Below are positions 1 to 64,000 of a stretch of DNA of 64,000 bases, piece after piece. The translations under genes were made by a program, and so were the position numbers. The DNA is from Escherichia phage JS98. Location of the stretch: sequence record NC_010105.1, one strand, 5' to 3'. The notes beneath the pieces were generated by a model. The model worked only from the letters and a program-made list of their open reading frames with translations, ran no database searches and had not been told where the DNA came from. Position 1 is the first letter of the stretch. Each line of letters begins with the position of its first letter.

Positions 1-14
1 AATATTTCCTTAGA

Positions 15-2225
15 TTAAGCCGCTTCCACGGCTTTCATGAATTTAACGATTTGAGCTACAGAAGCCTCGGTAATGGATGTTCCACGACGATACATGTAGT
101 CCGAAACTAAATGGTAATCAGATTCAAACTGTACAGTCATTTTATCATTGTTACTTGAAGCATTATTGGTTAACGTATTGAACGTCGTGTTACAGATTTT
201 CTTGATAACAGAAAGTTTGTCATCAGTGATATATCCATGGAAATTCATATAACGGAATATATCATAGAAATTACTCAGACGAGTATATGCTTCAGACACC
301 GGCTTATCACTGAAATACTTGGTCATGAAACCCAGCTCAGGGAACTTAGCAATGATTTCAAGATAATACCTTGCACGGGTATTACTACCAATATAATCAT
401 CAATATCTACCGCATCTAATGCTTCGGCATAAGCTTCTAACGTGGTTTCCATCAAGCATTCACATTGGCCTAACTTTTTAATCTTTTTGGCAATCTGAGG
501 GCGAATGATATGGAATTCGGTAACACCAATCAAATTAGCCATACGACACATAGTAGTGGTGTTGATGTCAAAGATGCCATAAGCTTCGTCCATTCCCATG
601 ATATCAGAACGACTACCAAACAGAACATAACCGGTAATTTCTTCAGCTTCGGCAGCAGTTAAGTACATGGTCTCTTGTTGCCAGCGCCCGTCTTTAATGA
701 ACCAACGGTAAGCACTTGGTGTTTTAGGACGAGGTTCGGACGAACGAACAGTAACCGGAATCCATGGCTTAACAATTTTATTCAGTTCAGAGACTTTATA
801 AAAATGAATGGTGTCACCTTTAAAAAGTTCTTTAACCTTTTCAAGTTGTTGCATTTGCAGCATTGAATTCGGGTCGACAAAAATAAGGTCAGTTCCGTAT
901 TTAGGAATATTGTTCTCTTTAACAATTTTCTTAGCCGAAGCACTGTTGTCCATTGCTAAGGCCCAAAGTCCTCGAACTAATGGCACACGACCCTTTTCAT
1001 CATCATAAACAATATGGATTTCTTTATTATTAATGCCTAATAGGCTACTAAGTCCTGCCACCGAAGAAGTATTACCACTCGGCTTAATTCGTTTCAAACG
1101 TGGGTCTGAAACGATTTCGTAAACAACACCCAAATTAATAAGGTCGTTTTGAAGTGTATAACGTTGGTACAATTTCTCGTATGTCAATTTTTCTGTAGTA
1201 AACAGGCTAGTCCCACCTTTTTTGGTAAGATAGTCACGAGCACTGTAACCAAGGTTAGAAAGGTCGCGATAAACATGGCGTGGATTATCAGATTCAACCC
1301 ATTCTTGTGTATCGTTTTTAAAGACCACTGCATCCAGTGCTTCGATACGGGTTGCAATATTTTCCATCGTACGTTTATCAAGAGACAACACTTCACGAGA
1401 CGGAGCAATATCCAGCGAGCCCATAGGGAACTTAATATAAACTACATCATGGCGAGTACGCATCCATGTGCCTTTATTATAAGCAGAATCCAATGGATAA
1501 ACAATACCACCATAAACTGCATAAAGTCCTGAACGTTCGAAGCTGCCATAATTTGTAGTGGTTACAGGATAGTAGTCTTCAAATTCAGGGAAATAATCAA
1601 CTTCAACACCGTCAACATCGCCAAGTCCAATGAACGGACGCATGATATATCGAACTTCAGTTTCAAACTTACGGAAATCTTCTTCATCGACAGGAACCGT
1701 GATTTCGATACCTGTTTTATCACCTGGCTGCATAGGTTCTACGAAAGTAGGTTTAATCTGCGGCCCATCACCATCCATATAAGCTACATAACCGCGAACT
1801 TCGCCATTGTGCCATGAGGTAATATTAAACGTTTCGGTATAACTGAACGGAGATTTTGAACCAAGGCCAAAGCCACCGATGAAATCGTTAGAAGCGGTTT
1901 TGGATGATGCGAAATAAGAGTTATACAAACCGGTTTCGTTTTCATCGCCACGAATCTGGAAATCACTCATACCCGGACCGAAGTCACGGCACACAAAGCG
2001 AGGGTCGAGCTTACCAGGAACCTGTACTTTCCAACGTTCTTTATTACCATTCAGAATATGAGCATCAATCATGTTGGTAATTAGTTCACGAACTACGGCA
2101 CGTACCTTATTACTATAAAGGTCTGATGAAAGAATTTTAAAGACCTTAGGCGAAGCCTGGATAGTAAATCCTGTGGACTTAGAGCCGTTGCCAATGATTT
2201 GTTCTTTTTCGGTTTCAATAATCAT
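15..2225 (-). CDS. rIIA: rIIA protein (GHKL-type ATPase N-terminal domain)
   Basis: 736-aa ORF; N-terminus MIIETEKE..GNGSK and ELITNMIDAH N-box-like motif match T4 rIIA from memory; sits next to topoisomerase gene as in T4; ATG at 2225. Confidence 0.9.
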   Translation of the reverse strand: MIIETEKEQIIGNGSKSTGFTIQASPKVFKILSSDLYSNKVRAVVRELITNMIDAHILNGNKERWKVQVPGKLDPRFVCRDFGPGMSDFQIRGDENETGLYNSYFASSKTASNDFIGGFGLGSKSPFSYTETFNITSWHNGEVRGYVAYMDGDGPQIKPTFVEPMQPGDKTGIEITVPVDEEDFRKFETEVRYIMRPFIGLGDVDGVEVDYFPEFEDYYPVTTTNYGSFERSGLYAVYGGIVYPLDSAYNKGTWMRTRHDVVYIKFPMGSLDIAPSREVLSLDKRTMENIATRIEALDAVVFKNDTQEWVESDNPRHVYRDLSNLGYSARDYLTKKGGTSLFTTEKLTYEKLYQRYTLQNDLINLGVVYEIVSDPRLKRIKPSGNTSSVAGLSSLLGINNKEIHIVYDDEKGRVPLVRGLWALAMDNSASAKKIVKENNIPKYGTDLIFVDPNSMLQMQQLEKVKELFKGDTIHFYKVSELNKIVKPWIPVTVRSSEPRPKTPSAYRWFIKDGRWQQETMYLTAAEAEEITGYVLFGSRSDIMGMDEAYGIFDINTTTMCRMANLIGVTEFHIIRPQIAKKIKKLGQCECLMETTLEAYAEALDAVDIDDYIGSNTRARYYLEIIAKFPELGFMTKYFSDKPVSEAYTRLSNFYDIFRYMNFHGYITDDKLSVIKKICNTTFNTLTNNASSNNDKMTVQFESDYHLVSDYMYRRGTSITEASVAQIVKFMKAVEAA

Positions 2226-2232
2226 ATTTTTC

Positions 2233-2436
2233 TCAATTCAGGTTACGTTTAAAAATATCTGCTACTTCAAGGAGCTCTTCCTTAGTAGCGATGTCGTTGA
2301 GTATTTTATATCTGATTTCTTTAAAGCGTTCTTTAAAATCTTCAGCTGCATTGATATCAAAAAATCTCTGGATTAGCCGGAATTCTTTGTGGACAGCTTT
2401 ATCAAACAAATCAATGTTGACTTTAAAGTTTGTCAT
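2233..2436 (-). CDS. hypothetical small protein (rIIA.1 position)
   Basis: 67-aa minus-strand ORF tiled between rIIA and next gene. Confidence 0.4.
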   Translation of the reverse strand: MTNFKVNIDLFDKAVHKEFRLIQRFFDINAAEDFKERFKEIRYKILNDIATKEELLEVADIFKRNLN

Positions 2437-2746
2437 TTTTAACTACCTCATGTTGAACATATTCTCTGGTAGAACCCAGTTCAGCCAGAATTCTTCTCAT
2501 AGAACCCATTGTACTTTTGTGCTCTCTGTGGCGATACAATATCTCTAGAACCTTTTCCTGGACAACAGGAGAGAGCGCCTGGTTATCTTTAATCTTTAAG
2601 GCAATAGATTTTACAGCCTTGAGATATTCTAGTCCCTTGCCGCTTGTAATCACTACTCCTTCGTCTTTACAATTGCGAATTGCGGTCTCCATAAAAGACA
2701 AAGCCAAGTTGTCAGTGTTCACTATACTATTATCTTGCATAATCAT
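2423..2746 (-). CDS. hypothetical protein
   Basis: 107-aa minus-strand ORF, overlaps downstream ORF by 14 nt. Confidence 0.4.
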   Translation of the reverse strand: MIMQDNSIVNTDNLALSFMETAIRNCKDEGVVITSGKGLEYLKAVKSIALKIKDNQALSPVVQEKVLEILYRHREHKSTMGSMRRILAELGSTREYVQHEVVKNDKL

Positions 2747-2800
2747 ATTCTCACCTCTTAGAGAATCGTATCACACTTTTAATCTGTTGTAAACCCCGAA

Positions 2801-2818
2801 AAGGGCCTTGCGGCCCTT
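2801..2818 (-). terminator. possible weak intrinsic terminator
   Basis: hairpin aagggcc-ttgc-ggccctt; on minus strand followed by TTTCGGGG, weak U-tract. Confidence 0.3.
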
Positions 2819-3024
2819 AATTAGTTGCTTGAATCGACTCTATAAACTTGACCACGGGTTTGGTAAACTTCGCCGTCCCATGTTTCAACTGTGATAGTAA
2901 CGTACTCGGCAAAAAGAGGACGTGTATCTGTCCAGAGATAACCATATTCACCTGTGACGAGCGTAACCCAGTACTTTCTCATAAAGTCTCCTTTTATACG
3001 GTACTCATGTACCGTACGTATTTA

Positions 3025-4842
3025 TTATGACATCCAAGCCTTACGCAGCTGTGGGTCGTTTCCAAGGAGCATTTCGAACTGGTCTTTCCAATCTTCAGGT
3101 AATTGAACTACATCGAATTTAGGGTCTTGAATCATTCGACGGTATTCAGCCTTCTCAAGAGAACCGAGACCTTTAATATAACGAATAGAATGCTTAGGTA
3201 GAGAGTCCTTAGCTTTGGTATAACTAGGTACATCATAGAACCATTCCTGTTCTTTACCTACCTGAGCAATAATTACAGGAGTCTTACAGAAACGAATTCG
3301 TCCCTGTTCAAACAATTCCGGCCACTGACTAAAGAAAGCTAATAACGAAGGATAAATCGAACCAGTACCATCCACATCGGCGTCAGTCATGATAGCGATA
3401 TTACGATAGTTGGTTTTATCTGCAGGTTCACCAATAACCAGTCCGGTGATTGCACAGATATCAAACAATTCTTTGTTCTTCATGATATCGGCAGCAGTCA
3501 TACCCCAGGTATTCATAACCTTTCCGCGTAACGGATAACCACCTTGGAGGTCTTTATTACGAACTTCAATGAAAGGACCCATTGCAGAATCACCTTCCGT
3601 AAGGAATAAAGTCGTATCAGCGTCTTTGCCATACATATTGGCTTTAATATGCTTATGGACCTTGGCTTTCAAAGCTTTCTTAGCAGCTTTTGTTTCGGCG
3701 GCTTTTTCAGCAGCGAGTTTACGTGCTAAAGCTGCTTCGACAATAGGCATAATCAACCCATCGACCTTAAGAATAGCCGTTGCAATTTTCTTAGCATCAA
3801 TTTGGATATGGTTACGAATCTCACCAAACGGAGAGGTTAATCGCTCTTTAGTCTGTGAATCAAAACGCATATTGCTCATATCACGAATGAACATGACCAT
3901 CGTAAGGCATTCTTTAACACGAGCCTTAGTTACTTCGATTCCTTTATATTTCTTTTTAATACCAGGCAGAAGGTGCTCACAGATATCATCAAACACACAT
4001 TCAACGTGGTGACCACCGTTCTTAGTATGGATATTGTTTACATACGTCAGTTGACGGAACCCGTCCGGAGAAGGAGTAAAGGCCATCGAAACATTATCAG
4101 TTTCTTGGATTACAAAGTCTTCACCAAATTGCTTAGCATACTTTTTAAAGTTACCATCTACTTTTTTACCATTAAAAGTAAATTGGATATCTGGATAAAT
4201 TACGGCCAGTGTTTGAAGACGGTCTAATGTAATATCCAGATAAATTTGGGACAGGCTATTTTCTTCGAAATGGCTAAAGTCTGGGGTGAATATAACCGAA
4301 GTACCCTTACCTTTAGATTTCTTAGTAGACCAACCTTTGTTTTCCATTCCGTTGGAACAGTTAACAGTAATCTCATTCTCACCATCAGAGGTGATGCCTG
4401 TGAACAAAACAGAGAAGATATTAGTTAAACTACTACCAACACCGTTCATGCCGCCTGTCTTACGCTCGGCGTCATCTCCAAAGTTACCACCGGCCTTTGG
4501 AATAGTCCATGCAGCTACAGGACCCGGAATTTGTTCACCGTTTTGGTCGGTAACCATTGCTTGAGGAATACCACGGCCATTATCAGAAACTGAAACCTGA
4601 TTATTCTTAATTTGGACATCGATTTTATTTGCGAATTTAAAATTGGTACGAATAGCTTCATCGACAGAGTTATCAATGATTTCGTCAATTAATTTAACCA
4701 GTCCAGGAACATAATTCACCTGGGTAAAATTACCAAACAGGAATCGACCGTGAGCTTCATTAGCACTTGAGCCAATATACATCCCACTACGTTTTTTGAT
4801 ATGTTCAATGTCGGACAGTACTTTAATTTCATTCTTAATCAT
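3025..4842 (-). CDS. 39: DNA topoisomerase II large subunit, fused gp39/gp60 equivalent
   Basis: 605-aa ORF; MIKNEIKVLSDIEHIKKRSGMYIGS N-terminus as T4 gp39; GyrB-like; length equals gp39+gp60 as one continuous frame. Confidence 0.9.
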   Translation of the reverse strand: MIKNEIKVLSDIEHIKKRSGMYIGSSANEAHGRFLFGNFTQVNYVPGLVKLIDEIIDNSVDEAIRTNFKFANKIDVQIKNNQVSVSDNGRGIPQAMVTDQNGEQIPGPVAAWTIPKAGGNFGDDAERKTGGMNGVGSSLTNIFSVLFTGITSDGENEITVNCSNGMENKGWSTKKSKGKGTSVIFTPDFSHFEENSLSQIYLDITLDRLQTLAVIYPDIQFTFNGKKVDGNFKKYAKQFGEDFVIQETDNVSMAFTPSPDGFRQLTYVNNIHTKNGGHHVECVFDDICEHLLPGIKKKYKGIEVTKARVKECLTMVMFIRDMSNMRFDSQTKERLTSPFGEIRNHIQIDAKKIATAILKVDGLIMPIVEAALARKLAAEKAAETKAAKKALKAKVHKHIKANMYGKDADTTLFLTEGDSAMGPFIEVRNKDLQGGYPLRGKVMNTWGMTAADIMKNKELFDICAITGLVIGEPADKTNYRNIAIMTDADVDGTGSIYPSLLAFFSQWPELFEQGRIRFCKTPVIIAQVGKEQEWFYDVPSYTKAKDSLPKHSIRYIKGLGSLEKAEYRRMIQDPKFDVVQLPEDWKDQFEMLLGNDPQLRKAWMS

Positions 4843-4864
4843 GTTATTTCCTCATGTAGTAGGA

Positions 4865-4891
4865 GAATATTATCCCATTTCACTTAAAGCA
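4865..4891 (-). promoter_or_regulatory. middle (MotA-box) promoter upstream of gene 39
   Basis: minus strand reads TGCTTTA, 12-nt spacer, TAATAT, then SD GAGGAAA and ATG at 4842. Confidence 0.45.
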
Positions 4892-4894
4892 TAA

Positions 4895-4910
4895 AAGGGC
4901 CGAAGCCCTT
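4895..4910 (-). terminator. intrinsic terminator
   Basis: hairpin aagggc-cgaa-gccctt overlapping stop of lipoprotein gene; minus strand followed by TTTTAT. Confidence 0.55.
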
Positions 4911-5169
4911 AATCAAATCGAATGGTCGACTTTTTAAAGAATAACCCAGAACAAACTGTTCCTTCAACCCTTTTACCTGTCGGCCCTACAGCAATAAAGC
5001 CTGTACGCTGGAAATCATCTTCAGAACAACCAAATAGGTTGTATCCTGTGATTTGGATTTGTTCGTAGCCATTTGCATCCAATACACGGGTGGCATTATC
5101 AGCATCAGTACAACCAACCAACGAAACTGCTAGTACAAGAGCTGCAATAGAACGATTAACATATTTCAT
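4909..5169 (-). CDS. putative lipoprotein
   Basis: 86 aa; signal peptide MKYVNRSIAALVLAVSLVGC with lipobox-like LVGC. Confidence 0.5.
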   Translation of the reverse strand: MKYVNRSIAALVLAVSLVGCTDADNATRVLDANGYEQIQITGYNLFGCSEDDFQRTGFIAVGPTGKRVEGTVCSGLFFKKSTIRFD

Positions 5170-5175
5170 AATTTC

Positions 5176-5352
5176 TCACTTAGTTAGCAGGTCATAGAAC
5201 CCGCCGTTAACATGTTTAGGAGCCGAAACTAACCGAACAGCCAGCCGATGGCAATCAGGGCAAACATCATTATCTCTTTCAGAGATTTTCTTGATTTTTT
5301 CGTATTCTTTTGCACAGTCTTCGGATTGGCATTTGTAATCATAAAGTGGCAT
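5176..5352 (-). CDS. FmdB-like zinc-ribbon protein
   Basis: 58-aa ORF not in track; MPLYDYKCQSEDCAKEYE...CPDCH (CxxC...CxxC); SD AAGGAA before ATG at 5352. Confidence 0.5.
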   Translation of the reverse strand: MPLYDYKCQSEDCAKEYEKIKKISERDNDVCPDCHRLAVRLVSAPKHVNGGFYDLLTK

Positions 5353-5353
5353 A

Positions 5354-5791
5354 TTATTCCTTAAAGTGGGCTTTCAACATCTGGTAAACGGTCCAGGCTT
5401 CAGAGTTATTAGAAATGGTGATTTTAGTCAAAGGAAAATCACTCGGTTCGGATGGGGCTGCGTCTTCAGACTGGTCTTCGTCTTCAGAAAAACCATCTTC
5501 GGCCCATTCGTCTTCACTGTCAACTACAACCATTTCCGTAAAGAATTTACGCTCGCTTGGATATAAAACCATATCAATGTTATCACCATAAGCCAAGTCC
5601 ACGTTCATCACATAACCTGCCGCTAATCTAACAGGGCAAAAACCTTCGGCATTGACAATAATATCGGCTAAGCTAGAATTATCAGGATTCCTAATATTAT
5701 GGACATTCAGCTTACGGAATTCAGCTTCTGCCGCGTCATCTTTAAAATAGTACCATTTACCTTTTTCAAATTCGAGTTCTTGATTAAGCAT
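5354..5791 (-). CDS. hypothetical acidic protein
   Basis: start re-placed to ATG at 5791 (MLNQELEFEKG) with SD GGAAGGA; track start is upstream extension. Confidence 0.45.
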   Translation of the reverse strand: MLNQELEFEKGKWYYFKDDAAEAEFRKLNVHNIRNPDNSSLADIIVNAEGFCPVRLAAGYVMNVDLAYGDNIDMVLYPSERKFFTEMVVVDSEDEWAEDGFSEDEDQSEDAAPSEPSDFPLTKITISNNSEAWTVYQMLKAHFKE

Positions 5792-6002
5792 TGTAAGTTT
5801 CCTTCCAGAAGTCGGTGCCTTCAGCAGTGATTTCACGGAACACTGCATAGATAGGGTTTTTATCACCTTGATTTTCGTATACATAAACCGACGATAAATG
5901 AGAAAACGTATCAGAATGTTCCTTTTGAACCACGATTAAATCAGGGTTGAACAGAACATCTTCAAATTCTTCACGAGTCGAGTTCACAGTAACTTTAGCC
6001 AT
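5784..6002 (-). CDS. hypothetical protein
   Basis: 72-aa ORF directly downstream of promoter-like element at 6033-6062. Confidence 0.4.
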   Translation of the reverse strand: MAKVTVNSTREEFEDVLFNPDLIVVQKEHSDTFSHLSSVYVYENQGDKNPIYAVFREITAEGTDFWKETYNA

Positions 6003-6032
6003 TTTATTTTCCTCTCATTTGTTGATAGGGTA

Positions 6033-6062
6033 ATAGTATCACTACCCTACCGTATTGTATAC
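6033..6062 (-). promoter_or_regulatory. early-type promoter (variant -35 GTATAC)
   Basis: minus strand GTATAC-N18-TACTAT followed by conserved CCTATCAAC leader. Confidence 0.4.
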
Positions 6063-6075
6063 TGTTTTTTAAACT

Positions 6076-6627
6076 TTATGCACGGTGAATGTTAGCATAT
6101 TCAACAATAAAGCTTTCAGGAACAACCTTAAAGGTTCCAAGGAACACGATGTTATAGAGCTTAACGCCACCTTCAACCCACTGGTCTGTGATGTAACCAG
6201 ACATGCTACTGGTTTCGTAAGTACCAAAAGGTTCGTCAACATATTTGAACGGTTTAGGAGTATTAAAACACACTCCTCGACCCAATTTCCATTTGAAATC
6301 AACGCCGACATGAGATTGGTCAATAGTTTCAACGTCTTGAGCTACTATGCCACGGATATCATTGCTTTCACATACATACCCATCATGGGATTCAACTTCT
6401 TCAACTACAGGAGCGATGTATCCGGTAAATTCAGTCGATTCTAAAAATTTAGGGCGAACATAAGCAAATTCGGTTTCGGTCTGGCCATTTTTAGGAATAA
6501 TACGCACTTTAACTTCTTTAATTCCACCTACTAAATTGGTACGAATACCTGCAACTTCAACAAAACGACCTGCGGCTTTTGAGCGAGATTCTTTGGATAC
6601 ACGAACAATTTCACCGATAGTAATCAT
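6076..6627 (-). CDS. hypothetical protein, paralog A of tandem pair
   Basis: 183 aa; C-terminal TDQWVEGGVKLYNIVFLGTFKVVPES conserved with 6701-7249 product. Confidence 0.5.
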   Translation of the reverse strand: MITIGEIVRVSKESRSKAAGRFVEVAGIRTNLVGGIKEVKVRIIPKNGQTETEFAYVRPKFLESTEFTGYIAPVVEEVESHDGYVCESNDIRGIVAQDVETIDQSHVGVDFKWKLGRGVCFNTPKPFKYVDEPFGTYETSSMSGYITDQWVEGGVKLYNIVFLGTFKVVPESFIVEYANIHRA

Positions 6628-6700
6628 AATTTTTCTCTCTTGGTTAAAGGATTATAATCCATAAGAGCCATTATAACATGGCTCTCGATAAAGTAAACTA

Positions 6701-7249
6701 TTAATTCAATACATTAACCACTGCACTACGAGGTACTACGCTAAAATCACCAGCATGTACAACGTTCAGGAGTTCAACACCATCTTCAATCCACTGGTCT
6801 GTTACCCAACCACAGATAGGATTATCAAAAGGACGACGGATAGCCACAGCAGCACACAACAGGTCGGTAGGGCCTTGTTCTTCAACTTCTTGGAACAGGA
6901 TGAACTCGTCTTCATAAACCAGGTTTTTCTCTATTTTGTTATTATCTAACCGGCGACCGTGGAGGACGTAAGATTTGTCAAACCACTCACTTTTGGCGAA
7001 TTCTTCAACAATAAATTCGCCTTCGCCAAAAACATAAGTCAGAGTTTTATAACCAGAAATCAAGGCCTTAGTTTTAATTTCAGGTTCAACCAGTTTGTAG
7101 GTTTTGCCGATTTCGATAGTCTGAGTAGTCATAGTGGGTTCCTTAATTTCCAGTGGTTTAACAGGGCATACATAAGTGCTTAAAACATCAAAATCAATCA
7201 GTTTAGCTGCCGGATTCGGGGTGTATTTAGGGTTGTAATTAAATTTCAT
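6701..7249 (-). CDS. hypothetical protein, paralog B of tandem pair
   Basis: 182 aa; C-terminal TDQWIEDGVELLNVVHAGDFSVVPRS conserved with 6076-6627 product. Confidence 0.5.
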   Translation of the reverse strand: MKFNYNPKYTPNPAAKLIDFDVLSTYVCPVKPLEIKEPTMTTQTIEIGKTYKLVEPEIKTKALISGYKTLTYVFGEGEFIVEEFAKSEWFDKSYVLHGRRLDNNKIEKNLVYEDEFILFQEVEEQGPTDLLCAAVAIRRPFDNPICGWVTDQWIEDGVELLNVVHAGDFSVVPRSAVVNVLN

Positions 7250-7755
7250 ATTGTTCTCAATTCAATAAAATCTACGAGTTCGGCATAGGATTTGCGGAAC
7301 ATTACTTGGCGGCCACCGATGACAACCTCATCTTCTGGTATTTCGTAAACAGCAAGATAGAATCCTTTAGAAGATAATTCTTCGCGCTCTTCACGAGTGA
7401 ACCAGCGCATCATATCATACTCACTGGCAAAAGCAAAATGGTAGAGGTTAACAAACCAGCCTGGAATATAATCGTCGCAGCCTTCATAATCGGGTCGTTT
7501 CCACTTAGTTCTAATGGTTTTATTAGAATTTTCTACCAGCAACTTATCTTGACTTGGTAGTGGGATATTTTTATTAATGCTATGATGATGTCTAAAAATA
7601 GGTCTGTCTAAACCTACTTCCAATAACCAGCCTTCACTCCACGAGTCTGTTGTACTTCTATACGGGGTCATTTGAGTACAGAGGTCTCGTCGTATTGTGA
7701 TAGCGTTTCCATCATCTAAGATACTGAACGATGACTCAACTCGATAAATTTTCAT
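7246..7755 (-). CDS. hypothetical protein
   Basis: 169 aa; ATG 7755 preceded by SD GAGGAGA and early promoter. Confidence 0.45.
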   Translation of the reverse strand: MKIYRVESSFSILDDGNAITIRRDLCTQMTPYRSTTDSWSEGWLLEVGLDRPIFRHHHSINKNIPLPSQDKLLVENSNKTIRTKWKRPDYEGCDDYIPGWFVNLYHFAFASEYDMMRWFTREEREELSSKGFYLAVYEIPEDEVVIGGRQVMFRKSYAELVDFIELRTI

Positions 7756-7781
7756 TTTGTTCTCCTCATGTTGATAGAGTT

Positions 7782-7810
7782 ATAGTATCATGTCATGAGG
7801 AGAAGTAAAC
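7782..7810 (-). promoter_or_regulatory. early promoter (GTTTAC-N17-TACTAT)
   Basis: plus strand atagta 7782-7787 and gtaaac 7805-7810; 17-bp spacer; intergenic. Confidence 0.6.
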
Positions 7811-7814
7811 ACTT

Positions 7815-8489
7815 TTATCGATTTTTTACACTTAATGGGTCTGGATTCTCAGGAACATCTTCCAGGCTCAAGGCATACCGTTGAGCGTATTTCAGCATCA
7901 AGATATCCTTGGCGCAGTCATGGATGGAGTCGTGAGCAACAAAGCCATTCAATGTCCCGTTAGGCAGAGGACACATGCTCAATCCACGCGTCAGTGAATA
8001 GGCTTCAATGGCCGTACGGATATCGCGTTGGTTCCAGAATTTAACCGGTTCCAACTTAGTGGTATCGATTTCGTTCTCAGGAACACCTTCAGAACGATAA
8101 GCATCACGAATAAGGTCCACTAAGATTGGAAAGTCAAAGGACATTCCGCGGCACCACATCTGGGATTTCCATTGGTCCACTTCGTTTTTACGGCAGTATT
8201 CCAAGAAATTACCAATGCCAATAGAAGTAGTCACATCAATTTCAGATGGGGCCAGGTTTTTGCGTGCTTCGGGACCCTGCTCTTTCCACCATTGTAATGT
8301 GCTTTTAGAGAACAGACGTTTATCGCGTTGAGAAGCCAAATCGAATTTAATACGAAGGCCACGTTGAGTAAGCTCTTCAAAAGATTCTACTACCTCTGGA
8401 TTAGGGTCATAAGCAATTACGGCGAGGTCAATAACCGCTGCATTTTGGGTAGTGGCAAAGGTTTCGAAGTCAATAATTATATCTTTCAT
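7815..8489 (-). CDS. dexA: exonuclease A (DnaQ-like 3'-5' exonuclease)
   Basis: 224 aa; IIDFETF exonuclease motif; position upstream of dda as in T4. Confidence 0.85.
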   Translation of the reverse strand: MKDIIIDFETFATTQNAAVIDLAVIAYDPNPEVVESFEELTQRGLRIKFDLASQRDKRLFSKSTLQWWKEQGPEARKNLAPSEIDVTTSIGIGNFLEYCRKNEVDQWKSQMWCRGMSFDFPILVDLIRDAYRSEGVPENEIDTTKLEPVKFWNQRDIRTAIEAYSLTRGLSMCPLPNGTLNGFVAHDSIHDCAKDILMLKYAQRYALSLEDVPENPDPLSVKNR

Positions 8490-8725
8490 TTAACGTACCT
8501 CATAAGGTCTCGGATTTGGCCAACAGTATAGTCTTCAATATAAACCGAAGAGATATTGTCGTCCATCAGTTTTTGCACTGCAATAAAATCACTTTCAATC
8601 TCTTTAAGTGAATGCAAGACCTTATGAGCCTTGCCACGGATATTTGTATCGTCTGGGTTGACCTTAATAATATATTCCGTCTCGAATTTCAACTTATAAA
8701 ATTGGTCTTTAGTTACTTTAATCAT
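8486..8725 (-). CDS. hypothetical protein
   Basis: start re-placed to ATG 8725 (MIKVTKDQ) with SD GAGGAAA. Confidence 0.4.
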   Translation of the reverse strand: MIKVTKDQFYKLKFETEYIIKVNPDDTNIRGKAHKVLHSLKEIESDFIAVQKLMDDNISSVYIEDYTVGQIRDLMRYVK

Positions 8726-8732
8726 ATTTTCC

Positions 8733-10064
8733 TCAAACATAATAGGCATCAGTACGAGCACGGGTAATACTAACATAAGCCAGCTGTGAAGCTAAATTGG
8801 CATCTGCCATGTGCATGCACGGAGTATAGATGAAACTGTTTTGGACAGTAAGACCCTGTGATTTATGAACAGTGCTCACCGGAAGAGCTCGAACCTTAGT
8901 GAACATTCTCTTAGCTTTCCAGAAATCAGCCCACTTAGGTTTCTTACCTGTTCCACGCATAGCCTTGTACTCAGTAGCCACCTTAGCCAAGAAATAATGG
9001 AACTTTTCAACTGAAGCCTCATCAATAACTTTCAAGTGTTCTACATAGTACTCGTCATCCTCATCAACAGATTCAACCTGGAGGTCCCAGTAATTAATCA
9101 TCTGGCGAGTGCCTACATCCTTGGCAGACAAGAACAATGAGGTGTGGTTCACATCTAAAATACGAACCATCTGGCCGTTATTAAAAATGGTTTCAGAGAA
9201 TTTCTTACCGTCGTATTCAAGTTCCTTAATAAAAGGCTCTTGCATCACGAGGATTTCGCCCTTGATATAAGGCGCATCGGTTTCATAAAGCTTTTTACGA
9301 ATAATGCTATTCAGCTTTTCAACTGATTTATTTGTATAAGCAAACATCCTATTCTCAAACAAGGCATCAGCATCTTTTACGATGGAAAAATAATTCATCA
9401 TAAAATCTTTTAAAGCCGTTTGAGATTTGAAACCGTGAACGCCGTGACCTTCGAATATACAATCTCGGAACCATCCACCATTACGGATTTCAGTAGCAAC
9501 CTCAATGATAGGAGCATTACTACGCATTACTTCAGTAAGGTGTAGCTGTTTAATTTTAGGATGGGTAAAGAATGGAGACAACTGAGGACTTCCATCACTT
9601 CCTGGTTCTACAGGTTGTAACTGTGCTCGGTCGCCAATCCCAAGTACAGTGCACCATGGTGGAACTGAAGCTTCGATAATCTTAAACAACTTACCGTCAA
9701 TCATTGAGCCTTCGTCGACCACAAGAACATTACATTTGCTCAAGTCAGGAGCTTCACGTTGTTCAAAAATATCCTGGTCTTCGTATGTAGTCGGGTTAAT
9801 CTTTAAGATTCGGTGAATTGTCGATGCTTCTTGGCCTGCAAGTTTCGACAATACCTTCTTGGCCGCATGTGTAGGTGCGGTCAAAATAACTCCGAGTTCG
9901 CCGTTCTTGACTAAGTGGTCAAGGATAAATTTAGTAAGGGTCGTTTTACCTGTACCGGCAGGACCATTCAATGTAATCCATTCGCCCTTACGTCGTTTAA
10001 TAGCTTCAATGATTTCTTTAAAGGCCGTCCGTTGCCCAATATTCAAGTCTTCAAATGTAATCAT
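8733..10064 (-). CDS. dda: Dda DNA helicase (SF1)
   Basis: 443 aa; Walker A GPAGTGKTT; near-collinear with T4 Dda as recalled. Confidence 0.92.
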   Translation of the reverse strand: MITFEDLNIGQRTAFKEIIEAIKRRKGEWITLNGPAGTGKTTLTKFILDHLVKNGELGVILTAPTHAAKKVLSKLAGQEASTIHRILKINPTTYEDQDIFEQREAPDLSKCNVLVVDEGSMIDGKLFKIIEASVPPWCTVLGIGDRAQLQPVEPGSDGSPQLSPFFTHPKIKQLHLTEVMRSNAPIIEVATEIRNGGWFRDCIFEGHGVHGFKSQTALKDFMMNYFSIVKDADALFENRMFAYTNKSVEKLNSIIRKKLYETDAPYIKGEILVMQEPFIKELEYDGKKFSETIFNNGQMVRILDVNHTSLFLSAKDVGTRQMINYWDLQVESVDEDDEYYVEHLKVIDEASVEKFHYFLAKVATEYKAMRGTGKKPKWADFWKAKRMFTKVRALPVSTVHKSQGLTVQNSFIYTPCMHMADANLASQLAYVSITRARTDAYYV

Positions 10065-10360
10065 GCCAATTTTACTCGCTTAACATATAAAGTGTCTAAA
10101 ATCAATTTTAATTCTCGGGCCCGTTCTTTGGTAGGAAAAACTGTTTTAGTTTCCCACTTATCAAACCACCATTTTCTTGGCGTGCACACTGTTTCAAGGC
10201 GTCCAAGCCGAAGATATCTTTTTGTTGAGATTTCATAAGCCTCTAAAGCAGTGTCGGCTCCAATCTTTGTTGAATACAAAGTCACTTCACCGGCATCTTC
10301 TAATGGAATTTCATACCCGTCTTTGTCCTTGTGAACTAATACGTATGCATAGTACATCAC
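10061..10360 (-). CDS. hypothetical protein (dda.1 position)
   Basis: 99-aa ORF, 4-nt overlap with dda start. Confidence 0.4.
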   Translation of the reverse strand: MMYYAYVLVHKDKDGYEIPLEDAGEVTLYSTKIGADTALEAYEISTKRYLRLGRLETVCTPRKWWFDKWETKTVFPTKERARELKLILDTLYVKRVKLA

Positions 10361-10361
10361 G

Positions 10362-11111
10362 TTAACCTCTAATCAGTGAAAAAATTGAAGCATTCAGCGG
10401 AAGACCTTTTTTCAACTTCAATTTGTCAATAAAAGAAAGGTGTTCTAAACGCTCCAGACCTTGAATAATTTTATCATACATATCGTAACGCGTTTCTGCT
10501 TCAGACAATTTAAACTTAACACGCCAATCAGGTCCACCAATTAAAGATTTAAGACCTTTTTCCATAGTACCGATTGAAGCGTTAGAACCATGGATACGGG
10601 CCTTAACTGCGATAACAGAAGGTGTCTTATCAGTAGCTCCCGATTTAATAAGGTCTTTAAGACGTTTTTCACGTTTTTTAAGACCTCTTTGGGTATCTTT
10701 TATATTTTTAACGATTTTACGGATTTTATAATAGTTATCAGGAGTAACTTTAAAACTATTAGGCATTTTAGAACTACCTGAAATACGAACTGCTAAACGA
10801 GTCTGAGCACGTTTCAGTTCACCAAGGGACAAATCGGCACGTAAGCTGTTATACTTAACTTTAACTGGGATTACATTACCCTCAATATAGCCGATATCGT
10901 TGTTAAAACGTTCAAATGAAATCTTATCATTAACTGAATTTTCATCAAAGTACTCGCCTGAATAAGCGCACACTTTTTGTTCAAGAAGTCTACGAATATA
11001 CTTACTAGACAGATTGAAGTCCTTACCACGTTTATAAGCAGAAGCTTTGGTGTGTTTGCGGCGGTTGTAAACCTTTAACTCAAATTCATCGTTAGTTTTA
11101 ATAGTAGGCAT
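10362..11111 (-). CDS. hypothetical protein in srd position (possibly Srd-like)
   Basis: 249 aa, matches size and map position of T4 srd; identity not verified. Confidence 0.4.
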   Translation of the reverse strand: MPTIKTNDEFELKVYNRRKHTKASAYKRGKDFNLSSKYIRRLLEQKVCAYSGEYFDENSVNDKISFERFNNDIGYIEGNVIPVKVKYNSLRADLSLGELKRAQTRLAVRISGSSKMPNSFKVTPDNYYKIRKIVKNIKDTQRGLKKREKRLKDLIKSGATDKTPSVIAVKARIHGSNASIGTMEKGLKSLIGGPDWRVKFKLSEAETRYDMYDKIIQGLERLEHLSFIDKLKLKKGLPLNASIFSLIRG

Positions 11112-11151
11112 GATATTTTTCTCATCTTACGGACGATTAGTTGATAGGTCT

Positions 11152-11180
11152 ATAGTATCATGTTGCTTAATAAAGTAAAC
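11152..11180 (-). promoter_or_regulatory. early promoter (GTTTAC-N17-TACTAT)
   Basis: atagta 11152-11157, gtaaac 11175-11180. Confidence 0.6.
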
Positions 11181-11249
11181 ACTTTTTTGCTTTAAATTTT
11201 CAACGGTATAATGAATCAAGGACTTTGCCTTTCAATTAAACCGGGTGGT

Positions 11250-11864
11250 TCAGTAAGAAAGAACGGAAAGATTCCAAATGGTGTAATTATTCCATTTAGG
11301 ATTTCTCTCAATAGAGTCTACGCGCAGCGTAGTTCCCGCAGGGAACATCATCTCATCTTCATCATTAATTAATTGTAAGTTTGCTACACGTGTAGATTCA
11401 GGAAATGCGCCTGGGAACTCTTCAGGGGGCGCAGCACATAACATTTTAAAGATTTCTTCCTGATAATTGTACACAAATGGCGCATCATTAATACAAAAGA
11501 TATTAAATGTGCCGTAGAAGTTATAAGATGCGAAATTCCTTGCTACGTTGAAGTCTTTAGAGAAGCTCATCACACGATCGAATTCAATTACCGCACCCAC
11601 ACACATTGTGGACTCTAGATACTTCAGGGTCTTTTTAGATATACCACGATAGAGCTTATCAGGCACTACAGAAGTCAGGTTCTTACGAATAATTTTGTTC
11701 AGAGTTTCCTGGATAGAATCAGGTTTATTTTCCATACACTGCCAGAGCGTGCTCTGTTCTAAATCAGAATACACCTCATCAATTTCTATCTGGGTATTCT
11801 CACGGAAATCGTCGCATTTGGCATTGTTGATAAATTCTGCTAATTTATGGCTTGGATATAACAT
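11250..11864 (-). CDS. modA: ADP-ribosyltransferase, ModA-like
   Basis: 204 aa; R (LYRG), S-x-S (MSFSK) and E-x-E (EDE) motifs; paralog of next gene; T4 position. Confidence 0.65.
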   Translation of the reverse strand: MLYPSHKLAEFINNAKCDDFRENTQIEIDEVYSDLEQSTLWQCMENKPDSIQETLNKIIRKNLTSVVPDKLYRGISKKTLKYLESTMCVGAVIEFDRVMSFSKDFNVARNFASYNFYGTFNIFCINDAPFVYNYQEEIFKMLCAAPPEEFPGAFPESTRVANLQLINDEDEMMFPAGTTLRVDSIERNPKWNNYTIWNLSVLSY

Positions 11865-11889
11865 ATTATTCTCCTCAGTTGATAGAAAG

Positions 11890-11919
11890 ATAGTACCACA
11901 AGCTTCCTTGCCTGTAAAC
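11890..11919 (-). promoter_or_regulatory. early promoter
   Basis: GTTTAC-N18-TACTAT on minus strand, just upstream of modA-like gene. Confidence 0.5.
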
Positions 11920-12488
11920 TAAAAATCCAACATTTTTAAATGAATTATTTTGTACTCGATGTCGTATGGGTCTCTTTTGATAGTTTCGATTTCAACAATC
12001 TCAAATCGTGATAGGCTAGAGACCATGAACTCACATTCGGTTTCGACCATATCATAGAGGTCAATACGGGTTTCATCTATTTCAAGTTCGTCCGCACTCC
12101 CTGCAAGAACAAGGTCGATAGCATGATTGTAGTAGTCAAAAATGAAGGGTGCATTCCTGAGACTTAAAATGGTTTTGGTTCCATATTCCCATGACCCTGC
12201 GAACTGGCAAGCCTGAGAGTATTGTGTACTAAAAGAAGTAACCCGGCCAGGAGACCATTGACATCCTACTGAAAGGAGCTCTAATTGCCCAAGTTCTCTG
12301 GTGGTAATCCCACGATAAAGCTCTACCGGAACCACTGAAGTGACATGCTTACGAACCAGTTTGTCTAGGTCGTAATGGAAGTTAGGGTCTTTTTTGGCAT
12401 CCAGACATTTCTCTAACAACGCTTGTTCAGATTTTGAAAATTTGGAATTGATTCGGTCTTGATAAAGACATTTTTGTTCGATGTTCAT
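11919..12488 (-). CDS. modB: ADP-ribosyltransferase, ModB-like
   Basis: 189 aa; LYRG, TSFST and ECE motifs. Confidence 0.65.
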   Translation of the reverse strand: MNIEQKCLYQDRINSKFSKSEQALLEKCLDAKKDPNFHYDLDKLVRKHVTSVVPVELYRGITTRELGQLELLSVGCQWSPGRVTSFSTQYSQACQFAGSWEYGTKTILSLRNAPFIFDYYNHAIDLVLAGSADELEIDETRIDLYDMVETECEFMVSSLSRFEIVEIETIKRDPYDIEYKIIHLKMLDF

Positions 12489-12540
12489 ATGACCTCCAGT
12501 GATTTAGAGGTCATTATAACATGAAGGGAGGAGGTGTAAA

Positions 12541-12795
12541 CTACTTAAACACACCGAGTGGGACGCCAAACACCGCAATGTCAGCGGCTTGGCCTGTTAG
12601 GGATTGGGTATATGAAGTATAAGAGCTTTTTGTTTCATAAGAGCTTTTTATTTCCGGCGCCTTGGCCGTAATCTTAGGAGCTTTTGCCTGAATATTTTTT
12701 TGCTCGATTTCCTTACGGGCTTGTTTACGGTCGATATCTAATGCCGATGTAGGTATATTAGTTAGCCAATTCATTATTTTACCCAAGGTGCCCAT
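12541..12795 (-). CDS. hypothetical protein
   Basis: 84-aa ORF. Confidence 0.35.
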   Translation of the reverse strand: MGTLGKIMNWLTNIPTSALDIDRKQARKEIEQKNIQAKAPKITAKAPEIKSSYETKSSYTSYTQSLTGQAADIAVFGVPLGVFK

Positions 12796-12962
12796 GGTGG
12801 AGGGTCTTGATAGTAAGAAGCAAGGTCAGCCAGGGCATCTTTAGGCAACTTAAAACCGTGCTTCTGTATAATCATATCAAGTTCATTGACAAGGTCAATA
12901 GGCGGCTCCTGAGTTGTTTCAGGCTCAGGGTCCGGAATGACAAACATATCAAATAAGTCCAT
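12774..12962 (-). CDS. hypothetical protein
   Basis: 62-aa ORF. Confidence 0.35.
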   Translation of the reverse strand: MDLFDMFVIPDPEPETTQEPPIDLVNELDMIIQKHGFKLPKDALADLASYYQDPPPWAPWVK

Positions 12963-13453
12963 TAGTAACCACCGATAGGACCATAACCATACATACGAGC
13001 TCGTAACTTAGCATCACGAATAGCTTCTTCGGTCGGGGTAAAACGCAAACCAATATCAAAGTGTTTCCAAATCTGACATTCTACCTCCGTCAGGTCTTCG
13101 ACGGTAGAAATCAGATAAGTACGACCTTTAAGACGTTCAGTAGCCATTCTATCTCTATCTTTATAGAAAATATCCATTGTTCCTTCGGCATACGGGTCTG
13201 CCGGGTAACGATAGCCTTTGATATGCAAGGCTTGAGCCACACTAAAAGGGCATCCCTCAGCGACATCAACATTTTTGTTATGGTAAGCCTTCATCAGAAT
13301 ATTTTCTGGCAGCTTAATATCTTTTAATCGTGTTTCTAACTGGGTTATAGAATTCATACCATTGTCGACAAAGATAAGACACGCCGTAGCATCATAAGGA
13401 CGCGTTTGGCCTGATGAATCACGTACATGGAATTCGAGTTCATAGACTTTCAT
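12962..13453 (-). CDS. hypothetical protein
   Basis: 163-aa ORF. Confidence 0.45.
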
Positions 13454-13603
13454 TATGTTTTCCTCTTTTTAGTTTACCTACTAAAGGACCGTCCGGAATT
13501 TTATTTTCCTGGATGTATTTCTCGTTTTCTTCCATCATTTTACTACCAATTTTAAGAAGCAAATCCATTGCCTCTTTAGTACGTGCTTCAGCTTCTTCAA
13601 TAG

Positions 13604-13804
13604 TCATGATTTATCTCCATAGATATCACGCATAATCCTAAGGGCCTCGCGTTCTAATTTCTTTTCGCGTTCGTCACGGATGCCTTTAAGAATCCATTCC
13701 TCGGATTCACGTTTCATTTCTGCATTAGCTTGGTCTAACCAACCGTCATCAAGATAATCACCGGGGCGGTCCAGCCAATCTTTAAGCCATGATAAAGGTT
13801 TCAT
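13604..13804 (-). CDS. hypothetical protein
   Basis: 66-aa ORF. Confidence 0.35.
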
Positions 13805-14151
13805 TAATCACACGAGCTAGACGATGAGTCACAGCTTCCCGAGTCAGAATAAGACGAATCGCCGGTCCAAGAACTAACAGCAGCCGCTACTACAATAGGA
13901 GTGGTATCAATATAATTTTGCCTTTGCGCTCGCTCGTCTTTTAATTTTTCTAAACGGGCTTTTAATTCGTCGGCATTTAAGCTCGAAGCGTGAGACCCAA
14001 CATTGCCTGCTTTTTCAGGCTGACGGATAACTTCTTCCATCATACCGTCGCCCATATAAACATATTCTCTTAGCTTGACATCTGAAGGCCTAATAGGGAC
14101 CGCGCCTTCGCCCGGTCTAATTTTGAAAAAATTCTTAAGCCAACGAATCAT
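13804..14151 (-). CDS. hypothetical protein with Ser/Asp/Cys-rich C-terminal tail
   Basis: 115 aa ending SWTGDSSYSDSGSCDSSSSSCD. Confidence 0.4.
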   Translation of the reverse strand: MIRWLKNFFKIRPGEGAVPIRPSDVKLREYVYMGDGMMEEVIRQPEKAGNVGSHASSLNADELKARLEKLKDERAQRQNYIDTTPIVVAAAVSSWTGDSSYSDSGSCDSSSSSCD

Positions 14152-14381
14152 AGGAAACCTCGTTTAAATTCAACCTTATCAATATCATCAGTCTCGTGAC
14201 GGATTTCAGCATTAAATTCGATAGAACCGTCTTCATGCATCATAAATGAATGGACAATAACTTCGGTATACCAAGGAGTATAGAAGTACTTTTTCAATAC
14301 GTGATTAGCGATAATTTCATCCAAAGTTTTATTTGGTTTAATCCAACGATTTAACATAGTGTTCTCCTCTATAAGATACAT
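14148..14381 (-). CDS. hypothetical protein
   Basis: 77-aa ORF. Confidence 0.35.
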   Translation of the reverse strand: MYLIEENTMLNRWIKPNKTLDEIIANHVLKKYFYTPWYTEVIVHSFMMHEDGSIEFNAEIRHETDDIDKVEFKRGFL

Positions 14382-14427
14382 CTATCTTAACATGGCCTAC
14401 TCGTAAAGTAAACTACTAAAACGAAAA

Positions 14428-14447
14428 AAGGAACCCGAAGGTTCCTT
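14428..14447 (-). terminator. intrinsic terminator downstream of soc
   Basis: aaggaacc-cgaa-ggttcctt; minus strand followed by TTTTTTCGTTTT. Confidence 0.6.
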
Positions 14448-14451
14448 ATAA

Positions 14452-14685
14452 TTAAACAATATCGGTAGGCGTAAACATCGCCGCGTTCTTAGTTCGCCAA
14501 TCGGCTGCATCAGTCACTACAGTAGTATAGGCTGCAACGGCCGAAGGGAAAGTCTGATAATGAGCATTGGCAATACGATGCTCATTTGAATAGATTTCAA
14601 ACGGAACTGAAACCTCAGTACCTTTAACTTCTTTACCTTCACCGGCTGGATGCGTAAAGGTTTTGATATTAACGAAACCACCCAT
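14452..14685 (-). CDS. soc: small outer capsid protein Soc
   Basis: 77 aa; GFVNIKTF...AHYQTFPS matches T4 Soc as recalled; SD AAGGAG. Confidence 0.85.
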   Translation of the reverse strand: MGGFVNIKTFTHPAGEGKEVKGTEVSVPFEIYSNEHRIANAHYQTFPSAVAAYTTVVTDAADWRTKNAAMFTPTDIV

Positions 14686-14716
14686 AATTAACTCCTTTGT
14701 TGTTTAATTACAGGTG

Positions 14717-14724
14717 TATTTATA
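14717..14724 (-). promoter_or_regulatory. late promoter TATAAATA upstream of soc
   Basis: plus tatttata = minus TATAAATA, about 30 nt upstream of soc ATG. Confidence 0.5.
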
Positions 14725-14726
14725 AC

Positions 14727-15266
14727 TTAATAACCTCGGTCTTGACGAGCAAAGTTCTCGGCATTTTTCAGGTAATACAGTTTAAAGATTTCTTCAGCGG
14801 TCAGTCCAAGACCCTGGAACATATTCAGAACAAAGTGCAGAATATCAATCATTTCGAATTTAATTTCGAGCTGGTCTTCAGGAGACAAATCGTTAATCAG
14901 GGTTTCACGACGTTCAGCATGTTGAGCTTTCCAAGGCTTCCATACTGCAGATGCATCTTTTTCACCATTGCTCATACCACCAAGAGAAGTCAGAAGTTCA
15001 CGGAATTCGTCATCAATATAATCTTTCTGGTTGCGAAGCCAATCGACAACTTCACCTGCAGTGGCCAAATCATCAGGATGACGATTATATTCAGGCTTAT
15101 CTTTAGCTAAACGAACCTGCAAAGATTTCTGCATATCAAGCATAACCTGCAGAGGGTCTTTATCTTCGTGAATCAGAGCATTAAAATAAGCTTCTTCAGC
15201 TTTATCGGCACCGGCAATCAGTTGAGAACATTCATTAAAATGAGCCATTATATTTTTCCTTATCAA
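14727..15266 (-). CDS. 56: dCTPase/dUTPase gp56 (MazG-like)
   Basis: 179 aa; EIKFEMIDILHFVLN MazG-like core; position next to soc as in T4. Confidence 0.8.
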   Translation of the reverse strand: MIRKNIMAHFNECSQLIAGADKAEEAYFNALIHEDKDPLQVMLDMQKSLQVRLAKDKPEYNRHPDDLATAGEVVDWLRNQKDYIDDEFRELLTSLGGMSNGEKDASAVWKPWKAQHAERRETLINDLSPEDQLEIKFEMIDILHFVLNMFQGLGLTAEEIFKLYYLKNAENFARQDRGY

Positions 15267-15313
15267 TTCATTTGTTAGTAAGTTAGATAATTATAAACTG
15301 CTAGATTAAAGCG

Positions 15314-15321
15314 AATAAATA
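15314..15321 (+). promoter_or_regulatory. possible late-type promoter (aATAAATA) for plus-strand ORF
   Basis: 7/8 match to TATAAATA about 22 nt upstream of ATG at 15343. Confidence 0.25.
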
Positions 15322-15342
15322 TTAATTTAACAGGAGGATAAC

Positions 15343-15543
15343 ATGGGTAGTATTTTTTACCAAATCTGGAAATTGGCTGAAAAGAAAGACAAGAAAATGA
15401 TGTTAGGTTTTCTTGCGCTAGACGTATTCCTTTGGAATCTTTTAGTAGTTCCTGTAGCCGCTAGCCAAGGGGTAATTTTACCAGCGGTTACAATGGAACA
15501 CGTATTAAGCATAATTGGATTCTTTAGCGGAGTTCCTGTCTAA
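15343..15543 (+). CDS. small membrane protein (two hydrophobic segments)
   Basis: 66 aa; strong SD AGGAGG 7 nt upstream; fills the only plus-strand gap between 56 and 61. Confidence 0.5.
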   Translation: MGSIFYQIWKLAEKKDKKMMLGFLALDVFLWNLLVVPVAASQGVILPAVTMEHVLSIIGFFSGVPV

Positions 15544-16568
15544 ATTTTAGAATATTTTGAAAGCCTCATTTTTGCCATTAACCCTTGGGCTATATTAGCT
15601 TTCATATATGCCAATACATCATTTATATCAGCTTTATCTTTCATAACCATATCATTTATATCTTTAGAAGGCCATGGAGCCTTGTCCCAGAATAGAACCC
15701 TTTCGCCGGCATCAACTAATCGTTGCATACGCTTAATTGTGTCAGGATGACGGGGTTCATTGTCCATTACCCAAGCACGAGTTTCTTTACATGGAACCAT
15801 AGCCAAGTCCAACGACCCGCCAGTAATTGCTATTGCATTAGGTACGAATAATGAATCAATAGGACCTTCCATTACCCACACCAATTGACGTTCGTCAACT
15901 GTATCCATTCCATATATTTTTGTAGCTTGGTCATGAGCTTTTATTGTAATATATTTTTGTGGAGCATCTTTACGTAAGGCTCGGCCCTGAAAACTTTCAA
16001 TTTGTTTATTCTTATTGAAAATTGGAATAACCAAACGTGGTTCAGGCATTTCTTTGGAATAGGTCCCTGGATTAACAGAGTTCACCAATGCAGGCCATTC
16101 TTTAGTAAACCATAACCGATTCCATTTATTTTCAGGAATGCACCGCAGAGTTACATACTTAATAATAGGATGGTCTTTCGGCATTCTATCTAATCGTTCA
16201 CAGAAATTAAGCTTTTCAATGACAGGCATCTTAGCTTTAATTTTTTCAGATATCTCCACCTTAGGTGCAGCTTGTCTCCCGAACGATTGCTCTTTATGTT
16301 TCTCAAGAATATATTCGCGATATAAATCAGGCTCATATTCGTATAGGTACTTCTTAATTCCTGCTGAATAATCACAGTTAAAACAATGTAGCATTACAGA
16401 GCCGTCATTGGCTGGATAGGCCCAGAATCGAGCTTTGTTTTCATCTTTTTGGGAGTCACCACATACACGGCAACGACAATTTAATTTAAAATCACTACCA
16501 GTTACTTGTCTGAATTTAGGTTGGTAATTCAAGGCACGTACAGCAAATTCTCTATCGACATATGACAT
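15540..16568 (-). CDS. 61: DNA primase gp61
   Basis: 342 aa; zinc-binding CRCRVCGD...HCFNC; length and position as T4 gp61. Confidence 0.9.
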   Translation of the reverse strand: MSYVDREFAVRALNYQPKFRQVTGSDFKLNCRCRVCGDSQKDENKARFWAYPANDGSVMLHCFNCDYSAGIKKYLYEYEPDLYREYILEKHKEQSFGRQAAPKVEISEKIKAKMPVIEKLNFCERLDRMPKDHPIIKYVTLRCIPENKWNRLWFTKEWPALVNSVNPGTYSKEMPEPRLVIPIFNKNKQIESFQGRALRKDAPQKYITIKAHDQATKIYGMDTVDERQLVWVMEGPIDSLFVPNAIAITGGSLDLAMVPCKETRAWVMDNEPRHPDTIKRMQRLVDAGERVLFWDKAPWPSKDINDMVMKDKADINDVLAYMKANIAQGLMAKMRLSKYSKI

Positions 16569-16606
16569 TATTTTTCCTTGGGCTCTAAATTAATAGAGCC
16601 ATTATA

Positions 16607-16768
16607 TCATTCGTTTTCGGATTTTTCTTTACGCTTTTTAGATGGGATTTGTTCAGGCCCTTTGTTGACGACTGCGCCTGAGGTAGTTCCGGAGGCAATA
16701 TTAGATGGATTTCCACCAGCATCGCCTGCGACCATATCTTCGTTCATAACTTCTTTAAAAGATTTCAT
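16607..16768 (-). CDS. possible small Gly/Ser-rich, Lys-tailed protein
   Basis: 53-aa ORF not in track; SD AGGAG; immediately downstream of a TATAAATA element. Confidence 0.3.
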   Translation of the reverse strand: MKSFKEVMNEDMVAGDAGGNPSNIASGTTSGAVVNKGPEQIPSKKRKEKSENE

Positions 16769-16781
16769 AGGCTCCTGGCCT

Positions 16782-16789
16782 TATTTATA
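16782..16789 (-). promoter_or_regulatory. late promoter TATAAATA
   Basis: plus tatttata at 16782-16789. Confidence 0.35.
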
Positions 16790-16976
16790 TTACGAAAATA
16801 GCTTTATCACCATTTGCATCAGTGACTTCATACGTATCTTCGTGGTAAAGTGGAATAATCCAAGTTACGCCATCGCCTGCAATAATATGGATAGCTTCTT
16901 GGTCTTTTGATACGATTTCATATTCTTCGAACAGTTCGAATACAGAAATCTTAGAGCCCGTACACATTGCAGTCAT
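16785..16976 (-). CDS. hypothetical protein
   Basis: 63-aa ORF; start uncertain. Confidence 0.3.
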   Translation of the reverse strand: MTAMCTGSKISVFELFEEYEIVSKDQEAIHIIAGDGVTWIIPLYHEDTYEVTDANGDKAIFVI

Positions 16977-17172
16977 ATTGTTCCCTTCTTTTAATCAGTT
17001 GACGGTGTGCCTTTTTAAGCTTACGAATCTGTCTTTTAGTAGGTCGTGCAACGTAAGCCTGAGTAGTTACTCGTCCAAAAACGCCGTACTTGGGCGAAGG
17101 AGAATCAATAAAGACTTCCCACTGACAAGAGTAACTATACACTGCTTTAGAGAATTGAGTTAAGACAAACAT
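16951..17172 (-). CDS. small basic protein, PTKRQIR-motif family
   Basis: 73 aa; C-terminal ARPTKRQIRKLKKAHRQLIKRRE. Confidence 0.45.
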   Translation of the reverse strand: MFVLTQFSKAVYSYSCQWEVFIDSPSPKYGVFGRVTTQAYVARPTKRQIRKLKKAHRQLIKRREQYDCNVYGL

Positions 17173-17173
17173 A

Positions 17174-17608
17174 TCAACCTCGGTTCATAAAGGCATTAAA
17201 AATCTGGTCGTCAATTGAATAAACCGGAGCTTCCAGAATTTTCAACAGACTGTTTTTGATATACTTGCTAGGGATATCCATATTAACGCGGTCGTTCAAT
17301 TCGTTGCCCGGGTGGATATCTTTAAATTCGAATCCTTCAAATTCAACCTTGTCCGGAAACCCGTCAGCGAAAAAATAAACCAATTGGTGCATTGCATTGA
17401 GCGAAAATAATTTAGACTTAACAGCAATAAGTTCTTGCCAATGGTTTAATTCTCTGTTAAGAAGTTTATGAGCGAATACAATTCTATCGTCGCTATCAAC
17501 AATAAAATAACCTAGGTACTGATGGTCGTCGCTCCAAAACATCCTGTATGCTTGTGCGTTTGGATTTTTACAACGAAGCTTTTTAATAACCAAAGTTCTG
17601 TTAATCAT
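17174..17608 (-). CDS. hypothetical protein
   Basis: start re-placed to ATG 17608 (MINRTLV), 1 nt after upstream stop. Confidence 0.4.
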   Translation of the reverse strand: MINRTLVIKKLRCKNPNAQAYRMFWSDDHQYLGYFIVDSDDRIVFAHKLLNRELNHWQELIAVKSKLFSLNAMHQLVYFFADGFPDKVEFEGFEFKDIHPGNELNDRVNMDIPSKYIKNSLLKILEAPVYSIDDQIFNAFMNRG

Positions 17609-17609
17609 T

Positions 17610-17903
17610 TTACTCACCTGTAACCTCTTTAACAATGTTTTTGTTATCGAAATTAGCGTCACAATACAAAACATAGTTGTACTGCATAACACCGGTTGAA
17701 GCTAATTGGTCGGACACTTCTTTAACCATGTCAGGACGGTCACGTTTAGTGATGTTCATGATATCGGCATAAATCTGATGTTCAACTGACTCTTGGTCTG
17801 CAGTCATAGACCATTCACAAAGGTCTTTATCCAATCCGGCAGTTACCGGAGCCGTGCCACATGATGCTACTGTAAGGATTGCTGCGATTAATAACTTTTT
17901 CAT
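17610..17903 (-). CDS. putative lipoprotein
   Basis: 97 aa; MKKLLIAAILTVASC signal peptide with lipobox; SD GAGGAG; early promoter upstream. Confidence 0.5.
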   Translation of the reverse strand: MKKLLIAAILTVASCGTAPVTAGLDKDLCEWSMTADQESVEHQIYADIMNITKRDRPDMVKEVSDQLASTGVMQYNYVLYCDANFDNKNIVKEVTGE

Positions 17904-17931
17904 TTTTAACTCCTCATTAGTGGATAGGTCT

Positions 17932-17961
17932 ATAGTATCACTACCATAGACCGATGTAAAC
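17932..17961 (-). promoter_or_regulatory. early promoter
   Basis: GTTTAC-N18-TACTAT. Confidence 0.55.
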
Positions 17962-17962
17962 T

Positions 17963-18202
17963 TTATTTTAACGAATCTTCCAAATAAATTTTACGGAATT
18001 TACGTTTGGTCTGACGAATCTGACGCTTAGTAGGCTTCACAGGAAATTCGAAGAACTCTACATATTCCTGTTCATAATCGTTATGACCTACTGAAAGAAC
18101 TAGTTCCCAGCTGCTTACGGTGCGTTGGATAAACATATTATGCTTACCGAAAGATTTATTCCAAAAAGAACTAGGAGTTGGTTTCATTAGTACGATATTC
18201 AT
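17963..18202 (-). CDS. small basic protein, PTKRQIR-motif family
   Basis: 79 aa; C-terminal KPTKRQIRQTKRKFRK. Confidence 0.45.
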   Translation of the reverse strand: MNIVLMKPTPSSFWNKSFGKHNMFIQRTVSSWELVLSVGHNDYEQEYVEFFEFPVKPTKRQIRQTKRKFRKIYLEDSLK

Positions 18203-18343
18203 TTATTCCTCGTCTTCATGTTTATGAGCAATTTCTTCGAATTCGCTATCACAGTCTAAACAGGTTGCGTTGTCCCAAGCATCAAATACTGCTTGGTCTT
18301 CACAGACCGAACAACCACATACTACACATTCAAACTCTTCCAT
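18203..18343 (-). CDS. small Cys-rich zinc-ribbon-like protein
   Basis: 46-aa ORF not in track; MEEFECVVCGCSVCEDQ...CLDCD; leader identical to dmd leader. Confidence 0.4.
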   Translation of the reverse strand: MEEFECVVCGCSVCEDQAVFDAWDNATCLDCDSEFEEIAHKHEDEE

Positions 18344-18547
18344 TTAGATTTCCTCAATGCGGGCATCATATTCAAAAACTTTATTATCATTAACAAAGGC
18401 TTTCACCAGTGCATTATTCACTTCTGCATACTGCACCGTAACCCATTCAATCATTTTTTGGTCACTAACATCCAGAGCAGTTTCTTTGGTAAACATATTA
18501 CCATTTTCAAACCAACCAATAAACACTACGTTCTCTAATTTATACAT
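18344..18547 (-). CDS. dmd: Dmd-like antitoxin (inhibitor of RnlA/LsoA-type RNase toxins)
   Basis: 67 aa; VVFIGWFENGNMFTKE...QYAEVNNALVKAF matches T4 Dmd as recalled; between 61 and 41. Confidence 0.75.
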   Translation of the reverse strand: MYKLENVVFIGWFENGNMFTKETALDVSDQKMIEWVTVQYAEVNNALVKAFVNDNKVFEYDARIEEI

Positions 18548-18865
18548 TTAGATTTCCTCACAGAAGGCCCATTCAGCGTGATAAACCGTAGCGCCTTTAG
18601 TATCATTTAAACAAACCACATCTACCGGAGCAATTACACGATAAAGACGAGGTTCTCCTCCCACTGAACGAGCAGCTCGTCCAGCATAAATCTTAGCCAA
18701 ACCAATATCTTCAGTAAAGAACACACGATTCAGGTTTTTCTTACGACCAGTTTCAGACAGAACTCCTGTTTCCTCAGGAGGACAAAGCATATTACCAATA
18801 TTAGCAACACTACAACTTCCATGATAATACACTTTATATTCTGCTTTACAGTCGATGGTTTTCAT
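18548..18865 (-). CDS. hypothetical protein
   Basis: start re-placed to ATG 18865 (MKTIDC); track start 18877 is TTG. Confidence 0.45.
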   Translation of the reverse strand: MKTIDCKAEYKVYYHGSCSVANIGNMLCPPEETGVLSETGRKKNLNRVFFTEDIGLAKIYAGRAARSVGGEPRLYRVIAPVDVVCLNDTKGATVYHAEWAFCEEI

Positions 18866-18889
18866 TTTGTTCTCCAAGTTGATAGGTCT

Positions 18890-18918
18890 ATAGTATCATG
18901 CCTACAGGAGAAGTAAAC
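18890..18918 (-). promoter_or_regulatory. early promoter (GTTTAC-N17-TACTAT)
   Basis: atagta 18890-18895, gtaaac 18913-18918. Confidence 0.6.
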
Positions 18919-18931
18919 CCTTAAAACAAAA

Positions 18932-18949
18932 AAGGAGCCGAAGCTCCTT
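18932..18949 (-). terminator. intrinsic terminator after gene 41
   Basis: aaggagc-cgaa-gctcctt overlapping gp41 stop; minus strand followed by TTTTTTGTTTT. Confidence 0.6.
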
Positions 18950-20387
18950 AAAATTTGATAGATGCTGCTAAATCGTCTAAATCGCTTCTATTAACACGCG
19001 ACTGTCGATTGACCTCTGCTTGGCGGTTCATTTCACCTGTAGCCTCACGAACGGTGTTCACTGGGCCTGGGTTAGAATCGTCTTCAACTTCATACCAACG
19101 CTGGTTTCCTTTCTTAACACCAATCTTAAATTTGTTGTAGTAGCTCTTATCGCCATAACGAGATTTGAGCTGCTTAACCATCTGCATACCCATCTGAGCA
19201 AACTCTTCTGTCTCGACCACACCTAACATGAAGTCTGCAGTATGTGCAATACCAAAGGATTCAGCTATATCAGCCATATCGATTTCGGCGGCAACGTTCG
19301 CACCACGAGTAGTCTGGGCTGCAGTCCACAACAATAATTTCTTCTCTACTGCAAGTCCACGTAGTTCTTCGGCAACCATCTTAATCAATCCATAACTGTT
19401 TTCAGAGAAAACTTTCGTACGGGATGAAGCACAGATAGCCAAGTAGTCGACGATAACGACCTGTGGGACAAAGTTTTGTTTGAGCTTGTATTCGTTTAAT
19501 AATGCACGGAATGTATCGGCATTAGCACCACCAGTAGGGTACTGTTTAATCTTTAAACGACCTAAAGTAGCAGTTGAACGCCACTTATCCATCTTAGCTT
19601 TATATTCAGGCCATGAGACGTGACCATCATCGATATCATCCAATGATACATCCAGAAGGTTAGCATCGATACGCTTAGCACATACTTCCTCTGCCATCTC
19701 CATGGAGATATAAAGAACATCGTAACCGGATTGAAGGTAATCAGCAGCCAATGAACACAGACCCAGAGACTTACCTACGTTTGTTCCTGCCAACAATACG
19801 TTTTCAGTACCGAACTCTGCTCCACCCTTAGTAATCTTATTCAGAATATTAAGACGGAATGGAACCTTACGTGCTTTATCGGAATAACTTTTAAAACGTT
19901 CTTCATAGTCATCCATCCAGTCATGGCCTAATTCAGAATCGAAACAAATCGATAATGCATCGCGCATGATATCCGGAATAGCACCAATACCTGGGAGTTT
20001 TCTATTTTGTTGCTCAACCGGAAGGTCGGCATTAGTTTGAATTTCAATAATTTTTGAAGTGGCATTATACATCGCTGCCTTCTGAACATATTTCTCTGTC
20101 TCTTTAACCAACCATTCTTGGTCTTCAGGGCCAGCGTTCAGTGAACTTAAAAGCTCTTTAGCTCCTTGGTGTTCAACTTCTGAAAGGGTGCTGTTATCTA
20201 ATGCAATACTCAAAGCATTTTTAGAAGGCACCGCATTATATTCATTGACATGTTTTTTGATTTCTTTGAAAAGGGTCTTTGCCGGACCCTGGTCAAAATA
20301 AGAATCATTCATATAAGGCCAGACCTTAGTGAAATAATCACTATTGCCTAGCAGTTGAGCCAAAATAGTTTCTACCACTTCCACCAC
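18948..20387 (-). CDS. 41: replicative DNA helicase gp41 (DnaB-like)
   Basis: 479 aa; near-collinear with T4 gp41 as recalled. Confidence 0.92.
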   Translation of the reverse strand: MVEVVETILAQLLGNSDYFTKVWPYMNDSYFDQGPAKTLFKEIKKHVNEYNAVPSKNALSIALDNSTLSEVEHQGAKELLSSLNAGPEDQEWLVKETEKYVQKAAMYNATSKIIEIQTNADLPVEQQNRKLPGIGAIPDIMRDALSICFDSELGHDWMDDYEERFKSYSDKARKVPFRLNILNKITKGGAEFGTENVLLAGTNVGKSLGLCSLAADYLQSGYDVLYISMEMAEEVCAKRIDANLLDVSLDDIDDGHVSWPEYKAKMDKWRSTATLGRLKIKQYPTGGANADTFRALLNEYKLKQNFVPQVVIVDYLAICASSRTKVFSENSYGLIKMVAEELRGLAVEKKLLLWTAAQTTRGANVAAEIDMADIAESFGIAHTADFMLGVVETEEFAQMGMQMVKQLKSRYGDKSYYNKFKIGVKKGNQRWYEVEDDSNPGPVNTVREATGEMNRQAEVNRQSRVNRSDLDDLAASIKF

Positions 20388-20701
20388 CTCTTAGATTTAA
20401 TTTTATCCAGTTCTTCTTGTATTTGCATTGTAACACATTTTTCTACATGAAGCGCTAGCTCTTCTTTTCGGTCTTCGGAAGGCGTTCCGAAATCAACCGA
20501 CACTTTTCCATCTTTCTCAATAACAATATTCATCACATAAACGATGTGAGCAGTGCCATCGGGTAATGTAAGCATAATTTCCTGCTTAACAGAACCCATT
20601 GACTTACGGATTATATCTAACGATTTCTCATAATAACGAGGGTCACTAGGACCCTCTTCAGTATCTTTAACAAAATTATCTAAATCAGATAAATCAGTCA
20701 T
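20372..20701 (-). CDS. 40: gp40-like protein
   Basis: 109 aa between uvsX and 41, the T4 gene 40 position. Confidence 0.45.
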   Translation of the reverse strand: MTDLSDLDNFVKDTEEGPSDPRYYEKSLDIIRKSMGSVKQEIMLTLPDGTAHIVYVMNIVIEKDGKVSVDFGTPSEDRKEELALHVEKCVTMQIQEELDKIKSKRWWKW

Positions 20702-21866
20702 CTAAATCCATCTCTTCTAAATCGTTTTCGATATCAGCGGCACTTTGGGCATTGCCACCTAATTTAACAGCAACGTTCTTAGAGACACGAGAGTTAATAA
20801 GGTCGTTAACCGCATCGTCAACTTCTTTAATAGAATTAATTGCACCGAGCTTATACTTATTCTCGATTGCTTCACGGAACGGAGCATGTTTAAACAGCGG
20901 TCCCCAGAACTCAACACAATCGGTAGCTTTAGCACGCCATGCTTTTTCTTCTTGAACCATTTCACCCGTGGTTTCGTCAAGGAATGCACGATTATACCAA
21001 CCAGCTTTAGGTTTCACAACAAAGCCAATATCAGTAGCCATTTCGAGCAGACCACTAAATGGGTCGATACCACCTTCAAAGTTCACAGTAATTGGGAACG
21101 TTGATTTCTCTTTAACAGTACGAGATTTTTCGGCCTTCAGGGTGAAGTCATAACCAGTGAGCTCGGTACCATCTTTAACCTGACGTTTGGAGATAAAGAA
21201 CACGGTAGAAGCAGAGTACAGAATACCAGTACCGCCACCCATAATCTCTTTAGGATACATTCCACCAATTTCCATAGCCGTATGGTTAATTGCTACGCAA
21301 GGAATATCCTTGATAGTCAGATAAGGTGTTACGATACGGAACAGAGATTTCAGAGACTTAGCACGAGTCATATCACCTACAACTTTCTCGTTCAAAGCAT
21401 CTTCGGTTTCTTTCTTAGAAGCAGTGTTACCGATGGAGTCGATAAAGATAATAACCTTTTCACCACGAGTAATTTCTTCTAATTGGTTGGTCATGTCAAC
21501 CTTCAGTTGTTCGACTGACTGGATTGGCGTATGAACCACACGTTCCAGGTCAACACCCATTGAACGGAAATAAGATTCTGAAGCACCGAACTCAGAGTCA
21601 TAGAACAAGCAAATTGCGTCTGGATATTTCTTCATATATGCCGCAACCATAGTTAATCCAAACAACGTTTTAAAGTGTTTAGACGGCGCAGCAAAGATTG
21701 TCAAACCTGATTGTAAGCCTGCATTCAATGCACCACCCAATGCAATATTAAGCATAGGAATACGAGTAGGAACTTCGTCACGACCATTAAACAATTTAGA
21801 TTTGGTCAGGTCGGCAGTCATTTTAGAAGTAGAAGCTTTAATCAAACGGGATTTTAAATCAGACAT
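20694..21866 (-). CDS. uvsX: UvsX recombinase (RecA-like)
   Basis: 390 aa; RecA-like core; length as T4 UvsX. Confidence 0.92.
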   Translation of the reverse strand: MSDLKSRLIKASTSKMTADLTKSKLFNGRDEVPTRIPMLNIALGGALNAGLQSGLTIFAAPSKHFKTLFGLTMVAAYMKKYPDAICLFYDSEFGASESYFRSMGVDLERVVHTPIQSVEQLKVDMTNQLEEITRGEKVIIFIDSIGNTASKKETEDALNEKVVGDMTRAKSLKSLFRIVTPYLTIKDIPCVAINHTAMEIGGMYPKEIMGGGTGILYSASTVFFISKRQVKDGTELTGYDFTLKAEKSRTVKEKSTFPITVNFEGGIDPFSGLLEMATDIGFVVKPKAGWYNRAFLDETTGEMVQEEKAWRAKATDCVEFWGPLFKHAPFREAIENKYKLGAINSIKEVDDAVNDLINSRVSKNVAVKLGGNAQSAADIENDLEEMDLDD

Positions 21867-22068
21867 TATATTTTTCCATAGGCATCATTATATTTTTCTC
21901 ACGTTTTAAGATAGGGTAATTATATCACTTCACAGCTACAGCATTACTTAATTCCTCGGTTGATAGCCTTATCGACTATCTTCCGAACTTCTCGTTTCTC
22001 GAGCCACACTAATAATAGCAAGGCTCCGAAAGAGAATAATAACAAACCTATAAAAAGCAATAGAGGAC

Positions 22069-22962
22069 CTAGCATACTACGTCCTCATAACGTGGCATTT
22101 CGTATTCAGAATGAATATTGGCACCGAAATAAATGAATTCAGCCAGACCAGGATGGAATACTAAACCTGGGTTCTCATGATAAATGATATGTGGTCTTGA
22201 TTTCAGAATTTGATAATATTCAACCTTACTCGGTTTGAATTTAATAATCTCTACATCAGGACGATAGTCTTCGCGCTTAAATGAATCATTCGGGTCGGTG
22301 ATATAAAGACGAGCACCTTCAGCAGCAGCTTGGTCTACAACTCTTTCGAATTGATAGCACTTATCCGAAATACGGAATGGATGGAAAATACCATCAATTT
22401 TAATAGGCGCTAGACCTTCAGAGTAACGCTCAATTACTGCAGGATTAATTACCTTTTGGTCTACAAAAATCTTATCAGAGGATGCACCTCGTGACACCAG
22501 GACGTCTTTCTGGCATTGGTTCAGGACTGTAGTATAAAGTGAACGTTCAACTGAAGCCACATCAATATCAATGAACTCGTCGATATAATAACGAGGAACT
22601 TCAGGGTCCATTGTGATATTAAAGTTGAATTGTACAGTATGAGCACCATCATAACCTGTGATATCGGTTACCAGTCCTGAGCAATCGTAGTATTCGATTA
22701 GTGAATCGACTACAAACTCATTTTCAGACCAGAAATGTTTACGGGTTTCATAAGCATTTTCTTTATACCAAAGTGGTACGAAATTCAGTTCTGGGAATAA
22801 TTCAATGCATTCTTTGATATCGCTCGAATTTCTAGGATAAGCCAGATAATCACCTGGACGGGCACGATTTAAATGGAGTTGAAAATTACCGTCCTTAAGG
22901 ACGGCATATTCACCTGTTTCGTAACTACGCATACTGAAAATAGGAACGATAAACAAACTCAT
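22069..22962 (-). CDS. orphan 297-aa protein in the beta-glucosyltransferase slot (candidate DNA-modifying transferase)
   Basis: ATG 22962 overlaps stop of hydroxymethylase gene (ATGA); lies between uvsX and 42 where T4 has beta-gt; no resemblance to T4 beta-gt as recalled. Confidence 0.6.
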   Translation of the reverse strand: MSLFIVPIFSMRSYETGEYAVLKDGNFQLHLNRARPGDYLAYPRNSSDIKECIELFPELNFVPLWYKENAYETRKHFWSENEFVVDSLIEYYDCSGLVTDITGYDGAHTVQFNFNITMDPEVPRYYIDEFIDIDVASVERSLYTTVLNQCQKDVLVSRGASSDKIFVDQKVINPAVIERYSEGLAPIKIDGIFHPFRISDKCYQFERVVDQAAAEGARLYITDPNDSFKREDYRPDVEIIKFKPSKVEYYQILKSRPHIIYHENPGLVFHPGLAEFIYFGANIHSEYEMPRYEDVVC

Positions 22963-23657
22963 TTCAGGAAACCTCGGACGTAGTCAAAATCACGTTCAAA
23001 CACGTGTGCACTTACCATGGTGTGGGAATATGTACCCAAACCGACACCACACTGTTCAGCAATAAATGCCATCAGTTTACCCTGCAGATAGAAATCCAGC
23101 TGCATAACAACAGCACAGTTCTGCGAACGCATATGGGTGTGTGCATACAACCGTCCGTCACGAATATAATACGTTACCGAATCGGTACATGGATATTCTA
23201 AGGATTCATCAGAATCAAGGAGGGCTTGGTCTTGTTCTTGGAGAATCTGGAACACGACTCTTCGCGAGTTAGCCTTTTCTTTAAGCTCTTTAAGTAGGGC
23301 TGGGAGCTGGGCCACAATTCGAGGTCCATAGAAAGTGTTGAAGTTTGCAGGCAATACGTCACTTTTCGGCTTATCAATGAACTTAGCAACATTAGGATAT
23401 TCCTTAAATGCTTCGGCAGCGTCAGTACCACCAGAAATCATAAATTTCCAAAAGGATTCGGCATATTCATAACTAATACGATTGATACGTGGGTCGGTGA
23501 ATTTATAGGTGCTTGCATCCAGTACTTCTACAGAAGCAGAACCAATTTCATAACAACGTCCGATACGAGAATCAACTGCAAACTGTGGAGCTTCCAGGAT
23601 TTCTTCGTTCATTTGTTTAAATGCGTTTTCAAAACTAACAGCGGTAATGTGTTTCAT
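22959..23657 (-). CDS. 42: dNMP hydroxymethylase (thymidylate synthase superfamily), gene 42-like
   Basis: 232 aa; NSRRVVFQ...CTDSVTYYIRDGRLY...MRSQN core similar to T4 gp42. Confidence 0.75.
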   Translation of the reverse strand: MKHITAVSFENAFKQMNEEILEAPQFAVDSRIGRCYEIGSASVEVLDASTYKFTDPRINRISYEYAESFWKFMISGGTDAAEAFKEYPNVAKFIDKPKSDVLPANFNTFYGPRIVAQLPALLKELKEKANSRRVVFQILQEQDQALLDSDESLEYPCTDSVTYYIRDGRLYAHTHMRSQNCAVVMQLDFYLQGKLMAFIAEQCGVGLGTYSHTMVSAHVFERDFDYVRGFLK

Positions 23658-24190
23658 TTATTCACCTTATTTTCAATATATTCGTTCAGACGTTTTAATT
23701 CTACCATATCAACATTAAGCAAATTATTATGGCCGTCATGGTTTAAGATTTTAAACACGTTTTCAAAACATGTTTCGTATTGCCGGATAGTTAGGTTGAA
23801 CTCATCTTTGGTTAATTTAATAAGGTCGTCTTCGAAGTCTTCGTCTAATGGATTACGAGTTAAAATAACCTCGATAACGTTAAATTCGGATTTAAACCCT
23901 TTCCAATCTTCCAGTTCTACATAAGGGTCCATTTCACCACGAAGGAATCCTGAGTAAACAATATTACTTGGATAACCACGGTCAAGGATATAAACGAAAT
24001 TAGGGTCTAAAAACTTATACAGAGTTTCAACTAAAGCCTTATCGTTATCAGTTCCTAATGAAATACACTTGCCATTAATCTTTTTAGGAAAATCAATAAG
24101 GCGGTATTTCTTATTGGATAACAGATTTTTAATTAAAGTGGACTTCCCGGAATTATCCGGGCCGTCTATAACAATGATTTTTGGATTCAT
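23654..24190 (-). CDS. P-loop kinase (dNMP/nucleoside kinase-like)
   Basis: 178 aa; Walker A GPDNSGKST; DRGYPS (DRY-like) motif; ATGA coupling at both ends. Confidence 0.6.
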   Translation of the reverse strand: MNPKIIVIDGPDNSGKSTLIKNLLSNKKYRLIDFPKKINGKCISLGTDNDKALVETLYKFLDPNFVYILDRGYPSNIVYSGFLRGEMDPYVELEDWKGFKSEFNVIEVILTRNPLDEDFEDDLIKLTKDEFNLTIRQYETCFENVFKILNHDGHNNLLNVDMVELKRLNEYIENKVNK

Positions 24191-24570
24191 GGATGATAGG
24201 CCTTATAACTATCAAGAGTTCCTTCACGAACCATTTCTTTAAAGTGGTCAGGACGGATTGCTCGGTCATCGATGATAAAAGTATAACTCGGCTTGTGTGT
24301 AAGCAAATTGTGATATTTCAATCCAATTTTTTCAAGGTTCTTAACCAATGCAGGAACTACTTCAACCAAGATTCGACCTGGGCCACATGAAGTCATGCCA
24401 CGGGCGGTGAACAATGTAATCTCGTACCCTTCATCATAAAGCTTATTAATCATGGACACCATTTCGGTGTCCGGTTTAAAGTTCTCATAATCACGGTCAT
24501 GGTTCCAAATCGTGATTGTGTTATCGATATCAAAACATAAATGTGGCTTATTTTCTACTCGATGCGACAT
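24187..24570 (-). CDS. HAD-superfamily phosphatase
   Basis: HAD motif I CFDIDNTIT, motif II LFTAR; start placed at ATG 24570 (TAATG coupling); 24585 is alternative. Confidence 0.6.
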   Translation of the reverse strand: MSHRVENKPHLCFDIDNTITIWNHDRDYENFKPDTEMVSMINKLYDEGYEITLFTARGMTSCGPGRILVEVVPALVKNLEKIGLKYHNLLTHKPSYTFIIDDRAIRPDHFKEMVREGTLDSYKAYHP

Positions 24571-26243
24571 TAAATTTTCTTCCATTGTTTGTGGAGTTCA
24601 GTAGAACCTGTAGGTTTATATTTTACACCAGTTTCCTGGTCAAGCAAAACCCACTTATCAGGACAACGAGTAATAATTTGGGCCGTAATAGGGTCACGAA
24701 CTTCATCGACAAATTCACCCGTAATAAGCTTACGCTTACGAGGATGCCGCTTCAGCAGCACACTCAGTTGGTACAAACCGTTATAATAAGCACCCAGAGC
24801 TTTCAGAGGGTTATTCTTAAAGTACCCTGCCAGAGCCATCCAAATAACAGCAATCCAGAGCTTGTGCTTAAATGTGCACATAGGGATATCGTCTAAAGGC
24901 ATAACCTTTTCGATATCAACGAATACACGAGTTCCGTTACGAGTTAATCCACCCCATAGAGGGTCTGAGTTAAATTTGTCATAGCCATCGATAGAATAAA
25001 GCACCTTAGCTTCATCATAAATCGCAGGGCCTTTAGAACTATTACCGAAATAACCACGTGGGTCGATGATTTTAATATCACCTTCGTCCGACAGCATAAT
25101 ATTACTGTAGTGCGGGTCACCATGAATAAGTTGGTACGGTTCTTTATGTTCAGACAGAATTTCTAGTGCATGGCGAAGAAGTTTTTCAGGGTCGCCTACT
25201 TTGAAATCGTTAACATGGGTAATGCCTTGTGGAGCAAAGCCTTCAATCAACCCAGCAATAGAAGCATTACGAATAAGGACCTTGTCCAACACTTCTTTCT
25301 TAACATCAGAATACCATTGTTCATCGGACGGGTTATCAATAGTTCCACCAAATGAACGTAATGCACTAATGACCTTATAAACCATGAGGACTTTAGTTTC
25401 TTTGGACATAAACCGGTATGCATCTGCCATGGTACGACCAAAGATACGTTCCATTTTAATGAATTCGCCTGGAGAAAAGTCTACAATGCTAGGAACGAAT
25501 TCAGAATCAATAGAATTATACCAATTGATTTCTTTAGATTGAATTTCTTTACCTAATTCGTTAGTTGGTACTTTAATAGCCAGATTCTCGGTGAACTCTA
25601 ATTTATTAAATTCACGGTTAATTTCAGAATCTTCATGGGCTTTAGCCAGTTTCAATTTGTCACCGACATCAACTACAAAGTCCAGTTTACGTTCAGTCAA
25701 ATAGACCATTGAATCCAGGTTATCGGCAAGGTCTTCACCATAATTAGAACGGTCGAAACCTGTCCAATTGGCCACCTGATACAAACCAACTACGCCACCG
25801 CCCGTACCAATTTCACGTAAGTACGGTTCTTCAAATGTAAAACGACAGTCAGTTCCATAGGTATAACAGTAGTCATTACCCCATTCAACTTTATGACCGA
25901 TAGGAATGATGTCACACCAGTTAAACAGGACATTATGGCCAATGATATCTTCGGCAATACAATCGATAGCATGAGCTGAACCATTAGCAACATCAACGTT
26001 ACGAATAGTGAATTTAGGCTTATCACCAGTAATCATATTAATGGATTTAATATAGCCTTTAACGAGGTCGTTAAATTTGCTGTGAATAACCAGAATAATT
26101 TCATCTGATTGGTTACTATACAAATCATACAAATGCTTTAATACCGTATGTTGTTTGTAGTTAACCAATACCTTCGGGATTTCGTTAGTAATTGGATACA
26201 ACCGTGAGCCAAGACCTGCGCCTAAAATAACAACCTTTTTCAT
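24570..26243 (-). CDS. bifunctional sugar-phosphate nucleotidyltransferase / APH-ChoK-like kinase
   Basis: N-terminal MKKVVILGAGLGSRLYPIT (RmlA/MurU-type NTase); C-terminal HGDPHYSNIML...IIDPRGY (Brenner kinase motif); ATG 26243 with SD GAGGAA. Confidence 0.65.
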   Translation of the reverse strand: MKKVVILGAGLGSRLYPITNEIPKVLVNYKQHTVLKHLYDLYSNQSDEIILVIHSKFNDLVKGYIKSINMITGDKPKFTIRNVDVANGSAHAIDCIAEDIIGHNVLFNWCDIIPIGHKVEWGNDYCYTYGTDCRFTFEEPYLREIGTGGGVVGLYQVANWTGFDRSNYGEDLADNLDSMVYLTERKLDFVVDVGDKLKLAKAHEDSEINREFNKLEFTENLAIKVPTNELGKEIQSKEINWYNSIDSEFVPSIVDFSPGEFIKMERIFGRTMADAYRFMSKETKVLMVYKVISALRSFGGTIDNPSDEQWYSDVKKEVLDKVLIRNASIAGLIEGFAPQGITHVNDFKVGDPEKLLRHALEILSEHKEPYQLIHGDPHYSNIMLSDEGDIKIIDPRGYFGNSSKGPAIYDEAKVLYSIDGYDKFNSDPLWGGLTRNGTRVFVDIEKVMPLDDIPMCTFKHKLWIAVIWMALAGYFKNNPLKALGAYYNGLYQLSVLLKRHPRKRKLITGEFVDEVRDPITAQIITRCPDKWVLLDQETGVKYKPTGSTELHKQWKKI

Positions 26244-26303
26244 TATCTGTTCCTCAAGTGAATGTAGGTACATTATACACTATTTTTAATAAATTTCTAT
26301 TGC

Positions 26304-26804
26304 TTAAATCTTATCTTTACCGTATTCCATGCACTGTTCTACTGCAGCAGGCACTTTGGTCTTAAGCTTGTTGATTTGTTTCTTATAATCACGGGCCTTA
26401 TCGAAGCTCTCGGTTTCGAGCATTTCGTAATAACGAGCCTCATGGACAGAAATCTGTAAATTGATATGGTTTACACACATAGAATACAGTTTCTGCTTTT
26501 TGTACAAATCATCTTGGCGCTTCATTTCTGCCTGGTGTTTGGCTAGTACCGCTTCACGCTTAGACTCTTGTTCACGTTGGAATTCGATTTCCCTTTGAGC
26601 ATATTTTGCACAGTTATTACCACATTGATTATTAGCTCGGGTGTACACAAGTCCAGAACCGGCACGGAATTTCATTTCGCCGTCGAATTGTTTCTGTTCA
26701 GCTGCGATACGAGCTTTACCAACTTCATCAGCAGAAACTGCACCACCGTATTGGACTGCGCAACCTGATAGGAGCATACTCATTGCGATAATTAACTTTT
26801 TCAT
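26304..26804 (-). CDS. putative lipoprotein
   Basis: 166 aa; MKKLIIAMSMLLSGC lipobox. Confidence 0.5.
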   Translation of the reverse strand: MKKLIIAMSMLLSGCAVQYGGAVSADEVGKARIAAEQKQFDGEMKFRAGSGLVYTRANNQCGNNCAKYAQREIEFQREQESKREAVLAKHQAEMKRQDDLYKKQKLYSMCVNHINLQISVHEARYYEMLETESFDKARDYKKQINKLKTKVPAAVEQCMEYGKDKI

Positions 26805-26811
26805 AATATCC

Positions 26812-26949
26812 TCAATTAAAACAGTTATACTTAATTTGTGCTATAAGAATAATCCATCCCATGATTAATGTTGGAATCATTGGAGGAATTGCCACTGCCC
26901 AATAAATGGTAAAGGCAGCCATTATAAGAAATAAAATAATTATCTTCAT
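26812..26949 (-). CDS. small hydrophobic membrane peptide
   Basis: 45-aa ORF not in track; ATGA overlap with imm-like stop. Confidence 0.35.
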   Translation of the reverse strand: MKIIILFLIMAAFTIYWAVAIPPMIPTLIMGWIILIAQIKYNCFN

Positions 26950-27182
26950 TGTTTAACGATAATGATTTGTGCGTTTGATTTACGTTCAGCGACGATAGCC
27001 CAGATTAAAGCCACTACCCAACCAATCATTGTCCATCCTAACAGGAGATTAAGGAAGAAGATTCCGACATTGCTACGAGTGCCTCGCAGAAGAGCTAGAA
27101 TCCATGGTAAAAAGTAACCAATGAACATAATAACCAGAGAACCAAATCCTAAAACACCAGCACTAACGATTAAAGCTTCCAT
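26946..27182 (-). CDS. imm: Imm-like membrane protein (superinfection immunity position)
   Basis: 78 aa, two TM helices; between 42 and 43 as T4 imm. Confidence 0.5.
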   Translation of the reverse strand: MEALIVSAGVLGFGSLVIMFIGYFLPWILALLRGTRSNVGIFFLNLLLGWTMIGWVVALIWAIVAERKSNAQIIIVKQ

Positions 27183-27213
27183 TATAATTTCCTCATGTAG
27201 TTGATAGGAAGGA

Positions 27214-27243
27214 TAATACCACGTTCCATGTGGTATGTAAACA
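27214..27243 (-). promoter_or_regulatory. early-type promoter
   Basis: GTTTAC-N18-TATTAT. Confidence 0.45.
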
Positions 27244-27244
27244 C

Positions 27245-29956
27245 TTAAAAGTCGAACATGTCAAATAATGTGGCTTTTTTCTCGTAGTCGATTTTAGCAG
27301 ACTCAGTAAAACCAGTCAATGGTTTGATAAAGGTCTTTTGGAACAGTACGTTGTAGTCCATCCAACGGAGGACTTGGTCACGAATCTGAATCGGAAGTTC
27401 AATACCTGACGGCCATGCCATACAAGCTTCACCGAACGGGTTGCCTTCTTTAAGTGGCAGTACATATACCTTTTCACCATCAACGATACGAGGCATAGTC
27501 AAATCACCAGCAGAAGCACGCATGTAAGCTAAGCAACCTTTGATGTGGTACGGGCATTTAGAACCAGGGAAACCGCCTTCATTATATTTCTCAATGTTGT
27601 TAGCACTGGATACTGCAGCAATGCTTACATAGTCTAATTCGTTAAATTCTTTATTAAACTGTTTGAAATATTCTTGCAAAGAGGCCTCGCCTTCTTGAAG
27701 CATACGACGGATGCATTCTTTCAGTGCTTTCTGAACCGCTTTAGGTGTACTTGATTTCTGGGTTTCGAGACCCATGATTTTCAAGTGTGGTTCGGCATAA
27801 CGAGTACCTTCCATGTCCCAAACGTTCAGTGCATAACGTTTCTTGCCTGTCCAGAATCCACCAAGACCTTTAGAACCAAGTGGAGGACCAGCGATAGCTT
27901 CTCGGTCCATGAACATCAAGTGCTGTTTATTGTTCATGTATTCACACATCTCACGGAAGCCTGCATCAATAGCTGGTTCCATACGTTCACGTGCAAATTT
28001 ATCTAAGAAGTCAACCCAGTGGTTAGTATCACGGAATTTGTCTTCGCCTACTTTATTGATGATTGCATCAGCCTTAACATAAATGGAGTCGGTATCACCA
28101 TAGAGCACGAACTTCTGGTTTTCGGTCTTACATACGCTATTCAGATATTCGTTAACCTTACGTTCAATCCATTGGAGGGCCATTTGACCAAACAATGTGA
28201 TTGCAGTTGCGTTCCTGAGGTCATAGTAACGGAACCATACGTTACCAAGTGCACCATAAAGGGAGTTGATAAGCAACTTACGGTTAATCTGAGCAGTCAT
28301 ACCTGCGACTTCAGTACGTTCGGCTTTGAACAACATTTCTTTTAAAGAAGATGCTGACAATTTTTTAATCTGGGCTTTGATTTCGTCAGAGAAGTCGAAA
28401 CGATAATCGATATCCAGTGGACTATCAACAGATGGATTAGGATTTTCTAATGCTTCTTTAATTAACTCACCGTTACGTTGAGCTGCAAGCATATAACCTT
28501 TATGTTCTTTACGCTGTAAGAACACCTTCGTGATTTCTGTAGGAATCACACCATCACGGTCTTTATAGTACATCATGCCGTTAGGAGAGCAACTGTAGGT
28601 ATCGCTAGGACGCGGAGCAGTTCCGGCAATATATTCATGTATCGGTGCGTTGGCGAATGTCCCTGCGATGGTCTCTGGGCTTATATTCACTTGACGAATG
28701 ATACTCGGGTACAGAGATGTAAGGTCGAAACTCATTACATATTTGTACGCATTAGGAATAGGTTCCTTAACGAAAGCACCTGGATAAGGTTGAACCGCAT
28801 GCGATTTGGCCTGAGGAATAACTTTACCCTGTTCTTTAAGGCTATTAAAGATAATAGCGTCCCAAGTCTTAATTGGACTGAACACCGACTGAATCTGCAT
28901 CTTGGCATAGTAACCCATGTCCAGACTAAGAAGAATGAACTGGCGTTTCATATCAATCTGCACAACACGATATACGTCGATAATGTTATAGGAAATATAT
29001 CGTTGGTGGTTCGTCTCACGTAACTTGGAGATAGGACCATCATATTTCAACTTACCTACTTTCAATTCATATTCAGAAACATAATCCAGAGAATAAGAAG
29101 GCTGGTTGGTAAAGCTGAATTTTTTATAAAGGTCGATATAATCCAGAACAGAAATACCGAACAGTGTAATAATTTCACGAACACCGTACATATTCTCGAT
29201 AACTTTAACACGAGTCTTACGATGTGGGCTTAATCGCTTAGCAGTGTTCTCACCAAACAGATTTTTCAGACGGTTATAAACGTATGGCACGTCAAATGAT
29301 TCAACGTTCCATCCAGTCAAAATCACAGGAGTTTTCTGTTGCCAGAAATTCAGATACTCAAGCATCATTTCTTCTTCAGAATTAAACGGAAGATAAACGA
29401 TTTTGTCAATGATTTCCTGTGGAACTTCGTCACCACCTTCGTCTTGGAGTTTCTCAGCGATTTTAATCGACCACTCTTTAACTCGCCCATATGGCGAATT
29501 CAGTAAATCAAATACATAGAATTTATCGTCAATCGAGTCGTAGTGAGTAATGGCATCGATAGGATGTTTAGCCTGAGCAGGTTCAGGGAATCCATCAGGA
29601 GATGTTACCTCGATGTCGAAGTTAGCAATACGAATCTTGGAAGAATCATACTTGATTTCTTTACGATAGGTATCAGACAAATAGGCTAATTTATAGTCGT
29701 CCATACCAAGGGCTTCGAGACCCATATCGTCCATGCGCTTCATCCACTGAGAAGCATCACGCATTGAATCGAATTCTTTCTTAACACAGCCCTTACCGTA
29801 GATGTCAATATATTTTACGGCTTGCTCTGGGTTAGCATGCATAAACATTGTAGGCTTGTAAGGAACTTCACGACTACGTTCGTTACCATTTTTATCGATG
29901 TAACGTTCGAGAATATTATCACCGATTTGTTCGACTGTCAAATAGAATTCTTGCAT
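27245..29956 (-). CDS. 43: DNA polymerase gp43 (family B)
   Basis: start re-placed to ATG 29956 (MQEFYLTVEQIGDNILERYID) with SD AAGGAA; collinear with T4 gp43. Confidence 0.95.
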   Translation of the reverse strand: MQEFYLTVEQIGDNILERYIDKNGNERSREVPYKPTMFMHANPEQAVKYIDIYGKGCVKKEFDSMRDASQWMKRMDDMGLEALGMDDYKLAYLSDTYRKEIKYDSSKIRIANFDIEVTSPDGFPEPAQAKHPIDAITHYDSIDDKFYVFDLLNSPYGRVKEWSIKIAEKLQDEGGDEVPQEIIDKIVYLPFNSEEEMMLEYLNFWQQKTPVILTGWNVESFDVPYVYNRLKNLFGENTAKRLSPHRKTRVKVIENMYGVREIITLFGISVLDYIDLYKKFSFTNQPSYSLDYVSEYELKVGKLKYDGPISKLRETNHQRYISYNIIDVYRVVQIDMKRQFILLSLDMGYYAKMQIQSVFSPIKTWDAIIFNSLKEQGKVIPQAKSHAVQPYPGAFVKEPIPNAYKYVMSFDLTSLYPSIIRQVNISPETIAGTFANAPIHEYIAGTAPRPSDTYSCSPNGMMYYKDRDGVIPTEITKVFLQRKEHKGYMLAAQRNGELIKEALENPNPSVDSPLDIDYRFDFSDEIKAQIKKLSASSLKEMLFKAERTEVAGMTAQINRKLLINSLYGALGNVWFRYYDLRNATAITLFGQMALQWIERKVNEYLNSVCKTENQKFVLYGDTDSIYVKADAIINKVGEDKFRDTNHWVDFLDKFARERMEPAIDAGFREMCEYMNNKQHLMFMDREAIAGPPLGSKGLGGFWTGKKRYALNVWDMEGTRYAEPHLKIMGLETQKSSTPKAVQKALKECIRRMLQEGEASLQEYFKQFNKEFNELDYVSIAAVSSANNIEKYNEGGFPGSKCPYHIKGCLAYMRASAGDLTMPRIVDGEKVYVLPLKEGNPFGEACMAWPSGIELPIQIRDQVLRWMDYNVLFQKTFIKPLTGFTESAKIDYEKKATLFDMFDF

Positions 29957-30016
29957 TTCATTTCCTTTATAGACGAGTGATTGTCTTTTGTTTGTTGATG
30001 AATAATTATACTCCAA

Positions 30017-30036
30017 AAAGGGACCGAAGTCCCTTT
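30017..30036 (-). terminator. intrinsic terminator upstream of gene 43
   Basis: aaagggac-cgaa-gtcccttt; minus strand followed by TTTTTGG. Confidence 0.55.
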
Positions 30037-30038
30037 GC

Positions 30039-30254
30039 TTAAATTTCTATTGTCAAACGTTTAATAATCGGATTGCCATCTTCGCCTTTAGTTCTAATCA
30101 TAGCCTGGAAGACTTGCTGACCTGGATGTAGTAACTTATGGAGGTCCTTTTGAAATTCTATTTGGAGCTCTTCGGAAAGGTCAAAAACAGTTTGAGTTGG
30201 TGAAAGCCCGTACACCTCTTTAAGACGTTCACACGTTTCAATTTCAAGAATCAT
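30039..30254 (-). CDS. hypothetical protein
   Basis: start placed at internal ATG (MILEIETC); low support. Confidence 0.3.
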   Translation of the reverse strand: MILEIETCERLKEVYGLSPTQTVFDLSEELQIEFQKDLHKLLHPGQQVFQAMIRTKGEDGNPIIKRLTIEI

Positions 30255-30255
30255 A

Positions 30256-30618
30256 TTAATTACCAATCGTATATTTAGACAGCAGTTCCCAGTCATTTTT
30301 CTGTTTAAAGGAAATGACACGGAAATTATTAGTAATTTCGAACAATTCAGAATCGTCTACAATATCAATAAGTCCCCAATCCTTAAGAAGCTGGGCTATA
30401 GAATCACGGCGTTGATAGTCTTCACCATCGATATCTACCTGGCGGCCGTCCATACGCAACATCTCTTTAAAGTGGACAATATAATACCGTCCTTGCTTTT
30501 GCAAAATATGACAGGATTGATATAGTTTCTTTTCTTTATTATTAGCGATACCCATACGAGTTAGGGTCTCTTTCACTTTCAAGAAGTCTTCAGGTTGTTT
30601 CAGAGTAATTTCAATCAT
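30256..30618 (-). CDS. regA: translational repressor RegA
   Basis: 120 aa; MIEITLKQPEDFLKVKETLTRMGIANNKEK near-identical to T4 RegA as recalled. Confidence 0.9.
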   Translation of the reverse strand: MIEITLKQPEDFLKVKETLTRMGIANNKEKKLYQSCHILQKQGRYYIVHFKEMLRMDGRQVDIDGEDYQRRDSIAQLLKDWGLIDIVDDSELFEITNNFRVISFKQKNDWELLSKYTIGN

Positions 30619-30624
30619 TTTAAT

Positions 30625-31197
30625 TTACCATTCCAATGCTTTCTTTTTCAAGTCTTTTTGTTCTTTCACATTTTTAGTTACGGATTTCAGGAACTCGTCC
30701 GTAACCAACCCTTTCATCTTCTTAAGCATTGCCGGAAGATGGCCTTTAATTTTATAAGTCTCGAGATAACGATAAGCGTCATCATTATTAATTGAATGGT
30801 ATTTCATCAATAAACGAGTAATAAAAACTACACTAACTTCATCATCATGGGCCTTAGCCCATTTACCAAATCTCTTACCCTTAGGAACAGCATGTAAAAG
30901 ATAATTGAAGTGACTTTGGTCGTCAAGTTTAAGACAGTTAACCATCGCGGCTTGCATAATGCAATCTACGTGTTGGCTCAAACTATTATCTAGCCAAAAT
31001 TGATTGTAGTTTTCTGATTGAGCCAAGTTACGTTGTTTTTTACCATATGTGATATCGTTCATAATGGCAAACAATTCGTTTTCAGCCTTTTCTTTAAATG
31101 AATCGGCTAAGGCTTGAATAGCAGCGTCGTTACGTTGTTTCCAAGCAACTTCATGTTCATTCAGTTCAACGTCATCATCAAAAAGACTTATAGCCAT
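30625..31197 (-). CDS. 62: clamp loader small subunit gp62
   Basis: 190 aa; between regA and 44. Confidence 0.75.
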   Translation of the reverse strand: MAISLFDDDVELNEHEVAWKQRNDAAIQALADSFKEKAENELFAIMNDITYGKKQRNLAQSENYNQFWLDNSLSQHVDCIMQAAMVNCLKLDDQSHFNYLLHAVPKGKRFGKWAKAHDDEVSVVFITRLLMKYHSINNDDAYRYLETYKIKGHLPAMLKKMKGLVTDEFLKSVTKNVKEQKDLKKKALEW

Positions 31198-32147
31198 TGG
31201 AGCTCCAGAGCAAGTTGGATAAACAGATAAGTCAGGTGAATTTCTGGGTTGGCAGCAATACCGTGGTATTGGTTATTTTCACCGACGATTTCATACATTC
31301 TAACAATGCTTGGTCCAGGCAATTTACCATAGAGTTCGTTAGCCAATGTCATAATAAAGTTGGCATAATCATTGACATGGCGTGGAGCTAATGCACGGAG
31401 TTCTTTAAAGTTTTTATCTTTCAGTGCAGCCACTACTTCATCAATAGGCGAATTGGTATTCATTACAATACTCAAAATGCCTGTATCGATTTTACCACTT
31501 GAGGAATAACGGTCTAGTTGGTTAACTGTTTTACGGAAGTCAGGGAAGTTTTGTTTAACTAAAGCAGCAATAACTTTAAGGTCTTCGACTTCGATATTTT
31601 CGTTTTTACAAATTGCTACTGCACGATGAATCATTTCTTTCATCATGGCTGTTTGGTCAGCTGGAGTGGCTTCACCAAATTTAATTACACGACAACGGGA
31701 TTGAAGTGGACCGATGATACCATCAATATTGTTTGCTGTAATAATTACAGAACAGTTTGAGGAATAGGCCTCTAAGAATGAACGAAGGTGGCGTTGAGCT
31801 TCAGCAACACCAGCACGGTCGAATTCGTCAATAACAATTACCTTACGTTTACCTTCGATAGATTTAGAAGATGCAAAACGAGTAAGTTCGTTACGAACGA
31901 AATCAATACGACAGTCGGAACCGTTAACAAACAACATGTCTGAATTTGTATCAGCACACAATGCTTTAGCCACGGTAGTTTTACCTGTGCCTGGTGAAGC
32001 AGAGACTAGGATAATGTTAGGGATTAGGCCCTTATTAACAATAGCTTGGAGAGTTTCTTTATCATGAGCAGGCAGAATACATTCAGATAAAGTACCTGGA
32101 CGATATTTCTGTTCCCACATGAATTCATTATTATTTACTGTAAGCAT
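31188..32147 (-). CDS. 44: clamp loader large subunit gp44 (AAA+)
   Basis: 319 aa; Walker A SPGTGKTT, Walker B VIVIDEFD. Confidence 0.9.
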   Translation of the reverse strand: MLTVNNNEFMWEQKYRPGTLSECILPAHDKETLQAIVNKGLIPNIILVSASPGTGKTTVAKALCADTNSDMLFVNGSDCRIDFVRNELTRFASSKSIEGKRKVIVIDEFDRAGVAEAQRHLRSFLEAYSSNCSVIITANNIDGIIGPLQSRCRVIKFGEATPADQTAMMKEMIHRAVAICKNENIEVEDLKVIAALVKQNFPDFRKTVNQLDRYSSSGKIDTGILSIVMNTNSPIDEVVAALKDKNFKELRALAPRHVNDYANFIMTLANELYGKLPGPSIVRMYEIVGENNQYHGIAANPEIHLTYLFIQLALELQWL

Positions 32148-32208
32148 ATTAATTTCCTCAGGTTTGTTTTTACATTATACTCCAAGGGAGGAAATTCCTC
32201 CCTATGCT

Positions 32209-32907
32209 TTAGAACGAGTGGCTTGAGCCTGCTTCCATAGCTAATACATAAGAAGCTTGTGTACCTTCAAACTTAGCTGCAAATCGAGCATCCTGACCTT
32301 CACCGCGTGCCCATAACAACACATGATAATCGGCTGGCATCATTTTCATATTGGTTTTGTTAATGATGAACTTAAAGTCAGGACCATCATGGTCAGCCAC
32401 GACCAGAGAATACAATGGACGAGTTAATTCTTTATCGTCGACTTGTTTATAACCATTGATAACAATTTTACCATCGTCTACAGTGATTGCAAATGTATCA
32501 ATACTCAGACCAGAGGACACACGCATCAACTGTTGATAATCTTCGGCTTTCAAATCGAAAATAACTTCAGCCACAGGGAACGGAATAGCTTTACTTGGGA
32601 ATGCGATTGTGCTTGGGTCAGCAATAGGCCACTTAATTGTTGAACGTTGGTCTTTAATAATTAATGTGGTTTGGTCTTCACTTACCGAAACTTCAGCACT
32701 TTCTGATACCAAAGACAGAATACTTAAGAAGCCATTCAAATCATAGATTGCCGCTTCGATATCGAAGGTATCACTTACAGTGGCTTCACCATAACTTGCA
32801 CCGGTAACAGATCGGGTCAGAATGGTGTTACCTGGTTTAAGCATAATGCCTGGGTTAATACCGGAGAAGTTTTTAAGAATGTTCAGGGTTTCTTTAGAGA
32901 ATTTCAT
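32209..32907 (-). CDS. 45: sliding clamp gp45
   Basis: 232 aa; collinear with T4 gp45 as recalled. Confidence 0.9.
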   Translation of the reverse strand: MKFSKETLNILKNFSGINPGIMLKPGNTILTRSVTGASYGEATVSDTFDIEAAIYDLNGFLSILSLVSESAEVSVSEDQTTLIIKDQRSTIKWPIADPSTIAFPSKAIPFPVAEVIFDLKAEDYQQLMRVSSGLSIDTFAITVDDGKIVINGYKQVDDKELTRPLYSLVVADHDGPDFKFIINKTNMKMMPADYHVLLWARGEGQDARFAAKFEGTQASYVLAMEAGSSHSF

Positions 32908-32931
32908 AATGTTTCCTTATCAAGTCAAAAA

Positions 32932-33393
32932 TTAAGCAATAACGATCATTTGTTTACGAATGGATTCAGGCAGAGATTCAATATACTCTGGAATCTGGGA
33001 AGCAACAATAGCACCGGCTTCAAGCAACTGCTCATCAGGGTCGACGCAATAATCATCTTCTAAACGTTCAGAACCGTCGCGGTCGATAACAAGTTTAGCA
33101 CCTGCAGCCAGTGAATCATTATAATGGCGACGCATAATTTCTACCCACTTATCAGATACGTCGTTATCAATAATACCGTAGAGCATGAACTTAGTTTCTT
33201 GTGGAAGAGACTGCAATCGACGTGCGGAGTTGGTATCAATATTCAGTACCCATGATTTACGGATACGGTTCTGATTATGTGGGTTGGAATCAGTACGGAT
33301 GGTTTTAACTTGGATATCTTTAACGGTAACGCCATTAGAAGTAGCAAACATAATATTTTCTCTCATTTGGTTGGTAAATGTATTATAAATCAA
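32932..33393 (-). CDS. hypothetical protein (rpbA position)
   Basis: 153-aa ORF between 45 and 46; start uncertain. Confidence 0.4.
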   Translation of the reverse strand: MIYNTFTNQMRENIMFATSNGVTVKDIQVKTIRTDSNPHNQNRIRKSWVLNIDTNSARRLQSLPQETKFMLYGIIDNDVSDKWVEIMRRHYNDSLAAGAKLVIDRDGSERLEDDYCVDPDEQLLEAGAIVASQIPEYIESLPESIRKQMIVIA

Positions 33394-33407
33394 TATTTTA
33401 AAGCAAT

Positions 33408-33599
33408 TTAATCAAAGTACTCGTAGACAAACCATGCTGGATTTCTATTTGACATGATTGTAACATATTCTGACTTAAAAGCATTTTGGAGATAATCTTC
33501 AGTAACAAGATGTTCGTCTCCAGAGAAGTTGTTAACTAAAACATATCTCTTTATTTCCGGGGCGGCCAACAAATGCTGGCCTGTTATAAAATCACTCAT
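33408..33599 (-). CDS. hypothetical protein (45.2 position)
   Basis: 63 aa; ATGA overlap with gp46 stop. Confidence 0.4.
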   Translation of the reverse strand: MSDFITGQHLLAAPEIKRYVLVNNFSGDEHLVTEDYLQNAFKSEYVTIMSNRNPAWFVYEYFD

Positions 33600-35278
33600 T
33601 CCATCACCGTGAATCGTCCAACTTTCTTCATTTGAAGATGTTGGCCATAAGCTTGTGGGTCATGGTCTCGGTGAGAGATAATGAACACGTTCGTATCCTC
33701 AAGGCTATTCAAGATGGTTGCAATGCTCTTAACGCCTTCAGCGTCAGTTGCACTGTCAAATACCTCATCAAGAATCAGTGTGGATATATTAACACCTGAT
33801 ACCCTAGAAGCAATATCACGCCATGTAAAAAGAAGTGCGATATCAATACGTGCTTTCTCACCCTGTGAAAATGAAGCATAACTAAAGTCTTCACGTCCAC
33901 GTGATTTAATCGTCTCATTGAATTCTTCGTCTAGGGTAAAGACGTAGTCCGCTTCCATAATCTTCAAATAAGAATTAATCTGCTTATTAAAGATAGGAAT
34001 GTATTTCTTAATAATGGAACCTTTAATACCGGTATCCTTCAACATTTCTGTCAGAATTCCACGATGATATTTTTCCATTACCAAGGACGATTTGGTAGAG
34101 ACGATTTTATCAAGCTCTGCTTGAAGCGCAGCAATCTCTTCGGCATTACTTACGAACTCAGCTGCTGCCTGGTCAATTAATACCTTAACCTTTTTAGCTT
34201 TCTCTACAGCAGTAATGGCTTGCTGTTTATGAGTAGCTATCTGAGATTTAATAGCCAACGCTTTATTGCGTTGTTCTGCTACTTGGTCTTTAATGAGCTT
34301 GAGCTCTTGGTACTGCTCATTAATCTTATCCAAAGATTTTTGAAGCTCAAAGTTTTTATCCTTAATTTTAGTAAGGATATTACCATGCTCTTCTAACCCT
34401 TGCATACACGTAGGGCAGTGACCACCGGTTTCGTATAACTTAACTACCTTTGTAAAGGTTGCCATATCATTTTTGATTGCAAATCCTTTATTACTCAGGT
34501 CACTCATGGAGTCGCTAGGGTCATCATCTACGATAACATTGAGTAATTCATCAGTCAGGGATTCTATGCTCGCCTTCGCAGTCCTGGCTTCTTTAACGAG
34601 CTCATCATACATTAATTGTAGACGGGCTGCGTTCTCACCAGATAATTTACGTTGACGTTCTTCGTTGTCGTTATAAATTTTAATTTGTTGGGTAATAGAA
34701 TCTTGCTTAACGTCTATTACTTGGATTTGGCTATTAGTCTCACGAATCAAAGATTTATTCAACTTATCCATATCCGCTAATACAGAAACCTCTAAGAGGT
34801 CTTCGACGAGTTTTCTTCTTGCAGGAGTGGATAGGCCCATAAAAGGGGTATATCCAGCTGTGCCGAGTACGACAATTTGTTTGAAGCTTGCATAGGACAT
34901 TCCGATAAGCTGTTCAAATTCCGCTTGGAAGTCTTTACTGCTGGCAGATTCATCAAGACGTTCACCGTCACAAGAGATTTCAAAAACGTTGGGTTTTTGC
35001 CCGCGTTTGATATAGTATTCTTTGCCATCATATTCCATCCACAGTTCGACCAAAAGGTCTTTCTTGTTACTTGAGTTAATCAACTGCCCTTTCTTAACAT
35101 CGCGAAAAGGCTTACCAAACAGAGCAAATGTTACAGCTTCAAGGAATGTTGATTTCCCTGCACCATTTTTACCAGTGACTAAGGTCTTTTGGACCTTGTC
35201 AAGTTGGATTGTAATAGGCTGCTGCCCTACCGACATAATATTTTTATACGTTACTTTCTTAAGCTTAAACGTTTTCAT
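33596..35278 (-). CDS. 46: recombination nuclease subunit gp46 (SbcC/Rad50-like)
   Basis: 560 aa; Walker A GKNGAGKST, signature SQGEKARIDIALLF; collinear with T4 gp46. Confidence 0.92.
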   Translation of the reverse strand: MKTFKLKKVTYKNIMSVGQQPITIQLDKVQKTLVTGKNGAGKSTFLEAVTFALFGKPFRDVKKGQLINSSNKKDLLVELWMEYDGKEYYIKRGQKPNVFEISCDGERLDESASSKDFQAEFEQLIGMSYASFKQIVVLGTAGYTPFMGLSTPARRKLVEDLLEVSVLADMDKLNKSLIRETNSQIQVIDVKQDSITQQIKIYNDNEERQRKLSGENAARLQLMYDELVKEARTAKASIESLTDELLNVIVDDDPSDSMSDLSNKGFAIKNDMATFTKVVKLYETGGHCPTCMQGLEEHGNILTKIKDKNFELQKSLDKINEQYQELKLIKDQVAEQRNKALAIKSQIATHKQQAITAVEKAKKVKVLIDQAAAEFVSNAEEIAALQAELDKIVSTKSSLVMEKYHRGILTEMLKDTGIKGSIIKKYIPIFNKQINSYLKIMEADYVFTLDEEFNETIKSRGREDFSYASFSQGEKARIDIALLFTWRDIASRVSGVNISTLILDEVFDSATDAEGVKSIATILNSLEDTNVFIISHRDHDPQAYGQHLQMKKVGRFTVME

Positions 35279-35499
35279 GTATTGTTCTCACGAATTGTTT
35301 GTTCAGCATATTCTAGCATTTCTTCGGAAGAAGCAAACACGTCGTCAAGTTCCATGGCCCATGAAACACCTTCAGAATATTCAGAAGTGACATACATAGT
35401 TCCGGTATACCAAGAACCATCCACGTCCCATTCTACATTACCGAACCAGCCATCGCCAATATGAAAATCATGTTTATACATTTTCATCATTATAAGCAT
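35275..35499 (-). CDS. hypothetical protein (46.1 position)
   Basis: 74-aa ORF. Confidence 0.4.
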   Translation of the reverse strand: MLIMMKMYKHDFHIGDGWFGNVEWDVDGSWYTGTMYVTSEYSEGVSWAMELDDVFASSEEMLEYAEQTIRENNT

Positions 35500-35737
35500 C
35501 CTTGATGCATGATTCAGCCATATGAATTAATGTTTCTGGAGTATCATCTACCATTACATTAAAGCTAAATTCTACAGCCCAATCGGTAGCAACATAAACT
35601 TTAATAAGCTCGCAGGTATCACGAGTGCTCACGGCTTCAAACCAGAACTTAATTGTACTAGGTTGGCCATCATCGTCAATAACTATACAGTCGTGTTCCA
35701 GTTCAAGTCCTGATTTTTTGAATTCATCTAAAGTCAT
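35474..35737 (-). CDS. hypothetical protein (46.2 position)
   Basis: 87 aa; ATGA overlap with gp47 stop. Confidence 0.4.
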   Translation of the reverse strand: MTLDEFKKSGLELEHDCIVIDDDGQPSTIKFWFEAVSTRDTCELIKVYVATDWAVEFSFNVMVDDTPETLIHMAESCIKDAYNDENV

Positions 35738-36756
35738 CGTGTAACCTCATTATAAAGTTGTGCGGTCATAGTCTTAAGGGCTTTAACATCTTCTTCAGTG
35801 TGGCCATCAGGAAGGGCGTCGATATAATCATACATCATATCCAAGAGGGATTTAACTTCATCTTCCTCTTCAGAATCATCGATATCAACACTATTATCTA
35901 CCTTAGACACGATACGTAAAGAGTGAACAACCTTTTCAAGCTCTGATTCGAACTTAGTAAGGCCGTCATCGATTTTATCGACTATAACACGAACTGCGAT
36001 ATTTGTAAAATCTTTGTAATCGATAGTCGCATTAGGATAATGAATCTTACGATGCCAACAGGTTTCATTAATGATGAAATCCATTTTATGAGTTTCGGTA
36101 TCGAAAATCCAGAAACCACGAGGGTCGTTCTCATCACCTGCAGTCAGGGTCCATGGAGTACCAATGTACTTAACGTTTGCTGCATCAGAAATAGTGTGGA
36201 AGTGGCCTGACCAAACTTGCTTATACTTTTTAAGGAAATCAGGTTCTAAACCATGGGATTTCATTCCTTTATAGAAATAGAAACCATTTAATTCCCAATG
36301 ACCAACACAGAAATCTGCTGTAGTATTTTTGATATGGTCCATGATATCAGTCGTGTTTTCTTCACACATCCATGGAATCAAATCAATTTCGGTGCCATCA
36401 AAGTTAACCGTAGTAGGTTTTTCAATAACCTTGATATGGTCATATTTACCCAGAACTTCAGAAGCTGCGTTAGGAGTCAAGGTATTTTTGTAGTGCATAT
36501 CATGATTACCAACAATGGTATACATGGTAATGCCATTAGCTTTAAGCAAATCAGAGATTTCGCGAGCGAATTCCATACACTTATGGGTAATTGCTTTACG
36601 AACGTCAAAGATATCGCCGTATTGAATCCATACGGTAATACCATTTGCTTTAGAATAATCAATAGCGTCTTGGATACCTTGACGTTGGATATTTTGTACC
36701 CACACATCATCGGCCTTCACTCCAAGGTGCCAGTCACCTGTGTTTAATATTTTCAT
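35734..36756 (-). CDS. 47: recombination nuclease subunit gp47 (SbcD/Mre11-like)
   Basis: start re-placed to ATG 36756 (MKILNTGDWHLG); track start 36783 is TTG; ATGA overlap with upstream small ORF. Confidence 0.9.
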   Translation of the reverse strand: MKILNTGDWHLGVKADDVWVQNIQRQGIQDAIDYSKANGITVWIQYGDIFDVRKAITHKCMEFAREISDLLKANGITMYTIVGNHDMHYKNTLTPNAASEVLGKYDHIKVIEKPTTVNFDGTEIDLIPWMCEENTTDIMDHIKNTTADFCVGHWELNGFYFYKGMKSHGLEPDFLKKYKQVWSGHFHTISDAANVKYIGTPWTLTAGDENDPRGFWIFDTETHKMDFIINETCWHRKIHYPNATIDYKDFTNIAVRVIVDKIDDGLTKFESELEKVVHSLRIVSKVDNSVDIDDSEEEDEVKSLLDMMYDYIDALPDGHTEEDVKALKTMTAQLYNEVTR

Positions 36757-36896
36757 AAGCCGAGCACCGTTATCGCAATGCAAAATAAAATTATTGAGAT
36801 GAACCCATCAGGAGTAGAAAAGAATCCTATCCAACAGGCTCGTGTGAATGTGTAGAATGCCATGAATAACACGACATATCCTAAAAGTAATTCCAT
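36753..36896 (-). CDS. small membrane peptide
   Basis: 47-aa ORF not in track; SD GAGGAGA; stop overlaps gp47 ATG. Confidence 0.4.
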   Translation of the reverse strand: MELLLGYVVLFMAFYTFTRACWIGFFSTPDGFISIILFCIAITVLGL

Positions 36897-36916
36897 ATGT
36901 TCTCCTCAGTTGGTTC

Positions 36917-36940
36917 ATTTTATCATCCGAATATAAAGCA
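36917..36940 (-). promoter_or_regulatory. middle (MotA-box) promoter
   Basis: minus strand TGCTTTA-N11-TAAAAT. Confidence 0.45.
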
Positions 36941-36942
36941 AA

Positions 36943-36962
36943 AAAGGAGCCTAAGCTCCTTT
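36943..36962 (-). terminator. intrinsic terminator
   Basis: aaaggagc-ctaa-gctccttt; minus strand followed by TTTTTTGC. Confidence 0.5.
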
Positions 36963-37212
36963 ACCAATTAATACACCATACAGAGGTTCATGAGAAGACC
37001 TGAACTTGATAGGCTTATAGGTAATAGTACCTTCATTTTCCGCTTTAATACGAGCAGCTTCAAATTTAAGTATCATCTCATTTTTGTCAGATTTAATCTT
37101 ATCAAAATCCATCGAATTCGTCATTCATAAAACCTCTTAAACTTTTTCGTATTCGTCATTCATAGCTTAAAAATCCGGATGTTCGTCTTTCATTAGCCAC
37201 CTGTCCATGTTA

Positions 37213-37413
37213 TCATCGTTGCCACCACTTCTTAAGTTGATGTGAATCCACCCAAACCTTGGCTACAGGCTCAATCCGAAAAATTTCATCGGAATACTGC
37301 CCAACCATTTTATATTCGGTTTCAGTCTGCTTAATACAAATATTACCGTATGAGCGAAGTCTGAAGGCGGCTCCAATAAGAAGCCGTTTAAAGGGTTTAT
37401 TTACTAGCGCCAT
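37213..37413 (-). CDS. hypothetical protein
   Basis: start placed at internal ATG 37413; weak. Confidence 0.3.
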   Translation of the reverse strand: MALVNKPFKRLLIGAAFRLRSYGNICIKQTETEYKMVGQYSDEIFRIEPVAKVWVDSHQLKKWWQR

Positions 37414-37708
37414 TGATAATTTCCCAAATCTGTTTACGCGTAGTTTCCCACATAACTCTAACGATTTCGTCAGTAGTTGGTTGACGGTAAATACCACGTA
37501 ATTTAATTATAGCATATTTGTAAGCTTCGAAATTGTTTTCGAGAACAGCGCCCTGAGCATGTGTATTAAGACGCTTAATTTCACGGGCATTCTTTTTAAG
37601 AATTTTGGCAGCTTGAGAAGCGGCTTCTTTAGCATTATTCTCTTCTAAACGCTTCTGGGCTTCTTCAATTTGCTCTTCGGTCAATTGAGAAATGTCGGTG
37701 CTTTGCAT
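37397..37708 (-). CDS. hypothetical protein
   Basis: 103-aa ORF, coiled-coil-like. Confidence 0.4.
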   Translation of the reverse strand: MQSTDISQLTEEQIEEAQKRLEENNAKEAASQAAKILKKNAREIKRLNTHAQGAVLENNFEAYKYAIIKLRGIYRQPTTDEIVRVMWETTRKQIWEIINGASK

Positions 37709-37709
37709 A

Positions 37710-37937
37710 TTAATCCTTGTAATTCAGTTTTATATAAAAATCTTCGTCGGTAACGTGATAGTTATAAGTTAATGTTCCTTTTTCAGCTTTAATTTCTACC
37801 GAATCAGGGTGTTTTGGGTCTATTACAATAGGAAGCTTGGCAATATCCTTAAGATACATTTTAAGAACATAAGGAATTGCCGAATACTCTCCATCTACTT
37901 CTTCTAAAAGGCCTACCAGGTTAATCTTGAGTTCCAT
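37710..37937 (-). CDS. hypothetical protein
   Basis: start placed at ATG 37937 ([10 protein letters not shown]). Confidence 0.4.
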
Positions 37938-38478
37938 ATAAAAAATCCAGCTCACCAACTTTAGATTCAGCGCTCTTATCAGACCCTGGCGCTTTAACTA
38001 AAGAGGTTTCATACTGAGTCATTTTGTCGTAAATATCCTGGATAAAAGTTTCATCTGCGATACCTACCATGTCGTCGTCATTGGCGTCATAAACGTTATG
38101 GACGAAGTAGCTGTATTTCTTTGCCATTTCTTTACGTTCTTTCTTGATACGCTGAACAAAGGCATTAAAACAAGCCATAGTGATATATGCATGTGGGTTG
38201 TCGTATTTTGTTTCGTCGAAGTTATGAAGACCTTTAATAGAGGCTTCGATTCCATCAGCAATCATTTCTTGCTTCCAAGATTGGGTATATCCGGAGAAGT
38301 TGAACCGCTTAGAAAGGCCTTCAGCAATGAGCATAATAGCCAAGCCGATAACGTCGTTCTGACGAACTATTTTATTAGGGTCGGTATTTTCTCGGAGTTC
38401 CGTTTTCCACTGGGTAATGGCTTTCAGAAGCTCCTTATTATTTACATAGTTATTTTTAGTCAGTTTAATTTCGGTCAT
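37921..38478 (-). CDS. 55: late sigma factor gp55
   Basis: 185 aa; NYVNNKELL...[36 protein letters not shown] near-identical to T4 gp55 as recalled. Confidence 0.93.
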
Positions 38479-38517
38479 TGTTACCTCAGATAACTCAAAT
38501 CATAGGTCTATTATATC

Positions 38518-38544
38518 ATAGTATTTGGAGACCCGTTTAAAGCA
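38518..38544 (-). promoter_or_regulatory. middle (MotA-box) promoter upstream of gene 55
   Basis: minus strand TGCTTTA-N14-TACTAT. Confidence 0.45.
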
Positions 38545-38808
38545 TCAACGGAGTAAGCAATAAGCCTGAAATACTGTTTCAAGGATTTGTATGAACTCGG
38601 GATAAGAAATTGTATCAGTACATCCATGTTCGGACATATATCCGCAAAATTCTTTAAAAAGTTCCGGATAATCCCGATGGTTGTATTTGGAAATATGAGA
38701 CTTCCATACTAAAGAAGTCTCACCACAAACAAACTCAACATCCATACAGTTATCTATTAAGAAAAATCCGAGACCTTCATAAGCGAGGGTGGTGGATATG
38801 GGTTTCAT
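38545..38808 (-). CDS. hypothetical protein
   Basis: 87-aa ORF. Confidence 0.35.
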   Translation of the reverse strand: MKPISTTLAYEGLGFFLIDNCMDVEFVCGETSLVWKSHISKYNHRDYPELFKEFCGYMSEHGCTDTISYPEFIQILETVFQAYCLLR

Positions 38809-39071
38809 TGTAGGAATCGAGCTCCTTCTAATGCATCATCAAGATTATCAAACTCATCGACGTAATCAATACCGCCAACTTCATCTTTAGCGTATAGCCA
38901 GTACCGTTTAAATTCATATTCGATAATAAAGTGGTCACCTTCAATCTGGAGAGCCCCATCACCATTAAATTGGACTGCATAACCTGTAAAGCGGACATCA
39001 TTCAGGAGTTCTTCTTTCATAGCAATCATTTCCAAGTTTTTATCGTAATTAGAGAGTTTTATTTTAATCAT
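38805..39071 (-). CDS. hypothetical protein
   Basis: 88-aa ORF. Confidence 0.35.
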   Translation of the reverse strand: MIKIKLSNYDKNLEMIAMKEELLNDVRFTGYAVQFNGDGALQIEGDHFIIEYEFKRYWLYAKDEVGGIDYVDEFDNLDDALEGARFLQ

Positions 39072-39397
39072 TTCGCAGCCTTAACAATTTTCAGGTCAAC
39101 GAATTTTTTCTTACGCTGGTTCTTCATACGACGGATGGTTTTGTCTGTGATTTCACCTGGGTGCCAAGCTTTAGATTCAACACCGAAGGCAGCAACATCA
39201 AACTCATCAAGAATATATTGAACCAGGATTTCACGAATACCGTTCTTACCAATTTTTTGGTCTTTAGAGTGCATGATTGGTAACAGTTCAGCAACCCATT
39301 GGTCAAGAACCTGAGGAGTTACAAAGCCAGTTTTCATCAGTTCATTAACTTTATCGAAAGCGAAAGAGTTCAGTACGTTTTTAATAGCTTGTGACAT
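39068..39397 (-). CDS. hypothetical protein
   Basis: 109-aa ORF. Confidence 0.4.
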   Translation of the reverse strand: MSQAIKNVLNSFAFDKVNELMKTGFVTPQVLDQWVAELLPIMHSKDQKIGKNGIREILVQYILDEFDVAAFGVESKAWHPGEITDKTIRRMKNQRKKKFVDLKIVKAAK

Positions 39398-39465
39398 AAT
39401 AATTTCCTCAGTTTAAAATTTATAATCCGTGGGACCATTATACTCTGGTCCCAAGAGTTTGTAAA

Positions 39466-39666
39466 CTATTTTTGTGCTAGTGCGCCTTTCCAACCTTCAT
39501 ACATCGCGGCGGCTGATATTAATATTGCTCCTGCGCATTTTGAATATTTGTTATTCCAAAACCAGTTTAGAAAAACTTCGTCATCAATACCTTGAGCTAC
39601 CATATTTTCAAAGAACTGACGACGGGCTTCAGCAATTCGTTGTGATAATTTAGATTCAGGATTCAT
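39466..39666 (-). CDS. hypothetical protein
   Basis: 66-aa ORF. Confidence 0.35.
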   Translation of the reverse strand: MNPESKLSQRIAEARRQFFENMVAQGIDDEVFLNWFWNNKYSKCAGAILISAAAMYEGWKGALAQK

Positions 39667-39891
39667 TTAAATTTTCCAGTTGCCGTTTTCATCAATAAAT
39701 TCAATCCAGTCATTTACTGACCACTTAGTCGTATCGCCTTTTGGAGCAACATTTAAGGTGTATAATCCTTGTTTAAAAAGCATACGTTTGATATTCATAT
39801 TTTCCTCAGCTGTAACGATAGCACTCGTTTGATTTACGTTTTGCAACTCGATGAGAAGTATTGTAATCAGGTTCATCGTCGTTGTAAACAT
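39667..39891 (-). CDS. hypothetical protein
   Basis: 74-aa ORF. Confidence 0.35.
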   Translation of the reverse strand: MFTTTMNLITILLIELQNVNQTSAIVTAEENMNIKRMLFKQGLYTLNVAPKGDTTKWSVNDWIEFIDENGNWKI

Positions 39892-40099
39892 CTTTTTTCA
39901 GCTTTCTCACTTCTTTACGAAGTTGGCGATTCATTTCATTCTTAACTTCAGAATCAACGCCACGCATACGTTTCCACTTGTCAGAACGGAAGATATTTTC
40001 TTCAACTCGTTCCTGACTTACGCCGTCTGGTGCTTTACGACGTCCGGAATAATAAAAATCTTTTACAGACAATTCTTTACGACGGATAGTTTTACCCAT
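39806..40099 (-). CDS. hypothetical basic protein
   Basis: 97-aa ORF; start uncertain. Confidence 0.3.
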   Translation of the reverse strand: MGKTIRRKELSVKDFYYSGRRKAPDGVSQERVEENIFRSDKWKRMRGVDSEVKNEMNRQLRKEVRKLKKDVYNDDEPDYNTSHRVAKRKSNECYRYS

Positions 40100-40101
40100 A
40101 G

Positions 40102-40356
40102 TTACCTCAACAGTTTGTATCCAATAAGGTTTTTAATGTACTGGATGTCTTTGATATCCAAATCCAACTTAAGGTCTTTCAGACGGTCGGCCAGGGTCAA
40201 AAAGGTTACATGCTTCCAATTCTTCACTGGGCAGCAATAAGTCTTAGGACCATTTGCAATTTCAATATTCTTATCAGTGACGGTGAGAAAAATTAGGCGC
40301 TCATCATCCAGATTAAGGGTGACGACATTTTTCATTGAATGCAATTTCAGGCTCAT
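40102..40356 (-). CDS. hypothetical protein
   Basis: 84 aa; ATGA overlap with upstream small ORF. Confidence 0.4.
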   Translation of the reverse strand: MSLKLHSMKNVVTLNLDDERLIFLTVTDKNIEIANGPKTYCCPVKNWKHVTFLTLADRLKDLKLDLDIKDIQYIKNLIGYKLLR

Positions 40357-40529
40357 AATTTAATTTCCTTAGCTATCGAACAAAACACACCGCGGTCACA
40401 AATCATTTTAATATTAAGGTCAATTATGGTATACCACACGTCCAGGCTAGATATTTCAGTTACTAGAACAGCTTTGCCGTTGATTGAATAATACTGGTTG
40501 ACTTTAATTTCTTTATCTTGGATAGTCAT
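40353..40529 (-). CDS. hypothetical small protein
   Basis: 58-aa ORF not in track; SD GAGGAGA; downstream of early promoter. Confidence 0.4.
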   Translation of the reverse strand: MTIQDKEIKVNQYYSINGKAVLVTEISSLDVWYTIIDLNIKMICDRGVFCSIAKEIKL

Positions 40530-40558
40530 AATGTTCTCCTCATGTGTTGATAGGATAG

Positions 40559-40587
40559 ACTATAACACGTGAGGAGAGGAAGTAAAC
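40559..40587 (-). promoter_or_regulatory. early promoter (GTTTAC-N17-TATAGT)
   Basis: gtaaac 40582-40587. Confidence 0.55.
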
Positions 40588-40588
40588 A

Positions 40589-40906
40589 CTAATCTTCAAT
40601 TAAATCTCGGTCATAGCCAAGTTCAATCAAAAGGGATTTGAAGGCAGGAATATTTTCTATTTTCTTATTATCAACAAAGATTACAGGATAGCGTATAGCT
40701 AAGCTCTTGAAGCCAGCACGTTTGGCCAATGATACTATAAGAGGCTTATCATATACTGCGCCTGACGGCGTCTGGTTAATTACAGGATAGAAAGTATATT
40801 GGATAGAAAGGGAATTTAGGAGCGATAGAACTGCAATGCACCCTGGACAGCGCATGACCGTCTCAGGGATACCGTAAATCTCAATTTTAGTTAACTTTTG
40901 GTCCAC
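40589..40906 (-). CDS. glutaredoxin/NrdH-like thiol-disulfide protein
   Basis: CPGC active-site motif after beta-strand KIEIYG; proposed GTG start 40906 with SD AGGAG; ATG 40954 is alternative. Confidence 0.5.
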   Translation of the reverse strand: MDQKLTKIEIYGIPETVMRCPGCIAVLSLLNSLSIQYTFYPVINQTPSGAVYDKPLIVSLAKRAGFKSLAIRYPVIFVDNKKIENIPAFKSLLIELGYDRDLIED

Positions 40907-41183
40907 AGGAAATAACTCCTTGGTAGTCCCAAGTTTTGATAACTTCGTCTTCATTAGTTCCATACGGGATGTAAATCTGGATAAGGAACCCAGTATCATC
41001 AAAAGAGAAGTAGACGGTAGGTTTAATACCGTGAATCTCTGAAAGAGCATAGATGTCCTTGAGGTCATCTTCCTTACCGATAAAGAATTCTGGGTTCAGG
41101 TCACAGTCATGGAAGTACCATTCTTGGCCAAACTTGTCCCAAGCCGCCCAATCAGTAGCTACATACTCTTCAAAACGTTTCAT
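40887..41183 (-). CDS. hypothetical protein
   Basis: 98-aa ORF. Confidence 0.4.
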   Translation of the reverse strand: MKRFEEYVATDWAAWDKFGQEWYFHDCDLNPEFFIGKEDDLKDIYALSEIHGIKPTVYFSFDDTGFLIQIYIPYGTNEDEVIKTWDYQGVISCGPKVN

Positions 41184-41407
41184 TCTTTCACCTTCATCAT
41201 TTTAGAAATAACACTATGAACAGACTGGATTCGTTTTTCGAACTCAGACTCTTCAAGACCCTTTTCAGTACTCAGCGCACCAATCATCACAAACAGCAAT
41301 CCAAATGGGATAACCAGGATTAAAAGGCACACAATAAACAGGACAAATGTAATATTGGCCAGGATATCAGAAGCAGCATTACGAAATTTATTCATACGAT
41401 AGTCCAT
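41180..41407 (-). CDS. hypothetical membrane protein
   Basis: 75 aa with one TM segment. Confidence 0.4.
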   Translation of the reverse strand: MDYRMNKFRNAASDILANITFVLFIVCLLILVIPFGLLFVMIGALSTEKGLEESEFEKRIQSVHSVISKMMKVKE

Positions 41408-41501
41408 GTATTAGTTACAACAAATAACCATTGAGCAGGATACTCAACACCCATGCGCCGGATAATATCATTCATAGATTCGGTTAAGGCGTAAAAATTA
41501 A

Positions 41502-41975
41502 TCATTTAAGCGATTTCCTCAGTTGTTTTTTAAATGAATCAACCATTTGTTTCTTTGTGTCAGATTCATTATAAGTCATTCCATGTGAAAGCATTTCAGC
41601 AATCATTTCTTCCTTACCTAATCTACTGAACTCTTTGGTTTTATCAGGAACGAAATTAGGATGGATATTGTTTTCAGTGTAATCAGATTTCAGATAGACC
41701 AGCAAATTCTCTAACCATTCGAGGTAGTCAACGTTTTGACCTTTAAGACCAGAACGGTTGAACTTATGCTTCATTTGTCCTTCTGCAGCATTGCACAGGT
41801 TACATAGTAAACCACGAACCTTACCAGCTTTTGGCCCGCTCAATTCATGGTCGTGGTCAAGGTGGTTACTTTGAACATCAGGGTTTAATTCACGTTTACA
41901 AATCAAACACTTACCACATTGTGCATCATAAAGTTTTTGTTTTTCTTCTTTGTATAATTTGCCGGTCAACAACAT
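41502..41975 (-). CDS. 49: endonuclease VII (Holliday junction resolvase) gp49
   Basis: 157 aa; MLLTGKLYKEEKQKLYDAQCGKCLICKRELNPDVQSNHLDHDHEL near-identical to T4 gp49 as recalled. Confidence 0.93.
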   Translation of the reverse strand: MLLTGKLYKEEKQKLYDAQCGKCLICKRELNPDVQSNHLDHDHELSGPKAGKVRGLLCNLCNAAEGQMKHKFNRSGLKGQNVDYLEWLENLLVYLKSDYTENNIHPNFVPDKTKEFSRLGKEEMIAEMLSHGMTYNESDTKKQMVDSFKKQLRKSLK

Positions 41976-42010
41976 AATAAACCCTTACCATTATTAGATA
42001 AGGGTATTTA

Positions 42011-42196
42011 TTATTTTTCAAATGTGCTATAGAACGAACGGTGCAACCGTTTAAATTGACGAATCATCTTTTTGGTAGGACGAGTATACAATCCCACACA
42101 GGTGGCCATAAACTGGTCAGTAGGGCTTCCTTTGATAAGAAGTTTCCAGACCTTGTCACCGTTTAACTTTTCGGTATAGACTAATGCAGTTTTCAT
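42011..42196 (-). CDS. small basic protein, PTKRQIR-motif family
   Basis: 61 aa; RPTKKMIRQFKRLHR. Confidence 0.4.
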   Translation of the reverse strand: MKTALVYTEKLNGDKVWKLLIKGSPTDQFMATCVGLYTRPTKKMIRQFKRLHRSFYSTFEK

Positions 42197-42495
42197 GCGA
42201 CCTCAAATTCATTATCATCGTTAGTCCAAAAACACCAGAATGAAGCTTTAGTATCTTCAAACATTTCTTTAGTGTATTCGTATACCTTACCATTGAATTC
42301 GATAGCAGTTACGCCAATGATTTCAGGATTGCCCCATGGAGAAATCTCCACCTTCAAGATTTTAACTTCAGCACCTTCACAGAGCTCGCCTGACTCAAAA
42401 CCGCGATTGCCGTTTAATTCAGGCCAGTCAACATAATGGTCGACATCTTCTTCAGTAATACGAACAGTTTTACCTTCAAATTCAAATAAATTCAT
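42193..42495 (-). CDS. hypothetical protein
   Basis: 100-aa ORF. Confidence 0.4.
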   Translation of the reverse strand: MNLFEFEGKTVRITEEDVDHYVDWPELNGNRGFESGELCEGAEVKILKVEISPWGNPEIIGVTAIEFNGKVYEYTKEMFEDTKASFWCFWTNDDNEFEVA

Positions 42496-42784
42496 CAGAA
42501 GGCCTCATCAGAAAAGCGGAGTTGAGCTTCAAGCCAATGGATATAATCGGCTGCGGCTTTAATTAAATCAGACTCTAGGTCAGGTAAAGAACCCGAATCC
42601 GATAACTCGTAAAGCGAATGTTCAATCAGACGGCCTTTATGACGGCCAATTTCAATTTTGGTACTCATATCCAAACTCCATATCGATTAAATCATTGTTT
42701 GAAGGTTCATTATACTCTATTTCGGAATCGTTGTAAACCGGTTCCTCTGGCTCGGTAGTTTCCCACCGAGCGACATACCATGGC

Positions 42785-43093
42785 TTAATGGTCACGCCAC
42801 CAACTACTTACTTCAAAATCAGGCTCGCCGTCTTCCCAATACCAAGGGCCGATTGGATGCCAATCACCATGCTCATCTTCTTCAAATTCTTCGGATTCGA
42901 GCCCAACGTATTGCCATTGGACTTCATAAGCAATGTCACCGATTACAACGGTGTTCTCGCCATACGGATTAGCCACAACAAAGTCTATACCTTCTGCTTT
43001 AGCCAGCCAAACCATATATTCGTATAGTTTATATTCTAGGTCATCTTCGGTGCCATCACCTAGAAAAATGGTTTGTTCGTTTAATTCAATCAT
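42785..43093 (-). CDS. hypothetical acidic protein
   Basis: 102-aa ORF. Confidence 0.4.
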   Translation of the reverse strand: MIELNEQTIFLGDGTEDDLEYKLYEYMVWLAKAEGIDFVVANPYGENTVVIGDIAYEVQWQYVGLESEEFEEDEHGDWHPIGPWYWEDGEPDFEVSSWWRDH

Positions 43094-43347
43094 AATTCCA
43101 CCATAAATTCAAATAGCTGGTCACGTACACAAGTATCAGTCCAACCCCATTCAGTGGCTTCTTCTTTTAACCAATCCGGGAGATTTACCAATACGGTTTC
43201 TTTACTAGGCGCGGGAGTATCAAACTCACTTGCAAACTCTCTTGCGCAGGTTTTATAGGCCATATCAAATTCGGTCATTTGAAGTTCCAGAATGAAGCAC
43301 CAACCAGAAATAAAGGCCAACAAATCATAGACGTCAGCCACCAACAA
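43090..43347 (-). CDS. hypothetical protein
   Basis: 85-aa ORF. Confidence 0.4.
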   Translation of the reverse strand: MLVADVYDLLAFISGWCFILELQMTEFDMAYKTCAREFASEFDTPAPSKETVLVNLPDWLKEEATEWGWTDTCVRDQLFEFMVEL

Positions 43348-43432
43348 AAGTCACCGGAATCATCTAATTTAGCTAGGGTCTTAGCATAACCAATACCGAT
43401 GATAAGATACAAAACACCCAACGATAATTCAA

Positions 43433-43696
43433 TCATTTGAAATATGCTCGCAGTTGGTCAAAGCCACCAATAGAAGTTCCGTCTGGAGCAAATACCTGAG
43501 GCATGGTCAAACCTACTTGAGATTCACGTCCAAGAGCAGCCAGGAGTTCAGCAATCTTCTCATCATCAAATACGCCTTTTTCCGGCATCACGTTAATGAA
43601 TTCGTAAGGTTGTTTCTTAACATCAAGCAGACGTTTGGCATTATCACAGAAAACACAACGGTGAATATTTGAATCGTAACCATAAACTTTAAACAT
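43433..43696 (-). CDS. nrdC: thioredoxin (glutaredoxin-like) NrdC
   Basis: 87 aa; MFKVYGYDSNIHRCVFCDNAKRLL near-identical to T4 thioredoxin as recalled. Confidence 0.92.
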   Translation of the reverse strand: MFKVYGYDSNIHRCVFCDNAKRLLDVKKQPYEFINVMPEKGVFDDEKIAELLAALGRESQVGLTMPQVFAPDGTSIGGFDQLRAYFK

Positions 43697-43697
43697 T

Positions 43698-43940
43698 TTA
43701 AATTCCTAATACTTGTTTGAATGCTTCAGAACGGTCAAGTTCTGTTCCATATTTTTCTAGGTGTTCGTATTTTAAATCATACACATCAGATAGTATATTA
43801 TTATACGAACGAGTTAAAGCAGATTTCAATACTGAATAACTGTCCGGGAATTTACCATGCTCTTTATAATAAGCCAGAGTAAGTTCGCGGACTGCCTTAT
43901 CGGCAGCCTCTACATATTCTTTACGCTTTGCCATTTTCAT
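43698..43940 (-). CDS. hypothetical protein
   Basis: start placed at internal ATG 43940 (MKMAKRKEY). Confidence 0.35.
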
Positions 43941-44142
43941 CTCGCTCAAATCGGTGTTTACAATGACGGCATTTATACTGAAGCGGATTATGACGCCATT
44001 GAACCAACTGGACCTGTTCAGTTCCACATTCAGGACAGTTTGGAACATTCTTAGAAGCTTTTTCACGACGTTCGACAATTTTAATAACAGCATTCCAATC
44101 AGGAATAGTTTGGTCAATATCGTCAGCTAATTGGTATTTCAT
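43921..44142 (-). CDS. zinc-ribbon protein
   Basis: 73 aa; CPECG...CRHCKH. Confidence 0.45.
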
Positions 44143-45146
44143 TTCAACAGCTCCAGGGCTTGTTCCAGTTTATCCAGACGATTGGTAGACTCTTCCCAAA
44201 GTTTCTTGGCAGCAGTATATTGTCCGGTCAGTTTTTTGTTAATAGCCAAGGCATCTTTATACGCTTTTTCTAAGGCAACGATTTCCGGTAACTTGGATTT
44301 AGTAATTGGTGTATGGGCCATGATAGGGCTGTTCAAGTCGTTAATCAAGTCTTCTAATGTAGCAGGCTCTTTATCAGTGTTCACAATTTCCTCACATTTT
44401 TCTTGGTAAATTTCAGCATCGGTTTTTGGAACAGGGCATTTGATTTCGCGAACTGTTACTAAAACTTCATATCCTTTCCAGCCTAAGTGGTGGTTGATTT
44501 CTTGAATCTCATATTTCTCTACTGTATCCATCAAAGCTAAAGCTTGTTCTACAATATTCAGGGTATTGTAGGAAATATCTTGGTATTTCGAAACTTCAAC
44601 TTCTTTAGGTTTCCAACTAGGCGACCAAATAATAGAAATAAGTACCTTCCCTTTATAGTTGTTTGTTTTAATCATGCCATCAGCCATAGGGTGGATAGTA
44701 CGACAATCACCCTTTACAAAGGTTTTGGTTGCTGCTTTTAGAATTAATGCGGAGTTAGCCTTAAATTCACCGGCCCAACGTAAAGGAAATAAGCCCTTAG
44801 GGTCGGTACCTTTCATTTTGATATAGCTTTTTAAAACATCACCAAACCATTGGTAGCTAACAACGTGGCTGGAACCTGGGTGTTTCTCTCTGCCAAACTC
44901 TGAAAGGATATCCTTATTAACCAGCCGCGAAAGCAGTCGAGAACCTTTAAATGTATCTATGATATCAGGGATAAACAAACGCCCTGCAATCTTTTCGATT
45001 TCATCTTTGAAACAACCGGATAAGGCTTTATCAATTTGGTCTACCCATTTATTGATATTGGAAACTATCACCTCATATGGGGTTAATGGAGGGGTATTGT
45101 CAGTGATATACTTAGTAAAGGCATTGATGTATTCAGTACGGGTCAT
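44139..45146 (-). CDS. hypothetical protein with C-terminal coiled coil
   Basis: start re-placed to ATG 45146 (MTRTEYINAF) with SD GAGGAGA. Confidence 0.5.
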   Translation of the reverse strand: MTRTEYINAFTKYITDNTPPLTPYEVIVSNINKWVDQIDKALSGCFKDEIEKIAGRLFIPDIIDTFKGSRLLSRLVNKDILSEFGREKHPGSSHVVSYQWFGDVLKSYIKMKGTDPKGLFPLRWAGEFKANSALILKAATKTFVKGDCRTIHPMADGMIKTNNYKGKVLISIIWSPSWKPKEVEVSKYQDISYNTLNIVEQALALMDTVEKYEIQEINHHLGWKGYEVLVTVREIKCPVPKTDAEIYQEKCEEIVNTDKEPATLEDLINDLNSPIMAHTPITKSKLPEIVALEKAYKDALAINKKLTGQYTAAKKLWEESTNRLDKLEQALELLK

Positions 45147-45174
45147 GATATTCTCCTCAGTAGTTGATAAAAGG

Positions 45175-45204
45175 ATTATACTCCATCCGTCCTTGGATGT
45201 AAAC
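45175..45204 (-). promoter_or_regulatory. early promoter
   Basis: GTTTAC-N18-TATAAT. Confidence 0.5.
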
Positions 45205-45205
45205 A

Positions 45206-46099
45206 CTATTTTAGAGCTAATAGTGCCGCGCTGAGCTTGTCACGCTGGTTTTCCATATTCTTGATGCGAATCAATACGTCTTGAATGCTCTTTTTCTCAT
45301 CTTCAATCTGACCATTTAAACGGTGGATTGATTCCTGAATGCTATCTGCATAATAGGTCTCAATAGGTTTCATCGTAGGGTTAGTAACAACCAAAGAATT
45401 ATCAGGTTTAATTTTCCAATGATATGGTTTGGAATTGAATGGACTAGGCACAGCAGTGGTTTTGAATTTATCATAGGCTGCATACTGGCCTACGCTGTCA
45501 CATGATACTGCAGAGATACGACGTTCCATTTGTGGGTCCTTTTGTTGGGATTGATAAGGGGCATAAGACAAAAGATATTCACGAGTTAGTTTAACATTAA
45601 AATACACTGCATCGGCTCGCCCAGAACAATCAGCGTATTCATCGGTTGTAACTTTATATGATTCTACGGCCTTAATACGAGTCATTGCTTCTCTGAATAA
45701 GGTTTCGAATGCTTCACGAAGGGCCTTATTACCTTTTGAGGTAGGACGGAAACGAACTTGAATACCGTCAGCCAGAATATTAATGACTAGGTTACGAGCC
45801 GTAAAATTAATACTTTTGATATTAACAGGAACCGTAGAAATACGCCCTGCAGTGGCCAAGAGGTCTTTGATATTAGCCCGCAATGTTGCACCAAACAGGT
45901 GGGCTGGGCAACGGCAATAATCGTTCAAAGAACCGATATAAGTTCCTTTACGGCCTACACCATAAGTATAATTACCATTACAAATATGACCAAAGTCAGC
46001 TAGCCGATCGATAGCGATACGACGAGTCGTGTCATGGTCGTATATAGAGTATTCTTTACGTGTTTTAATGTTCATATTAAAGTCCAAATAATTTTTCAT
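45206..46099 (-). CDS. hypothetical protein with C-terminal coiled coil
   Basis: 297-aa ORF. Confidence 0.5.
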   Translation of the reverse strand: MKNYLDFNMNIKTRKEYSIYDHDTTRRIAIDRLADFGHICNGNYTYGVGRKGTYIGSLNDYCRCPAHLFGATLRANIKDLLATAGRISTVPVNIKSINFTARNLVINILADGIQVRFRPTSKGNKALREAFETLFREAMTRIKAVESYKVTTDEYADCSGRADAVYFNVKLTREYLLSYAPYQSQQKDPQMERRISAVSCDSVGQYAAYDKFKTTAVPSPFNSKPYHWKIKPDNSLVVTNPTMKPIETYYADSIQESIHRLNGQIEDEKKSIQDVLIRIKNMENQRDKLSAALLALK

Positions 46100-46292
46100 A
46101 GAATTTAGCGAAAGGCCATGCGATACACATTATAATGCCCACTATCCAAAACATAGGCCATACTAGTGTAATGAATACTGCATCATAGCTTGATTCAATT
46201 TCGATTGGATTCCAATCACCTGATTTATGAATGATAAAGGTCGTCATAAATCCTAGCACAAAGTAAAGGAGAATAAAACCTAAGATTTCCAT
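46077..46292 (-). CDS. hypothetical membrane protein
   Basis: 71 aa, two TM segments. Confidence 0.4.
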   Translation of the reverse strand: MEILGFILLYFVLGFMTTFIIHKSGDWNPIEIESSYDAVFITLVWPMFWIVGIIMCIAWPFAKFYEKLFGL

Positions 46293-46376
46293 ATTAACCT
46301 ATAATGTTTGAGAAAATTAGCCACAGAACACCCGTGGCTACGATTACATATCCAAGAACGGCGAGCCATTCCATAA

Positions 46377-47222
46377 TTAATCCTTAAGAAGATTTAGGAT
46401 ATCGATATATTTCTGGCGTTCAGCCTTAGCTTTGGCATTTAGACCAGAGAGTCGGAAAATCTCATCATCTTGTTGTTGGATTGTAACATTCAAGCAAGTA
46501 AGCAAATTGCTAAAATACTCAATTTGGGCTTGATGTTTCTCATTGCTGCGCACTGGTGCAGGTTCCATTTTAGGAGCTTGTTCTGAATGCTCTTCAGCCA
46601 GGTCTTTAATTTTATAAAGTTTAATACGCTGACCTACTCCAGTTTCAGCATCACCAAAACTAAGAACACCGTGCTGTTCTAATTCAGACAGGGCCAAGCG
46701 CAGATGGAACTTCCAGTTGTCGTATTGACACCCACTGTAATGGGAAATAGTATACTCGTTTTCATTTCTTGGATGATTAACAATATTAAAGATAATCCAA
46801 TCACCTGAACCGTTAGTCTTAAAGGTCATTTGTTTATCTTGACCTTTTGCAAGGCGAGCACCAAGGGCCAGTAGACGACGTTGATTAGTATTAAGGTCTT
46901 TAACAACTTCATCAAATGTCATCGCCGGGATTAAACGACCATAAAGGTCGTAGCCTTTGTTATAATTTTTAAGAATAATTTTGGCATTAGCACGAGACAA
47001 CATACCTGTTTTACGAAGAGTTTTCATGACTCGGTCTTCTAAGGTAAACGAACCTTTAGTCTTGTCAAAGATTTTAATGAAGTCATCTTTAACAGTACAA
47101 ACATTGAACTTGTCCCACATCATATATAGGACCTTTTCAACTACTTCTTTAGAACTAGGAATACGACCAAATTTAACAACTTTTTTAACTTCAGAACGAA
47201 TTTGATTAATTGCTTGTGACAT
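46377..47222 (-). CDS. hypothetical protein with C-terminal coiled coil
   Basis: 281-aa ORF. Confidence 0.5.
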   Translation of the reverse strand: MSQAINQIRSEVKKVVKFGRIPSSKEVVEKVLYMMWDKFNVCTVKDDFIKIFDKTKGSFTLEDRVMKTLRKTGMLSRANAKIILKNYNKGYDLYGRLIPAMTFDEVVKDLNTNQRRLLALGARLAKGQDKQMTFKTNGSGDWIIFNIVNHPRNENEYTISHYSGCQYDNWKFHLRLALSELEQHGVLSFGDAETGVGQRIKLYKIKDLAEEHSEQAPKMEPAPVRSNEKHQAQIEYFSNLLTCLNVTIQQQDDEIFRLSGLNAKAKAERQKYIDILNLLKD

Positions 47223-47285
47223 AATAATTTCCTCAGTAAGTAATTAAGAACCTAGAACCATTATACCATCCTTGGTATAAAGCGT

Positions 47286-47810
47286 TTATGCGAGAACCGT
47301 CTTTAAACGCTCTTCAAATTTCTGAAGCAGAGCTTGGCGTTCAGCTCGTTGTGATTTGTACTGCTCGATACGACCTGAAGTGAGGGCGTACTGTTCGTTT
47401 ACTGATTCCCGCATGAATTCAGGAATCTCTTTACAAGCTTTGATTTCGTCAAACTTATCAATAACCGCTTGTTGTTCAGCAATCAAGTTATCAAAATAAG
47501 CGATATCTGATTTAATGTTTGCCAGGTCAGATTCAGTAGGCATTAAACGTTTATTACGCTCAGCTTGATAAGCTTGGTTGGTTTCACGACTCCAGTGAAG
47601 AGTACGTTTTTTGTTAGTGTTTTTATAGAGCTCTACAATACCAACTGAATCGATGATAACAATCCAGTTCCAACGGCTTTTGTAAATCTCTCCTCCAGAT
47701 ATGGTAATCTCATTACCACAAGCAACGTCGTTAAAGAACTTGCTTTGTTTTTCAGATTTGAAATTACCATTGTTAAAATTAATCAGTGAAAAAATATCTT
47801 TAGCGTTCAT
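47286..47810 (-). CDS. hypothetical protein with C-terminal coiled coil
   Basis: 174-aa ORF. Confidence 0.5.
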   Translation of the reverse strand: MNAKDIFSLINFNNGNFKSEKQSKFFNDVACGNEITISGGEIYKSRWNWIVIIDSVGIVELYKNTNKKRTLHWSRETNQAYQAERNKRLMPTESDLANIKSDIAYFDNLIAEQQAVIDKFDEIKACKEIPEFMRESVNEQYALTSGRIEQYKSQRAERQALLQKFEERLKTVLA

Positions 47811-47836
47811 GATAACCTCCAGTAGTTGATAGGTCT

Positions 47837-47865
47837 ATAGTATCATGTCTAATGGAGATGTAAAC
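47837..47865 (-). promoter_or_regulatory. early promoter (GTTTAC-N17-TACTAT)
   Basis: atagta 47837-47842, gtaaac 47860-47865. Confidence 0.6.
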
Positions 47866-47867
47866 AA

Positions 47868-48209
47868 CTAATAGAAACTTTTTTCACCGGCTTGCCCACT
47901 AAACCAGGCGGATTGTGTGTTCTCTTTCCGTTGGTGTTTAATACGAATAAGGTATTCGTTCCTGATGGCGCAGAGTTCATCTCTGAAGTCGCCTGCCAAC
48001 TTAACCTGCTTACGGTCTAGATTTATTAAGGCTTGGGTCTTAGCTGCCAAGAGCAGTCTCCTGTAGTCTCCTTCTTCGCAATCCGTTTTATAAACCTTCT
48101 CAGCGAATTTGTGTTTAGATTCATTATCATAGTCTTCAATAGACTGTTTCATGGCATTAGAGTATTTCAACTCTGCTTTTACAAGGTCATAACTAAATTG
48201 TTCAAACAT
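47868..48209 (-). CDS. hypothetical protein
   Basis: 113-aa ORF. Confidence 0.4.
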   Translation of the reverse strand: MFEQFSYDLVKAELKYSNAMKQSIEDYDNESKHKFAEKVYKTDCEEGDYRRLLLAAKTQALINLDRKQVKLAGDFRDELCAIRNEYLIRIKHQRKENTQSAWFSGQAGEKSFY

Positions 48210-48219
48210 AATTTCACCT

Positions 48220-49215
48220 TTATTTCAGAAGGGTAACTTCAGCGATTTCGCTCCAGTCATTTTTATCGGTGGCAATGAAGTCCGCCAGATAAAGAGCTGT
48301 ACGTAATGATACGTTACGAAGACGAGATACATTGGCCTTCATCCATGCTAGAGCTTGATAAGTCTCAGCATCAGTCAGACCTCGGTTTTGCATCATATCG
48401 GTGGACAGGATAACGTCTTCAACACGAACCATAATCTCTTCATTCGAGTGAACTCCGAGGTCTAAGTAAACTGAACGAGATACTAAAGCTTGGAGGTGTG
48501 GAGCAAGTTTAGTTCCACGCTCTAATTCACGGTCAATATCAACGTTGGTGATGAACACGATGGTGCCTTCGTATTCGAATTCTTTATCGATATTTTTATC
48601 ATCGAGATAAGAACTTGAAGTGCTCCAGCATACCTTACGTTTCTCACCGGTATCCAATGCCGCTTTCAGAAGGTTCAGGATATCCATGTCAGAGAATACA
48701 TCAACATCATCAATAAGAAGAACACTATTAGGGCCGCGGTTATTCCAAAGTTGCTCGTAAAGACCGATTCCACTAATCTTTCCGTTGATTGATTTATATT
48801 CGATAGTTTCATTTTCGTGGGCATTTTGTAATGCTTTATCCAAAGAGTATGTTTTACCAATACCTGCGGCACCAGAGATGATAAGGGAACGAATTTTACC
48901 ATCGATGATTCCGTTAGTCATCATGTTCATTACTTTAAAACGTTTGTTGATGCGATGTTTCATTTCTTCAGCGGATTCAGTAACCGTTGCAGGTGCTTCA
49001 GCGCCTTCCATTTCAACGTCACATTTGAACACCCATACACCACGTTCAACACCATCAATCTGCACGAATACCTTGCCGTCACCGAGGTGAGCTTCAGATT
49101 CATGAATTTTATTAGGGAACCAGGTTTTACCTGAACTCATGAACGTACCAGAGATTTCATTACCGCGATAGATACCTTTGTTGATTTTGATAGTTAACAT
49201 TTTATTCTCCTTCAC
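48220..49215 (-). CDS. AAA+/P-loop ATPase
   Basis: 331 aa; Walker A SGAAGIGKT, Walker B VLLIDDVD. Confidence 0.55.
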   Translation of the reverse strand: MKENKMLTIKINKGIYRGNEISGTFMSSGKTWFPNKIHESEAHLGDGKVFVQIDGVERGVWVFKCDVEMEGAEAPATVTESAEEMKHRINKRFKVMNMMTNGIIDGKIRSLIISGAAGIGKTYSLDKALQNAHENETIEYKSINGKISGIGLYEQLWNNRGPNSVLLIDDVDVFSDMDILNLLKAALDTGEKRKVCWSTSSSYLDDKNIDKEFEYEGTIVFITNVDIDRELERGTKLAPHLQALVSRSVYLDLGVHSNEEIMVRVEDVILSTDMMQNRGLTDAETYQALAWMKANVSRLRNVSLRTALYLADFIATDKNDWSEIAEVTLLK

Positions 49216-49235
49216 TCAGTAGATTTGATAGGTCT

Positions 49236-49264
49236 ATAATAACATGTTTAAAGCAGATGTACAC
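49236..49264 (-). promoter_or_regulatory. promoter-like repeat copy 1 (GTGTAC-N17-TATTAT, overlapping TGCTTTA)
   Basis: 38-bp direct repeat shared with 49538-49575. Confidence 0.4.
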
Positions 49265-49266
49265 AC

Positions 49267-49497
49267 TTATTTTGCAATAATTTCACAGAAGCCATCTTTA
49301 TAGCGGGCCCATGTTTCACCATTTACTGTATAAAGAGCAGCTTTACGGCCATTAGGCATAACAACTTGTTTACCTTTGTTTTTAGTTACAGCTTCAATAA
49401 TTTCGTATTCTTCAGCACGATCAGCTTTAAAGGTATCTTCCAGAGCGATCAAGTTAGTAGTGTAAGAACCGTATTTGTAATTTTTGATAGCGTACAT
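49267..49497 (-). CDS. hypothetical protein
   Basis: 76-aa ORF flanked by the two promoter-like repeats. Confidence 0.4.
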   Translation of the reverse strand: MYAIKNYKYGSYTTNLIALEDTFKADRAEEYEIIEAVTKNKGKQVVMPNGRKAALYTVNGETWARYKDGFCEIIAK

Positions 49498-49547
49498 TTT
49501 TATATCTCCGTTTGGTTTAAGTTTTCAGCTCTTTAGCTGATAGGTCT

Positions 49548-49576
49548 ATAATAACATGTTTAAAGCAGATGTACAC
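49548..49576 (-). promoter_or_regulatory. promoter-like repeat copy 2
   Basis: identical 38-bp core to copy 1. Confidence 0.4.
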
Positions 49577-49598
49577 TACTTTTTTGCACTAAACCCAA

Positions 49599-49618
49599 AA
49601 AAGGCCCGAAGGCCTTTT
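49599..49618. terminator. intrinsic terminator (potentially bidirectional)
   Basis: aaaaggcc-cgaa-ggcctttt with A/T runs on both sides. Confidence 0.55.
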
Positions 49619-49619
49619 A

Positions 49620-50630
49620 TCATTTATAATACGAGTTATGGTTTTCTAGGTAAACCTGCTCAACGAACTTGTCCCAGAACTTCATGTCTACCTTATCAGG
49701 CATACCGTTCTTAGCGGCCCAGATAGCATTAGTTTCGACTTCATCAACGATAGCTTCAAGTTCGGCCTGTACATCTTTAAAAGCATGTAGCCCTTGTTTG
49801 ATTTCAAGGATAAATGGTGCTGTTCGTAAAGGATATTGAAGGTCACCGGTCATATAGATTTCCTTCAACTGATATCCAGCACGATAAGCATGGCTCAGAG
49901 CTTTCCAATCAATGCCTTCATTAGCTTCGGCCTTACGAGCACGTTCACCATATTCAGCATCAAGTTTATTCAGAGATTGCTTGAGCTCGATTAATGACAA
50001 AGTAGTTTGGTATTTACGACCTAGAACAGTATAGAACGTTTGAGGACCTGTTTTCTCGTGGTTATGGAACACCCATTCACAGAACTCGTTTTCAGGGAGT
50101 CGGTGCTTAATATCTTCTACCTTAGTACGACGTTGCTTAGTAGAACCATCTTCTTGATAATCAACCCACTGTTCAGGAATCTGGTTAACAATTGCCAGCA
50201 CACCACGTAAAGCGGCCAGTCGAGAACCCTTAACACCATATTTAGAAGCTTGCTTACGGACGTACCCTAAATAGGCTTTCATGTTAGTTGTATAGAAACG
50301 CGAACGGTTATCTTGGATAAATTTCCATACATCAGGTAAATCAGATTTAACCACCATTTCGGGTGGAGTGTGGAGCATATCTAGAGCAACGGTTTCGCCA
50401 TCAGCAGCCAGTTTAAAGAAATATTTCAGACTGTAAAGCTCATGGTCAACATCATCTTTAGTGTTTTTGGAAGCAGTGTTATTCGTGTTCAGGTTGGTAT
50501 GGTTCATAGCCGTACCTAACAGAATATCACGCGGATGCGGAACAAAGATTTCTTTAAAATCGACATCAGATTCCGGAGTACTTGTTCCATAAAGATGGCT
50601 ACCGAAGTAGCCTTTCATAACTGTTCTCAT
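49620..50630 (-). CDS. pol-beta superfamily nucleotidyltransferase-like protein
   Basis: 336 aa; N-terminal GSHLYGTSTPESDVDF (GS...DxD). Confidence 0.5.
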   Translation of the reverse strand: MRTVMKGYFGSHLYGTSTPESDVDFKEIFVPHPRDILLGTAMNHTNLNTNNTASKNTKDDVDHELYSLKYFFKLAADGETVALDMLHTPPEMVVKSDLPDVWKFIQDNRSRFYTTNMKAYLGYVRKQASKYGVKGSRLAALRGVLAIVNQIPEQWVDYQEDGSTKQRRTKVEDIKHRLPENEFCEWVFHNHEKTGPQTFYTVLGRKYQTTLSLIELKQSLNKLDAEYGERARKAEANEGIDWKALSHAYRAGYQLKEIYMTGDLQYPLRTAPFILEIKQGLHAFKDVQAELEAIVDEVETNAIWAAKNGMPDKVDMKFWDKFVEQVYLENHNSYYK

Positions 50631-51079
50631 TCTTTATTCTCGAAGTGAATTACAGGACACATCTTAGATTTACGAGCTTTAATGTATTGGACGACGATAT
50701 TTTCTTTAGTTTCTCGGCCTTCACGCTCAGCTTGAATACGTTGCCATTCCTTTTCTTCTCTACGTGCATCATACCACGCGTGTAAATTCATCGCACCTAA
50801 TGCCAAACCAATGGATAGAGCAATAATAAGAGCTATTGCAATCAACCCTAAAACAAACCCTAGACTCAACAGAACAGGAGTACTTAATACAAAGAAATGC
50901 TCTAATACACCAGCTCCTGCAACAGTTAATCCAAAAAGCGTACTACCTGCAACAACAGCACAAGCAAAACAAGCCCAAACCATTTTCCAGAAATAAGCAC
51001 ACAAAGAGTGTGGTCGAGAATGACGGTCATAAAAACGGTCGTGTAATTTAACGTGCCAAGAGTTTGAATTGATAATCAT
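50627..51079 (-). CDS. hypothetical membrane protein
   Basis: 150 aa; multiple TM segments. Confidence 0.45.
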   Translation of the reverse strand: MIINSNSWHVKLHDRFYDRHSRPHSLCAYFWKMVWACFACAVVAGSTLFGLTVAGAGVLEHFFVLSTPVLLSLGFVLGLIAIALIIALSIGLALGAMNLHAWYDARREEKEWQRIQAEREGRETKENIVVQYIKARKSKMCPVIHFENKE

Positions 51080-51089
51080 AATATTTTCC

Positions 51090-51650
51090 TTAAGGGTTCA
51101 TAGTTGGGATAACAGAGTTCAGATAAGAGACTAAAACTTTTAGCTCGTCTTTAGTAAATACCACTTCATTTTCACCATCGTGTCTTTGGGTCAAGGATAG
51201 CAAATCACGACCCTGGTGTTGATACACGGATAATTCGGTATCATAATCCAGTTCTTCTTCATCACCTTCAAATGTTTCACTAGAACGAATCACCGCATCT
51301 TGGCCTGGAACTTTCCATTCAACTTCTGGCTTGCATTCTTCCTGGAACAGTTTAAAAATACATTTAAAGAAATTACTAGAATTCCTAATGCTTAGACATT
51401 CAGTATCAGTTTCGATATTAAATCCGTCTTCATTTTTATAAATCTGGGCCCATACATCGTCGTTAATATCAAACGATGCTCTATGGCGTCCATCAAGATA
51501 CCCATCTTTATCCAAAACCTTTAAATCATAAAGTGGTTTAATATCTTGGATAGTTAGTACGATTTTATCGTCTTCTTGACAAAGCTCAATTGCATTATTA
51601 ACTACTTCAGCGGTCAGTTCGCCAAACAATTCAGTTGTTTCAATAATCAT
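51090..51650 (-). CDS. hypothetical acidic protein
   Basis: 186-aa ORF. Confidence 0.45.
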   Translation of the reverse strand: MIIETTELFGELTAEVVNNAIELCQEDDKIVLTIQDIKPLYDLKVLDKDGYLDGRHRASFDINDDVWAQIYKNEDGFNIETDTECLSIRNSSNFFKCIFKLFQEECKPEVEWKVPGQDAVIRSSETFEGDEEELDYDTELSVYQHQGRDLLSLTQRHDGENEVVFTKDELKVLVSYLNSVIPTMNP

Positions 51651-51660
51651 TTTCTGTTCC

Positions 51661-51933
51661 TCAACGGTTGTGTTTTAAAATACTGTACAGTTCTTCGACT
51701 TGGCTCGCATTCAGACAAATCATATCATTTTCTTGCTGGATTGTGATTCCGCCTTTTTCTTCCCAATCTTTAACAAAAATGTCATCGTCAGACTCTTCAA
51801 CATCTGCCAAAAGGACAATAATACCGTCTTCAGAATTACCACTTGGGTCGTATAACATTACAGTTTCCTCGCTAGCCATGAAAAGAATAAACCTATTAAA
51901 ACTGGACCAATAAGCATTGTAAGCCAAGCCCAA
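51661..51933 (-). CDS. hypothetical protein
   Basis: 90-aa ORF; start uncertain. Confidence 0.35.
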   Translation of the reverse strand: MGLAYNAYWSSFNRFILFMASEETVMLYDPSGNSEDGIIVLLADVEESDDDIFVKDWEEKGGITIQQENDMICLNASQVEELYSILKHNR

Positions 51934-51949
51934 GGTTCAAGATAGTAAA

Positions 51950-52207
51950 TCATCTCATGCTCCTGTGCCAACAGTTACGTGGCTCACGTTTAAAAATTTC
52001 ATCATGCATTGACTGACAACCTATACAATATATCACACCTTTGATAGCTTGACGTCGTGCTTCAGGAATCTCTTCATCACAATCAAAACAATATTTAGCC
52101 GATTCACGTTCAACTGCTACTTGCTTACGGGCGTGTACTATAGCGGCCTGAACGACCGCTTCCATTTCGAGCTGTTCGGCTCCGTCCTTAGCAAATCCAA
52201 CAGCCAT
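51950..52207 (-). CDS. TraR/DksA-type C4 zinc-finger protein
   Basis: 85 aa; CFDCDEEI...CIGCQ. Confidence 0.5.
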   Translation of the reverse strand: MAVGFAKDGAEQLEMEAVVQAAIVHARKQVAVERESAKYCFDCDEEIPEARRQAIKGVIYCIGCQSMHDEIFKREPRNCWHRSMR

Positions 52208-52389
52208 TATGCTTTCAACTCATTAAGATACTCAGCCAAGGCCGCTTTGGAGTTAGCCAAATCTCGTTTACACTGCTCTATTCCAGAATATGAATAACCT
52301 TCGCAATATTCAACAGCTAGGTCATTGGATGCGTTTTCAATATGCTGGGCGAGTTTAATAATTTTCTCAATCTGTTCGGTAGTTAACAT
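52207..52389 (-). CDS. hypothetical protein
   Basis: 60-aa ORF. Confidence 0.35.
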   Translation of the reverse strand: MLTTEQIEKIIKLAQHIENASNDLAVEYCEGYSYSGIEQCKRDLANSKAALAEYLNELKA

Positions 52390-52393
52390 AATA

Positions 52394-52630
52394 TCACCAG
52401 TATTTGTTGATAGTAGAAATTAATTCTTGGGCTTGAGTGGTCTTCAGCTTACACCCACAACCCTTTAATGTGTCTTTAAGGAGCCATGGTTCCTTGAGCT
52501 CGTCCTTTTCTAAGCGAATTCTGTACCCTCGGTAGTCGGCAAAGATACTTCGGTCGTCGAATATCTTAATCTCAAGGAGGCGATTATTGATTTCATATTC
52601 TAATGAAACCGTAGTACTTGTAAGTTTCAT
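52394..52630 (-). CDS. hypothetical protein
   Basis: 78 aa; SD GAGGAGA; early promoter upstream. Confidence 0.4.
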   Translation of the reverse strand: MKLTSTTVSLEYEINNRLLEIKIFDDRSIFADYRGYRIRLEKDELKEPWLLKDTLKGCGCKLKTTQAQELISTINKYW

Positions 52631-52658
52631 ACTGTTCTCCTCATTAGTTGATAGGTCT

Positions 52659-52687
52659 ATAGTATCACGTTCCTAGAGGATGTAAAT
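52659..52687 (-). promoter_or_regulatory. early promoter (ATTTAC-N17-TACTAT)
   Basis: atagta 52659-52664. Confidence 0.5.
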
Positions 52688-52702
52688 ACTAAAACGAAAA
52701 AA

Positions 52703-52722
52703 GGTCCCACCGAAGTGAGACC
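52703..52722 (-). terminator. intrinsic terminator
   Basis: ggtcccac-cgaa-gtgagacc (one mismatch); minus strand followed by TTTTTTCGTTTT. Confidence 0.5.
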
Positions 52723-52727
52723 TTTGA

Positions 52728-53114
52728 TTATTCTAACGTTAACAAATACTTAGTCTGGTAAAAGACACCAGTGATGTCGTCCAAAGTCGATTGGATGGCC
52801 TTAGGAAGATTTTTGTAGATTTTATCAGACGCTTTAATAAGTTCATCAAGAAAATCTATGGGGTCTTTAGGCAGTTCTGAAGCAGATGGTAGTGATGCTT
52901 TATATTCTTTGCCACTAAATCCTAAATACTGTTCACTGAACTGGTCTAGTGGTCCTTGAACTTCTGTATAATAGAAGTCATATGCTTTGTGTCTTGCATA
53001 GCTTTTGGTTTCCAAATGGGCTGACTTAAAATAGGCTAAAGAAACCAACAGCCAACCAATATAAGAATCTACTTCAGTCCCTCGACTAAGTACGAAATCA
53101 TTGAATTTCATCAT
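52728..53114 (-). CDS. hypothetical protein
   Basis: 128-aa ORF. Confidence 0.4.
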   Translation of the reverse strand: MMKFNDFVLSRGTEVDSYIGWLLVSLAYFKSAHLETKSYARHKAYDFYYTEVQGPLDQFSEQYLGFSGKEYKASLPSASELPKDPIDFLDELIKASDKIYKNLPKAIQSTLDDITGVFYQTKYLLTLE

Positions 53115-53391
53115 CTACCTTCATTAGTTTAGCGTATCGTTCTCCGATAGCCCGACCTTCAATCGAGCAAGACTCTATTGTATTGCAATTTGAAATTTTC
53201 CAAGAAGCAGTTACATAAGCCCAGTAGTCTTCGGAGGCCTTTACACTAGGTTTACTCATTTGCGCATAAACTGGCATCGCACTACTAGCAAAGGCGTCCA
53301 TCAATTTAGGGTCGGATTTGTTTGCTAGTGAAGATGTTGGGCTTAAACATCCAATCATAAGGATACAAGCCACTGTACGGAAAATACCCAT
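53098..53391 (-). CDS. rI: RI-like lysis-inhibition regulator (antiholin), secreted/lipoprotein-like
   Basis: 97 aa; signal peptide; CSIEGRAIGERYAKLMKV resembles T4 RI C-terminus as recalled; upstream of tk. Confidence 0.55.
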   Translation of the reverse strand: MGIFRTVACILMIGCLSPTSSLANKSDPKLMDAFASSAMPVYAQMSKPSVKASEDYWAYVTASWKISNCNTIESCSIEGRAIGERYAKLMKVDDEIQ

Positions 53392-53478
53392 ACAAAAGTC
53401 CTTTGTTATTTTATACGAATTTGCCTTTCGGCCTTAACCGATAGCGATTACCAAAAGCTCTACGGTTAGTATTACTAT

Positions 53479-53757
53479 TTATAGCTTTTTAAGCTTACGA
53501 CAATAAGAATAGAACACGTCGTTAAAATTATATTCAACCCAATTCCTCTGTATAGGCGAGGTAATGGAAAGCATATAATGTGCTTTAATTAAATCCATTC
53601 CATTTTTATTAGGGCATTCTTTATTATTAGCATTATACGTCGCTGCTACAACTTCTATCTCTCTTTTGTAAGCCGCATCATCCATGATGGGCGAAAGAAC
53701 AATATAAGAGATGGCCACAGCGAACGCTAGAATTAAAATCTTTGAATTTAGGTCCAT
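53479..53757 (-). CDS. hypothetical signal-anchor protein
   Basis: 92 aa; N-terminal TM. Confidence 0.4.
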   Translation of the reverse strand: MDLNSKILILAFAVAISYIVLSPIMDDAAYKREIEVVAATYNANNKECPNKNGMDLIKAHYMLSITSPIQRNWVEYNFNDVFYSYCRKLKKL

Positions 53758-53764
53758 AGTACCC

Positions 53765-54337
53765 TCAACTCGTTATTTCTATCCAGTGCTTCCTGCACAA
53801 TGACACGTAAGAATCGTTGCCACCTATAGAAACTTGGGCTCCGTCCTTAATTGCGACACCATCTTGGACCCTAGCAGTCATAGTAGCTTTACGGCCGCAA
53901 TGGCACACACCTTTGTACTCAACGAGTTTATCTGCCGTAGCGAGTAATTCAGCAGAACCAGGAAACAGTTTACCCTGAAAATCAGTTCTTAGCCCGTAAC
54001 ACATAACCGGAACATTATAATTGTCTACTATCTTTGCCAGTTGTTTTATCTGTGCAGGTTCTAAGAACTGTGCTTCATCCACAAACACACAGTGGATATC
54101 TTTTTGAGATTCAGCCCAACGATAGAACTCGTATAGGTCCATATCCGGAGTCACTGCATTAGCCTCTTGACTAATCCCTATACGAGACGAAATGGTATGG
54201 CTTGATTCTCTATTGTCTATCGCAGGCTTTAAAAGGAGCACGCCCATACCATGTTCTTTGTAGTTATGAGCTGCCGTTAGCAATGAAGCGGTCTTACCTG
54301 AGTTCATTGCCGCATAATGAAAATAAAGTTGAGCCAT
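53765..54337 (-). CDS. tk: thymidine kinase
   Basis: 190 aa; P-loop MNSGKT; zinc ribbon CHCGRKAT...CRKH; collinear with T4 Tk. Confidence 0.92.
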   Translation of the reverse strand: MAQLYFHYAAMNSGKTASLLTAAHNYKEHGMGVLLLKPAIDNRESSHTISSRIGISQEANAVTPDMDLYEFYRWAESQKDIHCVFVDEAQFLEPAQIKQLAKIVDNYNVPVMCYGLRTDFQGKLFPGSAELLATADKLVEYKGVCHCGRKATMTARVQDGVAIKDGAQVSIGGNDSYVSLCRKHWIEITS

Positions 54338-54346
54338 ATTACCTTC

Positions 54347-54532
54347 TTAAAGCGTATTCACATAAGCTATTAATTCGTTTTCTTTCTCATCAAACCGATC
54401 AGCAAATTCTTCTTGCTGTTCAGGAGATAGCGGACCATATTCATCGTAAAAAGCGTTTGCTTCGGTATGTTCATCCAAAAGCTCGTGAATAAGCTCAAAC
54501 AATCTACTTTTCTGACTAATACTTAAACTCAT
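54347..54532 (-). CDS. hypothetical acidic protein
   Basis: 61-aa ORF. Confidence 0.35.
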   Translation of the reverse strand: MSLSISQKSRLFELIHELLDEHTEANAFYDEYGPLSPEQQEEFADRFDEKENELIAYVNTL

Positions 54533-54756
54533 TTAGGTTCACCATATCGCACAAATTTAGGATGTTCGCAATAACCAGAATGAAAACCTTCACCCTTATG
54601 ATTGGAACATCCTTTATTAGAACAGTACCACCAGTAATCAAATTCGCATTCCATTCCATCGTTGCATAAAGCTGCGATTACTGGCCATTCGCATTTTTCA
54701 CATTTAGCCGTTTTAAGAATTCTGGCTTGGCTCATAACCATTGCACCTTTAAGCAA
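54529..54756 (-). CDS. Cys-rich small protein
   Basis: 75 aa; 10 Cys. Confidence 0.4.
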   Translation of the reverse strand: MLKGAMVMSQARILKTAKCEKCEWPVIAALCNDGMECEFDYWWYCSNKGCSNHKGEGFHSGYCEHPKFVRYGEPK

Positions 54757-54944
54757 TATTCTTCTACATGCTGTTTACGTTTATTTTTATCTATAAAAGT
54801 ATATTCAACGTATTCACCAATATACCATTTATCGGTGTTATGCTGACTTTTTATAGGGCATTTAGTTACTCGAGTTTCGGTCCAGCGCCGAATAATTTCC
54901 GCTTTGTTTTTAGGGTCAAACGGATGTGGGTAATGTGCTTTCAT
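54732..54944 (-). CDS. hypothetical protein
   Basis: 70-aa ORF. Confidence 0.35.
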   Translation of the reverse strand: MKAHYPHPFDPKNKAEIIRRWTETRVTKCPIKSQHNTDKWYIGEYVEYTFIDKNKRKQHVEEYCLKVQWL

Positions 54945-55395
54945 AATCCACCACTATTAAATCAATATCAGGGGTAAACATATCAATTAATTGAGAAACC
55001 TTGTCCCAATCACCACCAGCAATACCACAACCAATGCGAGGAATATAAATTCTTGGTTTAAACAAAAGGTCATTTGCTTGTAGATTTAATTCTATCATAC
55101 AGTTTACTAAAGCACCGTAATCAAGATTAGGGCCTGGTTCGTATTGGGTGTATAAATTATAGCACATTGCAAATCCATTAGGCTTATGTTTAAAAACAAT
55201 AGACATATCACCTAATTTATCACGAGAGCCGTATTCGGTAGTAGTCTTATCAATTTCTAAAATTTTAGGATAAGCTCTTGCTAATTGACCCGCTACACCT
55301 GAACCCATAGTGTGAAAACAATTACACCCATGTGCAATAATATTACCTTGGAGAAACAGGGCGACGATATCGCCCTTAATATAATCAATAATCAT
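54916..55395 (-). CDS. macro-domain protein (ADP-ribose binding/hydrolase fold)
   Basis: 159 aa; IKGDIVALFLQGNIIAHGCN...GSGVAGQLARAYP and CGIAGG glycine loops. Confidence 0.6.
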   Translation of the reverse strand: MIIDYIKGDIVALFLQGNIIAHGCNCFHTMGSGVAGQLARAYPKILEIDKTTTEYGSRDKLGDMSIVFKHKPNGFAMCYNLYTQYEPGPNLDYGALVNCMIELNLQANDLLFKPRIYIPRIGCGIAGGDWDKVSQLIDMFTPDIDLIVVDYESTLPTSV

Positions 55396-55748
55396 TTAGA
55401 GTTTAGCCCTCGGTTGTAAGAGTCAACGAGTCTGTCTACCATAGACGCGCACATTTCTTTGTACTTTTTATCAGATGGAACACATTCAGTAACGTTTAGA
55501 CGTTGCTCGTATCTTTTAGAAAGAGTTTTCTCTTTCATTCGGCGATGCTCGACGTCGTTCTGCCCATCTTTAAAAGCAGCTGTTATTTTTGAACTGAATT
55601 CAATAACACATTCAGTATTACTCGGATGACAATAATCTTTTGCTGTACGGGTGGCATACTCGACAATTGAATTATTTGTATCATCAACCTGTGATGCTAA
55701 TACTCCCGGAGCAATCAACATAAGCGCTATAGTCATCTGTTTAATCAT
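55392..55748 (-). CDS. secreted/periplasmic hypothetical protein
   Basis: 118 aa; signal peptide MIKQMTIALMLIAPGVLASQ. Confidence 0.45.
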   Translation of the reverse strand: MIKQMTIALMLIAPGVLASQVDDTNNSIVEYATRTAKDYCHPSNTECVIEFSSKITAAFKDGQNDVEHRRMKEKTLSKRYEQRLNVTECVPSDKKYKEMCASMVDRLVDSYNRGLNSK

Positions 55749-56288
55749 TTAATATACCGCCTCAAACATCTTTTTAGATTTTAGGTAATTGGCCTTTTCT
55801 AGAACTTCGGAAGCATATTTACTGCCTGCTTTGACATTCCAGCCCGCATTATAAGAAGCAATCGCTTTTCTCAGGTCACCTTTGTGAACATTAATCCAAT
55901 AAGACAGCTCAATGTAGGCCCAAGAGGCACTGTTCTGTCGTTTTTGGACCATACGAATTATTTCTTTGTCTGACATCTTCCAACCTACCTGTTGAACACG
56001 ACTTCTTAACGTAGGCAAGTAATTTTGGAACATGCCATAAGCATGGTGCTTATCTTTATTTAAACCTTGATTAATTCCAGCAGATGATTCCTGCCATAAT
56101 AATCCGGCCATTATATATCCTAATCCTTTTTGATTAGGGTTTTCTTTGAACTTTCCCGACTTTTGGTATTGTTCACCGAAAGCATACGCATAATGTAAAT
56201 TATCGAGTTGTTCATTACTGAAAGTAGGCTCTACGCTATAGGCAGACATACTAACTGTCAATAGTAAAGTGGCTAATACTTTTTTCAT
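55749..56288 (-). CDS. secreted lytic transglycosylase-like (SLT-domain) protein
   Basis: 179 aa; signal peptide; ESS...AYGMFQ...YNAG SLT-like motifs. Confidence 0.5.
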   Translation of the reverse strand: MKKVLATLLLTVSMSAYSVEPTFSNEQLDNLHYAYAFGEQYQKSGKFKENPNQKGLGYIMAGLLWQESSAGINQGLNKDKHHAYGMFQNYLPTLRSRVQQVGWKMSDKEIIRMVQKRQNSASWAYIELSYWINVHKGDLRKAIASYNAGWNVKAGSKYASEVLEKANYLKSKKMFEAVY

Positions 56289-56300
56289 GAGACCTCATTA

Positions 56301-56759
56301 TTAAAGATAGATTACTTTCGTGCTGGTTTTACCTTCTAAACGTTTAGAGTTAACAAATGCCATACGACATTTTAATGAATATCCTTTATCAGGATGTTTA
56401 CGATCTACGGTCATACCCAACCATAAGGTTTTATCGGTAATCTCGAGACGCAGTGGACGATACACTTTACCTGGGACAATTTCAGATTCTACGTCAGGAA
56501 GAGGCTCCTGGATTAAAAATTCATGGATTTCTTTAACATGATTGTGGAGCTTCTTGAACAAAGAGAAAACATATTTTTCGTCAATTTCACGTTGGATAGC
56601 ACGGTCCAACAAGTGATTAGAGTACTTAATAAAGAAAGCTGGGACACCGCTCTTAATGGCGGCTTTTTTGATGGACGCGTTAAGTTCACGAAATTCGGTT
56701 TCGAACTGACGACGTAATTTGTTGCGGCGGATGAATACTTCTGAATTAATTTCTGACAT
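56301..56759 (-). CDS. regB: RegB endoribonuclease
   Basis: start re-placed to ATG 56759 (MSEINSEVFIRRNKLRR) with SD AGGAG; matches T4 RegB as recalled. Confidence 0.88.
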   Translation of the reverse strand: MSEINSEVFIRRNKLRRQFETEFRELNASIKKAAIKSGVPAFFIKYSNHLLDRAIQREIDEKYVFSLFKKLHNHVKEIHEFLIQEPLPDVESEIVPGKVYRPLRLEITDKTLWLGMTVDRKHPDKGYSLKCRMAFVNSKRLEGKTSTKVIYL

Positions 56760-56787
56760 TTTGTAATCTCCTGTAGTTGATAGGTCT

Positions 56788-56816
56788 ATAGTACCATGTC
56801 TACAGGAGATGTAAAC
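56788..56816 (-). promoter_or_regulatory. early promoter (GTTTAC-N17-TACTAT)
   Basis: immediately upstream of regB. Confidence 0.6.
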
Positions 56817-56821
56817 TGCTT

Positions 56822-57100
56822 TTAGTATTTTTCTTCGGGTTGGAAAACAGAACGACAGGCCCACATGGAGGCTTCTTTCAAGCGTTCTATTGCCGTACGA
56901 ATCTGGGCGAGACGTTCATGAGTGAGGTCGAATTCTTCATCACTCATTTTATCAACACCTGAGCATGTAAAGGCTTCAACGTATTCTTCTTCTAATGCTT
57001 TAAAGATTAAGCCTAATCGAACTTCAGCATCTTTAATGGCATTCACTTTACTGATTTTATCGTCGGTATGTGGCTTGTAACCCTTGATATCTTCAATCAT
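56822..57100 (-). CDS. hypothetical protein
   Basis: 92-aa ORF. Confidence 0.4.
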   Translation of the reverse strand: MIEDIKGYKPHTDDKISKVNAIKDAEVRLGLIFKALEEEYVEAFTCSGVDKMSDEEFDLTHERLAQIRTAIERLKEASMWACRSVFQPEEKY

Positions 57101-57315
57101 TTCACTTCCTCATCAGATGCAATATCATATTCTACAAAACGAAGGCCATCGTATCCACCACTAACAGAGATATACGTAGTCGGGTAAACAATTTCTTTAC
57201 CATTCCATTGGCCACCGTCCCAACATTCCATAAAGCCTTGTTCGCCCTGTTCGTGGAACCAGTCAACAAACATCTTCAGGGCTTCATCAGAGCCTTCAAT
57301 TGTCAATTTAGACAT
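57097..57315 (-). CDS. hypothetical protein
   Basis: 72-aa ORF. Confidence 0.35.
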   Translation of the reverse strand: MSKLTIEGSDEALKMFVDWFHEQGEQGFMECWDGGQWNGKEIVYPTTYISVSGGYDGLRFVEYDIASDEEVK

Positions 57316-57604
57316 ATTTTTTCCAGTCAGAAATCATATGAATCTCTTGGTCATACGTCAAGAGACTGCGAGTTATAATACCCTTACAAGGCCCAGAGAT
57401 GAACTCGAGGGTGAAGTAAGGAACCTGTTTCATTAATCGGATACTAGGAGCGTGGCATCTAAAACGAGAGCCCTTAAAGGGCCCTGACATGAATACGTAT
57501 TCTAATGGATAGAAATAAGCATATTCGAAATTTGCAGTAAGGTCCTCTCTTCGAACCTTACGTGAGAAATAACAGAACTCAAAAAGTTCTTCATCGGTCA
57601 TCAT
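57308..57604 (-). CDS. hypothetical protein
   Basis: 98-aa ORF. Confidence 0.35.
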   Translation of the reverse strand: MMTDEELFEFCYFSRKVRREDLTANFEYAYFYPLEYVFMSGPFKGSRFRCHAPSIRLMKQVPYFTLEFISGPCKGIITRSLLTYDQEIHMISDWKKYV

Positions 57605-58146
57605 TGCATTCCTATCACAAAGAACAGAGGGCGAGTAGTTTGATTGCTTTCTTCACATGATGCACGACAGCAATGTTGCACCACCTTTATATGGGCATCA
57701 TAAATCTTATCCATATCAGGTGTTTTAACAGGCTCATCAATTATATACAGAACCCGTGAAAGTGATAATCCACGGAATTTGCATGCAGTGTTACCAATAA
57801 AACTACGAACAGAATCAGTGTACAAACGGTACTTAATACTTTCTGTATGGTTATTAAAATATTCCTTTCGGATTGCAGCAGCCGAAACATTAGCATACGC
57901 GGCGCAATTAGACAAAATAATTACAGTCCCGCCACCTGCGAGCCAATCAGACGCAAAAATGGATACTGCCCTTGTTTTACCAGATTGGCGTCCACCATCA
58001 AGTTTTAGGGTGCAGCATTCTTTAAACAGGGTTTGTGAATCAGGTACATAAAACCCACTATTACAAATGTGTTCTACTCTAGCATCAGAATGGTTTGCAA
58101 AAGCATTCATCAGGGATAGATAACTACCGGTTAAAAACGTTTTCAT
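57601..58146 (-). CDS. small P-loop NTPase-like protein
   Basis: start placed at ATG 58146 (MKTFLTGSY); GGRQSGKT Walker A-like, LYIIDEP Walker B-like. Confidence 0.4.
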   Translation of the reverse strand: MKTFLTGSYLSLMNAFANHSDARVEHICNSGFYVPDSQTLFKECCTLKLDGGRQSGKTRAVSIFASDWLAGGGTVIILSNCAAYANVSAAAIRKEYFNNHTESIKYRLYTDSVRSFIGNTACKFRGLSLSRVLYIIDEPVKTPDMDKIYDAHIKVVQHCCRASCEESNQTTRPLFFVIGMQ

Positions 58147-58309
58147 AATTGTCTCTTTTTTAAGTTGGGGCCATTCCTTGGCACATAATTCATCCATGTA
58201 TCCGTATGTAAACCCTTTACCGCACTTGGGCTCGACCTTATTACAGGTAGGGAAAGGTCCATCACTCAGAGGACGCGACGTTCATGAGGAGAGGGCCGGC
58301 TTGCCTTTA

Positions 58310-58609
58310 TTAGAAAGAACCAGAACCTTTAATTGTGTTCTGGCGACCTTTATTTTCCAATTCGGAGTGGTCGATTTCGTATGCTTGGGCTACACCAAAG
58401 GCTTTTTTAACTTTAGCTAAAGAGCCTTTAGATGTAACAATATTAAAAGTATTACCTTTAGTAAAATCAACCAAATCCACTTGTACGCCCTGTTTACCGA
58501 GGCTTGCTACAATAGCATCAACATATTCTTGGTCTAAGGTGCCTTGGACACCTATTTGGAATGCTTTAGGAGCTTTGGCTTCTGTAATAAATTCTTGATA
58601 AGTTTTCAT
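58310..58609 (-). CDS. capsid internal protein (IPII-like) with N-terminal capsid-targeting sequence
   Basis: 99 aa; MKTYQEFITEA leader. Confidence 0.7.
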   Translation of the reverse strand: MKTYQEFITEAKAPKAFQIGVQGTLDQEYVDAIVASLGKQGVQVDLVDFTKGNTFNIVTSKGSLAKVKKAFGVAQAYEIDHSELENKGRQNTIKGSGSF

Positions 58610-58651
58610 ATTATTCCTTAAGTTGATAGAAGTATTCTATCACGGATTTAA

Positions 58652-59068
58652 TTAAGCGTAAATAGCCTTGCCGTAGTGTTTGTACCAGGTAGGACGTTGT
58701 GCAATTTTTTCGTCCAAACGAGCTTGTGAAATAGCGATAGAAGCTTCGTGAGGAACATAATCACCACGGAATTCCTGAGGAATATCACTAATGTCCTGGA
58801 CCGTAGTATCCTTGATATTAAAGCCACGTTTTAAACATTCGGCTATAAGCTCGATTTGACGCTTACGTAAAAATTCAAGCTTATCATAAAAGAATGTAAC
58901 GTGGCCTGTACCAAGGATAAAAGTAGGGCTGATTTTAAAATCACGAACACGTTTACCGTTAGCAACATGCTTACGAACTGCACCGAAAACACGTGGTAAT
59001 TCACGATATTCAGCCATTAAGTGTTGGTCAGCCAATTCAGATACTAAGGTAAGGTTGATACGAGTCAT
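58652..59068 (-). CDS. denV: endonuclease V (pyrimidine-dimer DNA glycosylase) DenV
   Basis: 138 aa; [34 protein letters not shown] near-identical to T4 DenV as recalled. Confidence 0.95.
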
Positions 59069-59095
59069 TTTTAATCTCCTGTAGTTGATAGGTCT

Positions 59096-59124
59096 ATAGT
59101 ATCATGCCTACAGGAGAAGTAAAC
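59096..59124 (-). promoter_or_regulatory. early promoter (GTTTAC-N17-TACTAT)
   Basis: upstream of denV. Confidence 0.6.
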
Positions 59125-59523
59125 TTATTTGTAAGTTTTCATCCAATTCTTGAACAGAGCTGCAACGTCTTTCTCTTTAACGTTCAATTTAACGTCCAGC
59201 ATTTTGCCACCGGCGGCACGTGTCTGACGAATCTTGGCCGTACCGGTTTCGCCATTCCACTCAACATAATACTGCCCGGTGTTCATAGCGATACCATCGC
59301 CATAGTCTTCGTTCTTAGAAGTAGTGAATGCCAACTTCATGGTCTTAGAGACACGGGCCTGCATGCCTGTCTGCAGAGCGTTACGAACGCGAATAACCTG
59401 AGGAGTGGCCTGGGTTAGGTTCTCGTTCAGTTCTTCGGTGAACTCTTCTGATTCAAACATTGCCAAAAGTTCAGCGGGCGCCGGGATTACAGCTTCGGCG
59501 ATAAATTCATTATAAGTTTTCAT
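59125..59523 (-). CDS. capsid internal protein with N-terminal capsid-targeting sequence
   Basis: 132 aa; MKTYNEFIAEA leader. Confidence 0.65.
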   Translation of the reverse strand: MKTYNEFIAEAVIPAPAELLAMFESEEFTEELNENLTQATPQVIRVRNALQTGMQARVSKTMKLAFTTSKNEDYGDGIAMNTGQYYVEWNGETGTAKIRQTRAAGGKMLDVKLNVKEKDVAALFKNWMKTYK

Positions 59524-59563
59524 ATAGGTCCTTTAAAGGTAAATGTGTTTAAGTATAGGCTTA

Positions 59564-60160
59564 TTAATTACCACGGGCTGCATTAGCAACGGCGTAAGCG
59601 TACTGAATATTAGCGTCTTTAAACGTACCTTTAGAGGTATCTAGTTCTGCCTTAAAGCCGGCCTTAGTCATAACATCGGCAAATTCTTTACGGAAAGCCA
59701 TTGTATCAAGACCTTTCCATGCTGATTTATGCTTGGCAAATTCAAGACCAGCGAAGTTGACTGCTTTAGCCAATTTATTATCAATAGTCCATTTACCTGC
59801 TTTAGGTACAAATACCGGACCTTTCTGTTTAGAGAACAGTTTTAAATTCCAGCGACGAAGGTCGCCGTCGGCTTTAACAAAAGCTGCGTCCAAGTTACTA
59901 GCAACAACATCTTGAATATGGCCAAATTTAAGCCCATCAGCTTCAATATTTAGGTCGTTACGCCAGCGAAGTCCTTCCCAGGCGAAAGCTTTAAAGTCGG
60001 AAGCTTTTGTAGCTAAATACCGTTCAATAGGAGCTGTTTTAGCGTCAAAGCCGTTTCCTGGGTTGTCAACGCCGTTTCCTCGGTAGGTCCACTCATCTTT
60101 ATTAATGCCTTTGACCTTTCCTGCAGTAGCTTCGGCGATAAATTCTTTATACGTTTTCAT
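59564..60160 (-). CDS. capsid internal protein (IPIII-like)
   Basis: 198 aa; MKTYKEFIAEA leader. Confidence 0.7.
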   Translation of the reverse strand: MKTYKEFIAEATAGKVKGINKDEWTYRGNGVDNPGNGFDAKTAPIERYLATKASDFKAFAWEGLRWRNDLNIEADGLKFGHIQDVVASNLDAAFVKADGDLRRWNLKLFSKQKGPVFVPKAGKWTIDNKLAKAVNFAGLEFAKHKSAWKGLDTMAFRKEFADVMTKAGFKAELDTSKGTFKDANIQYAYAVANAARGN

Positions 60161-60212
60161 ACGGGTCCTTCAAATGTAAATATTTAATTAGTCTGTTCAA
60201 GTAACTGTAGAT

Positions 60213-60241
60213 ATACTATCACAATTCTAGGAGATGTAAAC
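60213..60241 (-). promoter_or_regulatory. early promoter (GTTTAC-N17-TAGTAT)
   Basis: upstream of IPIII-like gene. Confidence 0.5.
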
Positions 60242-60246
60242 TGCTT

Positions 60247-60735
60247 TTATCTATAAGCAGCCCAAGTACCTGTTTTAAAGGTGGCAATAACACGCTTGGC
60301 ACGATTCGGGGTTTGCTTGTACCAACGAGACTGCGCCAGGTTAACTGCGGCATCATCCCAACGTTTCTGTTGGAGCATACGCAGAGAGTTGGTAAATCCT
60401 GCTACACCAGCTTCGCCCATTTGGAAGACCATATTAATCAATGCGCAACGACGAACTTCGTCCAACACATCATAAACCGGTTTCAATTTAGGATTGCGCA
60501 TTATAGCTCTACGAGCATTTTCCACTGAACGATTAAAGAGCTGTTCAGCTTCAGCCATAGTAATACGACCATTACAAACTCGACCCATAAGCTTATCAAG
60601 TTCAGCGCGAGCAACATCTTTAGATGGGTTCTTGGTAACTAACTGGCCTATACCAATAGTCCAATAACCTTCAGTGTCTTTATAAAGATTTAAATCAAGA
60701 CCTTCGTCTTGACGTAACATATCAAAAATATCCAT
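60247..60735 (-). CDS. e: lysozyme (endolysin) e
   Basis: 162 aa; [30 protein letters not shown] and C-terminal two-thirds near-identical to T4 lysozyme as recalled. Confidence 0.95.
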
Positions 60736-60766
60736 AATTACCTCCTGATTATAGGAGGTATTTATA
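60736..60766 (-). promoter_or_regulatory. late promoter TATAAATA plus SD-sequestering hairpin upstream of e
   Basis: minus strand TATAAATA-CCTCCT-ATAATC-AGGAGG-TAATT-ATG; inverted repeat pairs with the SD. Confidence 0.6.
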
Positions 60767-61216
60767 TCAAAAGAGCGAATCTAAAACCTTAAACATCGAC
60801 GGGCCCATGACATATTCCCATTGCGGACGTTTAATCAAAGCGAAAGCGTCGAATTCCGGAATCGTACGACCATCAGGGAACGTATGGTAAGCTGTACATT
60901 TGCAATTCTTGAACTGCTCGTGTTCGACAGGCACAGTATATAAGAACAGGTGTAGATTCTTATTGCTTGAATATTTGAACTCACCTAGGTCTTTCAGGAA
61001 CGCAGGGTCGTATGCCGTGAATCCAATCTCTTCTTCGGTTTCACGCATTGCTGCTTGAATAGGCTCTTCACCTGGTTCGACATGACCTTTAGGAATGTCC
61101 CATTTATGACGCATGTTCTCTGGATTACGAGAGCCTGTTACACGACCCATAACCAATTCTTTATCGGCGGTCATGAACAAAATACCAGCAGATAGTTCTT
61201 TCACTTTCTTACTCAT
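60767..61216 (-). CDS. nudE: Nudix hydrolase NudE
   Basis: start re-placed to ATG 61216 (MSKKVKEL); Nudix box [22 protein letters not shown]. Confidence 0.85.
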
Positions 61217-61445
61217 CGTCTCGTTCCCATGATTGTTTAAAGATATCTCGTATAATAATTTCAACACATGTTTCTGTTGACGGACTTTCACTATCAGATA
61301 TTTGGACCATATAATCAGAAATAGGTCGGAACAAATCCAAGTCACTTTCTAAATCTTCTTTGATTTTCTCTTCTGATGTCCCGGTGTCATAGGAATACAG
61401 ATAAGAATCGCATGACTCGGATTTAATATAAATCGCAATACTCAT
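61209..61445 (-). CDS. hypothetical acidic protein
   Basis: 78-aa ORF. Confidence 0.35.
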   Translation of the reverse strand: MSIAIYIKSESCDSYLYSYDTGTSEEKIKEDLESDLDLFRPISDYMVQISDSESPSTETCVEIIIRDIFKQSWERDDE

Positions 61446-62029
61446 TTACGGCATTCCTCAATAAAAGAGTTTAATGTATTTTTCTTAGTGATATCGTCAT
61501 ATACCTTTTTAACTTTAGAAATACGAAAAGGTACTTCAATAACTGCAGTCCATAAAAATGATGCGATAAGTCCTAAGATAGCCGCAGACATCGCTGAAGC
61601 AAATAGCGTAATAGGCAGGTCATTATCCGTTGTCAGGAAAAACCCTAGGAGTGGGAAAAATAATATCCCCATCCAAACATAGAACCTAGAACTCACTAAT
61701 TTGTCGTATTCATCACTCCATGTACGAAAGCCGTATTTTTTGCTATAACAAATCAATGGGTCTGGTGTCTGTTCTTTATGGGGTTCCGGTTGCCAACCAT
61801 TTACGATATAGCCCATTTTATATTCCTCAATTAAAAGTTGTTTCATTTCAGCAGTACAACCCGACCAATCTATTGTACTGGCTGAAATTCCTTCATCGCC
61901 ATCATCAATATTTCGCCATGACTTTTTAATAATCATATTCTCACCACTTGGGATAATGATTCCGGCATTTTCGGGCCGACGGATGAAGTTTACATCAACA
62001 CCCATACAACCCGGTTCATAAAGGGCCAT
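61442..62029 (-). CDS. hypothetical membrane protein
   Basis: 195 aa; two C-terminal TM segments. Confidence 0.45.
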   Translation of the reverse strand: MALYEPGCMGVDVNFIRRPENAGIIIPSGENMIIKKSWRNIDDGDEGISASTIDWSGCTAEMKQLLIEEYKMGYIVNGWQPEPHKEQTPDPLICYSKKYGFRTWSDEYDKLVSSRFYVWMGILFFPLLGFFLTTDNDLPITLFASAMSAAILGLIASFLWTAVIEVPFRISKVKKVYDDITKKNTLNSFIEECRK

Positions 62030-62715
62030 TACCAGCCCTCCATAGGGAATTCCAGATATACTTGGGCATTAACGCGGATTTCATTTGTAATCTTTTTAAC
62101 ACGGTCTGTATTACGAGACACACGACCAAACCAGCGCCAGCCATTACTTACTGCACGAGAACCTGTATGCCATGTCTGCCAATCAAACTGGAGCAATGTG
62201 CGGTCAGGAGCATCCCACTTGGTTAATTCATTAGACTCAATTTTTTCCAGAACTTCTTTATGCCACTGGCGATAGATAAGTTCGCCTTCAGGAATCTGGC
62301 TAAATTGTACAGTTCCGGTTGCAAAATAAGTAGGACACACATCAGCGTTAACAAGACCAAGAATATGTTCAGAATGGTATCGAGGATTATCATAATCAGG
62401 TTGCCCTGCAGTAATAAAGTGTTGACCAACTGGAATATCCGGACGCGGTACATCATCATGGTGATAACCTGGGATAGCAGGATACCAACCAGGCATAAGC
62501 ATATGAACTCGAGAATCAAATACAACCTGGTCGGTGTTCCAATCGTCCGGCAGGTTCATGATGAAGCTGCGAGTAATAGGACCACCGTTATCAAAAGCGA
62601 AGGCCAACGAACTGTTGAAGAACATAGTTTCGTTTTTGATTTTATCGTTAGAAATTTTACCGGCAAAACTACCTACTGCACGAGCTTGAGAATTAAAAGT
62701 TTTCGGGCTGTTCAT
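62029..62715 (-). CDS. hypothetical protein (His-rich motifs)
   Basis: 228-aa ORF. Confidence 0.45.
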   Translation of the reverse strand: MNSPKTFNSQARAVGSFAGKISNDKIKNETMFFNSSLAFAFDNGGPITRSFIMNLPDDWNTDQVVFDSRVHMLMPGWYPAIPGYHHDDVPRPDIPVGQHFITAGQPDYDNPRYHSEHILGLVNADVCPTYFATGTVQFSQIPEGELIYRQWHKEVLEKIESNELTKWDAPDRTLLQFDWQTWHTGSRAVSNGWRWFGRVSRNTDRVKKITNEIRVNAQVYLEFPMEGW

Positions 62716-62729
62716 AATATTTTCCTCAA

Positions 62730-63020
62730 TTACTTTTTGTTGAAAAAGTACATTTTACCTTTAGGGGATAAGGATACACGAAGTGCGTTACCGATACCAA
62801 CTGAACATTTAACCAGGTCAGCAGATTTCAATTCACCAAATGCTTGACGAAGGTCACCGTCACGAGTGTTAACCATCAGGCATTTAGCACCAGCTGCACG
62901 AACTTCGTTTAACATGTTGATTGCTTGGTTAGAAAGTTTCATTTTATTCTCCATTTCACTCTGTTGTTTTGATAGGTCTATAGTATCACACCTATAGACC
63001 TTGTATACTGTTTTATGCAA
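62730..63020 (-). CDS. hypothetical protein
   Basis: 96-aa ORF; start uncertain. Confidence 0.35.
   Translation of the reverse strand: MHKTVYKVYRCDTIDLSKQQSEMENKMKLSNQAINMLNEVRAAGAKCLMVNTRDGDLRQAFGELKSADLVKCSVGIGNALRVSLSPKGKMYFFNKK
62981..63009 (-). promoter_or_regulatory. early-type promoter (variant -35 GTATAC)
   Basis: GTATAC-N17-TACTAT. Confidence 0.4.
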
Positions 63021-63980
63021 TTATTTTGTGAAAGGACGAATTAAATGTTGGTTATCTTGGAACCGCTTGATGTAGTCATTTTCACCTAGCGTCTTATACA
63101 TATTCACTACAGCTTGGTAGTTTTCCCAGGCATACTCGCGGAACCAGCCTGAAGTGATTGAGGTACACACTTTCTCAAGAGCCATATAGAAACTTAACGA
63201 TGGTGAAATATTGAAGTCATTAGGAACCTGTGAACGTTCTAGGGCCAACACACAAGTTTCTTCATATACGCCAGCCAGTTTAATAGCTTCAGGCAAAGCT
63301 TCAAACTTCTCGCGTGAGGTCATGACTTCAGAACCGTCTTTCATATAAAAGGTATACGCTGGGCGTCCAGCCAATGCCACAGCTTCATGGATAGAGTCAT
63401 GGTCTAATGTATAAATGGTATCATTAAAGAACGATGATTTGTTTACATCCAATTTAGGATGAGAATAGCTCAACGTTTCTTTCTGGCGTTGCAGCATGAT
63501 TTCTTGGAGCTCTTCATTCAAGGTTACACCTTTATTACGAAGATATTTGATGTGGGACATCGTCTTCAAAAAGAACGGGTTGTTCTTCAAATAACGATGG
63601 CTCATTTTGATGGCCAGACAGATATCAGGTGTGGCCCAATAGAAACCCGTAAGACGGTCCTTTTTAATATGATTTTCGGCATATTTCAGGAGACGATAAC
63701 TTGAGGTGAAATCTTCGTCCTGAAGCTCGCCGGTGATTTCTCGTACGTTAGTCAGGGCACGGACGATATAAGCTTCAAAATAGGTTTCTTTACCATTGTA
63801 CATACATTTAAAGGCCTGGACATCAGGATTATCCACAGGAACATGGGCACCGAACATCCGAGCTTTAAAGTGATTCCACGAGCCTTGGTCGGCAATAAAA
63901 TCCCAATCAGAATTTTCGATATACTTACTTTCAATCAGACCAGCGTGGTGCAGTGCACGAGAACCAATAACTAGCATCAT
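63021..63980 (-). CDS. hypothetical protein (possible minimal nucleotidyltransferase fold)
   Basis: 319 aa; N-terminal GSRALHH...SDWDF resembles GS...DxD. Confidence 0.4.
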   Translation of the reverse strand: MMLVIGSRALHHAGLIESKYIENSDWDFIADQGSWNHFKARMFGAHVPVDNPDVQAFKCMYNGKETYFEAYIVRALTNVREITGELQDEDFTSSYRLLKYAENHIKKDRLTGFYWATPDICLAIKMSHRYLKNNPFFLKTMSHIKYLRNKGVTLNEELQEIMLQRQKETLSYSHPKLDVNKSSFFNDTIYTLDHDSIHEAVALAGRPAYTFYMKDGSEVMTSREKFEALPEAIKLAGVYEETCVLALERSQVPNDFNISPSLSFYMALEKVCTSITSGWFREYAWENYQAVVNMYKTLGENDYIKRFQDNQHLIRPFTK

Positions 63981-64000
63981 AATATTTTCCTCATTAATAA

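What the first reader, a model, noticed from the sequence alone, without database searches (positions are those of the whole stretch)
54916..55395. Macro-domain protein in a phage that also encodes ADP-ribosyltransferases
The 159-aa protein has the two glycine-rich loops of a macro domain (ADP-ribose binding or hydrolysis). It could reverse host ADP-ribosylation-based defences, process NAD-derived signals, or regulate the phage's own Mod modifications.
Basis: partly seen in the sequence, partly recalled or inferred. Interest (0 to 1): 0.55.

Follow-up and report, generated by a model that had tools for sequence, protein, structure and literature searches.

The report
Phage macrodomain that undoes DarT DNA-tagging
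This gene is the counterpart of phage T4's tk.4 (adfM), a small macrodomain enzyme that most likely strips ADP-ribose tags placed on phage DNA by the bacterial DarTG2 defence, so it is a real but already described counter-defence gene.

Summary
The 159-aa ORF at 54916..55395 (-) is real and is a macro domain. It scores above the Pfam Macro cut-off. The AlphaFold2 model has pLDDT 93.6, and its best structural matches are TARG1, Poa1p, BT1257 and the DarG macrodomains.

The window is a T4-like Dhakavirus. The gene sits between vs and tk.3 and is the ortholog of T4 tk.4 (56% identity, same gene order). A 2025 preprint (HIDEN-SEQ) showed that T4 tk.4, renamed adfM, is the single T4 gene needed to resist the DarTG2 defence. 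DarTG2 ADP-ribosylates thymidine in phage DNA.

The best explanation is therefore a free-standing DNA ADP-ribosylglycohydrolase that acts as an orphan antitoxin. One refinement: the position of the catalytic lysine of DarG and TARG1 holds an invariant glutamine (Q84). This is the arrangement in Streptomyces SCO6735, whose Gln85 and Asn27 are essential for removing ADP-ribose from thymidine. So the protein works like DarG's macrodomain but is not a DarG. It lacks the lysine, the DarT-binding domain and a darT neighbour.

ModA/ModB-like transferases are indeed in the window, but nothing links the macrodomain to them.

In passing, the tk.4 ORF is a recombination cassette swapped between phage genera.

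Novelty: already known. Interest is low to moderate.

The parts
54916..55395 (-). tk.4 / adfM ortholog: 159-aa single-domain macrodomain protein
   Evidence: The ORF is listed. It matches Pfam Macro at 34.2 bits and PHROG 335 at E 1.2e-70. It is 56% identical over its full length to T4 Tk.4 and has the same gene order as JS10, T2 and T4. The AF2 model has pLDDT 93.6.
55318..55332 (-). Codons for H22-G23-C24-N25-C26, an active-site strand end. N25 is the conserved macrodomain asparagine.
   Evidence: H22, G23, N25 and C26 are invariant in 46 homologues. N25 aligns with SCO6735 Asn27, DarG Asn and PhiKZ AdfM N23. The N27S mutation in SCO6735 and the conserved-Asn mutation in PhiKZ AdfM reduce activity (PMC9411070; PMC13309987).
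55285..55314 (-). Glycine-rich loop 1 (H28-TMGSGVAGQ-37), the ADP-ribose-binding loop after strand 2
   Evidence: G33 and A35 are invariant. The loop aligns with the MGAGIA / MGKGIA loops of TARG1 and DarG.
55144..55158 (-). Codons for N80-L-Y-T-Q84. Q84 occupies the catalytic-lysine position of TARG1 and DarG and equals Gln85 of SCO6735.
   Evidence: N80, Y82, T83 and Q84 are invariant. The family motif NlYTQ aligns with TARG1 YLITK. In the 8-sequence alignment this column reads Q in the window protein, T4 Tk.4, SCO6735 and BT1257, and K in TARG1, Mtb DarG, Taq DarG and PhiKZ gp104.
55006..55041 (-). Glycine-rich loop 2 (P119-RIGCGIAGGDW-130), the diphosphate-binding loop
   Evidence: P119, G122, G124 and W130 are invariant. 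The motif is near-identical to PRIGCGLAGG of SCO6735 and BT1257 and to PRIGCGL of TARG1. TARG1 Asp125 is replaced by Ala, as in SCO6735.
55392..55395 (-). ATGA overlap of the vs stop codon and the tk.4 start codon, suggesting translational coupling within one polycistronic unit
   Evidence: Read directly from the sequence. A GAGG lies 12-16 nt upstream of the ATG. No promoter signal above the shuffled background was found (15 sites against 15.8 expected).
55392..55748 (-). vs (valyl-tRNA synthetase modifier), the upstream neighbour that fixes the synteny
   Evidence: It matches PHROG 1256 at E 4.3e-34 and is 100% identical to JS10 Vs.
54732..54944 (-). tk.3, the downstream neighbour, overlapping the tk.4 3' end by 29 nt
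   Evidence: It matches PHROG 2008 at E 9.9e-39 and is 100% identical to JS10 Tk.3.
11250..12488 (-). Two adjacent ModA/ModB-like ADP-ribosyltransferase genes (11250..11864 and 11919..12488). These are context for the finding's title, not shown to be functionally linked.
   Evidence: They match PHROG 832 at E 1.5e-44 and 3.5e-37. T4 ModB finds both by tblastn at 33% identity.

Best explanation
The gene is the Dhakavirus ortholog of phage T4 tk.4, recently renamed adfM (anti-DarT factor, macrodomain).

Proposed mechanism: it encodes a free-standing ADP-ribosylglycohydrolase of the TARG1/DarG/SCO6735 (ALC1-like) macrodomain class. It is made early in infection as part of the regB-vs.1-vs-tk.4-tk.3-tk transcription block. 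When the host DarTG2 toxin-antitoxin defence fires, DarT2 attaches ADP-ribose to thymidine in TNTC motifs of single-stranded phage DNA and blocks replication. The macrodomain binds the ADP-ribose through its two glycine-rich loops and cleaves the ribose-thymine bond. This releases free ADP-ribose and restores replicable DNA. In effect it is an orphan antitoxin carried by the phage.

Catalytic detail: the centre is of the SCO6735 type, not the DarG type. An invariant glutamine (Q84), held by the conserved asparagine (N25), positions the distal ribose in place of the lysine used by DarG and TARG1. Hydrolysis is therefore expected to be water- or substrate-assisted, not lysine-driven.

Shown here: the ORF, the fold, the class, the residue equivalences and the orthology with synteny.
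Shown elsewhere: T4 tk.4 is required for DarTG2 resistance. SCO6735 and PhiKZ AdfM remove ADP-ribose installed by DarT (DarT2 in the PhiKZ AdfM assay) from DNA in vitro.
Inferred: this protein has the same activity, and Q84 and N25 are essential for it.
For: Domain and fold:
- Pfam Macro scores above its cut-off.
- The AF2 model has pLDDT 93.6 and pTM 0.88, with alternating strands and helices.
- The top Foldseek PDB hits are TARG1 (TMt 0.84), Poa1p, BT1257, Taq DarG and Mtb DarG (TMt 0.76-0.78), all at probability 1.00.

Class:
- The single sequence matches BT1257 (1.4e-10), Poa1p (6e-10), SCO6735 (4e-8) and the Mtb DarG macrodomain (5.6e-6).
- The family profile matches BT1257 2e-18, TARG1 5e-17, SCO6735 1e-14 and DarG 1e-12.
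- The best NCBIfam and PADLOC models are both DarG, matched over the macrodomain part only.

Orthology:
- 56% identity over the full length to T4 Tk.4.
- Identical gene order regB-vs.1-vs-tk.4-tk.3...tk in JS10, T2 and T4.

Function of the ortholog:
- tk.4 was the single significant hit in a T4 transposon screen on a DarTG2 host.
- A clean deletion is sensitised to DarTG2 (10.1101/2025.11.20.689424).
- T4 lacking adfA and adfN stays DarTG2-resistant, which had predicted such a factor (PMC11825919).

Catalytic residues:
- Q84 and N25 are invariant in 46 homologues.
- They align with SCO6735 Gln85 and Asn27.
- The Q85A, Q85E and N27S mutations abolish or nearly abolish removal of ADP-ribose from thymidine in DNA (PMC9411070).

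Precedent: a phage macrodomain, PhiKZ AdfM, removes DarT2-installed ADP-ribose in vitro and rescues DarT2 toxicity (PMC13309987).
Against: - No biochemistry exists for T4 Tk.4 or for this protein. The T4 evidence is genetic, comes from a preprint, and concerns a protein only 56% identical.
- The enzymes with proven activity on thymidine-linked ADP-ribose are distant: SCO6735 about 27% identity, DarG 22-26%, and PhiKZ AdfM barely alignable by BLASTP.
- The canonical catalytic lysine is absent. The Gln-type mechanism rests on one mutagenesis and molecular-dynamics study of SCO6735.
- SCO6735 Q85A also inhibits DarT by direct interaction, so part of the protection could be non-catalytic.
- Enzymes of this class also act on Glu/Asp-linked protein ADP-ribose and on uracil-linked RNA ADP-ribose, so DNA need not be the only substrate.
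- The tk.4 allele here differs from the JS10 and T4 alleles in residues ~33-82. Its specificity could differ.
Confidence: 0.78

Rival explanations
1. The macrodomain reverses or tunes the phage's own ADP-ribosylations. It would remove ADP-ribose, or ADP-ribose-linked RNA, placed on host RNA polymerase, S1, EF-Tu and other proteins by Alt, ModA and ModB. It would act as the eraser partner of the phage's writers.
For: ModA/ModB-like genes are in the same window. Writer/eraser pairing is common in ADP-ribosylation systems (general knowledge, reviewed in PMC9503650).
Against: - Alt, ModA and ModB modify arginine. This N-glycosidic linkage is not cleaved by TARG1/MacroD-type macrodomains (established knowledge). 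The closest structural relatives here act on Glu/Asp esters, thymine and uracil.
- The two gene sets lie 43 kb apart and are not co-distributed. Mod homologues occur in 1062 records, and the top ten organism names are enterobacterial or T4-type. The macrodomain occurs in 2761 records, including many Pseudomonas, Vibrio, Acinetobacter and Aeromonas phages.
- In T4 the reported tk.4 phenotype was specific to the DarTG2 host.
Confidence: 0.05
2. It is a small-molecule enzyme. It would be the 'A1pp' ADP-ribose-1''-phosphate phosphatase of the legacy annotation, an O-acetyl-ADP-ribose deacetylase, or a degrader of NAD-derived immune signals (Thoeris-type cyclic ADP-ribose isomers).
For: RefSeq names it 'phosphatase; contains A1pp phosphatase motif', and PHROG 335 is labelled 'phosphatase'. 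It resembles yeast Poa1p, an ADP-ribose-1''-phosphate phosphatase (E 6e-10; Foldseek rank 3). Comparative genomics has proposed that phage Macro domains process soluble ADP-ribose derivatives (PMC9503650).
Against: - The 'phosphatase' label derives from the old domain name (A1pp), not from an assay.
- No source of ADP-ribose-1''-phosphate is known in T4-type infection, and no Tpt1/KptA-type gene was seen near the locus.
- The only phenotype reported for the ortholog is DarTG2 sensitivity.
- No macrodomain has been shown to degrade Thoeris signals in the papers read.
Confidence: 0.05
3. It is primarily, or additionally, an RNA de-ADP-ribosylase. It would remove uracil-linked (or other) ADP-ribose from phage transcripts modified by RNA-targeting host transferases. 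Protection against DarT2 would be one facet of a broader nucleic-acid repair role.
For: TARG1, DarG and especially the Gln-type SCO6735 efficiently reverse uracil ADP-ribosylation of single-stranded RNA (PMC13036486). The window protein shares the SCO6735-type active site.
Against: - No bacterial defence that ADP-ribosylates uracil in RNA was found in the papers read.
- CmdT, the known anti-T-even RNA transferase, modifies adenine, and that modification is described as irreversible.
- T-even phages remain sensitive to CmdTAC (abstract of PMC11618068).
Confidence: 0.1
4. It protects without catalysis. It would bind and inhibit DarT2 directly, or shield ADP-ribosylated DNA, as AdfA and AdfB do for DarT1.
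For: Catalytically dead SCO6735 Q85A inhibits DarT in vitro more strongly than dead DarG or TARG1. AdfA and AdfB act by binding the toxin.
Against: - All residues needed for hydrolysis are invariant across 46 homologues down to 39% identity. That argues for selection on catalysis.
- The protein lacks the C-terminal DarT-binding domain of DarG. It matches only positions 1-142 of the 338-position DarG model.
- AdfN, the analogous NADAR factor, requires enzymatic activity and does not bind the toxin.
Confidence: 0.04

Closest known systems
Phage T4 Tk.4 = AdfM (anti-DarT factor, macrodomain; NP_049723; bioRxiv 10.1101/2025.11.20.689424)
   Same: It is the ortholog. It shows 56% identity over the whole length with no gaps. 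The gene order is the same, between vs and tk.3. The invariant residues are the same, including N25 and Q84. Both fall in the same PHROG.
   Different: It is 4 aa longer at the C terminus and overlaps tk.3 by 29 nt instead of 4. Residues ~33-82 belong to a different allele class. No phenotype has been measured for this allele.
Streptomyces coelicolor SCO6735 (PDB 5E3B) and Bacteroides BT1257 (PDB 2FG1/2AFC): Gln-type ALC1-like macrodomains
   Same: All are free-standing single macrodomains of about 155 aa. They share the YIKGD start, the H-x-C-N strand, the N-x-x-x-Q catalytic motif (Q84 = Gln85) and the PRIGCG-AGG-W loop. None has the TARG1 Lys/Asp dyad. SCO6735 cleaves thymidine-linked ADP-ribose on DNA and protects against DarT.
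   Different: Identity is only about 27-28%. The phage protein lacks the 5-6-residue 'mobile loop' insertion after the Gln that carries Lys89 in SCO6735. SCO6735 is a cellular, DNA-damage-inducible gene, not a phage gene.
DarG antitoxin of DarTG2 (NCBIfam NF048014; PDB 5M31, 5M3E, 5M3I)
   Same: It is the same macrodomain class, and DarG is the best-scoring NCBIfam and PADLOC model. TM-scores are 0.76-0.78. The presumed substrate is the same (DarT2-modified thymidine), and so is the biological logic (antitoxin activity).
   Different: The catalytic Lys80 is replaced by Gln. There is no C-terminal DarT-binding domain and no adjacent darT. The score of 27.8 bits is far below the 250-bit equivalog cut-off. 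The loop motifs differ (PRIGCG against PPLGxGNGGL).
PhiKZ gp104, also named AdfM (Cell Rep 2026, PMC13309987)
   Same: It is a phage-encoded stand-alone macrodomain that counters DarTG2. The asparagine is conserved (N23 = N25).
   Different: It belongs to a different lineage. gp104 is Lys-type (FPTK) and clearly DarG-like (E 9e-25 to Mtb DarG). BLASTP aligns only 33 residues of it with the window protein. gp104 is imported into a phage nucleus, and T4-like phages have none.
Human TARG1/OARD1 (PDB 4J5R/4J5S)
   Same: It is the best structural match (TMt 0.84). It shares the KGD start and the PRIGCG loop, and it also removes thymidine- and uracil-linked ADP-ribose.
   Different: TARG1 uses a Lys84/Asp125 dyad. 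The window protein has Gln and Ala at those positions.
T4 AdfN (gp30.3, NADAR) and AdfA (gp61.2)
   Same: These are the other anti-DarT factors of T-even phages. AdfN is likewise an orphan antitoxin-like glycohydrolase.
   Different: The folds are unrelated. They act on DarT1 and guanosine, not on DarT2 and thymidine.

Membership tests
Macro domain (Pfam PF01661) | Profile score above the curated gathering threshold | tested here: met
   The score is 34.2 bits against a cut-off of 22, E 2.7e-8. Residues 22-136 cover positions 2-117 of the 118-position model.
Macro domain (Pfam PF01661) | Three-layer alpha/beta/alpha macro fold | tested here: met
   The AF2 model has pLDDT 93.6 and pTM 0.88. 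There are 173 Foldseek PDB hits with E<=0.001. The 50 listed are macrodomains, plus designed enzymes built on the macro-fold protein TTHA0132.
Macro domain (Pfam PF01661) | Two glycine-rich ADP-ribose/diphosphate-binding loops | tested here: met
   The loops are MGSGVAG (30-36) and IGCGIAGG (121-128). G33, G122 and G124 are invariant and align with the corresponding loops of TARG1, DarG and SCO6735.
Macro domain (Pfam PF01661) | Binds ADP-ribose | not testable with these tools
   This needs ITC, a thermal shift assay or co-crystallisation.
T4 Tk.4 / AdfM orthologous group | Full-length sequence similarity to T4 Tk.4 | tested here: met
   56% identity and 74% positives over 155 aa with no gaps, E 8e-69. 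PHROG 335 matches at E 1.2e-70.
T4 Tk.4 / AdfM orthologous group | Conserved position between vs and tk.3 in the regB...tk block | tested here: met
   The same order is seen in JS10, T2, T4, Sf21 and MN04.
T4 Tk.4 / AdfM orthologous group | Required for plating on DarTG2-expressing hosts | not testable with these tools
   This is shown only for T4. It needs a deletion mutant of this phage.
ALC1-like (TARG1/DarG/SCO6735/Poa1p) macrodomain class | Closest sequence and structure relatives all belong to this class | tested here: met
   The first 13 phmmer matches (those with E below 0.01) and the first 15 profile matches to the PDB belong to this class. The same holds for Foldseek ranks 1-18.
Lys-type thymidine-ADPr hydrolases (DarG Lys80 / TARG1 Lys84) | Catalytic lysine after the central strand (T-K motif) | tested here: not met
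   The position holds Gln84, invariant in 46 homologues.
Lys-type thymidine-ADPr hydrolases (DarG Lys80 / TARG1 Lys84) | TARG1 Asp125 partner of the dyad | tested here: not met
   The window has GCGIA where TARG1 has GCGLD.
Gln-type hydrolases (SCO6735 / BT1257 subgroup) | Gln at the catalytic position, held by the conserved Asn of the H-x-C-N strand | tested here: met
   Q84 = Gln85, N25 = Asn27 and H22 = His24. The residue numbering was checked against the 5E3B chain, which has an offset of 20. Mutational importance is reported in PMC9411070.
Gln-type hydrolases (SCO6735 / BT1257 subgroup) | Extended lysine-bearing 'mobile loop' after the Gln (Lys89 in SCO6735) | tested here: not met
   The phage proteins have a 6-column gap where SCO6735 and BT1257 carry MKTGSKG / IYKDSKG.
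DarG antitoxin (NCBIfam NF048014 equivalog; PADLOC DarG) | Score above the equivalog cut-off | tested here: not met
   The score is 27.8 bits against a 250-bit cut-off. The PADLOC DarG score is 28.4 bits.
DarG antitoxin (NCBIfam NF048014 equivalog; PADLOC DarG) | C-terminal DarT-binding domain | tested here: not met
   The protein has 159 aa and matches only positions 1-142 of the 338-position model.
DarG antitoxin (NCBIfam NF048014 equivalog; PADLOC DarG) | Encoded next to a darT toxin gene | tested here: not met
   The neighbours are vs and tk.3.
PhiKZ-type AdfM (gp104) | Close DarG2-like sequence (FPTK, PPLGxxNGGL motifs) | tested here: not met
   gp104 matches Mtb DarG at E 9e-25, but BLASTP aligns only 33 residues of it with the window protein (E 9e-4).
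ADP-ribose-1''-phosphate phosphatase (Poa1p; legacy 'A1pp phosphatase' label) | Phosphatase activity on ADP-ribose-1''-phosphate | not testable with these tools
   Only sequence and fold similarity to Poa1p is available. The label in RefSeq comes from the domain name.

The most novel reading that the evidence does not exclude
The tk.4 locus could be an actively exchanged counter-defence cassette. At least three allele classes differ mainly in residues ~33-82 of the macrodomain, and they are swapped precisely at the ORF borders between Dhakavirus and Tequatrovirus genomes. These alleles may be tuned to different DarT2 variants, to different modified nucleic acids (thymidine in DNA against uracil in RNA), or to evasion of a host factor that senses AdfM. 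The lysine-free, Gln-type catalytic centre would then mark a phage-wide family of broad-spectrum nucleic-acid de-ADP-ribosylases, distinct from the DarG-derived PhiKZ AdfM.
Probability: 0.2. Interest if true: 0.45.

Novelty: already known. Interest (0 to 1): 0.2.

Why it matters
ADP-ribosylation of phage DNA by DarTG is a widespread bacterial defence. Knowing which phages carry the eraser helps predict host range, which is relevant to phage therapy against E. coli, Shigella and Pseudomonas.

For this window the value is mainly correct annotation. The identical protein in phage MN04 is labelled 'hypothetical protein'. RefSeq orthologs are labelled 'phosphatase'. One preprint calls tk.4 a 'putative thymidine kinase'. 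The best-supported name is AdfM, an anti-DarTG2 macrodomain.

Two modest additions come out of this analysis:
- The T4-type AdfM has a SCO6735-like glutamine in place of the DarG lysine. It is therefore not simply a captured DarG macrodomain, unlike PhiKZ AdfM.
- The gene behaves as a recombination cassette across phage genera, as expected for a gene in an arms race.

Tried and rejected
- **Promoter and terminator scan of 53500-58500.** It found 15 promoter-like sites against 15.8 expected from shuffles, so it says nothing about expression.
- **Five-sequence MAFFT alignment.** It misaligned the central strand.
- **HMM alignment of PhiKZ gp104 to the family profile.** It put the FPTK motif two residues out of register. 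An 8-sequence alignment that included both DarG structures and SCO6735 resolved the catalytic column.
- **PDB sequences not directly retrievable.** I recovered SCO6735, BT1257, TARG1 and DarG fragments from printed HMMER alignments. I checked the SCO6735 numbering against residues named in PMC9411070.
- **Search for an AdfA (gp61.2) homologue in the window.** Only the last 14 residues match. The ORF at that position belongs to a different PHROG.
- **Search for biochemistry on T4 Tk.4.** I looked in the DarG/TARG1/SCO6735 literature, the synthetic-probe paper and the CmdTAC paper and found none.
- **Link to ModA/ModB.** Considered and rejected on linkage chemistry and phyletic distribution.
- **Not done.** I did not run the large representative-protein search or a second structure prediction, because the conclusion did not depend on them.
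Full report
**Observation**

It lies in a dense run of minus-strand genes. Its start codon overlaps the stop codon of the upstream gene (ATGA, 55392-55395). Its last 29 nt overlap the start of the downstream gene.

The protein matches Pfam Macro (PF01661) at 34.2 bits against a gathering score of 22, over almost the whole model. Both glycine-rich loops are present: MGSGVAG at residues 30-36 and IGCGIAGG at residues 121-128. G33, G122 and G124 are invariant in an alignment of 46 homologues that reach down to 39% identity. tblastn finds relatives in 2761 phage genome records.

**Genomic setting**

The 2.5 kb around the gene is 98.9% identical to Escherichia phage MN04 and 97% identical to JS10-like phages of the genus Dhakavirus (Straboviridae, Tevenvirinae).

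In JS10, T2 and T4 the homologous gene is tk.4. It lies in the conserved order regB - vs.1 - vs - tk.4 - tk.3 ... tk. The window protein is 56% identical to T4 Tk.4 over the entire length without gaps and 77% identical to JS10 Tk.4. RefSeq annotates tk.4 as 'phosphatase; contains A1pp phosphatase motif'. This label comes from the old name of the macro domain, not from an assay.

Two ModA/ModB-like genes lie at 11250..11864 and 11919..12488.

**Fold and class**

An AlphaFold2 model built on the 46-sequence alignment is confident: mean pLDDT 93.6, pTM 0.88, with only the last five residues disordered. Foldseek against the PDB returns the following, all at probability 1.00:
- human TARG1 (TM 0.84 normalised to the target)
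- yeast Poa1p
- Bacteroides BT1257
- the DarG macrodomains of Thermus aquaticus and Mycobacterium tuberculosis (TM 0.76-0.78)

By sequence, the single protein hits BT1257 (1.4e-10), Poa1p (6e-10), SCO6735 (4e-8), Mtb DarG (5.6e-6) and TARG1 (6e-3). The family profile raises these to 2e-18, 2e-15, 1e-14, 1e-12 and 5e-17. All belong to the ALC1-like (TARG1-like) macrodomain class.

The best NCBIfam and PADLOC models are both DarG. Only the N-terminal macrodomain part matches (positions 1-142 of 338), and the 27.8 bits are far below the 250-bit equivalog cut-off.

**What is known about the ortholog**

A full-text search for 'Tk.4' found a bioRxiv preprint of November 2025 (HIDEN-SEQ, 10.1101/2025.11.20.689424). 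It reports that:
- tk.4 was the single significant hit in a T4 transposon library on a DarTG2-expressing host.
- A clean tk.4 deletion made T4 DarTG2-sensitive.
- The gene was renamed adfM (anti-DarT factor, macrodomain). The proposed mechanism is enzymatic removal of ADP-ribose from DNA.

This filled a gap left by earlier work. T4 lacking both adfA (61.2) and adfN (30.3, a NADAR enzyme that counters DarTG1) was still DarTG2-resistant, which implied a further factor (PMC11825919).

Independently, the PhiKZ macrodomain gp104 was also named AdfM. It was shown in vitro to remove DarT2-installed ADP-ribose from a TNTC oligonucleotide and to rescue DarT2 toxicity (PMC13309987). No paper I could find reports biochemistry on T4 Tk.4 itself.

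**Catalytic centre**

In the family alignment, H22, G23, N25, C26, N80, Y82, T83, Q84, P119, G122, G124 and W130 are invariant.

The profile alignment to TARG1 puts the family motif N-l-Y-T-Q on TARG1 Y-L-I-T-K. Q84 therefore occupies the position of the catalytic Lys84. I recovered the SCO6735, BT1257 and DarG sequences from printed PDB alignments. I confirmed the SCO6735 numbering through His24, Val25, Asn27, Lys34, Gln85, Gly87 and Lys89.

In an 8-sequence alignment, the catalytic column reads:
- Q in the window protein, T4 Tk.4, SCO6735 and BT1257
- K in TARG1, both DarGs and PhiKZ gp104

TARG1's Asp125 is Ala in the window protein, as in SCO6735.

For SCO6735, Q85A and Q85E abolish removal of ADP-ribose from thymidine and N27S nearly abolishes it. 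The proposed mechanism is a glutamine-positioned, water-mediated hydrolysis without a lysine (PMC9411070). N25 also corresponds to N23 of PhiKZ AdfM, the residue whose mutation reduces that enzyme's activity.

So the T4-type AdfM works like DarG's macrodomain but is built like SCO6735. It lacks SCO6735's lysine-bearing loop insertion after the glutamine. It is a different lineage from PhiKZ AdfM, which is plainly DarG-derived (E 9e-25 to Mtb DarG) and hardly alignable with the window protein by BLASTP.

**Most likely mechanism**

The protein is made as part of the regB-to-tk transcription block, probably translationally coupled to vs. This is inferred from the ATGA overlap; the promoter scan was uninformative.

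It binds ADP-ribose attached by host DarT2 to thymidine in single-stranded phage DNA and hydrolyses the ribose-base bond. That releases ADP-ribose and allows replication to continue.

- Shown here: fold, class, residue equivalence and orthology.
- Shown elsewhere: the T4 phenotype, and the activity of SCO6735 and PhiKZ AdfM.
- Inferred: the activity of this particular protein.

I put this at about 0.78.

**Rival explanations**

- **Erasing the phage's own Alt/ModA/ModB marks.** This is unlikely. Those marks are arginine-linked, a bond this class is not known to cleave. Mod homologues occur in 1062 phage records, and the top ten organism names are enterobacterial or T4-type. The macrodomain occurs in 2761 records, including 184 Pseudomonas, 135 Vibrio, 93 Acinetobacter and 86 Aeromonas phages.
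- **Small-molecule role (A1pp phosphatase, O-acetyl-ADP-ribose, Thoeris signals).** This rests only on the legacy label and on similarity to Poa1p.
- **Additional RNA role.** This is plausible, because TARG1 and SCO6735 also remove uracil-linked ADP-ribose from RNA (PMC13036486). However, no matching host toxin is known.
- **Non-catalytic inhibition of DarT2.** This cannot be excluded, because dead SCO6735 inhibits DarT. The strict conservation of catalytic residues argues against it as the main mode.

**Seen in passing**

- **The tk.4 ORF is a recombination cassette.** The flanking proteins RegB, Vs.1, Vs, Tk.3 and Tk are 98-100% identical to JS10 but only 45-73% identical to the Tequatrovirus Sf21. 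Tk.4 is 77% identical to JS10 and 93% identical to Sf21. A sliding nucleotide comparison shows the switch at the ORF borders. Identity to JS10 falls to 43% in codons ~33-82. The window-type segment occurs in some Dhakaviruses (MN04, dhabil) and in RB3, RB9, Phaginator and UFV13. Such allele swapping fits an arms-race gene but was not pursued further.
- **No recognisable AdfA.** At the 61.2 position there is a PHROG 8539 gene that shares only the last 14 residues with T4 gp61.2.

**Verdict**

The feature is a known counter-defence gene, T4 tk.4/adfM, in a close relative of well-studied phages, so its novelty is 'already known'. The Gln-type active site and the cassette behaviour are minor refinements worth a sentence in an annotation, not a discovery. 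Interest 0.2.

Noticed in passing
window 54916-55395 with flanks 53765-56759; loci L001 (JS10), L004 (Sf21), L003 (T4): The tk.4 ORF is a recombination cassette. The flanking genes are 98-100% identical at protein level to Dhakavirus JS10 and 45-73% to Tequatrovirus Sf21, but Tk.4 is 77% to JS10 and 93% to Sf21. Nucleotide identity switches at the ORF borders, and identity to JS10 drops to 43% in codons ~33-82. tk.2 also looks partly exchanged (87% to Sf21 against 49% to T4).
   Followed up: partly
window 17174-17692 (-): T4 has 61.2/adfA (an anti-DarT1 factor) at this position. The window instead has a 172-aa ORF of PHROG 8539 that shares only its last 14 residues (100% identical) with T4 gp61.2. 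No recognisable AdfA is present in the window.
   Followed up: partly
window 55392-55748 (-) and 55392-55395: The vs gene (valyl-tRNA synthetase modifier) ends in an ATGA overlap with the tk.4 start, which suggests translational coupling. In T4, vs was reported as the gene most strongly depleted in minimal medium, in the same study that defined adfM.
   Followed up: no
window 60767-61345 (-): This is a NudE-like Nudix hydrolase (PHROG 1185, E 2.6e-73). From my own knowledge, T4 NudE hydrolyses ADP-ribose, the product of the macrodomain reaction. The phage may therefore both release and dispose of ADP-ribose. This was not tested.
   Followed up: no
literature / L003 3923-4390; PhiKZ gp104 sequence from PMC13309987: Two unrelated-lineage phage macrodomains now share the name AdfM. 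PhiKZ gp104 is Lys-type and DarG-like (FPTK; E 9e-25 to Mtb DarG). T4 Tk.4 and the window protein are Gln-type and SCO6735-like (NLYTQ).
   Followed up: yes
L005 (MN04) 1501-1980; L001 6917-7384; bioRxiv 10.64898/2026.06.19.733364: Annotation is inconsistent. The 100% identical MN04 protein is labelled 'hypothetical protein'. RefSeq orthologs are labelled 'phosphatase'. A 2026 preprint calls T2 tk.4 a 'putative thymidine kinase' and reports that its mRNA pairs with the host sRNA ArcZ in RIL-seq.
   Followed up: no
window 56301-56864 (-): The mechanical ORF list gives regB as 187 aa from an upstream GTG. The annotated RegB of JS10 and MN04 (152-153 aa) corresponds to 56301..56759 and is 100% identical over 152 aa.
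   Followed up: yes

Follow-up and report, generated by a model that had tools for sequence, protein, structure and literature searches.

The neighborhood of the lysozyme gene e and denV in the window, i.e. in the whole stretch of 64,000 nucleotides analysed here, is probably a hotspot occupied by three internal-protein cassettes, one for Ip3, one for an unnamed protein of 132 residues and one for Ip7, the products of which would be packaged, processed and injected, with the unnamed protein acting most likely as a nuclease inhibitor. As for the 132-aa protein, it most plausibly belongs to the injected internal proteins, an already known class in which it has no name yet.

Gene order and the shared leader

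The set is composed of three ORFs of the minus strand: the 198-aa one at positions 60160-59564 (N-terminus MKTYKEFIAEATAGK), the 132-aa one at 59523-59125 (MKTYNEFIAEAVIPA) and the 99-aa one at 58609-58310 (MKTYQEFITEAKAPK), all of them being present in the window exactly where the initial annotation placed them and with the N-termini given there. The whole span 58310-60160 was then described as three internal-protein genes, which is correct for the genes themselves, but between the second and the third of them lies denV (endonuclease V; 58652-59068, minus strand; Pfam Pyr_excise, E 1e-14; phrog_1183, E 9e-63), which is not an internal-protein gene. This interleaved housekeeping gene is the right-hand anchor of the variable slot, while the left-hand anchor is gene e (60247-60735, minus strand; Pfam Phage_lysozyme). 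Along the direction of transcription the genes of the window are arranged in the order nudE, e, ipIII, the 132-aa gene, denV, the 99-aa gene and vs.8, compared to e, ipIII, ipII, denV and vs.8 in T4-type phage RB55, where ipII fills the slot of the 132-aa gene. Escherichia phage JS10 (Dhakavirus, Straboviridae) has 98% identity to this region, and the window is that of a JS10-like Dhakavirus. Genes for the head maturation protease gp21 and for core proteins gp22, gp67 and gp68 are found in JS10, outside the window itself.

The leader MKTYQEFIAE of T4 proteins IPII and IPIII has been dissected experimentally: targeting depends on Tyr4 and Phe7, and cleavage by gp21, which cuts after L/I-x-E, on Ile8 and Glu10 (PMC9026906). 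Each of the three ORFs begins with a decapeptide of this kind, namely MKTYKEFIAE (60131-60160) in the 198-aa protein, MKTYNEFIAE (59494-59523) in the 132-aa protein and MKTYQEFITE (58580-58609) in the 99-aa protein. Tyr4 and Phe7 are in place in all of them, the gp21 motif at residues 8-10 is represented by I-A-E, I-A-E and I-T-E, respectively, and the next residue is Ala in every case; for the 132-aa protein cleavage by gp21 is thus predicted after Glu10. Correspondence at positions 4, 7, 8 and 10 supports the earlier view that these N-termini are the capsid-targeting sequence of T4 internal proteins. Scanning of the 64 kb in six frames with the pattern MKT[YF].[ED]F[ILV].E gave exactly three matches, which are the three ORFs, and even a looser leader pattern had no matches in 100 shuffles.

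The common sequence ends where the leader ends. BLASTP alignments among the three proteins were confined to the segment from residue 1 to approximately 11-16, and upon removal of the first 10 residues nothing better than E=11 was registered, so that the mature regions are mutually unrelated, as it had been supposed from the beginning. The same boundary is seen in DNA of ipIII and the 132-aa gene, which have 31 of 33 bases in common in codons 1-11 and 19 of 25 upstream of them, but only 5 of 27 directly after. In the proposed sequence of events each product would be docked by its 10-residue leader to the scaffolding core while the prohead is assembling, gp21 (the protease of the prohead) would cut after Glu10, and the mature protein would be retained in the head beside DNA and injected into the next host.

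Proteins of 198 and 99 residues

The product of the first gene (59564-60160) is 86% identical over the full length to IPIII of the T4-type phage RB55 (E 1.6e-128), matches phrog_5341 “internal virion protein” (E 2e-114) and is annotated as ipIII in JS10. Its family is present in 259 phage records, and judging by these similarities the protein is an IPIII/Ip3 ortholog. Published Ip3 inhibits a GmrSD type IV restriction enzyme and is needed on ECOR17, with its GmrS1/GmrSD2 system (PMC12373910). By analogy with it, the 198-aa ortholog would also block a type IV restriction enzyme of the two-gene GmrSD kind.

The product of the third gene (58310-58609) corresponds to phrog_2667 “internal head protein” (E 5e-43), has 95% identity to “ip7” of VR7 and 50-52% identity over 97 residues to Ip7 of T2 and CC31, all of which belong to the same family. 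BLASTP revealed no similarity to T4-type IPII past the leader, and since the mature part fails to align with it, the 99-aa protein is not IPII; by sequence it is a member of the Ip7 family. Its genomic position is, however, different: in T2 and CC31 ip7 is situated at the ipI/57B locus, while in the window the gene of this family is downstream of denV. Of the internal-protein set of T4 only IPIII is represented here; the 99-aa protein belongs to the Ip7 family, the middle gene to an unnamed one, and together they do not make up the T4 trio.

The 132-aa family and its place in the locus

The protein encoded by the middle gene (59125-59523, minus strand) matches phrog_15461 (a family of unknown function) from end to end (E 2e-91) and is identical (100%) to the JS10 hypothetical protein YP_002922461. 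Members of this family, which has no name, were found in 48 of 50,697 phage records, being annotated as “hypothetical protein” in all 48, and the family is small also in larger collections (17 clusters in 5.8e9 proteins and 7 representatives in 1.84e9). Novelty, which had been ascribed to this protein, therefore does not apply to its sequence, already deposited in databases; what is new is its recognition as an internal protein. None of the 48 records belongs to T2, T4, T6 or RB phages, and RB55 has ipII in the corresponding slot, which bears out the initial impression that the middle gene is without T4 counterpart. Searches in Pfam, PADLOC and PDB sequences gave neither significant matches for the 132-aa protein nor any catalytic motif or domain, and scans with PADLOC, Pfam, tRNA and Rfam models revealed nothing relevant. 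A match to flagellin in PDB (E 0.02, 18 bits), as well as matches to beta-propeller or secreted repeat proteins (P0021 and P0022; E 4e-5, about 35 residues), were judged to be compositional or beta-hairpin noise.

The gene always resides in the e-denV neighborhood, be it phages of E. coli, Klebsiella, Serratia and Erwinia or a metagenomic contig, and synteny of the ip locus was seen in seven loci. In phage Marfa the 132-aa family gene follows e and is succeeded by ipII, denV, ipIII and ip7; in Serratia phage 4S, in Cronus and in contig L011 it is the only gene between e and denV; and in HMD-9 the order is e, an ipI-like gene, denV, a gene for an 84-aa internal protein, the 132-aa family gene and ipIII. 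Overlap of its start codon with the stop codon of e is seen in three of these loci, namely Marfa, 4S and L011. Phage IME08 from the same genus as the window has a single ipII where the window has ipIII and the 132-aa gene. Flanks of the two phages are 90% (e) and 96% (from denV onward) identical, while inside them nothing but the 34 bases of the leader matches. This difference is a cassette exchange of the type described for T-even ip loci, in which leader-bearing cassettes are swapped (Repoila et al. 1994, as cited in PMC3012670 and PMC12373910).

As the 132-aa gene occupies the T4 position of ipII, next to ipIII on one side and denV on the other, one may ask whether it is just a highly diverged allele of ipII. 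The chance of this is negligible, as there is no similarity past the leader, and in Marfa a member of the 132-aa family stands beside IPII of 93% identity, accompanied by IPIII and Ip7. Co-occurrence of four leader families in one phage means that the 132-aa family is a separate one. By sequence the 132-aa protein has no relationship past the leader with IPII or with any of the other leader-bearing proteins that we compared. The motif MKTYK found at its C-terminus was also considered as a scar of leader recombination. However, homologs have MKTHK, MKSYK or MKVHK there or lack it completely, and this similarity is probably a coincidence.

The leader itself accompanies every detectable relative, including those with 40-55% identity. 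In relatives from Serratia phage 4S, Erwinia phage Cronus and metagenomes it has diverged to MKTYKEFLAE, MKSYNQFLDE and MKSFDQYIME; these variants aside, Y4, F7, I8 and E10 are invariant in the alignment of the family.

Transcription of the locus

The exact consensus of late promoters, TATAAATA, was found at positions 60766-60759 of the minus strand, ahead of e, and it is the only one nearby. None stands immediately before the ip genes, and no terminator-like site was predicted on the minus strand between this promoter and position 59125. The 132-aa gene has the ribosome binding site AAAGGA in an unstructured part of RNA and is not preceded by any promoter-like site, and with all this taken together it is probably co-transcribed with e and ipIII. 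Judging by the sequence, read-through from the e promoter is, therefore, the likely source of late transcription of the ip genes. Matches to T4 early promoters (GTTTAC, a spacer of 16-17 bases and TGnTAnnAT) are present ahead of ipIII, denV and the ip7-like gene, all of them being consensus matches only.

Packaging of the 132-aa family is what we infer, and early-like promoter matches do exist in the locus. One may, therefore, imagine that the leader is a leftover of cassette recombination and that the protein stays in the cytoplasm and is never packaged. We find this very improbable. Even relatives with identity as low as 40% have all kept the leader, it is under purifying selection (dN/dS ~0.06), and in T4 the 10 leader residues alone are enough to package foreign proteins (PMC9026906). 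A search of the literature by accession, locus tag and phage name gave no report on virion proteomics or expression for any member of the 132-aa family.

Anatomy of the 132-aa protein

Behind the leader two parts of the protein can be distinguished, an acidic variable segment (residues 11-34; 59422-59493, minus strand) and a conserved basic core domain (residues 35-132; 59128-59421, minus strand). The segment has pI 4.05, contains 7 acidic and no basic residues and ends in L-N-E|N. The motif (L/I)-x-E just before the core recurs in almost every branch of the family, for instance as ELNE|N, as INE|N in Serratia phage 4S or as LTE|S in the protein P0019 from a Logan contig, while in Cronus (P0018) the site of the leader itself is located four residues ahead of the aligned core. 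Since gp21 cuts after L/I-x-E and this motif precedes the core, a second cleavage can be expected after Glu34, and the end of the acidic segment is probably the second cut site of the protease, which makes the segment a predicted second propeptide. Shedding of this propeptide would leave a basic protein of 98 residues with a helix-sheet-helix fold. Removal of the acidic segment changes the calculated pI of the 132-aa protein from 8.2 to 9.9, and in the predicted mature core 16 K+R are opposed to 8 D+E.

Modular organization is also evident from P0019, which is encoded between e and denV and combines one leader, a domain homologous to the 84-aa internal protein, the LTE|S site and then the core of the 132-aa family. 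Its first domain is 34% identical to the 84-aa protein of HMD-9 over 67 residues (E 2e-10), and HMD-9 has the two modules as individual genes next to each other.

Selection acts on these parts differently. For the core dN/dS is 0.011 in comparison with Marfa (dS 2.8) and 0.016 in comparison with HMD-9 (dS 0.8), i.e. it is almost invariant between phages with saturated synonymous sites. The core is under extreme purifying selection, and such values mean that the gene is real. In the acidic segment dN/dS is 0.10-0.16, which is approximately ten times more relaxed.

The structural model of the 132-aa protein is of moderate quality (pLDDT 55-64) and has a helix-sheet-helix arrangement, with generic fold matches. 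For the full-length model Foldseek found nothing below E 0.1 in PDB, and its only match in BFVD was the Serratia 4S member of the same family. Small helix-sheet-helix inhibitors such as the TriTu immunity protein (PDB 7zhm_D), PsiB and AcrIIA11 look similar to the model with pLDDT 64, sequence identity to them being 3-10%; this is a resemblance of modelled shape and no evidence of homology. The same topology is a common one, and frataxin and Mediator subunits match it too.

Possible targets

Functional expectations for the 132-aa protein come from other leader-bearing proteins. T4 Ip1, Ip2 and Ip3 are inhibitors of type IV restriction enzymes of the GmrSD kind, each directed against a different one and giving no protection against the others (PMC12373910, PMC9391042), and Bas37_0260, a gene of an ip hotspot like that of the window with the leader MKTYQEFIAE on its product, inhibits McrBC (HIDEN-SEQ preprint 10.1101/2025.11.20.689424), so that targets of internal proteins reach past GmrSD. 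Thus, all four leader-bearing proteins of known function inhibit type IV restriction (PMC12373910; preprint 10.1101/2025.11.20.689424), and an anti-defence role is for this reason a sensible expectation for the 132-aa protein. It is most likely an inhibitor of type IV restriction or of another first-response nuclease, which, by analogy with these precedents, would act stoichiometrically upon DNA entry. The particular activity against McrBC was not transferred from Bas37_0260, as its similarity to each of the three window proteins goes no further than the 10-residue leader. For ip4-10, including Ip7, no reproducible target emerged in the study of GmrSD inhibition (Silas et al. 2025, PMC12373910), and therefore not every internal protein necessarily inhibits GmrSD.

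In its leader, gp21 site, hypervariable locus, small size and unrelated mature domain the 132-aa protein, like its neighbors in the window, repeats T4 Ip1 (IPI*), Ip2 and Ip3. It differs from them in the mature domain, which has no sequence similarity to theirs, in the additional acidic segment with the second predicted cut, and in being far more conserved than an arms-race inhibitor is expected to be. Such extreme conservation is atypical of a gene that competes with fast-diversifying restriction enzymes.

A second caution comes from DNA modification genes. The cluster at 22069-26804 of the window, with a thymidylate-synthase homolog, a P-loop kinase and a nucleotidyltransferase-kinase fusion, is like the arabinosyl-5-hydroxycytosine pathway of RB69, which was predicted for Dhaka- and Marfaviruses (PMC13326640). 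We considered whether the 132-aa family tracks this pathway and rejected the idea, as in HMD-9 and Cronus members of the family coexist with genes for glucosyl-hmC (classical gene 42 and alpha-gt in both, beta-gt in HMD-9). Being found beside different DNA modifications, the family is not tied to one modification-specific nuclease. This, together with the near-invariance of the core, allows for either a conserved target or a structural role associated with DNA. As a possible, though rather doubtful, version of the first option, the family may, upon injection, inhibit not fast-evolving GmrSD but a factor of defence or of the host that is conserved in Enterobacterales, being synthesized as a two-step precursor in which the acidic propeptide would mask the basic core until gp21 removes it in the prohead.

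As to the second option, the protein would be packaged but would neutralise, condense or eject DNA instead of inhibiting defence. The basic character of the predicted mature core described above is in line with this, lysines of T4 internal proteins do contact DNA phosphates (PMC3012670), and very strong purifying selection and the slot conserved across four host genera fit a housekeeping function. Nevertheless, only 48 of approximately 680 T4-like records matching the region have the gene and IME08, a phage of the same genus, lives without it, which makes the gene dispensable; T4 internal proteins are non-essential as well (PMC12373910; preprint 10.1101/2025.11.20.689424), and those with known functions are all directed against restriction. 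A structural role is, therefore, unlikely. Even less probable is that the injected protein acts on some conserved component of the host outside restriction, for instance on another immunity pathway, or serves host takeover in a manner comparable to the packaged ADP-ribosyltransferase Alt. The 132-aa protein has no catalytic motifs or domain matches, its fold matches derive from a moderate-confidence model with a very common topology, and every functional precedent is an inhibitor of type IV restriction. Inhibition of an early-acting nuclease thus remains the preferred reading.

Implications

Internal proteins are the first phage molecules that meet the host cytoplasm, and most of their families are without an assigned target. 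The family with 98 mature residues, labelled hypothetical in each genome that carries it, can now be flagged as one of them. As a discovery of principle this is modest, because the leader-cassette phenomenon has, according to the citing papers, been known since 1994. Several of the phages that carry the family are candidates for therapy against Klebsiella, E. coli and Salmonella, and the role of the family in host range is therefore directly testable. The features from which more than “another GmrSD inhibitor” may most likely be learned are the unusual conservation of the 132-aa protein and its predicted two-step processing. If the reading with a conserved target is true, this family would represent a new target class for internal proteins of T4-type phages and a new masked effector packaged in their heads.

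Composition and C-terminus of the 132-aa gene

The 132-aa gene lying between ipIII and denV (59125-59523) has a GC3 of 0.52. Among the 77 ORFs of 90 aa or more on the minus strand of the window this is the highest value; the median is 0.35 and the second-ranked value 0.44. Its copies in phages Marfa and HMD-9 are elevated likewise, and no raised GC3 was registered in the Serratia, Erwinia or Logan contig (SRR14654591) copies. A horizontal origin or selection on codons may lie behind this composition. The protein ends with ...NWMKTYK* (59128-59142), echoing the first residues of the capsid-targeting leader. This C-terminal MKTYK was considered as a recombination scar, but is probably a coincidence, since homologs carry MKTHK, MKSYK or MKVHK at the same place, or lack the motif.

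Promoter-like signals and hairpins

Sequences resembling T4 early promoters (GTTTAC/TTTACG, a spacer of 16-17 nt and TG-n-TAnnAT), which are consensus matches only, were found on the minus strand upstream of ipIII (60213-60240), the ip7-like gene (58634-58662) and denV (about 59085-59120), while the 132-aa gene, unlike these three, has no such match upstream. Sigma-70-like sites were no more numerous in this region than in shuffled sequences. The match preceding denV falls in and around a predicted 10-bp hairpin, CUCCUGUAGG...CUACAGGAG (59075-59117, minus strand; -18.1 kcal/mol, z -3.1), whose 3' arm contains the denV ribosome-binding site (GGAG). This hairpin could block denV translation on read-through transcripts coming from the ip genes.

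Lysozyme gene e, too, is predicted to have its ribosome-binding site sequestered by a hairpin (60733-60766, minus strand; -14.1 kcal/mol, z -2.8), and the late promoter TATAAATA is located directly 5' of its stem. The arrangement resembles one in T4, where translation is limited to late transcripts initiating within the hairpin. Neither tRNA genes nor Rfam families at the gathering threshold were detected anywhere in the window (1-64000); the tRNA cluster of JS10 is situated ~5 kb past its end.

Probable DNA-modification module

In T4, beta-gt and gene 42 lie between uvsX and DNA polymerase; the corresponding interval of the window carries a different module on the minus strand (22069-26804), composed of a homolog of thymidylate synthase (22959-23657), a P-loop kinase, a fusion of a nucleotidyltransferase with an APH kinase (24570-26273) and ORFs of unknown function. 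Because the same parts list is found in the arabinosyl-5-hydroxycytosine cluster of RB69 (PMC13326640), the DNA of this phage, as judged from gene content, is probably not glucosyl-hmC.

Internal-protein genes in relatives

Two internal-protein modules are naturally fused under one leader, with an L-T-E|S junction, in P0019, the protein of the Logan contig (L011 4041-4625) that carries the 132-aa family core; in HMD-9 both modules are encoded by neighbouring separate genes. One of them, the 84-aa gene of HMD-9 (L006, the region of this phage, 3177-3437), is probably annotated 6 nt short, in which case its true N-terminus would be MKMYQEFIAE. In the RefSeq record of JS10 a leader-bearing ORF of 97 aa (MKTYQEFIKESTDLY...; 8494-8787 of the JS10 region L014, that is JS10 about 70493-70786) is left unannotated. 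It lies outside the window at the classical ipI locus, in the gap of 650 bp that separates trna.4 from 57B, and brings the number of internal-protein genes in JS10-type phages to at least four.

Follow-up and report, generated by a model that had tools for sequence, protein, structure and literature searches.

The lysozyme gene leader of Escherichia phage JS98 as a probable orthologue of the T4 gene e translational gate

The leader of the lysozyme gene e in Escherichia phage JS98, in which a late promoter lies inside a hairpin predicted to sequester the Shine-Dalgarno (SD) sequence, is very probably the orthologue, in a JS10-like Dhakavirus, of the translational gate of T4 gene e. This reading draws directly on the sequence anatomy of the leader, its predicted thermodynamics, the orthology of the locus, a design conserved in several genera, and the finding that gp55 and gp45 are encoded in the window, that is, the whole stretch of 64,000 nucleotides analysed here (NC_010105.1). 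The hairpin and late-promoter mechanism was reportedly shown for T4 gene e by McPheeters et al. in 1986 (NAR 14:5813). The JS98 gate is thus an already described device, known for T4 and extended to related phages by a 2010 review (PMC3014915).

Under the proposed mechanism, early and middle transcripts crossing nudE into e would contain the whole 60766-60733 segment, which would fold into a 13-bp hairpin pairing both the SD and the AUG; 30S subunits would bind the hairpin RNA poorly, and lysozyme would not be made early. Late in infection, RNA polymerase carrying gp55, gp33 and gp45 would use the TATAAATA box, itself the base of the 5' arm, and transcription starting at about 60753 would give an 18-nt leader devoid of the anti-SD arm. 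The ribosome-binding site (RBS) of this late RNA would be ordinarily accessible, and e would be translated. For early read-through RNA, for the position of the late start and for the magnitude of the effect on translation, this account follows the experiments on T4.

If so, the T4 device for timing lysozyme synthesis post-transcriptionally is conserved in Dhakavirus and in at least five other T4-like genera. The result is of use for late-promoter annotation and for the engineering of T4-like phages, for example in timing the expression of a payload; it has little importance beyond annotation and opens no new question.

Locus, sequence anatomy and transcription of the e leader

The window belongs to a T4-like phage of the genus Dhakavirus (family Straboviridae, subfamily Tevenvirinae). 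Gene e (60247..60735, minus strand) encodes a T4-type soluble lysozyme of 162 aa (PF00959 Phage_lysozyme, E 6.5e-13) that is 100% identical to JS10 e, and the open reading frame preceding it is nudE (e.1; 60767..61216, minus strand), a Nudix hydrolase gene (PF00293 NUDIX, E 2.6e-15) whose product is 99.3% identical to JS10 NudE. The order nudE-e-ipIII-denV is syntenic with the JS10 annotation, which runs ...regB-denV-ipIII-e-nudE-e.2...

The minus strand from 60769 to 60733 reads TGA-TATAAATA-CCTCCT-ATAATC-AGGAGG-TAATT-ATG, in letter-by-letter agreement with the initial annotation. The nudE stop codon TGA (60769-60767) adjoins the T4-type late promoter box, an exact match to TATAAATA at 60759..60766 that occupies promoter positions -13..-6 and forms the base of the hairpin 5' arm; the earlier description of a late promoter embedded in a hairpin therefore holds. 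The 5' arm, UAUAA-A-UACCUCCU (60753..60766, minus strand), is common to the minimum free energy (MFE) and centroid structures and ends in the anti-SD core CCTCCT (CCUCCU in RNA; 60758-60753), which is, as had been claimed, the exact reverse complement of AGGAGG. A 6-nt loop, ATAATC (AUAAUC in RNA; 60747..60752), separates it from the 3' arm, AGGAGGUA-A-UUAUG (60733..60746), which comprises the SD AGGAGG (60746-60741), the spacer TAATT (60740-60736) and the e start codon ATG (60735-60733). Together with the flanking T (60753) and A (60746), the loop reads TATAATCA (60753-60746), a degenerate counterpart of the second late box of T4 with 2 mismatches. The JS98 leader thus has a single TATAAATA box and not the tandem late promoters of T4, which are a T4-specific detail that the mechanism does not require.

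Use of TATAAATA promoters requires gp55 and gp45. Both are encoded in the window on the minus strand, as found by tblastn: gp55, the late sigma factor recognising TATAAATA (37924..38478; 185 aa), and gp45, the sliding clamp and late transcription activator (32212..32907; 232 aa), each with 100% identity to its JS10 counterpart, so that the machinery reading such promoters is present; gp33 lies outside the window. In T4 late promoters the box occupies -13..-6, and relatives often have A in place of its first T (PMC1524935). This rule would place CCTCC of the e leader at -5..-1 and the transcription start at about 60753, the sixth nucleotide after the box. Since the anti-SD arm occupies promoter positions -5..+1, late transcripts would lack it: the predicted late mRNA retains 1 of the 14 nt of the 5' arm and has a leader of 18 nt.

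Early read-through into e is plausible, given that the minus strand from the window end to e (59400-64000) holds no terminator-like site and that an early-promoter-like sequence lies upstream. The latter is a candidate T4-type early promoter, GTATACA ... TGaTACTAT (62975..63010, minus strand), read directly from the sequence and below the threshold of the consensus scan; it is situated upstream of the e.x-nudE-e gene string and is a possible source of early read-through transcripts. A consensus sigma-70 promoter scan upstream of e returned counts at chance level.

The same search bears on the idea that the palindrome, followed by TTTATATCAA (the complement of the box), is an intrinsic terminator for plus-strand, antisense transcription. 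It is the sole terminator-like match in 59400-64000 (60739-60760, plus strand; 9 pairs, 4 of them G-C), and the covariance model of e leaders described below also gave a weak plus-strand match (17 bits, E 0.58). The T tract, however, is short and interrupted, and since it follows automatically from the box it adds no independent information; one match is fewer than the 3.5 expected from shuffled sequence, and 74 of the 75 candidate genes are on the minus strand, with no plus-strand gene upstream or nearby and hence no transcription unit that obviously calls for an end. On neither strand does the e leader combine the G+C-rich stem, direct U tract and transcription-unit end of a Rho-independent terminator, and we consider a primary role in antisense termination extremely improbable.

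Predicted structures of read-through and late transcripts

The MFE fold of 60766-60730, (((((.((((((((......)))))))).))))), contains 13 bp at -14.3 kcal/mol, and the centroid structure is also the 13-bp hairpin. Dinucleotide-shuffled sequences averaged -5.6 kcal/mol (z = -4.08), and none of 200 was as stable. Five nucleotides of the late box are in the stem, where UAUAA pairs with UUAUG, so that the start codon is sequestered as well as the SD. The initial annotation was accordingly right about the hairpin and too narrow about its extent, which it had confined to the 6-bp SD/anti-SD core: the 13-bp stem takes in both box and AUG.

In RNAs whose 5' ends lie 60, 150 or 300 nt upstream of the ATG, the pairing of the 5' arm persists, the predicted probability that the SD is unpaired is 0.013, and opening the region from SD to AUG would cost 12.4-12.7 kcal/mol, in line with the earlier proposal that read-through transcripts fold the SD into a stem. 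For RNAs starting at 60754-60750, 5-9 nt past the box, that probability rises to 0.29-0.39 and the predicted opening cost falls to 3.4-3.9 kcal/mol. Folding of early versus late 5' UTRs, which had been put forward as a check, thus gave the expected outcome, the opening cost dropping from ~12.5 to ~3.5 kcal/mol. Transcripts initiated past the box would indeed lose the anti-SD arm; the further statement that their SD is left free was too strong. With late-leader opening costs of 3.4-5.4 kcal/mol overall and a window median of ~4.7-4.8 kcal/mol, the SD of the late RNA is predicted to be only as accessible as that of an average site in the window, not fully free.

The hairpin is strong but not unique on energy alone, and it is the conjunction of its elements that is rare. 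The 37-nt MFE of the e leader falls in the top 0.3% of all minus-strand 37-nt windows, a range that includes 30 distinct places as low, and the e RBS ranks 5th of 75 candidate sites by SD-to-AUG opening energy (11.3 kcal/mol, against a median of 4.7). The TATAAATA box is not enriched in the window (4 observed versus 6.2 expected), and all 4 occurrences are on the transcribed strand. The full design, defined as ATAAATA, 0-2 nt, CTCC, 3-16 nt, GGAG, 4-10 nt and ATG, has a single occurrence in the window and turned up in 1 of 400 dinucleotide shuffles. Rfam 15 covariance models had no match at E <= 1 to 60500-61000 on either strand.

These figures can be set against the view that the hairpin is a by-product, in which a late box and a strong SD, each selected separately, happen to be complementary, and the resulting hairpin forms and is irrelevant to the timing of lysozyme synthesis. 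The lack of TATAAATA enrichment is compatible with such a coincidence, as are the presence of several other genes with equally or more sequestered sites and the finding that 13% of the shuffles contain, at some point, the box core followed by CTCC. The rarity of the full design among the same shuffles speaks for a gate instead, and the comparative evidence weighs further on this point.

Comparison with T4 and other T4-like phages

In T4, the structure of the e leader and its late starts have been demonstrated (PMC3014915, section 29 and Fig. 5 legend): early read-through transcripts form an inhibitory structure and lysozyme synthesis is ~100-fold lower, whereas RNAs initiated at either of the two late promoters are missing the 5' strand and are translated well (PMC3014915). 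Similar e leaders, with a late promoter in the region of the 5' strand, are predicted for closely related T4-type phages in the text of the review (PMC3014915, Fig. 5A), in which the names JS10 and JS98 do not appear; the text of a T4 omics paper makes no mention of lysozyme (PMC9697503).

The initial annotation had likened the JS98 leader to the T4 mechanism, and the two are at orthologous loci, with nudE upstream of e and ipIII and denV downstream. The T4 leader reads TATAAATA-CCTTC-TATAAATA-CTT-AGGAGG-TATT-ATG. As in JS98, the 5' arm has a TATAAATA box at its base and, immediately next to it, an anti-SD that pairs with AGGAGG; the AUG is paired too, the predicted late start removes the arm, and the stability is similar (-14.9 kcal/mol in T4, -14.1 to -14.3 in JS98). 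T4 differs in having two late boxes, the second at the position where JS98 has TATAATCA; in its arm CCUUCU, which includes a G.U pair, in contrast to the all Watson-Crick arm CCUCCU of JS98; in a loop of 8-10 rather than 6 nt; and in the spacer TATT, compared with which TAATT in JS98 has an extra A that gives rise to an A.A mismatch and displaces the outer 5 bp. The mechanism itself is experimental in T4 and predicted in JS98. Overall, the differences between the two leaders are minor.

Since T4 has the same geometry, it also informs a reading in which the hairpin mainly ties the translation of e on polycistronic RNA to that of nudE. Ribosomes terminating at the TGA (60769-60767) would then melt the 5' arm and free the e SD, allowing a regulated low level of early expression. 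The nudE stop directly adjoins the first paired base in JS98, in T4, JS10 and AnYang it likewise precedes the box by a few nucleotides, and a comparable sequestered SD is found at a TAATG stop/start overlap at 62029; yet T4 makes ~100-fold less lysozyme from read-through transcripts despite this arrangement (PMC3014915), and the hairpin can refold after the ribosome leaves. We hold it to be quite improbable that coupling is the main function, and such coupling could work alongside the late-promoter bypass. The e leader may possibly have a second role, in coupling of this kind to nudE or in antisense termination.

Within Dhakavirus, JS10 (GenBank EU863409), whose genome has been public since 2008-2009, and phage Ec2-ASingh match JS98 base for base between the nudE stop and the ATG. 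The genus is polymorphic in the spacer at 60738: JS98, JS10 and Ec2-ASingh have TAATT, and TATT is the spacer of dhaeg, AnYang and most of the other Dhakaviruses examined. With the additional A, the continuous 10-bp stem is split by an A.A mismatch into 8 + 5 bp and the helix comes to include the AUG; stability is almost unchanged (-14.3 vs. -14.1 kcal/mol).

For a wider comparison, e leaders were gathered from IMG/VR contigs and from named phages of other genera, resulting in 18 distinct leaders from Tequatrovirus, Dhakavirus, Mosigvirus, Marfavirus, Jiaodavirus, Karamvirus and uncultured relatives. Candidates L023-L030 and L033 were left out owing to uncertain start codons, and L088 (Pseudomonas phage PspYZU05) was dropped as it proved to be gp5, not e. 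All 18 leaders folded individually into a hairpin pairing the GGAG core, with stems of 8-14 bp and, where directly readable, loops of 4-8 nt, and all had [T/A/G]ATAAATA immediately 5' of the anti-SD (CUCC). If the sixth nucleotide past the box is the start, the late RNA would exclude the CUCC anti-SD in 18 of 18; the mean predicted opening cost was 15.0 kcal/mol for early and 4.9 kcal/mol for late RNA, the difference being 5.0-12.5 kcal/mol in every leader. Two Justusliebigvirus endolysin leaders, taken from outside the T4-like group as a negative control, had neither box nor hairpin (-2.4 kcal/mol).

Alignment of 16 leaders with MAFFT and RNAalifold was discarded, having produced a meaningless 5-pair consensus because, with the boxes aligned flush, the two stem classes, CCUCCU and CUCCUAU, are offset by one column. 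The comparison therefore rests on per-sequence folds indexed on the SD and on a covariance-model alignment. A covariance model, R1, built from 8 non-T4 leaders retrieved the T4 leader (L001, 1612-1651) at 47 bits (E 5.5e-8), along with all other e leaders, which bears out the proposed likeness to T4. In the model-fitted alignment the ten core pairs were 92% paired, against 35-65% when the 3' partner was slid.

The SD and anti-SD core arms are nearly invariant, and the ribosome constrains the SD regardless of any hairpin. No strict double substitution was present among the ten core pairs in the covariance-model alignment, for which reason no support from core covariation is claimed; taken by itself, core pairing of this kind would also suit a by-product. 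Compensated differences are confined to the stem extensions: L017 has a clean C-G versus A-U exchange at SD-relative position -4, and L007/L019 have one change that depends on the register. The extension is at the base of the stem (AAUA/UAUU) in T4, Dhakavirus and Mosigvirus, and on the loop side (UAUC/GAUA, UAUA/UAUA or UAU/AUA) in the remaining lineages. The invariant G+C-rich non-coding arm, the variable loops, the lineage-specific extensions and the changes in L017 and L007/L019 together support selection on pairing.

Several of these observations argue against a fortuitous hairpin: the CUCC anti-SD is invariant in non-coding DNA over six or more genera whose loops differ in length and sequence, and different lineages keep the helix with different extensions. 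The DNA immediately 3' of late boxes is normally A/T-rich (PMC2988020), so that CCTCC is atypical at this place, and in T4 both the structure and its effect have been demonstrated (PMC3014915). We therefore judge it very improbable that the hairpin is a mere by-product of box and SD. For the gate, the comparison implies that one late promoter would suffice in these lineages, the constant feature being an anti-SD in the untranscribed -5..-1 stretch of the late promoter.

SD-sequestering hairpins were also seen upstream of distant lysozyme homologues with 40-65% identity (L021, 1150-1195; L035 and L036, ~1150-1200; L037, ~1145-1195), where the anti-SD either precedes or merges with a box-like CTAAATA or CATAAATA (CCTCTTCTAAATA..., CCTCATAAATA...). 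L037 has a second look-alike (1697-1742) at the gene following the lysozyme, AATAAATACCTC...GAGG...ATG, with a model E of 0.24. The 2010 review described Aeh1, 44RR, 25 and 31 as devoid of an apparent e leader structure (PMC3014915); the gate design may reach beyond the phages noted there.

Related arrangements and other sequestered start sites

The closest functional parallels concern homing endonucleases. The late RNAs of T4 I-TevI (td intron), I-TevII/III and segB and of Aeh1 mobE lack an RBS-sequestering hairpin (PMC2988022). As with e, early and middle read-through RNA of I-TevI, segB and mobE cannot be translated, and the inhibitory arm is absent from transcripts of a nearby late promoter (PMC2988022); the genes and sequences are unrelated to e, and the resemblance is one of analogy, not homology.

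T4 soc is known for an inhibitory structure at its translation initiation region (PMC3014915). Similarly to the inhibitory structures of T4 soc and gene 49, JS98 soc (PF16855) has a late box and a sequestered start region (14685-14724, minus strand). The box is at 14724-14717, and CACCUGUAAUUAA, just after it, pairs with UUAAUUAUGGGUG in a 13-bp stem that includes the AUG. The stem differs from that of e in pairing mainly the AUG region, and the predicted late start would remove only part of the 5' arm; the predicted opening cost is 9.8 kcal/mol for early and 5.8 kcal/mol for late RNA. The single soc of the window (14452-14685) is only 35-48% identical to the two JS10 soc copies. Relative to JS10 the window is a mosaic, with e, gp55, gp45, gp49, regA and regB proteins 100% identical; the modB leader region (12380-12600) is 100% identical to phage MN04.

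The most sequestered RBS in the window is that of modB (ATG at 12488; 12483-12545, minus strand), with a predicted opening cost of 17.4 kcal/mol. Its leader reads GTTTACA-16 nt-TATAAT-GACCTC-taaatcact-GGAGGTC-AT-ATG: a sigma-70-type early promoter stands directly 5' of the arm GACCUC, and the hairpin pairs GGAGGUC and the AUG flank. As the promoter immediately precedes the 5' arm, only transcripts from modB's own promoter are predicted to lack the arm and be translatable. The e-leader model matched this leader weakly (E 0.014). Bp7 modB is identical over promoter, hairpin and start codon; VR5 modB shares the layout, with one base of the stem different and 9 versus 10 core pairs; and the layout recurs in T4 modB, where the stem is a different one, GAUAGCUUCUG / CGGAGGCUAUC (-20.3 kcal/mol). 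No description of this promoter/hairpin layout was found in the literature searched. It is conceivable, if somewhat doubtful, that a promoter-inside-5'-arm gate is a general reusable module in these genomes, extending beyond late promoters.

Second in opening cost is the start at 62029 (16.2 kcal/mol), where the SD GGAGGG is paired in a hairpin of -14.7 kcal/mol (62016-62052, minus strand). The hairpin is located at the TAATG stop/start overlap joining a 228-aa ORF (62029-62715) and a 195-aa membrane protein (61442-62029, phrog_2203), and looks like a translational-coupling arrangement. The RBS of regB (start at 56759, minus strand) ranks 4th by sequestration (11.8 kcal/mol); RegB cleaves the GGAG of its own SD (PMC3014915).

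Lastly, three related minus-strand palindromes of -15 to -16 kcal/mol, at 62973-63009, 17926-17962 and 6015-6051, carry a GTGATACTAT motif and read GGTCTATAGGTGTGATACTATAGACC and close variants. GTTTACA precedes the palindrome at 17962 at promoter spacing, and all three look like T4-type early promoters whose extended -10 region would be inside the palindrome.
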